From: Octopus vulgaris | Lineage: Eukaryota | NCBI GenBank assembly: GCA_951406725.2 | Contig: OX597815.1 | Coordinates: 98,890,001 to 98,954,000 of the forward strand | Direction of reading: 5' to 3' | DNA: 64,000 nt | In this document: piece after piece, positions 1-64,000 of the stretch | Numbering within the stretch: the stretch's first letter is position 1 | Layout: every line of letters starts with the position of its first letter | Notes under the pieces: model-generated | Databases searched by the model: none | Seen by the model: only the letters and a program-made list of their open reading frames with translations | What the model was told of the DNA's origin: nothing | Translations under genes and position numbers: made by a program

Positions 1-554
1 ATATTTATATATATATACGCACACATACATATATATGTACATATATATACATACATGTCTATACACGTGCATACATACATACATACACGCATACATAGAT
101 ATATACATACATACATACATGCACACTGATTTCCTCCTTGTTTAAAGTTGACCCGTTATCATACGTAATTACAAAGAAGAAAAAAAACACCGCTGTATCA
201 TGTATTATAGCAAACATCTTTATTTCACGTGTATATAAATCACTCTACATTTTGATTCATTCTACTATTCTGTTATTGATGTTCTGTGATTATTCGTTTG
301 TTTTTGTTGTCATCGATGTCAGTCCTATTTCCTGTCTTGTTTTGTCCTTTTTGTTTTGTATTTGTTTCTCGTTTATTGTTTGCTAATTCTTCTGTTCCTC
401 TTTATTTTTTACCTTCTTTAAAATTTTTCTTCTCATCTTCATTATCCTCGTTTCCTTCTAAGCATTCCTGCTGATTTCCAATCTATCCCACCAAACAGAT
501 ATACATATACAAATTAATACTTACACACACATATGCATACGCGCACATCTATAC

Positions 555-589
<35 letters not shown>

Positions 590-736
590 CATGCACACAC
601 AGGGGTAATGAATGTAGAAAAAATGCTAATCCTTACATAAATATGTACATGATATATAAGAACGTATACATTTGATTTTAGATACAGGTCAATATATATA
701 TATATATATATTGTATTTCGAGATGGTAACTTTTTT

Positions 737-780
<44 letters not shown>

Positions 781-1830
781 ACGCATACTTTGTTTATGTA
801 CATATATATATATATATATATATACATTTGTTTATATACATGTGTATGTATGTGTGTATGTATTATGCTTACACTTGTTTATGTATGTATACATATGCAT
901 ATATAAACTTGTATATGTATGCGCACACATCCACATTTAATATGATGTCGGGACTTGAACTGGAAGATGTAAACAGAAAAATTTTGTGCAGACTGTTATT
1001 TCATTAATTTATCCTTGTTTCTATTTTTTTTGTCTTTGATATTGTTATATTATGATGTTTTTCACCAACATTATATTATGTTATTCTTCACCCTCATTAT
1101 AAACGTTCGATTACAGGTTAAACTGTAATCAATACTCGATATATACCAGAGATGAATATTCTTTTGTTTTCTTTTTTTTTTATTTCACAAAAACCAGTAA
1201 ACACGTGGTTTTTTATGTTTATTTACGCCAGTACGATTTCACATTAGTTCCTGGAAAGAAACTAACTCGAAAAAAATCTCTTGTTTGCAGTTGATGCTTG
1301 TATTGAAGACAGCAATATAAAGTCGTGAAGGGAGATTGATTGGCAAAAAGTCAAAATAACAAAAGATAATTGTACACACAGATACAGACACTGATAAAGA
1401 GACACACAAAAGCAACGCAATCACATATACGTATACATTCAAAGGCTCACGCATATATACATACAAATCTTGCGCCAGTTTCGACGATGCATTTTTCAGT
1501 TGTTTAATCAAATGAACTTCCTAGTGATTTGTATGATAGTATAAGTAGTTGACTATTCCACTAACGCTTGTACCTTTAATATAATCCTCAGAGAGTATCA
1601 AAGGGATTAAGCTTGTGACTAGCCAGTCGTATTGAATCACTGGTATTGTATGAAATTATAAGGACTCCGTTTGAGGGAAACCGTTCAACACATTGCTCAG
1701 CCAACTTCACGCCCATGTACTAAACATACAATCCAAACAAGATTATAGTTAGAATCACACCATGTCAGATGAGGTGTGAGGTTGCTAGAACTTTGCTTGT
1801 GTTCTTGCCTAGAGAAAACTATTATGTATA

Positions 1831-2610
1831 CGATGGGTACCCATAAGAAAACGGAATTTTGCAATGTTATTTTATTCACTTAATTTTACATGTTTACACT
1901 TTTATAGCCTTCAAAGTATTCTCCATTTAAAGCAATGCAGCGGTTCATACGCGTTTTCCACTGTTCAAAGCAGTGCTGGAACTCTTGCGAGTTTTTTTCT
2001 TCACCTCTTCAACATCTACAAATTCTGTAGTGCCAGCTTTCATCACCAATGATGACCTTTGAAAAAGGTCCGGGTCAACTTGCAACTGTTCTTTCAGTTC
2101 ACGACACGCATTCAATTCTGACTGCTTTTATTCATCCGTGAGCAAGTAGGGCGCAAATTTTCCTGCAACCCTTTTCATTCGCAATTCCTCGCTCAAAAGT
2201 CGTTGGCAGGAGCTCCAGAACACACCAGTCATATCAACAAGTTCATTAATTATTCAACGACGGTTCTCCAAGATCAGTTCATTAATTTTCATCATGTTTT
2301 TCATTCGTCCGGGAGGTCCACGGTCATCCTGAACGCGATAAACGACCATTTCTAAAGTGTGAAAACCACTAGTAAATTTGTGTTTTGCTCATGGTAGCGT
2401 CCTTTAAGCTGTTTGAAGCATGACAACTGTTTCGGCCACTGTTTTCCCCAACAGAAAAACAGATTTTTCTCGGAAGCATGCTGTTCTTTCGTTTCAGTCA
2501 TCGCAAAAGTCGAACAGGAGAGAAGCACTGCAAAACAAAGACGCATCACGCGGAAGTATGATCTCACCCGACGACGCCGATCAGCAGACTGATGTCTGAG
2601 GGTCACATCA
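1831..2610 (-). mobile_element. Internally deleted, degenerate mariner transposon
   Basis: Minus strand gives a frameshifted N-terminus (MTETKEQHA...LLGKTVAETVVMLQTA) and a mariner-type C-terminus (EFQHCFEQWKTRMNRCIALNGEYFEG near 1905-1985). TA then CGATGGGTACCC at 1829-1842 looks like a terminus. The other end is unclear. Confidence 0.75.
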
Positions 2611-2838
2611 AATGGCTCCTAGCAGCGGAAGCCCGAATTACAACGGGATTGCCTCACAGATACATACAGTATATTGAAATACATTGTTCTCGCACCCACT
2701 AACCTGAAGACATGCAGGTATGCAGCCTTTGTTGAATCATATTAATGCAATAATGTGTATAAAATGTGAAACACTCAGCGATTCCCAGCTGATACTTAGA
2801 TAGATGTATCCGTATGCACGTAGCACATGACTTCTATG

Positions 2839-3636
2839 TCTTTTATCTTTTACGTGTTCCAGTCATTAGACTGCATCCATGCTGGGGCTCTGCCTTCAAG
2901 AATTTTTAGTCGATTAATCGACCCCAGTACTTTATTTTGAGCCTAGTATTTATTCTGTTGTTGTTTTTGCCGAACCACCAAGTTACGGGGACATAAATAC
3001 AGCTTGTCAATCGGTGGGGAGCGACATATACAGACACACACACACACACATGGAATGGAAGCACTCCGTCGGTTACGACGATGAGGGTTCCGGTTGATCC
3101 GAATCAACGGAACAGCCTGCTCGTGAAATTAACGTGTAAGTGGCTGAGCACTCCACAGACACGTGTACCCTTAACGTAGTTCTCGGGGATATTCAGCGTG
3201 ACACAGAGAGTGACAAGGCTGGCCCTTTGAAATACAGGTACAACAGAAACAGGAAGTAAGAGTGAGAGAAAGTTGTGGTGAAAGAGTACAGCAGGGATCA
3301 CCACCATCCCCTGCCGGAGCCTCGTGGAGCTTTAGGTGTTTTCGCTCAATAAACACTCACAACGCCCGGTCCGGGAATCGAAACCGCGATCCTATGACCG
3401 CGACTCCGCTGCCCTAACCACTGGGCCATTGCGCCTCCACACATAGATGCACATACACACACACACATATATGACGGGCTTCCTTCAGTTTCCTCATACC
3501 AAATCCACTCACAAGTCTTCGGTCGGCCTGAGGCTATAGTAGAAGACACCTGCCAAAGATGCCACGCAGTGGGGATGAACCCAGAAGAATGAGGGGTTGG
3601 AAAGCAAGCTTCTTACCACACAGCCTTGCCGGTGCT
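2839..3636 (-). mobile_element. tRNA-derived SINE family A (internal TA/TG microsatellite), split by a nested SINE
   Basis: Head (3441-3636) and tail (2839-3050) match the copies at 10100, 43108, 51400, 57240 and 61855. Confidence 0.85.
3052..3438 (-). mobile_element. tRNA-derived SINE family B, full length, nested in a family A SINE
   Basis: Reverse complement starts GGAGGCGCAATGGCCCAGTGGTTAGGGCAGCGG...GGTTTCGATTCCCGG (Pol III A and B boxes) and ends in a TTCCA tail. Flanked by ACACAT at 3046-3051 and 3439-3444. Resembles octopus OR-type SINEs; family name not verified. Confidence 0.85.
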
Positions 3637-3729
3637 TATGTGTATATGCATGTGTAGTGCGCGCCTCTACCTTTGTCGTTTTATAAGAATAGTAGTCTTA
3701 CGCTGACTGGGATTGATATTTCGCTAAAC

Positions 3730-4520
3730 TCTTAAACATTTTCTTGTAAACACCATGTTTACCACTGAGAGCTTTTCTATTTCCCTGCTACGCATGCACC
3801 GCTGCTTTCTGTTTGACTTCTCGTAACATTTTGTATAATATTCCGTAAACATTATTTTCTCTAGTAATAGTATCTAAGGTGTCTATAATTTTAGGAGTAA
3901 ATTTTACATTTCCACGGTGGTTAAGTCTAGTCTCATTAGTCATTGTTGATCGTCGATGTACAAGTGAATAAATTGTCTTTCCAATAAGACTTCAGCTGTC
4001 TGAACCCCATGCCATTTAATCAAGCATATCTACCGAGGTCTATGATATTGTTGATCTAAATTTGGAATAATAGCAATAACCTAGTTGATTCAGATATTTC
4101 AGATATTCTAAGAAATGTCACTATTGAAGGTTCTTAAATTTGCATTTATGGTAGCAATTATTACACAAGGTATCACAGAGATTCTCAGCAAGAAAGTGCA
4201 TTGCTTCACAAAACTGGCATATTCCATTAAATTCTCCACACGAAGAATGTCTCATATATGTTCCATAGAATGTTATTTATGTATCGCATCTTGTGATCTT
4301 GTGCTTGCCTCCCGTTCTCAGCATCCTGTTTCCTTTTGTATTCTTTCAGTGACTCGTGTTCTTTCATTTGCTTGCCGTGCATCTCTTTGTTCTTTAATTT
4401 CATTTTCTAATATTGTAGTCGCTCTGTGTTTCTAATTCTCATTTGTTTGATTTGTTTACTTTCGTGTCTCATAAAGTATATTTACTGCCATTATTTGTCA
4501 AAATTTCCTATTCTTCTACT
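3730..4520 (-). mobile_element. Degenerate Helitron Rep N-terminal fragment
   Basis: Broken minus-strand frames give a charged R/E-rich stretch, then HSSCGEFNGICQFCEAMHFLAE...CNNCYHKCK (Helitron zinc-finger-like) and LDTITRENNVYGILYKMLREV. Confidence 0.6.
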
Positions 4521-5585
4521 GTGTCTTCTATACGCCCTGATATTCAAAGTGACGCTATATGTTCATCAAAAGTTGTCTCTAATTTTCTCGGATGTCTCTC
4601 TCCGACTTGCTGATTTTTCTTCTGAGCATCGTCAAATGTATATAAGTCTATCATTTCGAATACTTTCCACTTCTTAGCCATTCCTGCTGCTTCTTCCCCC
4701 AGATATTTGCATACACTTATACCCACTCCGTTAAATATACTTAAGGGTGCGGGGAATTATATAACCAACTTACATACGGTCTTGCTGCATGAATATTCTT
4801 GACAACACAATTTCCTTTCCATATTTAATCTTACAATATTTTTCTTTTCTTGAAATATGTTCAAAATATAAATCTCATAATTGGTTTAAATATATTATTT
4901 TCCAGAAACGTCACTATCTCTTGGAGCACCTAGTGCTTCCCATAGCACATCCTTATTTTTTCTTAGGCTTCCCTGTGCTCATAATCCATCCAAGTATACA
5001 CTAACGGCCAGTCTGACAGATTGCAGATCAATAGTTTGCTGATATTACTGTTAGCTTCAATAGAGAGAACTAAGACATCGTGTATCTGGCTACAGAAATA
5101 CAAGAAAGTTCTTCATTCAGAACAAAGAATGTAACATTTATATTCGCAGTGAGATTACCTTATGTCCAACAAATTCAAATTTGACTTTACGTGACCATAC
5201 ACTATATAATACATAACGTAATAAACTGGATCTAACGTCAAAGCTGGTTTGCTTTTTCTCCAAAGTAATCTTGCCCACAGATTTGGAATTTTAGTGATAT
5301 AGTTTTGAAGAATAATGTCCTCAGCAGCGTCGTGTGGAATTCTTCAAATTTTAGCTATGGCGAAGTTTTCACGACTGTTTCATACCCTTTAACATCAAGT
5401 AGAAAAGCTTTTTCACTCTGTCAAAAAACAAATACGTAACTCGATGGAGTAGAAAGATTGCTCAGACCTTCATAGTGATGTTACGCAATCTTTTAAATGA
5501 ATCACTCAGGGCTAAAATATTCCTCAATAAAATGACGATGCCCATTCTCATTACTTAATTGTGTTCTTGTATAAGATTTGCAATA

Positions 5586-5624
<39 letters not shown>

Positions 5625-5635
<11 letters not shown>

Positions 5636-5830
5636 AATCCGTTCTGTCTGTCTCTGTGTGTATGTCTTCTATGATCTCGGGCATCTTCCATCCGATTGCA
5701 CTCACATTTGATATGTAGATACAGACGGTACCAGGGCGTGTATAAGTCTTGAAAAAATTACAAAAGTCGGTTTCAGGTGAGAATGCGATCGATAAAGCCG
5801 TGGGAACGTGCATTTGCACGCGCAAGTACA
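5625..5830 (+). mobile_element. Possible 5' end of a non-autonomous Helitron-like element
   Basis: TATATAATAAAT-CCGTTCTGTCTGTCTCTGTGTGTATG...CATCCGATTGCACTCACATTTG resembles the GTCY-repeat plus CCGATT layout of non-autonomous Helitron 5' ends. No 3' CTAG hairpin found. Confidence 0.4.
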
Positions 5831-6061
5831 TCAGTCTCGAAATCCGTCTTTTGCTGGTGTCTGAAATTTAGGTTAAATCAGTGTTTCTCAAATGGGAGTC
5901 CTAAGCAACGGTCGGACAATTTGTTTTGAGAAAATTTAGTTTAAATGTTTGACAACTCAGCACCGTCCATTGGACAGGGGGCGTGTTGCTCATATATATA
6001 TATATATATATGCATGTATATATATGTATATATATATATATATGTATATTTATATATATGG

Positions 6062-6111
<50 letters not shown>

Positions 6112-6669
6112 CTATCTATATATATATATATTACATTTATATATATATATATATATTTACATTATATAACACATATGACTATGTTTTATTTGTGATTATG
6201 CGTGTGAATTGTGTTATTACATTCGCCATTATGAGTACAGATATAATAGAAAATCAAATAGATACGCCGAAGGAATATATATGTATATATTTATCTAAGT
6301 AAAGATGCATATATAAATCCACATTCATACAAAATATATTTATATATATATGTATATATACGTGTGTGTGTGGGGGGGGGGGTGCGTGTGTGTGAAAATA
6401 TTGTGTGTGTATGTGTGTGTATAAATATATATGAACAGGGAGAGGAAGGTAACGAGACTTTGATTCTCGTGTGCTTTGTAACTTATTGCACCGGTGGATG
6501 ATTCATGCGAGAAACTTCCCTTGTTCCAACTTTTTCCAAACATGCATACAGATCTATTGAATAATGTATACAGGTGAAAGTTGTACACGCACTTATAAGA
6601 ATATTATCTAAATATAACCTGAATACTCTTTATTACGCATGTATATGTAGACATATACATATATATGTG

Positions 6670-6707
<38 letters not shown>

Positions 6708-6852
6708 TATACACAAAAACACACATATATATATATATATATGTGTGTGTGTATGTATGTATGTTTGTATGTATGTTTGTATGTATGTATGCATATATAT
6801 ATATTATGTATATATGTATCTATCTAAAAGTGTATAGACACACATATATATA

Positions 6853-6893
<41 letters not shown>

Positions 6894-7339
6894 ATATGCA
6901 TACGTCTGTATATGCATATATATATATATATATATACAGACAGACAGAGCGGGAGCGTTCTGTGTGCATATATATACCAAAGTATAATTTTTAAATGTAT
7001 GGTGAGTGTAATAAGGAATTTTTAGGGTTGTTATAATGAATTTTTTTAGAGGTCTTAGAGCTACGAATGGACGGTCTTCAGTTATTTGATCCTGTTCTCT
7101 ACGTACCACGATCAAATTCAACATTTTACATAATACCAATTCGTATTGGATGACCGAATTACCACTGAACTAATGGGTCTATTTTTCTTCTCTCCCAACT
7201 CTCACACACTCCTCCATTTTCCCCTCCTTAATGAGTTATTGCCACTCTCATTTGTAAATGCAGGAAATCCTACCTCTCTGGCATAGAGTCTTTGGCAATA
7301 TACTTAGAAGTCGTTGCCAATGAATCACGGAAGGACCCT

Positions 7340-7726
7340 TCTTCGAAAGCTGCCATAGTCAGAATAATGTCCAAAATGAATCAGGACTACTTGATTCGAG
7401 CATGTAGATGATTTAGATCTCATATAGAAGTAGTTGTTGAAGCTGAAGGTGGATTTATTGAATAACATTATAGAAAAGAAGGAATATTTTTATACTCATA
7501 GCATTTTTGATAAATGTGACTTGATCTGAGATCGTGTGCTGAAAGAAAAACAATTGCAGCGTGGAAGGTTTTATAACCATTTAAGAAACACACAAAATCC
7601 GTTAGATTCACTTCAAGATTTAAATTTAATTTGTCAAAATATTTTCATCACTTTGAGACCGTGATGAAAGACCGCCACTGACAAAATTACGTGCTAAATC
7701 TGTCCTCAAATATCTTACGCACCCTG
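7340..7726 (+). mobile_element. 3' fragment of a maT (DD37D)-like transposon with right TIR, interrupted by an insert of about 180 bp
   Basis: KAAIVRIMSKMNQDYLIRACR*FRSHIEVVVEAEGGFIE* at 7343-7465. TIR-like ...TCTTACGCACCCTG ends at 7726 (reverse complement CAGGGTGCG, like the TIR at 21001). Confidence 0.65.
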
Positions 7727-8269
7727 AATACAAGTGTGTGTGTGTGTGTGTGTCCTAGAATGGCCAATAAAATGACTGAAGCGATTAGAAGGTAAATATA
7801 TATATATATGTGTGTACGTGTATCTCTATGTGTATGTGTGTGTGTATGATATATTAAAAACATAAAAATATCTTAGTTTAATTTTTATTAAAAGAGGGTT
7901 TTTCATATTTATTTCTTAGTTCCTTGTTTCGATTGCAATAATAGTGTTTCAACATCCTTTAATCCATTAATATTTCAATCTATTCGTAGCCTCATCACCT
8001 GCATGAAATGATGGTAATAATTCTGCTATTCGCTTGCTTTCAGCGAGTTGCAAAGGATCCTAACAATAGTATTATAACAAATTTTACATTCTACTCCGTG
8101 TTTAAAGATTATATTTGCCAAGATGTCCGTTCTGTATTAGAAGCGAAAGTAGGGTACAGTTTTTGAAACACAAACCGATCTATTCAATTCAATAAGTACT
8201 GTTTTGTTCTAGTTTCCTCCGCCATCTTGTGACTGGCTCATGCTCAATTAGCGTATTTTGTTTCTAGTG

Positions 8270-8880
8270 GCAAAAAACGCTTCCATGTAAATTTTTAGAT
8301 AGAATTTTTAGATAGAAATTCTATGTGAATTTTTGAATAGAAATTTAAAGGCGCAAGATCTGGTGGATATGGAGGGTACAGCAAAACATCCTAGTTAAGC
8401 CTCATTAATTTGTGCCTCATTTGCAGAGAAGTATGTGGTCTGATATTGTCGTGGTGAAAGACAATGTTCTTGCGATTAGCAAGTCTGGACGCTTCTGATG
8501 GATCGCTTCATTTCGCTTGTCCATTTGGTCACAGTATACATCCGAATTGATGTTCTTATTCCTGGGAAGAGCTCGTAAAGACAGCAACCTTCTAATCCCC
8601 CCAAACTGAAAGTATAATCCTCTCTGAGTAAAGATCTGCTTCGGAGGTTGTTTATGGTGGCTCACCGTACCTCTCCCATCGTCTTTTGCACTTCACATTG
8701 TTATAAATGTTTTACGTTTCGTCCCTTAAATTTCTCTTTCAAAACATCACTTTCTTCATGTTTCTACAACAAATCGCAGATGGAAAACCGTTGGGTGAGA
8801 TTAGCTCTTCTCAATTGTTGTGAGACCTTAATAGTGACCCTGCTGGCGTAACCAAGTCGATGCTGATGATATTCGATACT
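8270..8880 (-). mobile_element. mariner DD34D transposase fragment
   Basis: LPRNKNINSDVYCDQMDKRNEAIHQKRPD, then a frameshift into NIVFHHDNIRPHTS...YPPYPPDLAP (YSPDLAP motif). Confidence 0.85.
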
Positions 8881-9554
8881 CCTGTTGATGAGGAGGATTT
8901 TTATTCTAAGGGCTTCTTTTTCTTGTCTTCACTTTTTTCTCATTGTGTGAACTTTACTAATTATATATTTCTGGCTATGTATGATGCGTGTGTTCTGTCT
9001 AATGATTCATTTCAATTACATATTCATCCATTCTTATAATTAGAATTCATTTGGTTCCTGTAGTGCAATCTGGATATTTGTAGTGGTTGCTGCAGGTATT
9101 GTATCAATGTAGATGAATGGCTGCTAATCTATTAGGTAATCCGTTAAGAACTGATGTTTCCGGTAAGATTTCTATATTTAAATTTCTTTACAGAGGGACA
9201 ATTTAAACGATCGCTCTTAAACTTTGTGGAAATACTACTACTTACGTTAATATAATAGAGGTGATATACGTGTTGTTCCATAATTTTTTTATTTATGTCT
9301 AAAAATATACAGAAATTTCGATCGAGTTAAGTTGAATTGTGTGACCATCAGCCTGTTCTACGGCATTTGTCTCATATATATATGTCAACAACATAGCTGC
9401 TATGCATAGCGGAACAGCATTGCTTTGCAGATCATTCACGTAGGATGCCACAAGGGAAGGCACTAATAGGAAAACTAGAGCCATCTAAATTACATTGTGA
9501 AGCTTGCAAGAGAACAGCATTCGGAACAACAACTAGTCATATTGAATATGTATT

Positions 9555-9871
9555 GAAGGCGCGTGGATTAGTGGTTACTCTATTCGGCTCACGATCTCAA
9601 AGTCGCGAGTTCAATTACCAGCGATGTGTTGCGTCCTTGGTCAAATTTATTTCACGTTGCTCCAGTTCACTTAACTGGCAAAAATGGGTAGTACCTGTAT
9701 TTCAGAGGATCAGCCTTGTGACACTCTATTTCACCCTGAATTTTCTTGAGAACTACGTTAAGGGTACACATGTCTATAGAGTGCTCAGCCACATGCACGT
9801 TAATGTCATGAACTGGCTGTTTCGTTCATCAGATCAACCGGAACTCTCGTCGTCGTAACCGGCGGAGTGCC
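9555..9871 (+). mobile_element. tRNA-derived SINE family C (3' half shared with family B)
   Basis: Head GGCGCGTGGATTAGTGG...GAGTTCAATTACC and CORE-like GTCCTTGGTCAAA. From about 9692 it aligns with the 3' half of 3052-3438. Confidence 0.75.
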
Positions 9872-10099
9872 AGCCGTATTCAATATGTGTACATCTTGGC
9901 CAAATTTATATTTATAATTTCTATTACTGTTGTATTCGGAGGCATTATTTCGAAGTCTATAGTTGAAATGTAGGCAACATTATAAATTTTCCGTAGTTCT
10001 TTAAAGACTTCATGCACATGCTATATCTATCGATAAGTACTAAACAGCTTGAGAAGCTTTAGTCTTGATATAGACAAAAATTCTATATTTATATTTATA

Positions 10100-10291
10100 G
10101 GCGCAGGCCTGGCTATAGGTGCAGGTATGGCTCTGCGGTAAGAACCCCATGGTTCCGGATTCAGTCTCACTGCATGGCGCCTGATGCAAATATTTTCTAC
10201 TATAGCTTCGGACTAATCAAATCCTTGTGATGGATTTGGTAGACGAAAACTGAAAGCAACCCGTCGTATATATATATATATATATATATAT

Positions 10292-10333
<42 letters not shown>

Positions 10334-10503
10334 ATGTGTGTGCTGTCTGTGTTTGTCCTGACGTCATCGCTTGACAAAAGAGACCGATGGAATAAGTACT
10401 AGGCTTACAAAGAATAAGTCTTGGGGTCGATGTCTTCGACTAAAGGTGGTGCTCCAGCATGGCTACAATCAAGTGACTGAAACAAATAAAGAATAAAAGA
10501 ATA
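10100..10503 (+). mobile_element. SINE family A
   Basis: GGCGCAGG head, GGATTTGGTAGACGAAAACTGAAAG body, internal (TA)n(TG)n, tail ending GAATAAAAGAATA. Confidence 0.85.
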
Positions 10504-10923
10504 TATTTATATATACATGCAAGAGTTAAGGAATGGAGTAGATAAGATCCGGGCTGCATATGTTTCACAGCTAGCGGAACCTCGAAAGTGGTAAATATCC
10601 AAGCATGGTGTATACAGCAGACTACTCCTCAGGCCAAGCATATCTTGATTAAATAAGAGTCTACATTGTCGCAAGGGGGTACATGTTAATACATGAAAAA
10701 TTCAATCAGAATGTGTAGAGAGCACAGTAGGAGTATATATGTTCGTTCACTTTCTCTTTGTAATTTTCGAGTAAATTTAGCTGACCAACTACTTGGCAGC
10801 AAGGTTGTGAAGAAAAATATGTTTGTTTAACCATCATCGTTTAAATTTTAAGTTCCTACATATATTTATAGACTCAGATATCGTGATCATTTGTAATAGA
10901 GGAATTAAGGATTTGCATTCTTT

Positions 10924-11059
10924 ATGTATGTATGTATGAATGTATGTATGTATGTATGTATGTATGTATGTATGTATGTATGTATGTATCTATGTATGTA
11001 TCTATGTATGTATGTATGCATGCATGTATGTATGTATGCATGCATGTATGTATGTAAGG

Positions 11060-11092
<33 letters not shown>

Positions 11093-11161
11093 TGTATGTA
11101 TGTATGTATGTATGTATGTATGTATGCATGCATGTATGTATGTATGTATGTATGTATGTAT
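10924..11161. repeat. (ATGT)n tetranucleotide microsatellite
   Basis: Direct reading; explains the YVCM/HTYI ORFs. Confidence 0.95.
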
Positions 11162-11952
11162 GTGCATATTTCTTTCTTTTATGTATATATTCTAATGCAT
11201 ATAGTTGCATATCTAGACATGCTCATATATATTTAAATGGTAAACATCTGGAAAGTTTTACAGATTTTCACAGTTCCAGAGATGGACTGGATCTGTATTA
11301 GCTTTCTCCTTTCTGCTTTTGAGAAGCCTAATTTCTCAAGATTGGTATTTGTATGTATGTATGTATGTATGTATGTATGTATGTATGTATGTATGTATGT
11401 GTGCATGCATGTATGTATGTATCACATGTAAAACATGAATATACCTATCGTAAAACGTAGCAGGACTTTGTACAAATTTTAAATCCGACATTGGCGATTT
11501 AAATCTCATAACAATATTCCTAGGCTCGTTTGTGATCAACTGCAACCGCGTGAGTGAATTACCATTATTATCAACCTTTTGTTCTCATGAGGAGGACTGA
11601 AAAGTCTTGAAACGTTAACAGACTGGTGGACTTGGAGATGATATTGTTACAAAGTGAACATAAAGGAGCAGTCAGGAAAAAATGAAAAGCCCTTAATAAA
11701 AAGATCAAAAACTTGAACGTAGATTTTTTTCCTCTGTAACATGCTGTGTTTGAAAGAATTACTGTACCCTGTTCACAGAGAGAGCGTGATTGACAGACAG
11801 ATAGATAGAGAGGGAGACAGAGAGAGAGCGTCAGACAAAGAGTTAGATGGACAAAAAGATAGAGAGCGAGAAGTAAAGAGAGAGAGAGAGAGTAATAGAG
11901 GTATATACATAAATTGACTGACAGATAGGGAAAATGAGGAAGTGAGAATGAA

Positions 11953-11983
<31 letters not shown>

Positions 11984-12609
11984 AAGAGAGGGAGAGAAAG
12001 ATATGCGATTGAATGGATATTTACACAAACATAGGTATATAAATGTTTGAGTAATTCAGTGAATATATAAATCTTTTAAAAAATGAAAAATATATACATT
12101 CGCCTCCTATTTATTGATATCTGGAAATTTCTATATAATACAAACTTTTAAGTATTTTCACTGCAAATATATATGCATCTATATATATACATATATATTT
12201 ATGTATGCATATGAATGTATACACAAACAGATATTGTATGCGTGTAGACGCGGAGATGCGTGTAAATGTGTCTGTATGCACGAATGTTCCTATATAAAAG
12301 CAAGTATGTACTGGAATCTTGTAAATAATAGTTGTGAGATAAAGGAGAGATATCAACGTATGGCATTTAAATAATATAGTATATATTCATTTCTTCAATC
12401 ATAGAGAATTCATAAATCAGCGCACGCATGCGTACACGCGTTCGATAATGTGCGTGCAATGATGATTAATATGCTTTCATCTTATTTTTAGTGAAGCTAA
12501 ACACTACATACATGTATGTATATACATATATATATTTATATATTCATTTATTCATTTATTTATTTATATACACAGACGCACGCATACGCACGTAACTTGG
12601 GACACAGTG

Positions 12610-12660
<51 letters not shown>

Positions 12661-13803
12661 TGATTAAGTATATAAATATAAACATATAGATGGTTACGTG
12701 CGCCCGTATCAATGAAAGATTGTGTGTTGGTATATTTTCGTTTTGTTCAAGTATTTATATTTGAGAATACTATTGCGCGCATATATATTCTTTTATTCTC
12801 ATATATATATATACACATACTGTGTGTGTGTGTATGAACTATGTATGCACGTATATATATATATATATATATACTTGCGTTTATTTATATATATTTTATA
12901 TTTATCGAAGAAAGCCCCTATTAATTCAAAGATAACACAATATATTTTGTATATATATTTTTCAAAAAAAAAAAAGACAACAAAATTTTAAAAAAACATC
13001 TCCATGACCATGTCAACGCAACAATTGGCATATAAAATTCTATTTATCAATTCTTTTGCTTCTGCCATGCGCACAAGAATTTGTGACATTTTGATCAAAA
13101 ACAAAATATATATAAAATATGAAAATTTTAAATACATATGTAAATACAATACAACTAATACATAAAAATAAAATATGAAGAGCATAAAAGAAATTTGCAT
13201 ATATATTTATAAGTCAATATATTGAGAGAAACTTTCTTAGAAATGCGGGTGTGTATGTAAGTATGTATAAATGAATGTTTGCGAATATGTGCGTGCAAGA
13301 GAAATTGTAGCAAGTTGATGGATACATAGATACAGTTATGATTACTTCTATGTCTACATGCGTGTAATATATGTGTGTGTCAGAGAAAGAGAGACAAAGA
13401 GAGACAGAGACACAAAGAGTGAGACAGAGAGAGAGAGAGAGAGAGAGAACGGGAGAGACTGACAGGCAGACAAGATGAAACGCATTGAGAATCGAGAGCT
13501 GCATAAAATACAATTACACTTCAGCAGAAACGCATAACCTCTTCGTATACATATAATTTACACACAGAGGCAGCGTTCAGTTTCACACATGCATATATAC
13601 GCGAATACGGGTGTATGTTGTGAACATGGGTTTGCGTAGGGTTGCGTGTAGAGAGAGTGCGTTCACACATCAACAGATACTTACACGCTCATACGTCAGG
13701 CAAACATATTTGTTATACATAGTATAAATATGTACTTATATATCTATATCTATCAAGCAATATCTGTATCTATCTATCTCTCTAACAATGTATGTATGCG
13801 TGT

Positions 13804-13853
<50 letters not shown>

Positions 13854-13864
13854 GTGTGTGTGTT

Positions 13865-13901
<37 letters not shown>

Positions 13902-14006
13902 TTACACACAGAGATACGTATCCTCACATGCATACATAGATAAATAGATAGGGAGACAGATAAAACAGATAGATGTAGAGATAGGTAAACAAATAGACAA
14001 AAATAT

Positions 14007-14120
<114 letters not shown>

Positions 14121-14233
14121 GTAGTTAAAAATGGAGAACGATACTTACACTTACAAACACATACGCGTTTCCTGATAGCTCCGTTAATATTAGAGAAACC
14201 GTAAACACATAATGCAATATATATATATATATA

Positions 14234-14283
<50 letters not shown>

Positions 14284-14328
14284 TATATACATATATAGAT
14301 ATATATGTATGTACTTATATGTGTATGA

Positions 14329-14403
<75 letters not shown>

Positions 14404-14427
14404 TGTATGTATGCATATATATATATT

Positions 14428-14509
<82 letters not shown>

Positions 14510-14962
14510 GTATACATGTATACAAATCTTCCACAATATATACATAGGGTGTGTGCTTGTGTGAGTGTGTGTGAGTTAGTGTGTGTGCGCGCGCGCGTTT
14601 AGCTGTTTAGATCTGGACCACACTATATAAAACAGCATAAATATTTTCCTCAGTAATCCAACACAAAATATTTCGTGTCGAACAGAAGAAAATGGCGAAA
14701 AGAGAAAAATAAAATCGACGAAGCAAATGGAGGAAAAATATCATATAATTCTAAATATCATGGCAGTATTGTTATGTATAGCTAAGGGCAGTTTTAAAAC
14801 GGGTGTACAGCAGCGATGCATTTAGATACATAAATGTACATAAGCGTCTGTGTATTGGGTAGATTTATTCGGTTGTAGGCTGAAATTATTGATAATGTCG
14901 ATAAATCCCACATACACATATGTATGTATACTACATGCACATATGTATATATAAATATATAT

Positions 14963-15016
<54 letters not shown>

Positions 15017-15934
15017 CTGTGTGTATGATCGTGCATTTACTGATATATATATATGCTTATATGTATGTTTATATATGTATGTACATATATAGAGAGACAC
15101 ATATAAACATTTACATTTATACACCCGTACATAAACATATATATTTATACACACATGCATATACGCATATGATATACACTTACACATATATACCTATGTA
15201 AGCATATATATATATATTTATATATATATATATATATACATGCATATATATACATATATATATATATGTGTGTGTGTATGTGTATATCAGTGTGTGGATG
15301 TATACGTATGTGTTCGTCTGCATGCTTGTATATATATTTGTGTGCATTTGTATAAATCCTATAGACTTGTTGATATCAGTGCCTGTGTGTATACATTAGT
15401 TTTACATGCAAATCAATTCCAAAATGTTTCTTGCGTGTTTGGATTTCAATAAATGCATACAGCCACTAATGAAAATATTTTTTGCCTGGGTACACGAATA
15501 TCAGGACGTTATACATACATACATTACTGATATATATATATATACATGCTCATCAACATTACATAGAATATATATATATATATGTGTGTATATGCTATAG
15601 TCATAAACATATATGCTATGGACATAAGCATATATGTAAGACTGCAAATAGATAACTATATATATGTGTGTGTGTATCTATATGTATATACGCACACACA
15701 AAAACAAACACACACACACACATATATATGCGTATAAATATAGTTATGTATATGTGTATTTGTGATCCACTTCTATATGTATGTTTATGTAAAATTTTTT
15801 CCTGTTTTTTGAAATCTCTCCGTTTCTTTCTTTCTTCGTTCCTTTCTGTCTTTCTTTCTTTTTTGTCTCTTTCTTCCTTTCTCTCTCTCTCTCCCTCAGT
15901 GAATACGCACATACTATATAGTTAAACACATACC

Positions 15935-15985
<51 letters not shown>

Positions 15986-16668
15986 ATATATATATTCATA
16001 TATACACATATATATATATGTACATATATATATATGCAAAGAGAAAGAGAGAGATAAACACATATGAATATACTCATATAAATGCGTTGTATATATATAC
16101 ACACATGTATAGATATGAATGTCCTTTTCGTTAAAACTCAAAAGAAAGTGACTAAATTATTGAGAATGAAAGGAGAATAATACTGAAAGATCCATTAATA
16201 GCAATTCGAAATACCCATACAGGCCTTTAAAAGCATCGGTATATCATATATTCAGAACTAACAGGGTAACAAATCGCCTACATTTTGAATTTGACCATTA
16301 GATTTACTGTTAGTTGATATTTTTTTTATATCACTATGTTTCTCTGTTTATCTCAGGCAGCAGCTCTTTCAATATAAGATATTTGTAATCTCAGGTATTA
16401 GTTGATTCTTCTGTAGCACCACATGTGTATTGGAATGCAATACCACATACACACACACCTACAAACACATACACACACAAACACACACATACGCACGCAT
16501 ACACACATACACTACTTTCAATAATGAATGTTTTAGCCCATTTGCTAACATGGTCACATGGTCACAAACTGCCTACATGTCAAAATGTATGTGTAGATAT
16601 ATATATATATATACAAAGAGAGAGAAGAGAGAGGGAGATGGATATGTATAAGCATATATATATATATG

Positions 16669-16699
<31 letters not shown>

Positions 16700-16739
16700 G
16701 TATATTACGGATTGATACAAAGAAACATATATATATACG

Positions 16740-16773
<34 letters not shown>

Positions 16774-16839
16774 GAAATATATACATCCATCCAACCAGCC
16801 ATACATACATATATATATATGAACTGACGCACATACATA

Positions 16840-17499
<660 letters not shown>

Positions 17500-17681
17500 G
17501 TAGGTGAATGAATTATCCTAGCATCGAAAATTCGTTTAACCGATACCTGGGTAGCAAATTCACATCATAAAACACGGTTGAAGCGACCTGTCAAGGGTAG
17601 AAACTCCGGGTTCTTGTGTGGAAATTTGTTTTTTATATGAATGAATGAAAGAATGGAGTCGAACGAAGATTTTAACAAAAT

Positions 17682-17778
17682 TCCTTTACTCTCGACACAT
17701 GTTTCGAAGACGGCATACTTTTAATTCCGAAGGAATAAATGGTGCATTATGCCATCTTCTCATCAGGAAAGATAAGGA
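17682..17778 (-). ncRNA. Type I hammerhead ribozyme (inverted copy)
   Basis: Reverse complement of the 18713-18809 motif. TCATCAG at 17760-17766, GTTTC at 17701-17705, GAC at 17694-17696. Confidence 0.85.
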
Positions 17779-17954
17779 GCCTCTTTCAGCCACAAGACGA
17801 ACAAAACTTTTGAGGATTGCCTACATGGTGACCACAGTGATAATGAGTGTTTTTTTTAAATAATCGGTTATAAGCAATGACGTCAAAAATGGGTAGAAGG
17901 AGGGAGTAGTAAAAATAGGTAGGGTACAATATGTATGCTGTATGTATGTACTAT

Positions 17955-18190
17955 GTACAGGACTGAGTAAATTAGTTTGGCGTCTTAAAGACAACAATAT
18001 AACTTTCAAGTTGGATTGGTTTATATTGTCTGTATCCTTTCCTTTTGATAAGGGCAGAAAATTTTGTAACATTTGTAATTCTGAACTCTTCTATATCCTT
18101 TTCGCCAAGGTTCCCCTAGTAAACACACTCATAGAAAAATTGTACAAATGTAAGCATTGGCAAAAACACACTTACCATTCATATAAATAA
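17955..18190 (+). pseudogene. PLE GIY-YIG endonuclease C-terminal remnant
   Basis: T-x-LSK-x-x-W-x-LKDNNI...W-x-IL...CNIC...KCKH pattern; 5' part missing. Confidence 0.75.
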
Positions 18191-18324
18191 TATAAATAAC
18201 CACTTTAGTTTTAACAATTAGCTTCACGTCCACACCACTGCCATAGACAAATTCTTTCGTATGCCTTCGAATTTTCTTTCTGCTCCGTTATATGTTCCAT
18301 TGCTACTAAATATCTTTGACGTAT

Positions 18325-18358
<34 letters not shown>

Positions 18359-18712
18359 ATAACACGCACGATCAAACACAGAGACACAAATTTTACACCT
18401 TACTCCTAAGTATATTTGACGTTTGTCTCACACACACAATAACACATACACACACTCAGACACAAATGCAGTTATATACACACACTCATACACATACACA
18501 AATACTCGCACTCATTAACACAAGCACACACCCGCACATCCCCATACATACAGCATACATATTGTCCCCTACCTATTTTTACTACTCCCTCCGTCTACCC
18601 ATTTTTGACGTCATTGCTTATAACGGATTATTTAAAAAAAACACTCATTTTCACTGTGGTCACCATGTAGGCAATCATCAAAAGTTTTGTTCGTCTTGTG
18701 GCTGAAAGAGGC

Positions 18713-18809
18713 TCCTTATCTTTCCTGATGAGAAGATGGCATAATGCACCATTTATTCCTTCGGAATTAAAAGTATGCCGTCTTCGAAACATGTGTCGAG
18801 AGTAAAGGA
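18713..18809 (+). ncRNA. Type I hammerhead ribozyme
   Basis: Stem I TCCTT-AT-CTTTC / GAGAG-TA-AAGGA. Core CTGATGA at 18725-18731. Stem II GAAGATGGCATA / TATGCCGTCTTC. GAAAC-ATGT-GTC at 18786-18797, with predicted cleavage after C18797. Confidence 0.87.
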
Positions 18810-18849
18810 ATTCTGTTAAAATCTTCGTTCGACTCCATTCTTTCATTTA

Positions 18850-18909
<60 letters not shown>

Positions 18910-19004
18910 GATAGATAGATTGATAAATAGATATGTATGTATATATATATATTATATTATTCGTATTATTATTTAATTGAACGCCACGTATTCATTTCCA
19001 AGTT

Positions 19005-19049
<45 letters not shown>

Positions 19050-19075
19050 GTGTGTCTGTGCGTGTGTGTGTGTGT

Positions 19076-19094
<19 letters not shown>

Positions 19095-19113
<19 letters not shown>

Positions 19114-19290
19114 CACCTTAACCTTTGTAGCAGGGGCACGGCAGTGATCTTGAAACTCGTCACTAGGGAACTAAGACAGGTGGGAAACGGGTTTTTTTAT
19201 GATGAACCAGATCTCAGAAAGTACAGACGGACGAAATGACTATAAGCATTTTGCCAGTCCTGCTAACGTTTCTGTCGGCTCGCTTCCTTC
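19095..19290 (-). mobile_element. Degenerate SINE family D copy
   Basis: TAAGCATTTTGCCAGTCCTGCTAACGTTTCTGTCGGCTCGCTTCCTT is the reverse complement of the family D head seen at 57752. Confidence 0.55.
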
Positions 19291-19773
19291 ATTATATAGA
19301 ATATTAAAAGACGATAGGTAGAGGATGGTGTGTGAAGGATCCTGCGCATCGATGAGAAGAGTCTAAATAATCTCTGCTTAAGTAGGTTCATGTCGGAAAA
19401 TATAGACACTTTCAAAACGGCCTTCATCGGGCAGTGATATAGAGAACGAGGACTTATCTGTTCGGATTTAAAGTTTACAACACTATCTGAAAAATGCTAA
19501 TATACGAAAGTGTTCGACACTGATGTGGTATCCATGCGTTCTTTATCTGTGCGTTTATACACCAGTGTGTTTTTACGTGAAGGACGTAGGTCTAGCTCTC
19601 AGGCATAGCTATAGATGAATAGTCATGTTATTCTGTAAGGAAGCTATGTCTTGAGAATGTGTGGGTTAAATACAAGTGGGAGTGTTGATGAGAGAGTTTC
19701 TCTTCCTTAAGAGGAACATGAATAAGTTGAAGTGAAGCTCTCAAAACAATTATTAGCGTACCATATAAAAAGG

Positions 19774-19817
<44 letters not shown>

Positions 19818-20877
19818 GGAGAGATAAAGAGAGACAGACAGACAGAATGAGGGAGAGGTATATTCCTTCAGGAAGTTTATGAGAGGTACGCGAAAGTAAT
19901 GAAATTAGCGTAATAATTGAACCTACACTGACAATGTAAATGAAAGCTAGGGGTTAGTAGAGAGATAAGCCGAATATGTGCGAAGGACGCTCCAAATTCA
20001 TAAATTTGCAGCATCTTTTTTATTCATTATGATATGTTTATAAATGGATTTTTATTCTTTCTCACGCACTCTTTTACTTGATGCTGAAATATCGAACTGT
20101 TTCTTGTTTGTTGCATTCTGAAGTATTTCGCTTTCGTGCAAGTCTCGGGACCAATTAAATAAATCCTTATAGTTCATATTCTTGTTACACTGGTTAACAT
20201 CGCCATTCATATTAGAAGCAGCTATGGCAATATTAGTTGCGTGTCTGGTAGTATATTCAGGACATCTTTCTATATTTTTACTAATTTTTGTATGTTAGAT
20301 CATAAAAATTACATATGATTACAAAAAACATTAACAACCCACTCTTCTGGCAAAAGAAATATTGACGATAATTTGTTATTTTTTTCTTTTGATAACGTTC
20401 CTAAAATGCATGATATATATTTATATATTTTAACTTCCTGATTTATACAAGAGATTTAATAAGTATCTGAAGGGAAGTTACTCTCCTATGATCTTGGATA
20501 AATTTGTTGCTGGTTTACAGTATATCAAAGGAAAGATATTTGAGATTTCGTGATTATACTTATAATAATCCTACGAAACAACAGCAATTGTGAAATATAC
20601 ATGCATAAATAAATAAATAGATAAATGTGGAGTTGGAGGACAGATTCGTAGAAAATATTTTGGATCAATTTCATCTAGGTTCAAATTTTGTTCAGATTAC
20701 TATATATTTTAAATAGATTCAAACGACAATTAACATGACAGCAGGCCCACAAACCAAGAAAAGGTGTGCGATAAAGAATGGAAAAAGAATTAAATAGCCT
20801 ATGTAAATAAAATATGTCAGATTCGTAAAATAGATGTAGGTATTATACAACATCTCAAACATAATTTATAGATGCTC

Positions 20878-20916
<39 letters not shown>

Positions 20917-20940
20917 CATACATACATACATACATATATA

Positions 20941-20994
<54 letters not shown>

Positions 20995-21000
20995 TGCCTA

Positions 21001-22254
21001 CAGGGTGCAGTGAATAAATTGTCGTCTAAATTACGCAAAGATGAAAATAACACTGACATCTTATTTTAACATATGTACCAAAATTACAAAAAACTATCTT
21101 GAAATACTAAATAGTTTATTTAATAAAATCGCCATTGTCTTCAACCACGGCCGCCAGACGATTTCAGCTCTTCTGGACGGTCTCCTTGTTTACGTTGGGG
21201 AATGCTGCCATAATCCTTTCCTTCAGTTCATCTTTGGTGTTACAAGGAGTTTTGTCGGTCTCTCGCTCAACTGCGCCCCACACATAATAATCAAGTGAGT
21301 TGAAGTGTAGGGGGGGGGGGGTTAAGTGACCAGATGTTAAGGGTGATGTGGTCGCAGAAATTGTCAAACAGCAATGACTGTGTTCTCCTGCTTGTGGCAT
21401 GGTACAGAGTCCTTTTGCCAGATATAGAGTCTTCCAGCATCCACTCTCTTGACCCAGGACATCACTACCTCCCCCAGGAAATTGAGGTAGGCTTCCGAGT
21501 TGAGCTTGAGGCCGTGTGGGAAGATGAATCGAGGCATAATATCGCCATCACTAGTGATAACTCCAAGCACCATGATATTGACTGGATGTTTGATTTTTAT
21601 CACTCTCGGTACCTGTTTTGGGGACACGGCAAGCCAACGGTTCACCATCTGATCCTGGCAGAAATTTTTTTCGTCTCAGAAAAGAAACCAATGCCTGTTC
21701 GGTTGGAGGGGATGCTTGAGTTTGTTCAAAAGCTTCGTAGCGCGGTCTTCCTTCTTGTTTTTGAGAGCTTGGGATGAAACATTGACCATTTCTCATCTTG
21801 GATGGGGAATACCGAATGTCTTCATGCACTACCTGCCTGAAAGAAACTCAGATATTCCCATGTCCCTGGCGATGGACCTCATTTTGCTTGGTGGGATTAT
21901 TCTGAATCATGGCCTGGATCTCACCAACATTTTCAGTTCTTTTTTTATCAGAACTATCAGAGTGAGTTTTCCGAGCTGCTGTACTTTTGAAATCACCATT
22001 AGACTCATCCAACTCTTGACGAATCTACTACACTGTCCTCACTCTGAAATGTTCGAATTGGAGCTTCTGACACGAATGCCAAGCAGTACAGTATGTCGTT
22101 TCCAAATTTCTGGCAATTAGATTGCGGCATGGTGGTGTTTTTCTCACAGACGGTGCCCAACTACGATACTGTGTAGTCTACAAAATCCCAAACAAACTAT
22201 GTTTATGCATGAAGTTAAAAATATAAAATGGTGATATTTACCCATCACATCCCA
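21001..22254 (-). mobile_element. Full-length degenerate maT (DD37D)-like transposon
   Basis: Imperfect TIRs (CAGGGTGCAGTGAATAAATTG / ATATTTACCCATCACATCCCA) with TA flanks. Frameshifted transposase: KHPVNIMVLGVITSDG...IWQKDSVPCH...LDYYVWGAVE...EDNGDFIK* (stop at 21116). Confidence 0.85.
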
Positions 22255-22325
22255 TATATATACGTGTGTGTGTGTGTGTGCGCGCGCGCGTGCGTCTGTA
22301 TATAAATATACATTATGTGTGTGTA

Positions 22326-22358
<33 letters not shown>

Positions 22359-22361
<3 letters not shown>

Positions 22362-23319
22362 AGGTAAGACATAATTATTTAATTTTTATGCTCTGCTATG
22401 ACTTAATTCCGAAACGTGCGTCCGTAGGTAACTTAATATAGAATGATTTTCGCCATTTATTTCTCTTTTGCCTGCGTTGTTTGTTTTTTAAGTGCTTTGG
22501 TTTTACTGGGATCTCCCTTTTAAGTAGAAAGAAGAGCCAAAACATTTTGACTGCTATTTCTAAATTCGGTGTGTGGTGAGGCAAATCGTTGCTTAACCCT
22601 TAATTAATTAGTATTACTTAAACCTTCCTTGTATGGGTCTTTTACATGCCGAACTCTACTTGGTGAAATTAATGATTATTTCTAAATTAATTAATTGATT
22701 TTACCCTTTATTATTGATAATTGTATTTCTTCCCAGTAAAAAACTGTAGCATCTTATTTTGGCAACACGCTGGCAGAAGGGGAAGGTAACTTACTTCCAT
22801 TCACCCTTTGAATTTGGCTGTACTGGCAAGAATTACGCTCGCTCTGATACTATGAGTTGAGGTGATGTCTTCTAGTGCCTTCAAATTTAATACACAATTA
22901 TTAATAATTGAGACGCAATTATTTATAATTGAAGAGTCCTACGCTGAGGAGGAAAATAGTCAGGTAAGACATAATTATTTAATTTTTATGCTCTGCTACG
23001 ACTTAATTCCGAAACGTGCGTCCGTAGGTAACTTAATATAGAATGATTTTCGCCATTTATTTCTCTTTTGCCTGCGTTGTTTGTTTTTTAAGTGCTTTGG
23101 TTTTACTGGGATCTCCCTTTTAAGTAGAAAGAAGAGCCAAAACATTTTGACTGCTATTTCTAAATTCGGTGTGTGGTGAGGCAAATCGTTGCTTAACCCT
23201 TAATTAATTAGTATTACTTAAACCTTCCTTGTATGGGTCTTTTACATGCCGAACTCTACTTGGTGAAATTAATGATTATTTCTAAATTAATTAATTGATT
23301 TTACCCTTTATTATTGATA
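22359..23319 (+). mobile_element. Non-coding 600-bp-period partial tandem (1.6 units) carrying a hammerhead ribozyme; retrozyme/PLE pLTR-like
   Basis: 22359-22719 repeats at 22959-23319, with one mismatch seen by eye. Bounded by TA-rich microsatellite on both sides. HHR spans the unit junction. Confidence 0.85.
22938..23028 (+). ncRNA. Type I hammerhead ribozyme with long stem II
   Basis: Stem I CCTACG (22938-22943) / CGTAGG (23023-23028), 6 perfect bp. Core CTGAGGA at 22944-22950. Stem II GGAA...TTCC with inner AGTC/GACT and CATAA/TTATG. GAAAC-GTGC-GTC at 23011-23022. Confidence 0.87.
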
Positions 23320-23362
23320 TATGTATATATATATGCATGTATGTATGTATGTATATATATAA

Positions 23363-24835
23363 ATGGTTCTCTATCTACGTTTAGTTTCTTAGTTGCTACC
23401 TTTACCACCACCTTATCCCCAAACGTTTCCGCCTCCATTCCCAACCCACTTTCCACTCTGCTTCACCCATCCTACCCATACCCCGTACTACCTCCTATCG
23501 CCTTCTGCGTGCTATCATTCGTTCTAATCTCTCCAAAATGCACACCCTTGACCGCCTTCTCCCACCCGCTTATTCCATCTTTTTCTCCCCTCTTTCACCT
23601 TCCTTTGCAGATTCCACTCTACGCTACATAATCCATTTAAATTATCTTCTCCACAAGTTCCTCGTCTGCACTAAACAACATAAATTCCACTCACTCTATT
23701 TCATTTTGTCAAACCGGTGCCTCTACAGCAACTCCTCCCGACCTCTCTCCTTCCCGATACACTTTCCCCTCATCCTCACCCCAACCCTTCCGTTACTCCT
23801 CTCCCACGCACTTACTCTTCCTCTCTCTCTTCCCAGCCTCGACTACTCCAACACCTTTCCACTTCTAACTCATCTACCCCTCCCGACTTCAGTCTGTTCC
23901 TACCATTCCTTCTGACATTCCCCTCTCTCAGGAGGCGGGCTCTCTTCTCAGTAAGGGTTTGCGCTTCGTATCCCTCTCTCCATCCAGTAACGAATTTCAA
24001 ACCCGTGCTGATATTCATAGCTTTGTGCACCGCATCAGGCCATATGCACTATTCCACAGCACTCCATGTGCATCTAATGAAGAGGACTGCCTCACCGATC
24101 TGCGCCACCGATCATCCCACTGGGCGCCAGCTACTGGCTGGTTCCAAGCAAACGATCATTTTGCAAGCATCTGCCAACGTGTTGAGGACCGGTTTAACTT
24201 TCGCAGGCGTTCCCGACATTTTAACATCTCCCCAGCCGAACACTTGGCCCTTCAATATCTCCGACGCCGCAAAGACATCATCATAGAACCGGCTTACAAG
24301 AGTGGAGCTGTGGTGCTGTGACGCGCAGACCGCTAAAAGGCTGAAGCTCTAAGCCAACTTCTATTGCCTTCTGACCTCCAACGCCACGTCTAACTACCAA
24401 CAGAATGTGACCTCCAATATCGGCGACCTCATCTCTTCCTCCCGTCTCCCTCATACCGCTCCCCATCTCAATATCCACACCCCACGCACCCCTACCATTT
24501 AATTCCTTCCCAAAATCCACAAGCCCAATATCTCTGGTCGCCCCATCAACTCCCCCACGGAATTGATCTCAAATACCTCGAGCGTGTTCTTGTCACCCCT
24601 AGCGGCTTCTCTCCCTTCCTACATCCACGACACTAACCTTGCTCTCCATCTCTTCCTCCTGGCCCCTCTAAATTTCTCTTCACTCTTCATATCAAGAGTC
24701 TTTATATGGTGATCCCAAATAACGAAGGACTTCTTGCACTCAAGCACTCCCTAGACCTTCAACCCAACCCCAGCCTGACTCCTCCACACATCTTCGTCTG
24801 ACCGAACTGCTTCTCGTTCGGGGGATTTTACCAAC
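23363..24835 (+). pseudogene. Degenerate Penelope-like reverse transcriptase ORF fragment
   Basis: Broken frames give LRRRKDIIIEPAYKSGAVV (KPADKGGAVV motif), FLPKIHKPNISGRPI, LPSYIHDT and LFTLHIKSLYMVIPNNEGL, all PLE RT signatures. Confidence 0.85.
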
Positions 24836-24919
24836 AATTCTTTGAAATAAATTTTCACACGCTAGGCCACTGGAAGTGAACATTTCTATTAATTTCCATT
24901 TCCCTTTGATATGATTAAG

Positions 24920-24961
<42 letters not shown>

Positions 24962-24964
<3 letters not shown>

Positions 24965-26148
24965 GGATCGGACAAAATAATGGAAAAACCTAGCATCATA
25001 GCATCATAAGTTTGAAATATCTATAAAACCGTCAAAAACTAGTCTATTTTTTTTTTGGTTTATATTATTAGTGTTACTTCATGTTTTGCTAAAATTGCTG
25101 TTTCTTTTCAGATATCTTCAGAAAAAAGTAATTAAAAATTCTTCAAAATGACAGATTCATCGGACTTTCAAAGAGATCAAATTGTTTGTGCTCGTATGGC
25201 AGGCGCTAGCGTAACGAAAACACCCGAAATGTCTGATGTATCAAGAAGTACTGTGTCAAAAGTAACGACACCCTTTGAGAAAGAGGGAAAAACCTCCTCG
25301 TGGAAAAAAAACTCCGGCAGAAAGATATAGCTTTCAGATAGGGAGCGTCGGACTCTTACGCGAATTGTTAGAAATGGTCACAAAAGTACAGCTCCCAAGT
25401 TTAATGCAGACCTTAATGACCACCTCGAGAACCCAGTTTCCACAAAAACTGTTCGCCGGGAGCTGCACAAAGTCGGATTTTACGGTAGGGTTGCAATCAG
25501 AAAACTATTACTTTCAAAAACAAACGTTGCATAGCGTTTAGAGTGGAGGAGTAAAAAAACCTACAGAATTGGTACCTAGAACAGTGGAGGCCTGTTATTT
25601 TCTCGGATGAGTCATCTTTTACCTCATTTCCGACCACCGGCCAACTATACGTGTGGAGACAGCCAAAAGAAGCACTTGACCCAGACTGCCTTCTTCCAAC
25701 TGTTAAACATGGAGGAGGATCTGTGATGTTCTGAGGGCTATGTCTTGGAAATCCACCGACCCAATGGTTTCCCTTCATGGCAGAATTATTAACAGTCAAG
25801 ACTACTGAAGCATTTCATCAAATGGTTGCGGAACTTTTCCGGCGAGAAACGGTAATATTTCATGTTTGATAATGCACCAATTCAAACAGCTAAATATTAT
25901 TGAACATTTATAATGCATTTTAGAAAAACAAGTTAGAAGTCGATATCTTCCACCATAATCACTACAAGAACTGGAGAATAATTTAGCTGAAGAATAGACA
26001 AAAATTCCTTTGGAGACAATTCAAACTTTGTACGAGTCCATAGCTCATAGAATTTAAGTTGTAATTACTGCCAAAGGCTGTCCGACCCCATATTACAATA
26101 CATTTGTTTAAAATTTTAAGGTGTTTCCATTATTCTGTCCAACCCCTG
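24962..26148 (+). mobile_element. Degenerate Tc1-type transposon
   Basis: TIRs GGACAAAATAATGGAAAAACC / GGTGTTTCCATTATTCTGTCCAACCCCTG-TA. Transposase remnants MTDSSDFQRDQIVCARMAGASV, FSDESSF, TVKHGGGSVMF, DNAPI. Confidence 0.9.
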
Positions 26149-26269
26149 TACATATGTAAGTACGTATGTGTGTGTGTGCACGCGCGCACATATTCTGTTT
26201 TATTTCAAGATTTCTTGCCAATAATGGTAAAGCCGTTTTCTAACTTTCATCCAAGGCTGTTGTCCATGC

Positions 26270-26845
26270 CTTGATGATCGATCATACTATCATCACGGAG
26301 CTTTCAACTAACATATTCATGCATAGCCTTCTGCTCACATAGGCTCATCTTTTCATCTGATGAAAGGTTGCGGTAGAGGCGTGCGACTTCTTTGGGTATG
26401 TATTCTATGTTATCAAACAAAGAGTGTTGCTCGAAGAGCTGCCTTCCAAGTTGTATGGTGTTATCAGCCTCATGTATGCAAACTTGGTCAAGGGACGCAC
26501 TTCGGTACTTGGTGGTTAAAAGATGCTGCCGAAGGGATATGATGCGACATTCAAAGGAATTTTGGAGCGTTGTTAAGCCTCTGCTGCCTTGTTTACGTTT
26601 TGGGTAGAGGCGGTCTACGTCACTGTTTTTGTGGAAATTATGTGTGCTTGTTAGTATTTTTCGGATTTTCACATCAATGGCTCGGATCTCATCAAGCGTC
26701 CAATCAAGCAGCCCAAATGCTGGTATGAGTACTGGAACTTCAAACACATTGTCGGCCACTGTTTTATTGAATGCAGAGAGTTCTGAGGCTCAGATTTCCT
26801 TTATTCAGCAGGAATATTCTTTAGTGATACGTGTTTTGTTACAGA
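26270..26845 (-). mobile_element. R4/Dong-like non-LTR retrotransposon fragment (RT C-terminal region)
   Basis: VPVLIPAFGLLDWTLDEIRAIDVKIRKILTSTHNFHKNSDVDRLYPKRKQGSRGL is the post-RT motif typical of R4-clade elements. Confidence 0.8.
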
Positions 26846-27209
26846 TACCACATGTATGTATGTATGTATGTATGTATGTATGTATGTATGTATGTATGTG
26901 TGTATGTATGTATGCATACACGCAAACAGAAAGAAAGTAAAGGCTGAAGATTTTCAGACGATGGATATTTAAGTTTAAATATATAGATATTAATATATTA
27001 ATAGATAAATATTACACACAGTATATGCTGCTTGCTCTCCCATATTTAACCATTCCTGAACTTCTCTTCACCATGATCTCAATCAATCCAATGTTTATTT
27101 GCTTCCATTACCGACTGCATATTTCTGTGAACTACATCTTCCAGCATTATTATGGACCTCCGAGCCCCCAGAAACAACTGTTGGACTTAGCAGCTTACTT
27201 ATATATATA

Positions 27210-27668
27210 GGGAGAGTTTACGAAAAAAAAAAGACGAAGACAGGTGGTGTACAAAACAAACAGATGTATTAGTATAACGCTCAGGAATAGAAGTCTTTTA
27301 CGTTTCGAGCCTACGCTCTTCTACAGAAAGGGACATAGAAAAAAACAAGGACAGAAACATGTATGTAGTGGCTAACGGTCTATCATGACGACTAGTGCCG
27401 GACAGAAGGGTCAAACACAGGAAGGAAACTAGGGGAGATAACAAGGTAAAGATGACCCCCAACACAAAGGTGCATGTGTGTATAAGTGTGTATGTATGTG
27501 CGTGTGAAAGAGGGCTGGTCGTCTGGACGTGTGCGTGTATGTATGTGTAGGTGTGAAGATGTAGGGATGGGTGCGTGGGTGGTGTGTTGTGATGTGATGT
27601 GTAATGTTGTATGGTGTAGTGTGGTGTGGTGTGATGTTGTTGGGAGGTGGTGGAGGCGAGAGTGGGGA
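27210..27668 (-). mobile_element. Probable PLE pLTR-like repeat with a minimal hammerhead-like motif (27295-27330)
   Basis: Reverse complement CTTT-CTGTAGAA-GAGC-GTAG-GCTC-GAAAC-GTA-AAAG. Bounded by (TA)n. Confidence 0.55.
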
Positions 27669-27723
27669 ATATATATATATATATATATATATACAAATAT
27701 ATATATGTATATATATATATATA

Positions 27724-28389
27724 TAGCCTTAGTAAATAATAATTTTAAAATAAGTCAGAAACCATGGTCCGGGAATTAGATGGTAAATGTTTTTGTTTTT
27801 CATTCCCTTCGAGAATTTATCCCTAATCAGTGGTTTGGACTTTAACTGGTCTTTCTAGCGTAATGGATTCCTATGATGGAAGCCTCTTAATATGTTTTAA
27901 TGTACACTGTATTTTATATGAATAATATATAGTCTATTGACTAATTTTCTTGTACGCTAGGCCACTGGTATTAAACATTTGTATAATTTTTATTACCCTG
28001 ATATCATTTATTATGTTTAATGATTTCTGGTAGATTCGTTCAAAGTTTTTACCGGCATCCACTTGTTGCAGGCAAAAAAAGACTGCACTTGCGCAGTGGA
28101 TTAGAAAAAATTAAAATGTACGAGCAATGAGTTTGGCCTCGTTGTTTGTATATTTAATCTAAGGCGTCCCCGCTGGTGAAAACTTAGCCTTAGTAAATAA
28201 TAATTTTTATTTACTGAAATAAGTCATAAACCATGGTCCGGGAATTAGATGGTAAATGTTTTTGTTTTTCATTCCCTTCGAGAATTTATCCCTAATTAGT
28301 GGTTTGAACCTTAACTGGTCTTTCTAGCGTAATGGATTCCTATGATGGAAGCCTCTTAATGCGTTTTAATGTATACTGTATTTTATATA
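27724..28389 (+). mobile_element. Non-coding 469-bp-period partial tandem (about 1.4 units) with a decayed hammerhead; retrozyme/pLTR-like
   Basis: 27724-27918 repeats at 28185-28388. GAAAC-CATG-GTC-CGGG at 27758-27773; the second GTC is 469 nt downstream. Confidence 0.75.
28169..28242 (+). ncRNA. Mutated type I hammerhead ribozyme
   Basis: Stem I CCCG/CGGG. Core CTGGTGA (one change from CTGATGA). Stem II ACTTA/TAAGT plus TTAGTAAATA/TATTTACTGA. TAAAC (GAAAC in the upstream copy)-CATG-GTC. Confidence 0.65.
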
Positions 28390-28414
28390 AAGTATATATA
28401 TATATGTATATATT

Positions 28415-28645
28415 CCCGCTTTATTTTCGTATACATTCGCTGCTTTCTTCCAAGGAATCCAGTTTTTCCTTGGGGATAGCCACACTGGAGCAATTTCGAG
28501 TATAAACAGCCGAAATTGCAAAGATAACCTAGAACTCGACTGAAGAAAGAAAACTCCGAATGACCCGTCCTTGTTTTTTCTTGGCACCATGTCTGTATCA
28601 TCTGTCTAGATGTTTTGTTGCCCCCTTTTTTGCCTTCCTTTACAT
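28415..28645 (+). repeat. Dispersed repeat related to 43325-43797 (possible PLE terminal repeat)
   Basis: TATACATTCG...GCTTTCTTCCAAGG...GGAGCAAT...CAGCCGAAATTGC is shared with the reverse complement of 43380-43550. Confidence 0.65.
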
Positions 28646-29955
28646 ATATATAATAGTGTAAGAGAACAGCAAACGCTAAGGTAAGGCAAACATCTCAAGT
28701 CATATACATTATTATCACGGGAAACACCCATATTTTGTATATATATATATATATTGTATATCAAACTCAGGCGGTTATATCTAATATATTTATCCGCATA
28801 ATTTCCTCAATATCTGTTCGCCTTTATTCCTCTGATAGAAACTCATTACTCTGCAGAATTGATGCTCCGTACAGCCATGAGATTCTCTGTTCGAATCGTT
28901 TGAGCGCTAATAAGTGTTTACTATAACTAGTATCACTGGATCTCATCTGTTGACTATATGTGTGTGTGTGTGTCTGTCTACCTGTCTCTGTCTGTGTGTT
29001 TGTGTGTGTATGTGCGTGTGTTTGTGCGTGTGCGTGTCTGTGTGTTTGTATAGAAATATATATACACAAAAACATATATACACATAAATTCTCATATATA
29101 TACACATATATTCCTATACATGCAGACACTCATATATATACATAATACATCGAATACAGATACACACCCATAAATCCACACTCATCACTAAACCACATTA
29201 AATAATTTCATTGATGGGATCTGCTGGATTTAAAGATTTCTGGACACTCTACATTACACTTCTCTTTATCAGAAAATTATGTTGAGTTTTAGCCGAATCC
29301 GAGTAAAGACCTTTCTGTAATATCCACAAGATTCCTGAATCCGTATCTTATACTACAAATTTATATGAACAAATATGTGTATCTATGTTTGAGTGTGTGC
29401 ATTCAAATAACCGCAGAAACTACAAAAAAAGTGACTCAAAGAACCGCTTGGCGAGTAAGACTCCATCCTTGAATGAGTTTTATAAATTCCTAGCTATTAC
29501 CGTATAAACAAATACAGTATATAGAATTCTGCTTCTTATGTTTGTTTCATCAGATCTAATCTCTCACAAGAAACATACACATATACCCTTAAACATTGTA
29601 TACATTATACATTATACAGGCGTATGTGCGCCTCTGAGTGTGTGTATGTGGTGGGTGCGTGTATTACATTAGGCTATCTTTCTCGTTTTAAAATGCGGAT
29701 AAAAAACTTCAGCGATCATATTCCAACTGCTTGAAGATTATATTTATAAGGAGACATTGGCTTCCAGCCATTTCCAGTATTGACAATTGTCCATCCGTTC
29801 TCATTCTTTTATAAATCTATTGCAGAAATATGTATCAACTTGTAATTATAAAGCATAGTGGCCTTTCTTACATGTATGAGTGTGTATATAAGGTAAACAA
29901 ACTAAAACGCACACCTTGACACATGCACATACATATATATATATGCACATACATA

Positions 29956-30008
<53 letters not shown>

Positions 30009-30098
30009 GTATGTATGTATGTATGTAAGTATGTATGTATGTATGTATGTATGTATGTATGTATGTATGTATGTATGTGTGTGTGCTCACATACACAA

Positions 30099-30141
<43 letters not shown>

Positions 30142-30638
30142 ACCAGATATATAGGTGTATATAAATATTTACTCCAAATAATGTACATATACTTTTGTAT
30201 ACACACACGTACACACACATACACACACACACAAGGACACGTACACACACACACAAACACACATACACTCATTTCCCTGTCCTTTAGGATTTCGGGTGTC
30301 TGTATATGTTTGTATGCCTATGTTTATGTGTGTTTGTGTGACGGTATATCCATGCGCATATTTTTTAAAACATCCTTTCAAAGAAGCGGCAAATTTTTGT
30401 AAAGGGATGTAAAATTATTTTTCGTAAAACATGACAGAAAAGCAACGGATTGGATTATGCAGTTATATATACCTACACACACACGCGCGCGCGCGCACAC
30501 ACAAACTCTAGGCAAACACACGTACGCACATACACACACACACACATGCACACACACATGCACACACATGCATATGTTCGAATGTCAATCAAGGAGTTGG
30601 CTCAACTCTTAGAAAAACAGTTAATTTTCGAACATATG

Positions 30639-30706
<68 letters not shown>

Positions 30707-30839
30707 TACATATACATACATACATACATACATATATATATACATATATATATATATGTATATATATGTATGTATATATATATGTATGTATATATATATA
30801 TATGTATGTATGTATATATATATATATATATGTATGTGC

Positions 30840-30870
<31 letters not shown>

Positions 30871-31074
30871 TAATGCACTTACAGGTATGAATATGTATCT
30901 TTGTATGTGTGTGTAGGCGCTTGCGCATGCATGTATATATGAATGCATATATATCAATCTTGCCTATACTTACATCTATCATGTTCTTGTATCTTTTGTG
31001 TGGTCGACATTTGTTTATTTTAACAGTAACTACCTGTCAGCATCATCATCATGATCAACATTATTATTATTATT

Positions 31075-31106
<32 letters not shown>

Positions 31107-31473
31107 ACACATTATTATCATTACTACTACTACTACTACTACTAACATTGTCGGAAAATGGGACGGTATCTTTCTTCCTTCTTGCCTTCGGTGTTTTCAA
31201 AAGTAAAATTTACGAAAAAATAAAACAACTTTTTTTATTCTTATTTCAAAATTGATGCTGAATTGAAAGGAAAGAGCAAACCAAAAGAACGAAGAAACTT
31301 CACCACAGGCGGGGATGGTTGTGTGTGTGTGCGTGTGTGTGTGTCTGAAATTGTGTGAGTGCGTATGTGCGTGTATGTGTGAGTGTATACGTATGTTAGT
31401 GTGCGCGTGTTCATGTATGTGCCTTGAAAGGGTCTCTGACTTCACTTCTTTTATTTTCATCATTGCTTAAGCA

Positions 31474-31522
<49 letters not shown>

Positions 31523-31645
31523 ATGATGATTATGATGATGATGATGATAATGATGATGATGCCGATGATCATGCTGGTCGTGATGATGATGATATGGCGG
31601 TAGTGGGCGTGGTGATGGTGGTGTTGATGATGAGTACGATGATGA
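31474..31645. repeat. (GAT)n microsatellite decaying into low-complexity sequence
   Basis: Direct reading. Confidence 0.9.
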
Positions 31646-32454
31646 AGAGGACAGTTATTGAAATAGTGACGATAACAGCCTTTGTACACAGTATAGTGGT
31701 GGTGGAGTAGGGTGATGAAGGAGAAGAGAAAGAGAAAGAGGAAAACGTCACAGAGGAGACGTCGAGGGGAGGACACTGGAAGTCTTTGATTCTGATAGTA
31801 GAGCAATTCGGCTTTCTGTTGCTATTGTTTTTTTTTCTTCTATTCAAATCTCGTCTGTTTCTTTTTTCTTCTCTCATTTTACTCTTTTTTACAATTTTGA
31901 AAACCAATTTCTATGCTTATTATAAACGAAAATAGCTGTTTAATACATCAACAAAAATAAAAAATGGCTCCTACCCATTTATAGAGGTAAAATATTTTGG
32001 TAAACAGATAGGCGAATACATCATATATCTATAACATATATGCACACAGTATTCTCAGCCACACAGATGCATTTCTATAAGCAAACACTCACAAGACACG
32101 CAAACGCATACGCAAGCAAACTCTTATACGTATGTGTGCGTGTGTGTGTGCATATTTGCAATTCATTTGTTTATTCTATATGTGTGTCTGTATGGGTGTA
32201 TATATGTCTGTGTGGCAGAGAGAGATTTTTTCTTTCCAAACAAATGGCAAAGTGAAGAATACACACATTTCAATTTCAATATAATTGTATACACAAACAC
32301 AAATATACATATACTCACACTTAGACATCCACCTACAAATACATACAAGCAGAGGCGCACACACACATATCTGTATGTGTTTATGCACTCGCACACAAAG
32401 CACACACACATATAGAAACTCGGACACAAACACATATATATATATATATGTGTG

Positions 32455-32513
<59 letters not shown>

Positions 32514-32923
32514 ATGTATGCATACTTGCTAAATAACTTGGTTACAGAGAAACACATATTACATAGATAAAGATAGATGTAAAGGATTCAGGCAATATTC
32601 ATTCGCAAATAATCAAAGACTTGAATTCAACAAAGCAGAGCAATATTTGAAAATATATTTTGAAAACTAAAATACCTATTTTTCTTTTGTAACATTTCTT
32701 CGATATTGATATACTGCATACATATGTACGTATACCTTTTAAAACTTTGCCATATTAAATAAAACTTTTTTGTATATAAAAACAGGATATATGATTTCAA
32801 ATTTACAATGTGCTCCTAGAAACGTCCGTATACAAATGTATAAATACATATGCATGTATACATTTTTCTATACCTGTCACTGCAAAGATTATATTTGCAT
32901 GTATATATATACATACATATATA

Positions 32924-33051
<128 letters not shown>

Positions 33052-33755
33052 ATATATATTTTTACATGTATATCTATATACAAGATGTATTCTGCGTTGT
33101 TGGTAAAGTTATGCATCGATTTTCATAATCAAATACTTTGTAATATCATATATCCAACATGTGCGTATGTGTGATTGATGCGACGTATATATGTGTGTGT
33201 GTGTGCGTGTGTTTGTGTGTGTTTGTGTGTGTGTGTGTGTGTTTATATGTGAGTGGGTGTCGGTGGATGTAAAATGTATATACATAGATATATGGATGGA
33301 AGAATGGATGGATGGATGGATGGATGGATGGATGGATGGATGCTAGGAACTGCGAAACCGTCTACTATATAAAAAATGAATGTTGGAGAACTAAAAACTA
33401 ATGATGAGTAAGTCTGTGTGAGAATAATAACGGAATCTTTAATAAGTTCAAAACATGCATCCATAGTAACATTATAAAAACAATCTTTAAAAAGAAAAGC
33501 CTGTCATTTTGAATAAAAAGTTTAATCCCTTAATATGATGCTGTATGCATACATACAGGAAAACATTGCCTATCGGAAAGTATGTATGTGGGGGCAGAAA
33601 ACCAAGGGCTCCTAATATTACTGCTCTGTACTCGACTAACTCTTCTTTTAGAAGCAAAAGTATATTGAGTTCTACATCAGGATATTGGTGTCGCAAAGCG
33701 AAATATTAAAATGCAATTATAAGTATAAATGTATGTCGATGTGTTTATGTATGCA

Positions 33756-34665
33756 TTGAGTCATCCCATAAATAATGCGGTTTTTTCAATTGCATGAAGT
33801 AAAAACCGGAGGGGGACGGCATAAATTACCTGAATCAACTTGCTATAAAGCGGGTAGTAATTTTACCTCGTACTTATTCTTAGTGCAAGATTTGAAGAGT
33901 GCAATTCGATATTAACAGCTGTTTTTTCAATGCTATAATAGAAGTGACAAAGGAGCATATTCGTTATATTTTGCTTTATCAGTTCAGCAAAGGCAACAAC
34001 GCAACGGAAAGTGCGAGGAATATTAATGCAGTATATGTGGATCGGACAATAAGCGAAAGCCAATTTCAACGGTGGTTCCAGAAATTCGCAGCCGGAAACT
34101 ACACTCACGTCTTCACTCACGTAAGGTGTTGTTACCCGTTTGGTGGGATACGAAAGGTTTAGTCCACTTTGAACTTTTAAACACAAATCAAACGATAACA
34201 AAGTAGGTCTGCTGCGAGCAGCTTGAGTGGCTTAAGTCAGAGCTAGAAGAAAAAATGACCATCTTTGGTTTCAAGACGAAAGGTGTTCTTCCATCAAATA
34301 ATGCTCGGCCACATACAGTGAGGATGACATTCCCAAGACTGGAGGAGTTTGAATGAGAAATGATGCCCTACCCACAATATTCGGCGGACATTGCCGCATC
34401 CGATATTATCATTAATTCTGCAGTCTTCAAAATCATTTGGGCGGTAAAAATATGTATTCCGTAGACGGAATCAGAACACTACTGGGGGAGTATTTTTCGT
34501 TACGGACAAGTGAATTTTGGAAAATGGGTCTTGCAATTCTACTACATAGATGAAAGACCTTTCTGGAAAATGAAGGAGAGTATATTTTAGATTAAAAAAA
34601 CTTTATCTTAATTTTGAAAAATAAAAGAAATATCAAAAAACCGCATTATTTATGATATGACCCCA
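33756..34665 (+). mobile_element. Internally deleted mariner transposon with both TIRs
   Basis: TIRs TTGAGTCATCCCATAAATAATGCGGTTTTTT / AAAAAACCGCATTATTTATGATATGACCCCA-TA. KEHIRYILLYQFSKGNNATESARNINAVY...QRWFQKF, then NARPHT, YSADIA and ENEGEYILD*. Confidence 0.9.
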
Positions 34666-35293
34666 TACGTATGTACATGTATGCATTTCTCTGCGTTTCT
34701 GATGACCATAAAACTAAACCAATTTACACAAATGTATCTCCAACTCTTATATAAATGCATATAGGTACATAAACATACAGGTATATGTATATTTGAGTTG
34801 CTGCTTCACATCCTAACAGATACTCATTTCAATGTATACTCACAAAATATCCATTGAAGTTATGCATAGTGTCTTGTTTCATTCGCGTACAACTATGAGT
34901 ATATCCATACATCAAAGCCAAACATACGTACTCCTTCTCACGCACTCTCACACACACGCGCGCACACACACACATACATACATACATACATACATACATA
35001 CATACATACATACATACATACATACATACACTCACCTACATGGCCACATTCACTCATTGAAGAACAGGTTTCGAAAATGCGCGTACGTAGCCATATACAA
35101 CATTCACACTGACACATATAAGTATATGTATGTTAAGAAACGTATGTGTGTGATGTGACTGTGTATACAGAGAAATATCGATCTCCACGAATATATAAAT
35201 ATACAAACATAGACACAAGTACATATATGTATACATATACAAATATATACATACATATATATAAATATATGAAGAAATACGTACATATGCATA

Positions 35294-35334
<41 letters not shown>

Positions 35335-35805
35335 GTGCATGCAAATGCGCAGGCGTCTACACTTTACACAATTATTTCTATCGCAGCAAAGTATACATGT
35401 ATTTGTACAGATACAATTATTTGTATGGAAAAATCCTGATAGACACTGGAAACTTCTTGCGAAAATATCAGAAAACACATATCCGTGAAGTGAAATAAGA
35501 GTCGGTAATTTGATAATCGCTGAATGGGTTCGATTTATTATTTGAGATTATATCTACAAATGGCACCGCCATAGATCGTTCTGATTTTCTAGGTACTTTT
35601 GGGTGTTAGACTGTGCAAAACCAGGCAAACTTGGTTAAAACATGTTACGAAATGAAAGAAAGAAGGAAGGCGCATGCGAGTGAATACGCATAGGCGAGTC
35701 TGTGTATATGTAGTTGTGTATTTGGTTTATTTCTTTGTTTGTGTGTTTTAATATGCGTGTCCATATATGCCATATATAGTTACATGAATATATGTATGTA
35801 TATAC

Positions 35806-35838
<33 letters not shown>

Positions 35839-36164
35839 TGTATGTATGTATGTATGTATGTATGTATATATATATACATATTTATACAAACACATTAATA
35901 TACAGGCATACTCATATACAGGCATATACAGAGGATATATATATATAGAGAGAGAGAGATACATACATACATACATGATTATATACATACGTATATACGT
36001 ACACACATATACATAAGATACACACACATATATATATATATATATACATATATATCTATACATACATATATATATAATTACATGCATACGCATATCTATA
36101 TATACGAGTATATACATATGCATATATATATACATATGAATATATATATATATACATACATACG

Positions 36165-36195
<31 letters not shown>

Positions 36196-36214
36196 TTATA
36201 TATGTATATATATG

Positions 36215-36310
<96 letters not shown>

Positions 36311-36346
36311 GATATAGATAAATACATAGATATATATATCCAAAGA

Positions 36347-36378
<32 letters not shown>

Positions 36379-36851
36379 GATATAGATAAATACATAGATA
36401 TATATATCCAAAGATATATATATCTTTTTATCCATATATTTATGTATATACGCATACATACATGTATAGTAAGGTATATATAGATATGGGTACAGAAATA
36501 GACATATACTAATATGATAAAAAGCTAGAAAATATTGAATCTATATTATGTTTCCGTATCAGATTATTTTTGTTTATTTTATGTATGAGCATATATATTT
36601 TGTTGGACATGTTTCTAATTTTTTTTTGTTCTGATATGTGCGGTCTTCTTTTATCTTGGAAACTGCTTGTTTCATTCTGTATAAAACAAAATGGACTGAA
36701 AATTCAGCAGATTTATTGTAATGTACCAAATTTGTTTATCGTCTCTGTTTCCACACTTTCCTTCTTTTTTATTTTTTTCACGATAGAATCTGCATAAACC
36801 GACAACACCGTTTTTATTAATATTATCTGCCGCCGTTGAAACGAAAAAGAA

Positions 36852-37199
<348 letters not shown>

Positions 37200-37760
37200 G
37201 GTATGAGAGAGCAGTGAATGCCATCAAAGTGACGTGACACTGGGTTAAAATATACGAAGCCCAGTATACCCATCATGACTATCCGTCTGATAAGCATACA
37301 CTGGGCACATGCATCACTACCATATGTGCGCGACATGATGATCTCATATCAAGATAAACAGCGCATGGCCTTGCAGGTGGGGCCCACTTAAAATTTTCTT
37401 GTGGTCGGGTAACCCATCCTGCTCAAAAGGTCCCTGAATAAGGGTTGTTTGAGGATGTTGAACGAAACACCCATGTTTCCAGAGGTAAATTATTCAAACC
37501 CCAAAGAATCCCTCTCAACACATGGCTATGATGCTCCCCAACTACTTCTGCTCGTAATCAGAGATGCACACATCGTCAGCCACCAAGGGACATGCTCAAA
37601 CCGATTAAGGTCAAACAACTGACAAGCAAATCTGTGGTATTGAGCAGAATATTTGCTGTAGCCCATCTCTTATACTAAAACAAACCAATGTACATGATAA
37701 CACTTCCAATCAGTTAAGATCAGAAGCCACGAGAGCCACTGCCTGGTACTGCATCAGGGC

Positions 37761-37764
<4 letters not shown>
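37200..37764. mobile_element. Non-coding element of about 560 bp inserted in (ATT)n, copy 1
   Basis: Highly similar to 39900-40440 and 56500-57041; all are flanked by ATT repeats. Confidence 0.85.
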
Positions 37765-37832
<68 letters not shown>

Positions 37833-37964
37833 CATTATTATTATTATTATCAATATTATTATTATTGCTATTGTTGTTGTTATTATCATTATTATTATTG
37901 TTGTTGTTGTTGTTATTGTTCTTGTTGTTATTGTTGTTATTGTTGTTATTATTATTATTATTGC

Positions 37965-37996
<32 letters not shown>

Positions 37997-38116
37997 CTGT
38001 TGTTGTTGTAGTTATTATCATTATTATAATTATTGTTGTTAGTGTTTAAATATGCGTGTCCATATATGCCTTATATAGTTACATGAATATGTGTATATTT
38101 GTATATATTGTTGTTA

Positions 38117-38205
<89 letters not shown>

Positions 38206-39800
38206 GTCTTTGCACAGCTTCTAACGCTTAAGATGTACTACGGTGTCAGCTGTTCACTACCAGTGATCTAAGGTGGCACCTCTTACTTTGCGAGTGCTTT
38301 CCGGTGTATTCGAGCGGTTCCAAGCAGTGCTGTTTTCTGCAAGTTCCTGCAAGTGTCCACCCTTATTGCAGCCCCTATTTGTTCCATGTATTTCTCGAGA
38401 TTTTTACTCACCGTTGCCAGGGCTCCGACATTTACTGGTACCTTCTTCATCGACCACAACTGCTTTACCTTCCAAGCTAACCTGTCATACCTATCGAACG
38501 AATTTTCTTTCTCCCTTATCGCATAGCTTGTTTTCAGCTGGGTATGCTATATCTATGATCCAGCATAGTTTGCTTTCTTTCTCAATTAAGACTATCTCTG
38601 GCCTCCTGTTCTCTATCTGATTGTCTCACTGAAGCATAAAATCCCACAGGATCTTTGTATTATCATTTTCAATGAGGCCTTCGGGTTTGTGGTCGTACCA
38701 ATTTTTTGCTCTGTCCAGACCATATTTGTTGCAAAGTGTCTTGATATATTGTCGTGGCGTCTCTTATATTCCCTCTGGACTACTGGCGTACATTGACTGG
38801 TAATATGCCATACGGTTTCACCATTTTGTCCATAGATTCTGCACTTATCTCTTTCTGATGTGTTGTCTGATCTGTATTTTCTGTAGTTTATTCTTAGTGA
38901 TTACTCTTGGGCAGCACAGATTAGCCTCCGTTTCCGGTTTTAAATCAATTTTAGTCATCCACAGCCATCTTTTTTCTCTGTCTGTCTTATCTTCAACATC
39001 CCTATGAAATTGTACACTCATTCATTTCTTTACCTATCTATTTTTATTCGTTTCCAGTTGCTTTTACTTTGCTTTGTCTTTGCAATTTTTCATCCTACAC
39101 TGGCCTGACCTTCTTACTTCTAATAATAGAGGTTCATTGGCATTTTTTAGATACCATGCTATGTTGCTCTAATGAAGTGTTCGCATCCAATAAATACTGT
39201 TCCACTTCTTTTTCTTGGTACATATACACTGTCTGTGTCCTTTTTTGAGGTGGAGTGTCCCATATCTACTTAACAATTTCATTTGTCTTTCTGTCTAAGC
39301 TGTTTAGTTCGTCTACTGTCCATGCAAGTACCCCTATTCTATATCTAAGGAGTGAAACCGCCCCGGTAGCTTCAATTTTATTCCATCCGTTTAATTTTGA
39401 CTTAAGGATCAGTCTCAGTCTGCGCAAGTACTCCATCTTAAATTTTTCTGTATTTTCTTTCTCCAGCAATTTATCCATTTCCAAAATACCCAAGTACTTA
39501 TCGCTCGTCTCTTCTATCTCCCTCATAACATCCCCGAGGGTATCGATAGCCCGTCCATGCATTTGATTTTGCCTCCCTTGAAGACTAACACACCACACTT
39601 TCTCAGTCGGAACTCCATTCTGATATCAGCACTCAAAATATACACTGTATCAACGAGGGAACTGACTTGGGCTTCATCTTTACCATAATGTTTGAAGTTA
39701 TCCATGAATAACAGAAGGTTGATTTTTGTTGGCGGCTTTTGAATACATACCCAGCTTTTGCTTTCCTCAGAATCAGTGTCAGTGGTATCAAGCACAGTAA
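38206..39800 (-). mobile_element. 5'-truncated R4/Dong-like RLE LINE in (TAA)n
   Basis: LLFMDNFKHYG (RT), KYLGILE, RLILKSKLNGWNKI, KCRIYGQNGETVWHI (zinc knuckle) and an RPDIVLI-type RLE motif. The 3' end runs into (AAT)n. Confidence 0.85.
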
Positions 39801-39835
39801 ATTCTTATTATTATTATTATTTATTTTATTATTAA

Positions 39836-39899
<64 letters not shown>

Positions 39900-40440
39900 G
39901 AGTGAGAGAGCAGTGCATGCCATAAAAGTGACTCTGGGGTAAAATATACGAAGCTCTGCATACCCATCATGACTACCCGTCTGATAAAAGTACACTAGAC
40001 ACATGCATCACAACCATATGTGCGCCACATTCTGGTCTCATATCAAGATAAACAGAGCGTGATCTTGCAGGTAGGGCCCAGTTAGAATTTTCTTCTGGTC
40101 GAGTAAACCATCCCGCTCAAAAGGCCCTGAATAAGGGTTTTTAAGGATGTTTAACGAAACACCCATCTTTCCAGAGGTGAATTATTCAGACCCCAAAGAA
40201 TCCCTCTCAACACATAGCTATGATGCTCCCCCACTACATCTGCTCGTGATCAGAGATGCACATATCGTCAGCCACTAAGGGACATGCTCAAGTTGTTACG
40301 GTCAAACAACTGACAGGCAAATCTGGGGTATTGAGCAGAATATTTGATGTAGCCCATCTTTTATACCAAGACAAAACAATATGCATGATAATACTTCCAA
40401 TCAGTTAAGATGAGAAGCCACGAGAGCCACTACTTGGTAC
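39900..40440. mobile_element. Non-coding element of about 560 bp inserted in (ATT)n, copy 2
   Basis: Similarity to copies 1 and 3. Confidence 0.85.
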
Positions 40441-40458
40441 TTATTATTATTATTACTA

Positions 40459-40571
<113 letters not shown>

Positions 40572-40615
40572 GTTGTTGTTGTTGTTGTTGTTATTAATAT
40601 TATTGTTGTTGTTAT

Positions 40616-41060
40616 AGCACCAAGCTGGCAGGATTTCTACTGCGCTGAACGAAACGCTAACGGCATTTCTAACGGCTTTACGTTGTGTTCAAATTCCACC
40701 TAGGTATAGACTATGCCTTTCATTCTTTCAGGGTCAATCAAATAAAATACTAGTCATGTGCAGTGGTTAACGTAATCGACTTGCTCCATCCCTTCAAGAA
40801 TTGCTAGTTGTGTGCGAAAATTAGAAACAATTTGTATAATTATTATCAAGGCAGCGAGTTGGCAGAATCATTAGGACGCTGGACAAAATACTTCGCGGCA
40901 TGTCTTCCAGCTTTATGCTCTGAGTTTAAATACCGCCCGAGGTCGATTTTGCTTTTCACCCTTCAAGAGTCGAAGTACCAGTTGATTACTGAGGCCACTG
41001 TAATCGATTTACTCCTTTCCTCGAAATTTCAGTCCTTTTGCCTACTGCAGAATGGATTAA
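40616..41060 (+). mobile_element. Two tandem degenerate SINE family D copies (about 40616-40830 and 40849-41060)
   Basis: GGCAGCGAGTTGGCAGAATC...GAGTTTAAATACCGCCCGAGGTCGATTTTGCTTTTCACCC, like 57752. Confidence 0.7.
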
Positions 41061-41709
41061 TAACATTATCATTACCTTTGTTTGTGTTATTTTTAAACCA
41101 CTTATTCGCCTTCTCACAACATGAAAAAAAAAAAACCCAACAAAAAGCAACCGTTGTACACAAAAAACCCCCGAAAATTGTTGCCAAAGCAGAGATATGT
41201 TGAATACTAGTGAGTAAGTTATATAATGTTTTTACGAAGGTAAGGAAGGTTTTTCAGTCGTATATTGTCTTCTTGGTATAATCTTAATGATCTAAAATAC
41301 TTCAGCAAGGAACAATCCGCAAATATTTATGATTAAATGAAATGTGAGAGAAAAATGTATTGATTATTGCTCTTCTTATTATAGCTAATCAGGTTACCGT
41401 CTATGTTGTTGTTTTGTTTGTTGTCATAGTTTTTATTAATATTATTATTGATAATATTATTATTATCGATGTTGCTCCGGTGGTTTCTGCTGTTGTCGTT
41501 ATCATTCCTATTCTTACAGCGAATGCTTACCATACTTATGGAAAAGAGAAATAGCAATATCATACACAGATACAGATTCTATGCACCAGCCGACTAGTTG
41601 ATTTATGGAAAGAAATGCGTGCAGTAGCACCGGTGTGAGATCAATTACAGTTTGATTTAAATTTACCTTTTCTCATTCCAATATAACGAACTAAGTTCTG
41701 ATATTATTT

Positions 41710-42126
41710 TGGTTTCAAATTTTAGTAGAAGGTCAGCAATTTGGAGAGAAGGGATAATTTGAGTACATTGATCCCAGTGATCTTCTGCCACTCATTTTAT
41801 CGACCCCGAAATGATGAAAGGCAAACTCGACATCGGCCGAATTTGAACTCAGTACGTAATGGCGCTAAGCTTTTCGACTGGTGTGCTGATGATCCAACCA
41901 GCTCACCACCTTAGATTCTGATAATATATTGGTTTCAAATTTTAGCACAAGGCCAGCAATGTCGGGGTGAGGCTGGATTACATCGATCCCAGTACTCATC
42001 TGGTACTTATTATAATGATTCCAAAAAGGAGAAAGACAAAATCTACCCCCAGCAGCATTTTTAATTCAGGAAGTAAAATCGGAATAAATGTTGCTAAGCA
42101 ATTCGTTGCGTGTTAGGTCACCACCT
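41710..42126 (-). mobile_element. Two tandem SINE family D copies (about 41710-41910 and 41931-42126)
   Basis: TTTTATCGACCCCGAAATGATGAAAGGCAAACTCGAC...GAATTTGAACTCAG is the reverse complement of the family D body. Both copies start TGGTTTCAAATTTTAG. Confidence 0.7.
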
Positions 42127-43107
42127 TTCTTAAGTTCTGATAACATGCTAAGTCCACATTACTTGGTAAGGAACATAGTACCGGTTTCCTGGCTTCTCTG
42201 ACACACACACACACATATATATATATATTCCTCCTTGGATGGGACACCTGTCTGTCGCAGGATTACTCAGTTTTACAAGCTAAGTGAACTGCAACAACGT
42301 GAAATGATGTATTTTCTGAAGAACCCAAAGCATCGCCCGTTCCGTGCCTCAAATCATACGCCATGTTCTGGTGTTATAATTTTCTTTCTTTGTATACAAT
42401 ATAGTTCTAGATACATTGCTCTTTAAATATTTACTCTTTTCTTTCTATAATTTTCGAACTTAATCACGAAAGGGTTTCCAAGTGCAACAATTTTTCGATC
42501 ATATATCGCCCAGTATATATTTTATCGGCATTTATTTTACGCACCACTAAATTGTTAGACTCACTGCAGATGTATTAATTAGAAATATGTTCTAATTATT
42601 CTGCATTTCGCTGCTTCACCTAATAATCGATTTACTATGGTTTATCACCTGATAGTCAGCAATGGCACAAAGCAGGCAGAAATCGGAATTTGATGATGTT
42701 GTGTCCAATGGTATTAGCTGTCTTTTTTAAACTATTCCTATTTTTCCGGTACTTTTCGTCCAACGTCTCTAGATTCTTTGAGTGTCAGACTTATCGTTAT
42801 TCTTTAATATACACACTTCAGATGGCCTTAAAAAACTGTCTTTGTGTATAACATACTATGCATACAAACATGGAACGGCAGAAGTTATAATATGTTATCT
42901 GAAAGAAGCATTTGAAAGAAACCTTTAAAAAGCATATAACCTCATCTAGAAAGACGGCAGACTGCTAGGCACTGGATTACGACCGGATTCGGTCTCTTCA
43001 GAGACGACATACCCCGGACGCTCTACTATAGAAATCAATACACAATGCGAATGATTTGTGCGAAATGTTATCTATACTTAGAATTATATTAAAGTTTAAA
43101 CAATATA

Positions 43108-43280
43108 GCCGCAGGAGTGGCTGTGTGTGGTAAGTAGCTTGCTTACCAACCACATGGTTCCGGATTCAGTGCCACTGCATGGCACTTTGTGCAAGTGTCT
43201 TCTACAATAGGCTCGGGCAGACCAAAGCCTTGTGAGTGGATTTGGTAGACGGAAACTGAATGAAGCCCGTCGTATGTATG

Positions 43281-43323
<43 letters not shown>

Positions 43324-44037
43324 AAAAATAAAAAAATATATACAAACTGGGACAAGAACGTGAAACACCTAGAAGACGACACAAGAAACACAGGACGGGA
43401 CATTCGAAGCCCTCAATTATCAGTCAAGAACCGGATCATCTTCGCAATTTCGGCTGATTAATCTTGAGATTGCTCCGATCTGGGCAGCCCAAGGGAAATC
43501 TAAGCCAAGCGCATTAGATCCCTTGGAAGAAAGCCTCGAATGTATACAACACAAGGACGGAGAACGGACGATGTACACGAATAAAAATACAAAAATACGT
43601 AAAAACAATAAAGAAAGCACGAATAGGAATACAAATACGTAAAAACAATAATTGTAAGGATAAAAACAAAACCAGGACGTCAGGACAACGGTCTTTCGAC
43701 AGGACGAGTTGAGTTTGGGGCTGGCTAGTGAAAGAGTGCCTTTAGGCCACAGGAGACAAACAAATACGTGTTACTACAACGACTGCTGGATGCGAAAAGT
43801 GTGTGTGTGTATGCGCGTGTGTGTGTATGTATGTGTGCGTGTTTGTGTCTGTGTCACTTGACAATCGATGCTGGTGTGTTTACGTCCCCGTAAATTAGCG
43901 GTTCGGCAAAAAGAGACCGATAGAATAAGTACTAGGCTTACAAAGAATAAGTCCTGGGGTCGATTTGCACGACTAAAGGCGGTGTTCCAGCATGGCCGCA
44001 GTCAAATGACTGAAGCGAGTAAAATAGTAAAAGAGAA
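43108..44037 (+). mobile_element. SINE family A split by an insert of about 470 bp in its internal microsatellite
   Basis: Head 43108-43275 (GCAGGAGTGGCTGTGTGTGGTAAG...GGATTCAGTGCC); tail about 43800-44037. Confidence 0.85.
43325..43797 (-). repeat. Dispersed repeat nested in SINE A, related to 28415-28645
   Basis: Shared blocks with 28415-28645 in the opposite orientation. Confidence 0.65.
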
Positions 44038-45340
44038 TACATCCAGATTTCTTTTAAAAAGTTTGCGAATACATAGAAAGTCAACAGAGTTGCCCGCCAC
44101 TGTTAAAATATGTACTATCAGTATGTCTGTTTTAGTTGCTGCATTAGGCTTAGACTTTTGCATTTAGATGTCTAATCCAGTTTATTCTGCAAGTTTTGCT
44201 GCTGTAGTTATAATCGATTTTTATAGTCATTACAAATATGTAGCAAGCATCTATATTATGGACAATTTTAATGATTTCCATCTTGCTTGTTGGTGATCAT
44301 TAGTATTCCAACCAACTTTGCTTGTTATGAGGTACAGTTGTTAAGTTGCAAATAGATTGTCTAGCATGTGGCGTAGTTAGTTGATTTCTTGATTGCCGAA
44401 TTTAGAATCACATTTCACGACTGTATTACTGAGCTAGAGCAAGATATTAAAGCTGGTACTGTAAATCTGCTGAAGGTATAGACATTGTCATTACAATTCA
44501 AGAGAATTTACAATTTAATTTTTCACTGTTTAACATTGTACACAATTCATGCTCGTTTGCACGTCTTTCACACATGCAGTTTTACTCTTATGTATGTCCA
44601 ACACTTATGGAAAGCAGAACTATAGCATTCCAGAGAAGGAATATGTACATAACTAGATACATTTAAATGTTTCCTTCGAAGTTCTACAGATTCCCTTTGC
44701 CGCTAACCACCGATATGAATACGATAGTTCTATTATTACATAAGAGCAAAGATAATACAAATATCTGAATAGAAGTTCCTGATATTCTTGAAGCTTGTAT
44801 TGAAATGGGAAAATTTGTTTCATACTTTGTCGAGCTTTTAGCTCTTCAGCTTTCATGAAAGCTGAAATTGCATCATTCACTTAACGGGAGTAAGTATCCC
44901 CATTGATATTGTTGTTTAGATCAGATCAGCTTTAATGTATAAGATCAATCATCGAAGCGTTCCACAAATGACCATCTATCTTATATTAAGACAATGCAAC
45001 CAAGACTATGTTATCGAACGCATCTTCCTTGTCTTAACATTTAAGCGCTCAGATTGAGAGAAATGTGACTCTTATTTCTACCAGCTTGAGTACTTCTGGA
45101 AAATCTCCCGCTTTGTTTTAGAAAGGTTGCCAATACAATAGGAAAAATTCGTTTAATGCATTTTCATATATCGAATGTAGTTTGATGCTAAGTTTAATAT
45201 CAATTCCTCCAAAGTAATACATACATAACTTCTGTATTGTTTAGTGTAAGGTATAAAACATACTCATCTTTCTATCTACTTTTATCCATGTGTGCGTGCG
45301 CGTGTATATGAGTGTTTCTGCGTATGTATGTCTGTTTGTA

Positions 45341-45393
<53 letters not shown>

Positions 45394-46043
45394 TATATAT
45401 AAATATATGCATTAACATGTGTGTGTCTGTGTGTGTTTGTATCTGCTCGCGAAGTGAAATATATATGACTGCACAAGCGCGAACAAATGCCTAAGAAAAC
45501 AAGTATCAAAGTAAAAGAGAATAGATAACAGGAATACTGTCAGCATCAATCATATTTTCGATGGATACAAATATCTTGTAGGCTATAAATTCTGATGACA
45601 ATTCATACAACATTTCATTAAAAGGTTTAGGTTTCTGTTTCACATACGCAGAAATGTGCATTATTTGTTCATCTTTGCGTTTATTTCTCTGCTTCACTCG
45701 TAAAAGAAATAGAAATATAACATTGAAATGGAATATACTTCTTTCCGAAATAATATTCTGTTTTTAAAACTGAATAAATGTCATCTATCGCAAATCATGA
45801 TAATAATAGAACTTATGTATGTGTGTGTGTATATATAGAGAGAGAAAGAGAGAGAGAACGAGAGAGAGCGAGACAGACAGACACACACACACTCACGCAC
45901 TCTTTCTTCTAATCAGCTATCGCACTATATCTACGTAGCTCATATAGATGCTTACACCCTTCCCCCTATTTGATTGAAGCGAATATAAACGGTAAGAGAG
46001 AGAGGTAGAAAGATAGAAAGAAAACAGATAGATAGATAGATAT

Positions 46044-46125
<82 letters not shown>

Positions 46126-46383
46126 GTAGTCTGACAGAGTGGAATAAGGTCGCGTCAGCCCGTTGTAACTGCCCATCAATATTATTCTTTATGTAAGGCG
46201 ATGTCAATGTATGGCCCAGGTTTGGATGATCAACCATCAACAACCTGACCAGCTAGAAATAGCTATCAGATATCGCTTCAAAGAGCAGTACCTTGCTGAA
46301 GCGTATTTTATATAACCCCAGACTGACCAATGCTTTATGACGGAATTTGTTAGATGGAAATTGTGTAGCTCATCGCGTATATA

Positions 46384-46462
46384 CAGGCTGGGCCAAAAGT
46401 TACGAAGGGGTTTGAATGTTTAACTTTTTTTAATTATTTGCAATACTATAGTATCATATACA

Positions 46463-46518
<56 letters not shown>

Positions 46519-47389
46519 AATTAACACTACGTATGAAAAACCGAATCTCGTAAACAGCGTTCGTTTTGTGCTTCGAAAAAACATGTCCTTTCTAAGGCGT
46601 GTTCCATAACAGCCCTTAATATTTCAGGTTCTATTACTCCTATTTCAGCCTGAATATTATTCTTAAGCTATCGGAGTGGCTGAAACATGTTAGCATAAAT
46701 GTTTTCGTTGAGATAGCCAAATAGGAAGTTGTCAGGAGTCGTCAGATCTGAAGAATGTGATGGCCAGCATATGTCACAACCGTGGGAAATTATTCTTCCC
46801 CCCAAAATAAGTCTTTGGTATTGATTGTGCTCCTTATTGTGTGAACTGTGACTTTGCCCTTTTGGAACCTCATGTCAGCTTTATCTCGAACCGCTGGAGT
46901 AAAGTATTTTCAGTCAGAGACCATTATTCATCTCCTGTAATAGTGTCAGGTTTCCCGTCATCGTCTTCGAAAAGTAAGGTCCGATCACTTATTCTGATGT
47001 CACCCCACACTAGATTGAGCACTTCCGGAGATGCAATTACTTTTTAGGGAAATGCCCTAAGATTTTCCGAACCTCAAATCCCACAGTTTCGTTTGTTAAT
47101 TATGCCATTGAAATGAAATAGGTCTTCAACTGAAAATATAAGCTTGCGAATAAATTCGCTACCTTTTCTTGCTAATTCGCGAAAGCTAACTTCACATTGC
47201 AGTCTATGGGCATAATCTGGTGGCTTCACAAGTTGTACCAACTAGATTTTTTACGGAAAAAAGTTCAAGGTTTTCAGAATACGTTAAAGCGACTCCCGAG
47301 AGACTCCAATTCCGTGAAAAATAAAAGAAATTAAATTCCAAGATAGTTATTAAATATTGCAACCTCTTGGTGACTTTTGGACCATCCTG
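46384..47389 (-). mobile_element. Degenerate rosa (DD41D)-like Tc1/mariner transposon with TIRs
   Basis: TA-CAGGCTGGGCCAAAAGTTAC / GTGACTTTTGGACCATCCTG-TA. Remnants FSVEDLFHFNGIINKRNCGI*GSEN, GPYFFEDDDG-like and WPSHSSDLTTPDNFLFGYL. Confidence 0.8.
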
Positions 47390-47399
47390 TATATGTGTG

Positions 47400-47822
47400 C
47401 GCGCGTGCATAGTGTTGTGCTGTGCGTTTATGTGCGTATGCGCGCTTGTCTCTGCACCGTTTGACGGCAGGTGTTGGTTTGTTTATTGCTGTTACAAAGC
47501 GATCCAACAAACGGAATCGTTAGATTAATAGCTGGATTTAGAAAGATTAAGTACTAGTGTCGATTAGTCCAACTAAACGCTTCAAGGAAGTGCCTCCGCA
47601 GTCCAATGACTGAAATAAGAACAAAATTTCTATAAGCACAAGGCCAGACATGTTGATGGAGATGGCTAGTCGATTATATTGGCCAAAGTTCTCAATTGAT
47701 ACGCCCTCGAAATGATAAAAAGGCAAAGTTGACCCACATGCATTTGAACAAAGAACGTGAAGAAGGGCGAAAGGCTGTTAAGGATCTTCTCCATCGTGCT
47801 AACTATTCTGTCAGCTCAACCC
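47400..47822. mobile_element. Old SINE remnants: family A tail (+, about 47400-47625) and family D (-, about 47630-47822)
   Basis: Partial similarity to the better-preserved copies in this window. Confidence 0.55.
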
Positions 47823-50218
47823 TCTATGTAAGAATTAATAATTTTATTGTTGTATAGTTATTTGAATTTAGCTTTTTATTTGGTCATGTATTATATATGT
47901 TAATGTTAGCTCATATTCAAGAAGAAGCGTACAAGATACTTAAGTAATACTTAACATTTATTCAAACTATTATAATCCTGATCTTTTCGCAACGTTTTCA
48001 TTGTATTCACTATTATATAAAGTTGCAGGGTCGGTGGTCTTAAGAAGTACGTGGCACTCAAGTCCAATTTTACAGTTTGGCATCTTTAACTATGGGCTCA
48101 CTCAGGCCAAATCTATTATAATGAAATTTATGAAAAGTCATCCGTGTAAAGGATCCTGTTTTGGGAGGTGTATTTGATTGGACGTCTTTAGCGTAGTCCG
48201 CTTTCACTAGATATTTGATCTCGATCCCGATACGTGTGTAACTTCCTGATCTTTCTCTGACGCAGTCATGTAAAAATATGTATAGAAAGGTTTTAAGCAA
48301 TGTCTAGAATTTAATATATTTCTAATAGCCATACCACATTCAAGTCTGATATTCAACTGAACAATGAATTTTTAAAAAACAGACTGGTTTCGCATATGTG
48401 TCTACTGAGTTATTTCAAGTACCACTGTAAACTCGTTTATGTGTTATCGTTTTAAGGTTTAATTTTAACTCATATGCCGTTAGAATCTTGCATTTAGTCA
48501 TATTTACTAACTTCACTATAACCGTCTGTTATTTTCTTTATAATCTCAAATTAGTACAAATTAATTATTATCATAAATCATAATGGGACATTCTAACAGC
48601 AAAATGAAATTTTGTTCTTTCATAAATATGTTATTGCTTTCAGTTTCAAAGACTGTAAATATATTTGATATGAAAATAGGAAACTAAGCATTATTTCTAA
48701 ATATCAGCAACCCACATTCTTTATTGACATACAAATAACAACTCTGCTAAACTCGCAACATTCTAATTTAAACTTAACCAACAGTTTTCGAGACATATAT
48801 TCATGAATTTTAAAATAACAAACATTAGATATAAAAGACAGTTGTAGCTGTAAGCAACCTAACAGCATGCTATTCATTTATCTCGATGTTTTCAAAACAT
48901 ATCTTCCATACAATATCGTAATTCTTAAATTTCCTCAAATCTTATAGTATCTTTTGTTTGGTTTTGGTCTTCAACAGTTCGGCGTCATTTCAGAGAAGAC
49001 CTTAACATGTTTCTACGCTACATAATAGGCGAGCCTATTGCTCTTTGCCATGTTAAAGAAGTTTTCAATATGGACTCTTCCAAAACAGTTATTTTGCTCT
49101 TGTTGATGACATCTTATATTCGTCACTAACTGCTCTTTTGGTATTTCGCTATTCATATAATATAAACATTGCGAATTCTCTTTGATTCCATAATTCAATA
49201 GTGAAATGTCTTCCTTGTTGTCGACCTTTTTTCCTATTGTTTTGTTGTATATTGTTTTGTGTTGTGATTGTTATGTTATGCTTGTTATTATTGGGTTTTT
49301 TTCATTCATTGCTTGTCGCTTATTCTCACCCACTCATTCACTAAGTCATCCATTCAGTCACTCTCATTCAATGTCATTCTCTCACACGTCTCCCTTTTAC
49401 CCCTCTTTCTCTCTTTCTCTCCCTTTCTCTATCATTTTCTCTCTTTCATCCTCTCGTCTGTCTCTTCTTCACCCTATTGATAACATTGATGCCACTTTTG
49501 AATATTCGACACTCACCGTTGTATACACATAGTTGACGTTCTTTGCAAGTTGAAAATTGTTGATTAATGGTTACGAAAATAGCCTCTAGGAGCAAGTTTT
49601 ACTTTAGAAATTTAAGAAAACAGCTTTGGACAGGAAACACAGCACACAAACAATGGCTTTTCATTCTGAAGATTTGAACACAATCTCCCTACCAACATAA
49701 GGAATTTTAGACTAAACAAGAAGGAAAGAAAAAGAAAAATATAGAAATGTATGTCAATAAAGAAGAATTGTAACAAATACGTAAACAAACTTAATATAAA
49801 CAAACAAAATTCTACGGAATTAAAACTTTGATTTTCTGACAAAATTCGTACAAGTGCCTGATAGCGAACAGTGGTGTTTTAGTTGTGTTTTTGAATTGTA
49901 ATACGCTATTGATAGTATTTGATACGGTGTAAAGGAAACACGCTAACTTGAAAAGCTGTTCCATAATTTGTAAAGAAGGCTATTATAATGAAATATGGCT
50001 ATTGTCAATGGCTAAATGCGGTAAAACTTGGCTTTGCCACAACAGAGAAAACAGGAGACAAATGAAAGTCAGAATGTTTAGATCCGTACCATAATAAAAC
50101 TAACAATTGTCTGTGTAAAGAGCAAGTATTTGGCTGTATAAAGTCGTTATAAGCGAATGGAGTTGAAATGAAATTATAATCAAAATCATATAATAATAAC
50201 GACAATATAATAATGAGT

Positions 50219-50837
<619 letters not shown>

Positions 50838-51399
50838 AATATGATTTTGTAAACAAAACGGAAGACAAGAAATTTCGCTAGTTCCTTTTCAAATTAAAAG
50901 TTCTTTGTGGAAGTTATACTCCCACTTTCGTTTGTATACTTCAATGCATGTGTATAGCAGCGAGTGCATATTGTGATTTTTTCTGTGCGCATGTATTTGC
51001 TTTTATGTGTGTGAGCATGACTGTGTATAATTTCTTCTGTGGTAGTGTTTATATGAATATTTACAACAGAGGAATGGTTAAAGAAAAAAATTTATATTTT
51101 TTATAGTATTTACTTTTATTCTTATTTTATTTTATTCATTTATCTATTTTTGTTTCTTTGTTTATGTTTTTTTTTTCTTTTTGCAAATTGAATATTGCAA
51201 AATAACATTATTCTTAGTGGAAGTTAAAAGTGTTCGTTTCAAATGGATATAGCAACGTAGGAATATATGAATATAAAAACGCAGACATACAAACAGACTC
51301 AAACATACTCAAACGTACTCATATATATATAGAGAGAAATGCATATACATACATACATATGTGTGTGTGTTTGTGTGTGTTTATATATATATATATAAA

Positions 51400-51845
51400 A
51401 CTTTTATCTTTTCCTTGTTTCAGTCATTAGATTGCGCCCAAGCTGGGGCAGCACTTTGAAGAATTTTAACAGAACGAACGGACTCCCGACTTTGCTTTCT
51501 TTTTAAGCCTGATATTTATTAAGACTAGACTTATTCTATCGGCGTTTTTTGACGAGCTGCTAAGTTACTGGGACATAAACACACCAACACTGGTTGTCAA
51601 GTGGTGGTGATGGTAGGGGGGAACAAACACAGATACAAAGACTCACATACATAGATACATACACGCACACACAACACACATATTTATAGGACGGCTTCTT
51701 TCTGTTTCCATCAACGAAATCTACTTATCAGGGTTTGGTCTCCCAGAAGCTATAGTAGAAGACACTTGTCCAAGGTGCCAAGCAGTGGAACTGAACTCGA
51801 AATCATGTGGTTGGGAAGCATTACCACACAGCTACGTCTGCGCCT
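51400..51845 (-). mobile_element. SINE family A
   Basis: GCTATAGTAGAAGACACTTGTCCAAGGTGCCA...GGAACTGAACTC...TTACCACACAGC head and TTTTCCTTGTTTCAGTCATT tail. Confidence 0.85.
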
Positions 51846-52109
51846 ATGCTTTTACACACACACACATACATACATACATACATACATACATACATACATA
51901 CATACATACATACATACATACATACATACAGTGGTTTCCTCCGTTCTCGTCGAAACAAACCAAACTCTATGAAAAAAAAACGATTATTAAAGAGTACAGT
52001 GTACATACACAAGGCTGAACAAAAAAATTTCTGAAAAAAAACGTGCCATTGAATGTTAATCGATATATGACGATAAGGCGCGCAGGAGTTGCTGTGTGGT
52101 AAGTAGCTT

Positions 52110-52349
52110 GCAATAGGTTTTAATGTTATCTTGATGCTGAAGATGAAGATGAAGGTAATCAAAATGGAAAAGGTGCCCATTAATAATATAACATATGTGC
52201 TGTGGTTCGTTGTGATACTCTTATTTTTACTGTATTGAAAGTGTTTTGCGTAGGATGCATGTGATGCATAGTACTGCTATTTTTTGTATCTAATATATAC
52301 TTGTTAGTCTTGGTGTTTTTGTTATGTATTTGTCTGGATATTATTGTTT

Positions 52350-52350
<1 letters not shown>
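52110..52350 (-). mobile_element. 3' terminal fragment of a second R4/Dong-like family
   Basis: Minus strand ITKTPRLTSIY*IQKIAVLCITCILRKTLSIQ*, the QK-x-x-LG-T-x-x-ILR type C-terminus of RLE LINEs. Confidence 0.6.
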
Positions 52351-52393
<43 letters not shown>

Positions 52394-52417
52394 GTTGTTG
52401 TTGTTGTTTTTGTTATT

Positions 52418-55400
52418 GCCTTTACACACTTTCTAACGCTACAGTGTCAGCTATTCACTACTAGTGAACTAAGGTAGCCCCTCTTATTTTTCGAGCACCT
52501 TCTGGAGTATTCAAGTGGTTCCAAGTAGTGCAGTTTTCTGCAAGTGCTCCACCCTTACTGCAGTCCCTATTTGTTTCATGTGCTTCTCAAGATTTTACTC
52601 ACTGTTCCCAGGGATTCGACAATTATGGGTACTACTACCACCTTTTTCCTCGAAAACAACTGCTTAAACTCCCAAGCTAACCTGTCATATCTATCGACTT
52701 TTCTTTCTTCTTTATTGCATACCTCGTTGTCAGCTGGGAATACTATACAGTTTGCTTTCTTTCTCAATTAAGACTATGTCTGGCTTCCTATTTTCTATCC
52801 CATGGTCTCACTGAATCATTTAATCACACAGGATCTTTGCGTTATCATTTTCTATGCTGATTTCGAGTTTGTGGTCATATCAATTTTTGGCTCTGCCAAG
52901 TTCATACTTGTTGCAAAATGTCCAATGGACAAGCCTTGCTATATTGTCGTGGCGTCTCTTGTATTCCTTCTAGGCTAGTGGTGTACATTGGTCGTATCAC
53001 CACAAACTGTAGTGAGTTTTGGCAAGTCTATGGCATTCTCAATTAATACTGTGTCTGGTTTCCTATTTTCTATCTTATGGTCACAATGAGTCGTAAAATC
53101 CCATACGATCTCCGCATTACCATATTCGATGATGCCTTCGGCTTTATGTTCGCACCAATCTTCTGCTCTCTCAAGTCCATACTTGATGCAAAGTATCCAA
53201 TGGACAAGCTTTGCTATGTTTTCATGACGTCTCATATTCTTTCTGTGCTAATGACTTTTAATATGCCATACCGTTTCACCATTTGGTCCACAAATTCTGC
53301 ACTTATCGCTTTCTGATGTGTTGTCTATTCTGTAATTGGTTCTTAATGCCTGCTCTTGGGTAACACAGCTTAGAGCCACCGTTTCCGGTTCAAAATCACT
53401 TTTAGTCATCCATAGCCATCTTTTGTTTCTGTCTGTCTTATCTTCAACATCCCTATGAAATTGTCCATGCATTCTTTTCTTTATCCATCTATTTTCGGGT
53501 TCATTCATTCTCAAGTGCTTGTACAGATCTTTGCAATCTTCCAAACTACACAAGTCTTCTTACTTCCAATACTAGCGATTCTTTGGCATTTTTGCATACC
53601 ATGCTATGTTGTTTTCTTCTGCTCTCATGCTATATTCGCATCAAATAAGTGCTCTTCCTCCTATTTTACATGGTATACACAGTCTGTCTGTGTCACTCTT
53701 TGGGTGGAATGTCCCATATCTAGTCAGCAACTTCCTTGTATTTCTGTCTCAGTTGTTTAGTTCGGCTACTATCCAAGCGATTACCCCTGCTCCATATCTA
53801 AGGAGTGAAACCGCCCAGGTGTAAGTTTCAATCTTATTTCGACTTAAGGATCAACCGTAGTCTGCGCAATTACTCCACCTTAAATTTTTCTGTCATTTCT
53901 TTCTCCATCAATTCATCCATTTCCAATATTCCCCAAGTACTTATAGTCCGTCTCTTCTACTTGCTTCATAACCTCCCCTGAAGGTATCGATAGCCCGTCC
54001 ATTCATTTGATTTTGCCTCTCTTCAAGACTAACAAACCACATTTTTTTTCAGTCCGAACTCCATTCTGATATCAGCACTTAAAGTATACACTGTATCAAC
54101 GAGGGAACTGACTTGGGATTCATCTTTATCATAAAGTTTGAGGTTATCCATGAACCACAAGTGTTTGGCATGTTGTTGGTGGCTCTTGAATGCATACCCA
54201 GCCTTTGCTTTTCTCAGAATCGGTGATAGTGATATCATGCGCAGTACAGAGATCAGTAGCGACAGGCATCATATTGTATGCCTTACGATAATCTAGGATA
54301 TGGCTAAGTTAGTTTTCCTCCTGCTGCATTTGTCTAAGTACAATTTTGTCTACCTGGAGTTGATCCTTGGTACCTCTGCACTTCTGCTCATGTAGTAGGG
54401 ACTCCAATTTGTTTTACCAGATGTTCGTATATAGACTCTATGACTATTCTAGTCAATAATTTCCACATAAGGGGAATATCGGCTTGTAATTGTCACCAGC
54501 ATTGCCTTTTTTGATGTTTTTCAAGTACAGCACTGTCCTCTTGATTGTTTACTACTCTGGTGTTATTTTTTGTAGAATCTCTTCTGACTTATTGTGAATA
54601 ACCTACTCTACTTGTATTCCTTCATTCTTTGGTCATATCCCACTGTCTTTGCAACGAGACGCTATTTAAGTTTCTCCATTACCACTTTCAGGCCCTTTCT
54701 TTCAATATCATACTTCCTGTTCAGTGCCCTGTATTTCTGTTCGCTTTTAAGTTTCCCCTTATTTTTTCGGTTTAACACAGAAATGTCTTTCGAGAGGTTA
54801 TCTAACCTCACCCGTATTCTTCGTTTCCACCGTAGATCTTTTCTTTCGCCACTCCCATTACATTTCATTTTCTTGACATCAATACCTCCATTTTCTGCTA
54901 CAATAATACTTGCTACCTTGATCAAAATTATTCTTTCTGTAATGTTTTCTGTTCTGATGTATTTCAGAATTGCATTCACATTTTTCATTTCTTGGTTCAA
55001 TTCCCACCGAACAACCTTTTTTAAGGTTGCAAATAATGTCGCTATCGTTCTCCTGTAGTCTTGCCTTTATTCTGTCGTACATTGCCTTTTGCCCATCTGC
55101 CATGTCACCATTAGTTTTATTGTCTTCTTTTAGACCAGCTATATATCTCTCATCAAGCAGTTTATTAGAGATCTCAATTATGTTTTCTGCTGTGAGTTTA
55201 CTTTTATCAGTGAGAACTGTATTTTCATCGTTTCCTCTGCTGCTGTTTCCCAATACCCGTCTTTTGACAGTTTGGATCTCTACATCAGTGAACCAATGTT
55301 TTTTCTTATTACTCTAGCTTGATCATATGATCTCTGTTCCGTGAGTTGAAACTATCCTCTTTCACTCCATTGATCATACATACATTGTCGGTATCCCTCA

Positions 55401-55740
55401 ATATGAAAGCCATTTTCGTCTACAGGGCTGCTCAGCTAGTAACACTCCATGACCACAGCATTGACTTGTTTGTTCCATCTACACCGTGTTTGCTCGTCCA
55501 TTGCTGGACAACGACAGACTGGAGCCGGATCAGTATCTCTGAGCCTGCCGTGTGCAACATTGTCACCATCGAGGACTTTCATTTCCATTACCTCCGATAT
55601 TCACAATGTTTTGTTTTTTTCATTCTCGCTCATATGAGGTGGCGTTTATCAGGTTTGTGCCATTACCAGTGTTTTTATTGTGACACCGTCACTAGATGTA
55701 TCATCAATCAAGACATGGGAAGATTCCAACCGCCTCCTTT
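52418..55740 (-). mobile_element. Near full-length but decayed R4/Dong-like RLE LINE between (TAA)-type tracts
   Basis: N-terminal basic region (LRWKRRIRVRLDNLSKD), RT (HLWFMDNLKLY), MHGQF, CRICGPNGETVWHI, RRHENIA...WDF...RKPD (RLE) and VVPIIV-x-x-LG. Same family as 38206-39800. Confidence 0.87.
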
Positions 55741-56499
55741 TATTATTATCATTATCATCACTGATATTATTATTTTCCTTTTTTACTATTTGTCATTATT
55801 AATATTCCCTGTGATCCGACATAAATTTTGGCTAATTATCATCAACACTTTCGTGTTAATACTGGGCTCCGGGTCTTATCTAATAGCGTAGACAATTTGA
55901 GAGAGAGCGCCGCTTCTATAATTATAAACAAATAAATGTAGTCAAACGAGTCAAAGAAACAAATAAAAAACTAATAACCACCCGTTTTTTCCGTGGGGGT
56001 ATATATTTGTTTAATGCCGGGGTATGCATATCTGATTAATGCTTTTGTGATCAATAATGCCTAGTCTTTTCCAATTGGTTTTATTCGATTCGCTTATGTG
56101 TGTATGTGCGCTTTTTTATACATTACTTAATGTTATTTTGAAATATTAAAATGTGCTTATGTAAAACTAGGGCATATACATAGTTAATTAGTTTACGTAC
56201 TTACGTGTTTGTGATGCGTACTTAATCGGATATAATCCAATATGGACTTTCTCGGGTACAGTCCAATACTTACTCGAGTGTAGTCCAGCGCTTTGTCAGT
56301 GTGGAAGGCGTGATTACACGTGTTGTACGAGTTGATAAACAGTTAAAATACATCGTTACATTCGGAAAATTGAAAAAGATTTAATGAGTATTACTTATTC
56401 AGATATAGTTCAACACTTTGTCAGTATTATCTGTCAGTAATTATTTGTCAATAATAAATTATTATTATTATTATCATTATTATTATTATTATTATTATT

Positions 56500-57041
56500 G
56501 AGTGAGAGAGCAGTGCATGCCATCAAAGTGACACTGGGGTAAAATATACGAAGCCCAGTATACCCGTCATGACTACCCGTCTGATAAGGGTACATTAGGC
56601 ACATGCATTACAAACATATGTGCGCGACATGGTGATCTCATATGAAGATAAACAGCACATGACCTTGCAGGTGGGGCCCAGTTAGAATTTTCTTCTGGTC
56701 AAGTAGCCCATCCTGCTCAAAAGGTCCCTGAATAAGGGTTGTTTAAGGATTTTGAACGAAACACCCATGTTTCCAGAGGTGAATTATTCAAACCCAAAAG
56801 AATCCCTCTCAACACATGGCTATGATGCTCTCCCACTATTTCTGCTCGTGATCAGAGATGCACATATTGTCAGCCACTAAGGGACATGCTCAACTGGTTA
56901 AGCTCAAACAACTGACAAGCAAATATGTGGTATTGAGCAGAATATTTGCTGTAGCCCATCTTTTATACCAAGACAAAACAATGTACATGATAACACTTTC
57001 AACCAGTTAAGATGAGAAGCCATGAGAGCCACTGCCTGGTA
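56500..57041. mobile_element. Non-coding element of about 560 bp inserted in (ATT)n, copy 3
   Basis: Similarity to copies 1 and 2. Confidence 0.85.
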
Positions 57042-57167
57042 TACTATTATTATTATTATTGTTGTTTTTGTTGTGGTTGTTGTTGTTGTTGTTGTTATTA
57101 TTATTATTACCATTATTATTATTATTATTATTATTAATATCATTGTTATTATTATTATTGCTATTAC

Positions 57168-57225
<58 letters not shown>

Positions 57226-57239
57226 ATTTTATTCTTTTA

Positions 57240-57620
57240 TTCTTTTAAAGGTTTATGTCATCAGACTATAGCCATGCTGGGAATTTTTCTAGAATAAATC
57301 GATCCCAGCACATATTTGTTTTTAAATCCGGTACTTATTCTATCGTCTCAATGTTTTGCGGAACCGCTAAGCCCCAGTGCCATAAATACAACAACACCGG
57401 CTGTTAAACGTTGGTGGGGGACAAACACGGACGCATAGTAGGATACAAACATATATACATCTAACATATACAACGGGCTTATTTCAGTTTCTGTCAACCA
57501 AATCCACTCGCAAGGCTTTAGTCGGCCCGAGACTATAATAGAATATATATGCCCAAGGTGCAGGCAGTGGGACTGAACACGGAACAACGTGGCTAGAAAT
57601 CAAGCTTCTTACCACAGAGA
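57240..57620 (-). mobile_element. SINE family A
   Basis: CAAATCCACTCGCAAGGCTTTAGTCGGCCCGAGACTATA...GCCCAAGGTG...GGGACTGAAC. Confidence 0.8.
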
Positions 57621-57674
57621 CTTCTATTATCATTATTATTATTATTATTATGATTATTATTATTATTATTATTG

Positions 57675-57735
<61 letters not shown>

Positions 57736-57751
57736 CAGCAGCAGCAGTAAA

Positions 57752-57983
57752 GGCGGCGAGTTGGCAGAAACGTTAATGCGCCGGGCGAAATGCTTAGCGG
57801 TATTTCGTCTCTTTTAACGTTCTGAGTTCAAATTCCGCCGAGGTCGACTTTGGCTTTCATTCTGTCGGGGTCGATAAAATAAGTACCAATTACGCACTGA
57901 GGTCGATGTAATTGACTTAATCCGTTTGTCTGTTCTTGTTTTTCCTCTCTATGTCTAGCCCCTTTTGGGCAATAAAGAAATAA
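57752..57983 (+). mobile_element. SINE family D (Meta/MESC-domain-like)
   Basis: A box TGGCAGAAACG and B box GAGTTCAAATTCC, then GGTCGACTTTGGCTTTCATTCTGTCGGGGTCGATAAAATAAGTACC resembling the Meta/MESC domain. Confidence 0.8.
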
Positions 57984-58109
57984 GTAGTAGTAGCAGGAGC
58001 AACAGCAGCAGCAGTAATAGCAGTATTAGCAGTACCAGCAGCAGCACAAGTAGCAGCAGCAGCAGCACAAGTAGCAGCACCAGCAGCAGCACCAGTAGCA
58101 GCACTAGCT

Positions 58110-58173
<64 letters not shown>

Positions 58174-58175
58174 CA

Positions 58176-58398
58176 GGCGGTTAGCTGGTAGAATCGTTAG
58201 CACGCCGGACAAAATGCTTAGCGGCATTTCGTCCATCTATAGGTTCTGAGTTCAAATTCCGCCGAGGTTGATTTTGCGTTTCAACCTTTTGGAGTCGATG
58301 AAATAGGTACCCGTTGAGCAGTGAGGTCAATGTAATTAACTACTTCCCCCACCCCACCCCACAAAATTCAGGTTTTGTACCTATATCAGAACTGATTA
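58176..58398 (+). mobile_element. SINE family D
   Basis: Second copy after (AGT)n with the same head and central domain. Confidence 0.8.
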
Positions 58399-58912
58399 TT
58401 CTTTTTAATAGTTGCTGCTCTTCGTTTAGATGTGCTCAAATTCCGAAGCAATATGTCAGAATTTTATTTCACTTTCCGTTTTACTTCACATAAAGATTTA
58501 TATTTAAGTCATTAAAAGATTCTTCGCTTTCTCGTGTAAAAAAAAAAAACGGGCAATTTTTAAAATTATTTCCATTCTTATTCAGCCATCTAAAGCTATG
58601 GTATAAAAATGGGTTCTTCGATCCTCAGATCTGCTACTCACGAAAGTTACAGTTAACAAATCAAAATAATCACCAAGTAAATATACTGGAAAAAATGTAG
58701 AATATGCAAATGAAAAGTTTTAAAAAGTGGCAAAAAAGTAAAATATAATTCACACCGTAAAATACAGGAGGAAAATAGCACGTTAAATAAAACAAAATCA
58801 ATCTAATACAGTCAAACTTAAATATGCTTCAAAATAAATATATATATGTGCCTAACTACATAATCGCACCTCCATATACGTATATGCGTACATACATGAT
58901 AACGTAAATGCT

Positions 58913-58989
<77 letters not shown>

Positions 58990-59014
58990 ATGTATACATA
59001 TATGTGTATGTATG

Positions 59015-59045
<31 letters not shown>

Positions 59046-59472
59046 TATATATATATATGTATATATGTATAGATATATGTATATATGTATAGATATATGT
59101 GTATGTATGTATATATATATAAATATATATATATATATTATATATATATATGTATATATGTATAGATATATGTATATATGTATAGATATATGTGTATGTA
59201 TGTATATATATATAAATATATATATATATTCTTCCATATATATATTTATTACATGCATATATACATGCATATATATGTACGTGTATATACATGTATATAC
59301 ATGTATATGTAAATACATTTATATATATATATATACATATATATATATACATATATATATACAGTCGCACGCGCGCGCGCACAGGCACACACATAAACAC
59401 AAACATATTCACATATATATAATCGTACGTATATATATCTACGTATGCATGAACATGTATATACACTCACAG

Positions 59473-59594
<122 letters not shown>

Positions 59595-61854
59595 ATATAT
59601 ATGAAACATGTACGCGGCATTTGTAAAGAGAGTGTTGCTAAAAGATGTAACTACATACACGCTTTGCAACGTCTGCAATTTGTATGGCATGTACCTCCTG
59701 CATTGAGCACACAATACTGATACTAGAGTTAGACAGCCATTATTCTCTCGCTATTCATCTTTGTCTCATTTCTGACCTAGAACCAACCATAACACGTGTA
59801 TTTCTTTTCCAAAGATCAGGTCACAATTCTTTTCCTATGAGGGCAAATTGCAAAACCGACGAACCATTAAAAATAAAAAGCGTATAAATAAATAGATAAC
59901 AAGAACAATTAATTCTTGTTTTCTCTCGTTGACCTGCTTTGTAGCCTTTATCACATATTCTTTTAGGCATTAGGTATGATTGTTTGTTTTAAACGAACTC
60001 CTCTTTTCTACAGACGAGGGAAATAAAGACAAGTAAAAGAAATCACAAACGAACATAAAAATAACAAGCGAGGAAGCAGTGTTTCTTTTGTTGTTGAGTT
60101 TCTTCTAGTTCCCTTATTAGCCACTGTAATCACTTCCGAATATTCTTGTTCAAATCTCAAGTGGCGTGTTTGATGTACGTTAGCATTGCTTGAGTGATTG
60201 TAGACAGCATCGATTCAAAACGGACTTTCCCACTGAGCAGGCGGACATTCCGGGTTTATTCCTTAGAATTCAAACGGACTCCCACCAACGAAACATTGTG
60301 TGTGAGTTTATAATGTCTGTCTAGACGTTATCAGCTGGTGATCCTAATTTTGCTGAGTGACACACGAAGTTGTTAAATACTTACTAGCTGATCCTCGTCT
60401 CTTACTGCTCTCGCTCTAATTTCACCTCTTCTGACATCTTGACAATCTTCATCTTTACGTACATTTCTCCCCCACCTACTACAAACTAACAATGTTTTAA
60501 TGTTTCTTATTTATCTGCACGCCTCTTCCTGTACGCACCCACCGATTTTCTTCCTGTTGTATATTCTTTAAGATCTCCGCCAATTGAAGAGTTCTTCAGT
60601 ATACAAATAATCTGATATCAATGGGATATCAAGGTTCAGGATTAATGGAGATAATATTAATGTTATCCATTCAATTCAAACTACATTATAATGTGAAAGG
60701 CGGTAGTGCATTTTTTTATATTATTTTCTCTTTAGCAATTGAGTTTGATATTCATATACCTACATAGATACACAGATACATACACACACATACTCTAATG
60801 TACCAATACATACATATATATATATTTACATATATACATATGTGTGGGTGTGTGTATGTATATATATACATATATATATATGCATATATATGTATATATA
60901 TATATATACATACATATATATATATATACATATATATACATATATATATATATTCATACTTATATATATATATATACATACAAACATACATTCATAATTA
61001 AATATAGATATACATATATCTGTGAGTATATATCTATATGTATGTACAGATAGGTATAAATATTTATATCTATAAATAAGTATAAATGTGTGCGTATACA
61101 TATACACGCGCTCGCGTGCATGCACACGCAAACACTTGTTTATGTATATTACACACATACACACATATATATAGGTGTAGGTGCATGTGAGTGCATGTGC
61201 GTGCATCAATTAAACAGAATTAACTCAAAAAAATTAACTAATGTCACCTGTATATGAACAACACAGCATAAATACCTGGTTCATTAAAATTATCTTGGTG
61301 ATGTGTTCCAGTTACCAAAATTCGATTAAGAACAAACCCGTAGAAGATGCTGGAGGAGAGAATGTCAAGTTTCGAGTATAATGCGAGGCTGACATGTCTT
61401 CGAATTTATTTTCTGAAGATAATTTTATTTTCTGAAGATGAGAGGACGGTTCTGGATAGTTATTCCTTCCTCAATAGGTGTCATCAGCAAAACCATTGTC
61501 CTAATCTATCTCCAGTAGAACAAGAAGCGTATGCATATAGAAAAAGATTATGAAACATTCATGACATATGTAATTTGCCTACATCCTATCATGTAAAACA
61601 GCTGAATCTGGTAACCGTCAATTGAGATGCCATGCCTCCCATTTTTTCCAAATATGTATTATTATAAAAGTCCTATGATATCTGACATCCGTAACTGTTT
61701 ATGAGAAATATGGTTTAAAGAGTAGTAGTACAGTATACAATATGAACACTTTTATCATATCGATATCTTCTTCCTCTTTCTTTGATGTACCTCTACGAAA
61801 ATATCTACACAGCAATCCAGTCTTACAATGCTTGTTACTCTGTATCACCTAGTC

Positions 61855-62009
61855 TGTAGTGTGGCTTTGTGGTAAGTAGCTTCCTTACCAACCAGTTCAG
61901 TCCCACTGCGTGGCACTTTCGGCAAGTGTCTTCTACTATAGCCTCAGGCCGACCAAAGCCTTGTGAGTGGATTTGGTAGACGGAAACTGAAAGAAGCCCA
62001 TCGTATATA

Positions 62010-62050
<41 letters not shown>

Positions 62051-62445
62051 ATGTATGTGTGTTTATATGTTTGTGTGTCTGTGTTTGTACCCCCAACATC
62101 GCCTGACAACCGATGTTGGTGTGTTTATGTTCCCGTAACTTAACAGTTCAGCAAAAGACGCTGATAGAATAAGTACTGGGCTTATAGAGAATAAGCCCTG
62201 GGGACGATTTGTTCGACGAAAGGCGGTGCACCAGCATGGCTGCATTCAAATTACTGAAACGAATAAAAGAATAGCGCAGGAGTGGCTGTGTGGTAAGTAG
62301 CTTGTCTACCAACCACATGGTTCCGGGTTCAGTCCCACTGCGTGGCACCTTGGGCAAGTGTCTTCTACTATAGCCTCGGGCTGACCAAAGCCTTGTGAGT
62401 GGATTTGGTAGACGGAAACTGAAAGAAGCCTGTCGTATATATGTA
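61855..62445 (+). mobile_element. Full SINE family A (about 61855-62272) followed directly by a second, head-only copy (62273-62445)
   Basis: Second head GCGCAGGAGTGGCTGTGTGGTAAG...GGTTCAGTCCCACTGCGTGGCACCTTGGGCAAGTG is the best preserved in the window. Confidence 0.88.
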
Positions 62446-62699
62446 TATGTATATTTTAAACGTATTTTTGTTTTGTTTGTTTATTTTCCTTTAAATCTTA
62501 CCTACTGAAGAGTAGAAATTCAACCTTTGTGATTTTCTCTTTAAGGAAATCTTGGTCCTTTTGTCAGAAACAATTGTCAGGGAATACGAAATAAAAGGAT
62601 AATCCATTTTAGTATCCAATCTACTTGATTTCATTTATTTGATAAAAATTTTTTGAACTTTGATCAATTAAGTCTTATAATATGTGTTCATATATATAG

Positions 62700-62940
62700 A
62701 ACTAGTGGTTAGGGGTTTGCACTCACCTTTTTACAATCGTGATTTCAATTGCTAAACTGGGTGGTACGGTTGTGTTCTTGGCCGAAACGCTTCGTCTCAC
62801 ATAGCTCTGTCATCACTTCAAAACCTGTCGCGTGGTGCACCGTGCACCTATTCAGACAACGTCGATCTGATGGAAAGAGCAAGCTAATGTGCGGCACGAA
62901 TATTTGATCGCTATAAACACATCATTTGTGCAGGTCATAT
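62700..62940 (+). mobile_element. Old tRNA-derived SINE with CORE-like segment
   Basis: TAGTGGTTAGGG...GATTTCAATTGC head and TGTGTTCTTGGCCGAAACGCTT, similar to the family C head. Confidence 0.5.
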
Positions 62941-62999
62941 TATCTCGCAAATTGTTTCAATCTTGGCGGTTTCAGTGCAAGATGGCATGGACAAGTGGC

Positions 63000-63300
63000 T
63001 TGTAATATTGACCCGAGTCAATAACTGCATCGTTTAAGTATTTCGTACACGGAAGCTGTCTGAAAGCCCGTTGTTTATATATTCAAATGTACGTATGTGT
63101 CTTTGTGTTTATGTTTGTTGTCCCTACCGCTTGACAAGTAGTCCTAGTCTGTTCACATTCCTTTAAATTTGCTGTTCGTCAAACAGAACCGACAAAGTAA
63201 ACAGCAAGTTTCAGATAAGTACTGGCGTCGATTTGTTAGACTAAATCTACAATACAACGCTGCAGCGTGGCCGCAGTAAATTATTGAAACAAGTAATATA
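63000..63300 (+). mobile_element. Highly diverged SINE family A remnant
   Basis: CTGAAAGCCCGTTG...CGCTTGACAA...TAAGTACTGGCGTCGATTTG...GCAGCGTGGCCGCAG. Confidence 0.6.
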
Positions 63301-63541
63301 TAAAGAGGAATATGCACGAACATCCGTCATCTGAGGCAGTTATTAACAGTACACGTTTCAGATTCATCTCCTTTGATTTTATATATATATCCAACACATC
63401 CTGACTGATATTTATAAATATAATAGTACTTTGGTATCATCGATTAATGCTACCCCACGAAGACATAAAATGTACATAAACATTGGAAATTCTGTTGACT
63501 ACGACAAAATTCTATGAAAAAAAAAATGAAATGATCATAAT

Positions 63542-63544
<3 letters not shown>

Positions 63545-63609
<65 letters not shown>

Positions 63610-63653
63610 TAATAATAATAATAATAATAATAATGATGATAATGATAATGATA

Positions 63654-63690
<37 letters not shown>
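63545..63690. repeat. (AAT)n to (GAT)n compound microsatellite
   Basis: Direct reading. Confidence 0.95.
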
Positions 63691-63691
<1 letters not shown>

Positions 63692-64000
63692 ATCATCGAA
63701 GCCAAAACATACATCTTGAAACGAAATATTCAATAGAAATATATTGAAAGTGGTATACAAGTGTAAAATGGAAGTATTTATCGTCTCTATATAATTTCTT
63801 CTGAATTTGGACTGGTTCCAGAGTCTTGTTGACGTTATCAATAGGCTGACCTTATCAATATGCAGACAGTTACCCTCAATGTAAATACATTCGTGTATTG
63901 TTGAAATAATCTATTCTAGATGTATTGACCATTTGTAAAAAAGAATTTGTTTTTGTGATGTTGTTTTAGTTTATTTCTTTGTTTGTGGTTTTTCTTTTTA

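Follow-up and report, generated by a model that had tools for sequence, protein, structure and literature searches.

Three hammerhead motifs (hereafter, A, B and C) in the 64-kb window, that is, the whole stretch of DNA that we analysed, carry a stem II region of 54, 60 and 47 nt, respectively, and by its sequence this long stem II is a real outlier beyond the limits of published descriptors; their short palindromic stem III is ordinary. On balance, we lean towards assigning A, B and C to the type I hammerheads and placing them in terminal repeats of Penelope-like elements (PLEs); they are predicted to cut only as paired copies, and the long stem II would be a folding brace selected for pairing and not for sequence.

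Hammerhead motifs in the window

Hammerhead A (18713..18810, plus strand) has its core at 18725-18731, a 54-nt stem II with a 12-bp base at 18732-18785, stem III at 18789-18796 and a predicted cut after 18797, and an identical motif, A', lies on the minus strand (17681..17778, core 17766). Hammerhead B (22938..23028, plus strand) has its core at 22944-22950, a 60-nt stem II at 22951-23010, stem III at 23014-23021 and a predicted cut after 23022. The window copy of hammerhead C (28157..28250, plus strand; 47-nt stem II at 28180-28226, stem III at 28230-28237) is decayed, with two core mismatches: the core at 28173-28179 reads CTGGTGA, with G at 28176, and TAAAC stands at 28227, where the first letter is T. 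A fourth, decayed hammerhead candidate, D (62505..62578, plus strand), which the initial annotation had overlooked, is suggested by intact cores, a 55-nt stem II region and the perfect 8-nt palindrome ACAATTGT; its stem I has only 4 of 6 pairs, and shuffled sequences fold just as well as its stem II (z -0.35).

The CTGANGA and GAAA cores are intact in A, A', B and D, and A-D share an 8-nt AC-NNNN-GT stem III and C at position 17. The pattern GAAAC-NNNN-GTC, which the initial annotation had ascribed to all three motifs, was found in A, A' and B but not in the window copy of C; the stem II lengths given in that annotation were borne out by the coordinates. A hammerhead descriptor matched three times in the window and never in 60 block-wise dinucleotide shuffles, and a core pattern with a 40-65 nt spacer matched four times, against a chance mean of 0.01. 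The stem II region folded better than shuffles in all three motifs (z -4.8 for A, -2.8 for B and -5.3 for C).

The arms are built differently. Stems I, II and III, with stem I open, have 5+5, 12 and 2 bp in A, 6, 4 and 2 bp in B, and 4-5+6, 5 and 2 bp in C. Stem II of A consists of 12 bp, an 11x6 internal loop and a 5-bp hairpin; that of B of 4 bp, a 3x3 loop and a broken stem; and that of C of 5 bp, a loop and 11 bp. The proposal of one shared architecture thus held for length but not for shape, given three different stem II anatomies. Stem II had also been described as AT-rich, which fits C (19% GC), fits B weakly (30%) and does not fit A (39%) in a window of 34% GC, yet all three are AT-richer than the comparator stems (mean 49%). 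As had been claimed, A showed no relation outside the core to B (371 of 1000 shuffles scored as well) or to C (245 of 1000), while the B and C stem II likeness was borderline (13 of 1000). Flank comparisons among A-D gave chance-level or borderline similarity, and B and C also showed no coding link to any PLE clade, so common descent of A-D is at most a possibility.

Rfam model RF00163 had no match in the window at the gathering score (B reached 21.7 bits against a threshold of 34). Stem II as the reason for this silence was not supported: the five short-arm Hydra loci searched were equally unmatched (5/5), so the Rfam hammerhead model is blind to this type. The window also contains short-arm hammerhead remnants at 11584 (plus strand, 18 nt) and 27326 (minus strand, 13 nt), each with one core mismatch, which fit the geometry of the minimal hammerhead (min-HHR) descriptor.

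Penelope-like elements and tandem repeats carrying the motifs

Judged by its sequence, element A corresponds to the 3' terminus of a PLE from the Hydra clade. Its 3' pseudo-LTR (18543..18857, plus strand) contains hammerhead A and ends at (TA)n, and an inverted, 5'-truncated terminal copy lies at 17500..17948 on the minus strand (arm 17634-17948 and an extra 3' tail of ~134 nt). The arms are 315 nt long and complementary at 98%. Next to this copy, a C-terminal remnant of a Hydra-clade GIY-YIG endonuclease (17948..18184, plus strand; P0001, 79 aa, stop-free) bears the CxxC-E-N-CxH signature of that clade (PMC8557442, section 11). It has 669 relatives at E<=0.001, in whose alignment the C, C, E, N and H columns are invariant, and was matched by all 11 fetched Hydra-type ORFs using tblastn. 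The remnant had no match in a word-indexed protein search and was left unnamed by Pfam, which gave a weak GIY-YIG match (E 0.072) in only 1 of 8 relatives. The whole layout is that of the Hydra clade: the 3' pseudo-LTR contains the hammerhead, the target is (TA)n and a 5'-truncated copy is present in inverted orientation. An inverted 5' PLE copy is described in PMC8557442, with which the arrangement agrees, and a comparison by eye with published Hydra consensus ends was in keeping with this clade. This copy is 5'-truncated and the window has its endonuclease end only; the RWK, DKT, CxCX5C linker and no-CCHH traits sit in the reverse transcriptase (RT). In a search with a model built from 45 Hydra hammerheads, A and A' ranked first (18.1 bits, E 0.0053), B followed at E 0.72, and C and D were not listed. 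The PLE type I identity proposed in the initial annotation is supported.

Element B (22359..23316, plus strand) is a partial tandem of a 600-nt unit (~1.6 units), and element C (27724..28384, plus strand) one of a 461-nt unit (~1.4 units), both flanked by TA-rich tracts. The start of element B lies 8 nt inside stem II, and the first copy therefore keeps only the 3' half of the hammerhead; element C begins 5-7 nt into stem II. The tandem halves of B differ at 1 of ~360 positions, which indicates a young element. A pairing of B's leading half-hammerhead, as substrate, with the full one was considered and rejected, as it was not the predicted minimum-energy fold. A broken PLE RT remnant lies at 23360..24840 (plus strand, translations judged by eye); it had no Pfam match and no word-indexed protein match, and by its motifs we take it to be Neptune-like. 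Directly after it, a short piece (24850..24916, plus strand) that ends at (TA)n is homologous to the C unit (~27943-28008), with a score of 59 against a maximum of 26 in 100 shuffles. No coding similarity of B or C to any PLE clade, or of B, C or D to a Hydra-type ORF, was found. B and C are non-coding tandem repeats with a type I hammerhead, as expected of retrozymes, but at the window loci each has one full and one half motif. Their sequences indicate that B and C probably derive from PLEs as non-autonomous elements.

The C family is multicopy, with 3065, 1390, 947 and 246 matching contigs in the four sequence runs searched, and most C relatives retain an intact type I core. At position 28176, which was covered in three of these runs, the relatives have A (665.6 of 740.6 depth over 9 contigs in X1, 133.6 of 133.6 over 12 contigs in X10, and 91.2 of 91.2 over 2 contigs in X11). 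At 28227 they have G in all four runs (29, 26, 4 and 1 contigs), and at 28181 they have a G in X1, X10 and X11 that pairs with C28225. X11 may be an RNA run, and we do not read its coverage as expression. The partial upstream copy in element C itself (27758) has GAAAC.

Comparison with known hammerheads

For comparison, 94 fetched loci yielded 82 motif rows and 45 distinct hammerheads. The stem II region spans 10-25 nt in the 82 rows, versus 47-60 nt in A, B and C, and none of the 94 loci matched the long-arm pattern. An 8-nt stem III occurs in 2 of the 45 distinct comparators, C17 in 3 and a stem II above 25 nt in none; A-D combine all three. The first scan had left 30 comparator loci without a motif; under relaxed criteria, 12 of them proved to have a motif with an intact core and an arm of 12-30 nt. 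The rows with longer arms (38-127 nt) were dropped, since each could be read with a shorter arm, mismatched in the core or lacked a clear stem I. One comparator (L023) has an arm of ~26 nt by eye and a decayed core. A search of viral contigs with the Hydra alignment gave 13 candidates, none confirmed, and 24 viral loci with the long-spacer pattern were set aside as chance matches: none has a fully self-complementary stem III, and the one translated sits inside an ORF.

Published descriptors allow a stem II of 3-7 bp with a loop of 3-10 nt (min-HHR, PMC4209133) and a spacer of 7-17 nt. The long-armed motifs, whose stem II exceeds that of related elements two- to fourfold in length, would be missed by such search patterns, as the initial annotation had suspected. 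Its idea of a lineage-level class survives in part: long arms recur in several families of this genome but are not lineage-wide, given the short-arm remnants at 11584 and 27326 and the 22-nt stem II of the Octopus bimaculoides Hydra-1 hammerhead (PMC8557442). Stem III had been called unusual; its short palindromic form is instead the usual Hydra-clade and canonical metazoan type.

The closest relatives are the Hydra-clade PLE hammerheads (Craig et al. 2021, PMC8557442, File S2), which are also of type I, lie 3' of a C-terminal CxxC-E-N-CxH endonuclease, insert at (TA)n and have an AC...GT stem III that is close to a palindrome, as in Hydra-1_oBim with acca-a-tggt. They differ in a stem II of 10-24 nt (26 published Hydra rows), a stem III mostly of 9-10 nt and mostly A at position 17, in contrast to 8 nt and C in A-D. 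B and C resemble the animal non-LTR retrozymes (Cervera and de la Pena 2020, PMC7229834; Li et al. 2026, bioRxiv 10.64898/2026.07.22.740005), which likewise consist of non-coding units in tandem and carry a type I hammerhead, a short palindromic helix III and a 6-bp helix I, with movement by PLEs proposed. Retrozymes have two full hammerheads rather than one full and one half, and their usual stem II is 4-5 bp, far shorter than in B and C; the units of B (600 nt) and C (461 nt) lie above the 170-400 nt range but inside 51-972 nt. The min-HHRs of metazoan PLEs (Cervera and de la Pena 2014, PMC4209133) likewise sit in pseudo-LTRs, are predicted to act as dimers and exceed the canonical length in helix II, with 7-8 bp in Schistosoma. 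They are without helix III (GAAANNUH), and their descriptor allows a stem II of at most 7 bp with a 10-nt loop, unlike A-D with their 2-bp helix III, AC-NNNN-GT and 47-60 nt arm. Two published cases approach the long arm, PLE-X1_sMoe, with a tabulated stem II region of 53 nt (9+35+9) marked as deviating from canonical structure, and the 'HHR_half_core' of eight Naiads, in which 35-50 nt separate the two halves of the core (PMC8557442); both belong to other clades and hosts and were not described as a class. The 3' ends of Naiad_Ovul and Naiad_Obim showed no resemblance to B or C by eye.

Predicted dimer pairing and the possible role of the long arm

Hammerheads with a short helix III cleave as dimers, and PLE forms lack tertiary contacts (PMC4209133, PMC6155905). 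The monomer stem III hairpins of our motifs were predicted at +2.4 to +2.9 kcal/mol. For B, the active double hammerhead came out as the dimer minimum and was predicted to lie 9.0 kcal/mol lower than two monomers. For A, the active dimer was predicted 6.8 kcal/mol below two monomers, but an off-register pairing that is lower than the active form by 2.2 kcal/mol was the predicted minimum. For the window copy of C, the active dimer was predicted to be 3.0 kcal/mol worse than two monomers. Stem II was intramolecular in every active dimer model. In the active register the 8-mer pairs over its full length, which in A and B includes two G-U pairs, so the palindromes quoted in the initial annotation (ACATGT in A and ACGT in B) are off-centre.

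These models suggest a sequence of events. The cores are intact in A, B and most C relatives. A 2-bp stem III would be unstable alone, and two copies would pair over 8 bp and exchange stem I strands, while stem II remains within each molecule. With no contact between loops 1 and 2 to preserve, stem II may have been free to lengthen by hairpin extension, and a long, stable arm could keep CUGANGA beside GAAA until a partner comes. Cleavage would then process tandem transcripts, as the literature suggests, possibly aided by the element's protein; cleavage in a Poseidon PLE is protein-assisted (PMC11167929). In favour of this reading, retrozymes are described as derivatives of PLE terminal repeats; against it, only one of nine predicted retrozyme dimers cleaved in vitro in one test (bioRxiv 10.64898/2026.07.22.740005). 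The joint occurrence of the 8-nt stem III, C17 and long stem II in A-D may point to one diverged subgroup rather than separate inventions.

Covariation in the C family, raised as a check on stem II, gave suggestive compensation in the outer stem and nothing firmer. At the pair 28191/28216 the window has T-G, X10 has a majority C and G in its loose ends, and X1 has a majority T and A in its loose ends; at 28194/28213 the window has T-A, and the loose-end consensus of X10 and X17 has C-G. This compensation joins letters of different contigs and loose-end consensus (agreement 0.53-0.71), among the variants listed. Pairing so far out in the arm goes beyond what catalysis should require, so that a binding role is conceivable. 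In its outer part, stem II could be a recognition element bound by the RT-endonuclease protein, setting a cDNA stop or transcript start, a reading that we regard as doubtful but worth weighing and with which the hints of compensation in the outer 11-bp stem of C agree. Both partial tandems begin 5-9 nt past the CUGANGA core, in the 5' arm of stem II, and a 10-nt target in units of 600 and 461 nt would be struck twice in about 4 of 10,000 cases by rough post hoc arithmetic, from two partial tandems. The PAc hammerhead cleaves with protein only. Against such a site, the C-family loose ends listed include no (TA)n end in stem II and no pile-up of contig begins or ends, and the apical hairpins of A, B and C have no common motif or shape. 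In PAc, the one PLE tested in vitro and a member of a different clade, RT begins at a hairpin that lies 111-118 nt inside the ORF, and insertion persists with templates trimmed to +20, which by our reading of the coordinates is beyond the stem II start. A protein or RT site in stem II is thus possible and less supported than a brace.

The hints of compensation, 10-14 bp out in C, also bear on whether the long arms are neutral by-products, for instance of inverted duplications in reverse transcription, tolerated family by family with only the basal 4-6 bp of importance. Three anatomies with 19 to 39% GC, A's lack of homology to B or C, the loops that break the B arm, the decayed D arm and one 53-nt case in an unrelated plant PLE would fit such an origin, but the four window motifs that combine full-length cores with an 8-nt stem III are all long, versus 0 of 45 comparators, and together with the compensation this makes it unlikely. 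That the motifs are relics or chance folds, with no copy cleaving any more, we consider very improbable: the two core changes in the window copy of C, the Rfam silence at gathering score and the poor cleavage of published PLE hammerheads in vitro agree with it, but the 60 shuffles yielded no match, the cores are intact in both copies of A and in B, the tandem halves of B have diverged at a single position in ~360, and the C relatives mostly retain the core.

The folding brace stays our preferred account; in line with it, the three arms have little or no sequence relationship and unlike shapes, yet each of them folds. A broader reading, which we hold to be rather unlikely, is that the host lineage has a large subgroup, so far overlooked, of Hydra-type Penelope elements together with non-autonomous derivatives, in which a 45-60 nt stem II escapes the published descriptors consulted here and the arm is protein-bound and fixes the 5' boundary of insertions. 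If so, thousands of ribozymes would be uncounted, the Naiad 'half-core' cases at 35-50 nt might be real hammerheads, and there would be a direct handle on what PLE hammerheads do. PLE hammerheads are already known, but they have been counted with descriptors whose upper limit for stem II is near 24 nt. Four long-arm motifs within a single 64-kb window and a C family that is multicopy in the runs of three organisms suggest a sizeable uncounted pool. The A-D motifs suit a clean test of the arm's role because the long arm can be removed or swapped without touching the core, and B, being young and intact, is a good test object. If the arm is a brace only, the finding would mean that search methods need correcting; should the arm set 5' ends or bind the protein of the element, it would link the ribozyme to the insertion mechanism.

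Long-armed hammerheads and their carrier elements

To survey the window (34% GC, with abundant microsatellites), we used a type I hammerhead descriptor in which the length of stem II was left free. Three intact hammerheads were recovered, i.e., A (core at 18725, + strand), an inverted twin identical to A (core at 17766, - strand) and B (core at 22944, + strand), and the same descriptor found none in 60 block-wise shuffles of the window. The stem II region (hereafter, the arm) is 54 nt in A and its twin, 60 nt in B and 47 nt in a further motif, C (core at 28173), the same lengths as in the initial annotation. That annotation also gave GAAAC for every motif, which is wrong for this copy of C because it has CTGGTGA and TAAAC. 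The arms of A, B and C all fold better than their shuffles (z of -4.8, -2.8 and -5.3). The architecture proposed as common to them extends to length alone, the arms being unlike in anatomy and GC content (39, 30 and 19%, respectively).

At 62505-62578 lies another candidate, D, in which the cores are intact and a stem II region of 55 nt is combined with a perfect 8-nt palindrome; its arm is weak (z -0.35 against shuffles) and its stem I is damaged. It is similar to C around the second core, at a score reached by 4 of 200 shuffles, and sits in a short TA-flanked element (62456-62690). Two minimal remnants, each with GAAACGT and one core mismatch, were found at 11578-11622 (11584, + strand, stem II of 18 nt) and 27295-27330 (27326, - strand, stem II of 13 nt). 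A possible decayed hammerhead at about 2370-2480 (- strand) has an 8-nt self-complementary stem III, a 33-nt arm and two core mismatches.

Element A is arranged as an inverted terminal copy (17500-17948), an endonuclease end (17948-18184, a 79-aa remnant), a 3' UTR, the hammerhead-bearing terminal repeat (18543-18857) and (TA)n. The remnant has 669 relatives and shows the CxxC-E-N-CxH pattern, given for Hydra-clade endonucleases of Penelope-like elements (PLEs) in PMC8557442. All 11 fetched Hydra-type ORFs matched this remnant and had no other match in the window. Based on the pattern and these matches, A, of which the window holds the endonuclease end, is assigned as the 5'-truncated end of a Hydra-clade PLE.

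Elements B and C each consist of a unit (600 nt in B, 461 nt in C) in partial tandem, flanked by TA-rich tracts, and a search for coding similarity in these units found none. The tandems start at 22359 (B) and 27724-27726 (C), in both cases within the 5' arm of stem II at a depth of 5-9 nt, so that each contains a complete hammerhead and half of another; both starts share TA microhomology with the flanking (TA)n. The tandem halves of B have only one difference in about 360 positions, indicating that B is young. A broken RT remnant, presumably Neptune-like by its motifs, lies 3' of B and is directly adjoined by a segment with homology to the unit of C (24850-24916); this segment may have inserted independently as a short piece, or may represent the RT element's 3' UTR. 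By eye, a splice-donor-like motif (22961-22969) lies within stem II of B, and acceptor-like pyrimidine-CAG motifs lie in the units of B and C (about 22722-22737 and about 28060-28070); introns occur in PLE terminal repeats. Other pieces, which we take by eye to be two Tc1/mariner-like transposon remnants and several non-LTR RT pieces, are at 21000-22200, 24960-26150, 26200-26830, 38200-39800 and 52400-54300.

Relatives of element C

Contigs from 4 of 24 listed sequencing runs, under three organism labels, aligned to 27726-28384 (3065, 1390, 947 and 246 contigs per run). The core of the C family is intact and the copy in the window is decayed, as most relatives have A at 28176 (in each of the three runs covering this position) and G at 28227 (in every one of the four runs). 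The majority is G at 28181 too, which pairs with C28225. Two outer pairs of the arm showed compensating changes: 28191/28216 is T-G in the window, C with G in run X10 and T with A in run X1, and 28194/28213 is T-A in the window and C-G in loose ends of X10 and X17. Because the two sides came from different contigs or consensus strings (0.53-0.71 agreement), among the variant rows listed, these changes are a hint, short of a covariation test. Summed contig depth, which is not copy number, was two to three orders above that of the core at 27770-27813 and 27902-27945 in all four runs, and the loose ends at 27948 are variable and hairpin-like in look, suggesting a larger group of relatives that shares these two blocks.

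Stem II and stem III against Hydra-type elements

The unusual feature of these hammerheads is the length of stem II. We compared them with 94 loci retrieved with an alignment of Hydra endonucleases, comprising 80 metagenome loci (retained from 479 that were confirmed) and 14 genome-bin loci. These were picked by likeness to a query from outside the window, and the host is not known to be among them. A hammerhead motif was detected in 64 of these loci (82 rows, stem II of 10-25 nt), with a median stem II of 15 nt among 45 distinct motifs. A relaxed look at the 30 missed loci added 12 with arms of 12-30 nt, and a 40-65 nt spacer pattern matched none of the 94. Published Hydra stem II regions are 10-24 nt in PMC8557442 and, judged by eye, the 56 rows of Figure S3 in PMC4209133 do not exceed about 25 nt. 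The long arms in the window have roughly double the length of the longest comparator arm, and three to four times that of the median one.

As the initial annotation had anticipated for standard descriptors, A-D would escape the published ones, whose limits (7 bp of stem plus a loop of 10 nt in PMC4209133; a 7-17 nt spacer in PMC8557442) are too short for these arms. The silence of Rfam on the window motifs is not due to the long arm, since Rfam 15 (E<=1) gave no hammerhead match for five short-arm Hydra-clade loci either (L001, L012, L033, L045 and L050); the library thus has a gap for such ordinary hammerheads. Some contigs deposited as bacterial genomes or genome bins (L081-L094) also contained sequences of Hydra-type PLEs, the majority with a hammerhead, likely reflecting host contamination. 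The tiny palindromic stem III, annotated as unusual, proved ordinary: a short palindromic helix III is the metazoan norm (PMC4209133), most of 26 published Hydra rows have AC...GT near-palindromes (PMC8557442), and the first three positions pair in 45 of 45 distinct fetched motifs, a set preselected by a palindrome filter.

The long arm is a real feature of a ribozyme that, like its carrier and its stem III, is already known. In PMC8557442, the cases that speak against novelty are PLE-X1_sMoe, with a 53-nt stem II region tabulated, eight Naiads, with core halves 35-50 nt apart, and Hydra-1_oBim, an octopus PLE, with an arm of 22 nt compared with 47-60 nt in A, B and C. In the literature searched, no class of PLE hammerheads with a long stem II is described, and the 'long helix II' of PMC13725137 is 6 bp.

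Dimer folding and the role of the arm

An 8-nt stem III, C17 (the predicted cut-site letter) and a long arm occur in 2, 3 and 0 of the 45 comparators, respectively. A-D have all three and may be read from this combination as one subgroup; flank comparison detected no homology among them. The 2-bp stem III hairpins are computed to be unstable as monomers (+2.4 to +2.9 kcal/mol). B is computed to reach its lowest dimer energy in the active double hammerhead, which lies 9.0 kcal/mol lower than a pair of monomers. The computed active dimer of A is 6.8 kcal/mol below two monomers and 2.2 above an off-register dimer using the ACAUGU palindrome, and that of the decayed C copy is 3.0 kcal/mol above two monomers. 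Stem II is intrastrand in all active dimer models.

The arm could be a binding or boundary element, as the two tandem 5' ends in stem II and the pairing far from the core would suggest, but the arms have no motif in common and, in PMC11167929, a template of PAc (an in vitro tested PLE of another clade) cut beyond the stem II start still inserts, so we consider this role unlikely. Neutral growth of the arms is slightly less probable again, and it is very improbable that the motifs are dead relics. Because loop-loop contacts are usually absent from PLE hammerheads (PMC4209133 and PMC6155905), we favor, at somewhat better than even, the reading in which the arm would be free to vary in length and would act as a brace that holds the enzyme half folded.
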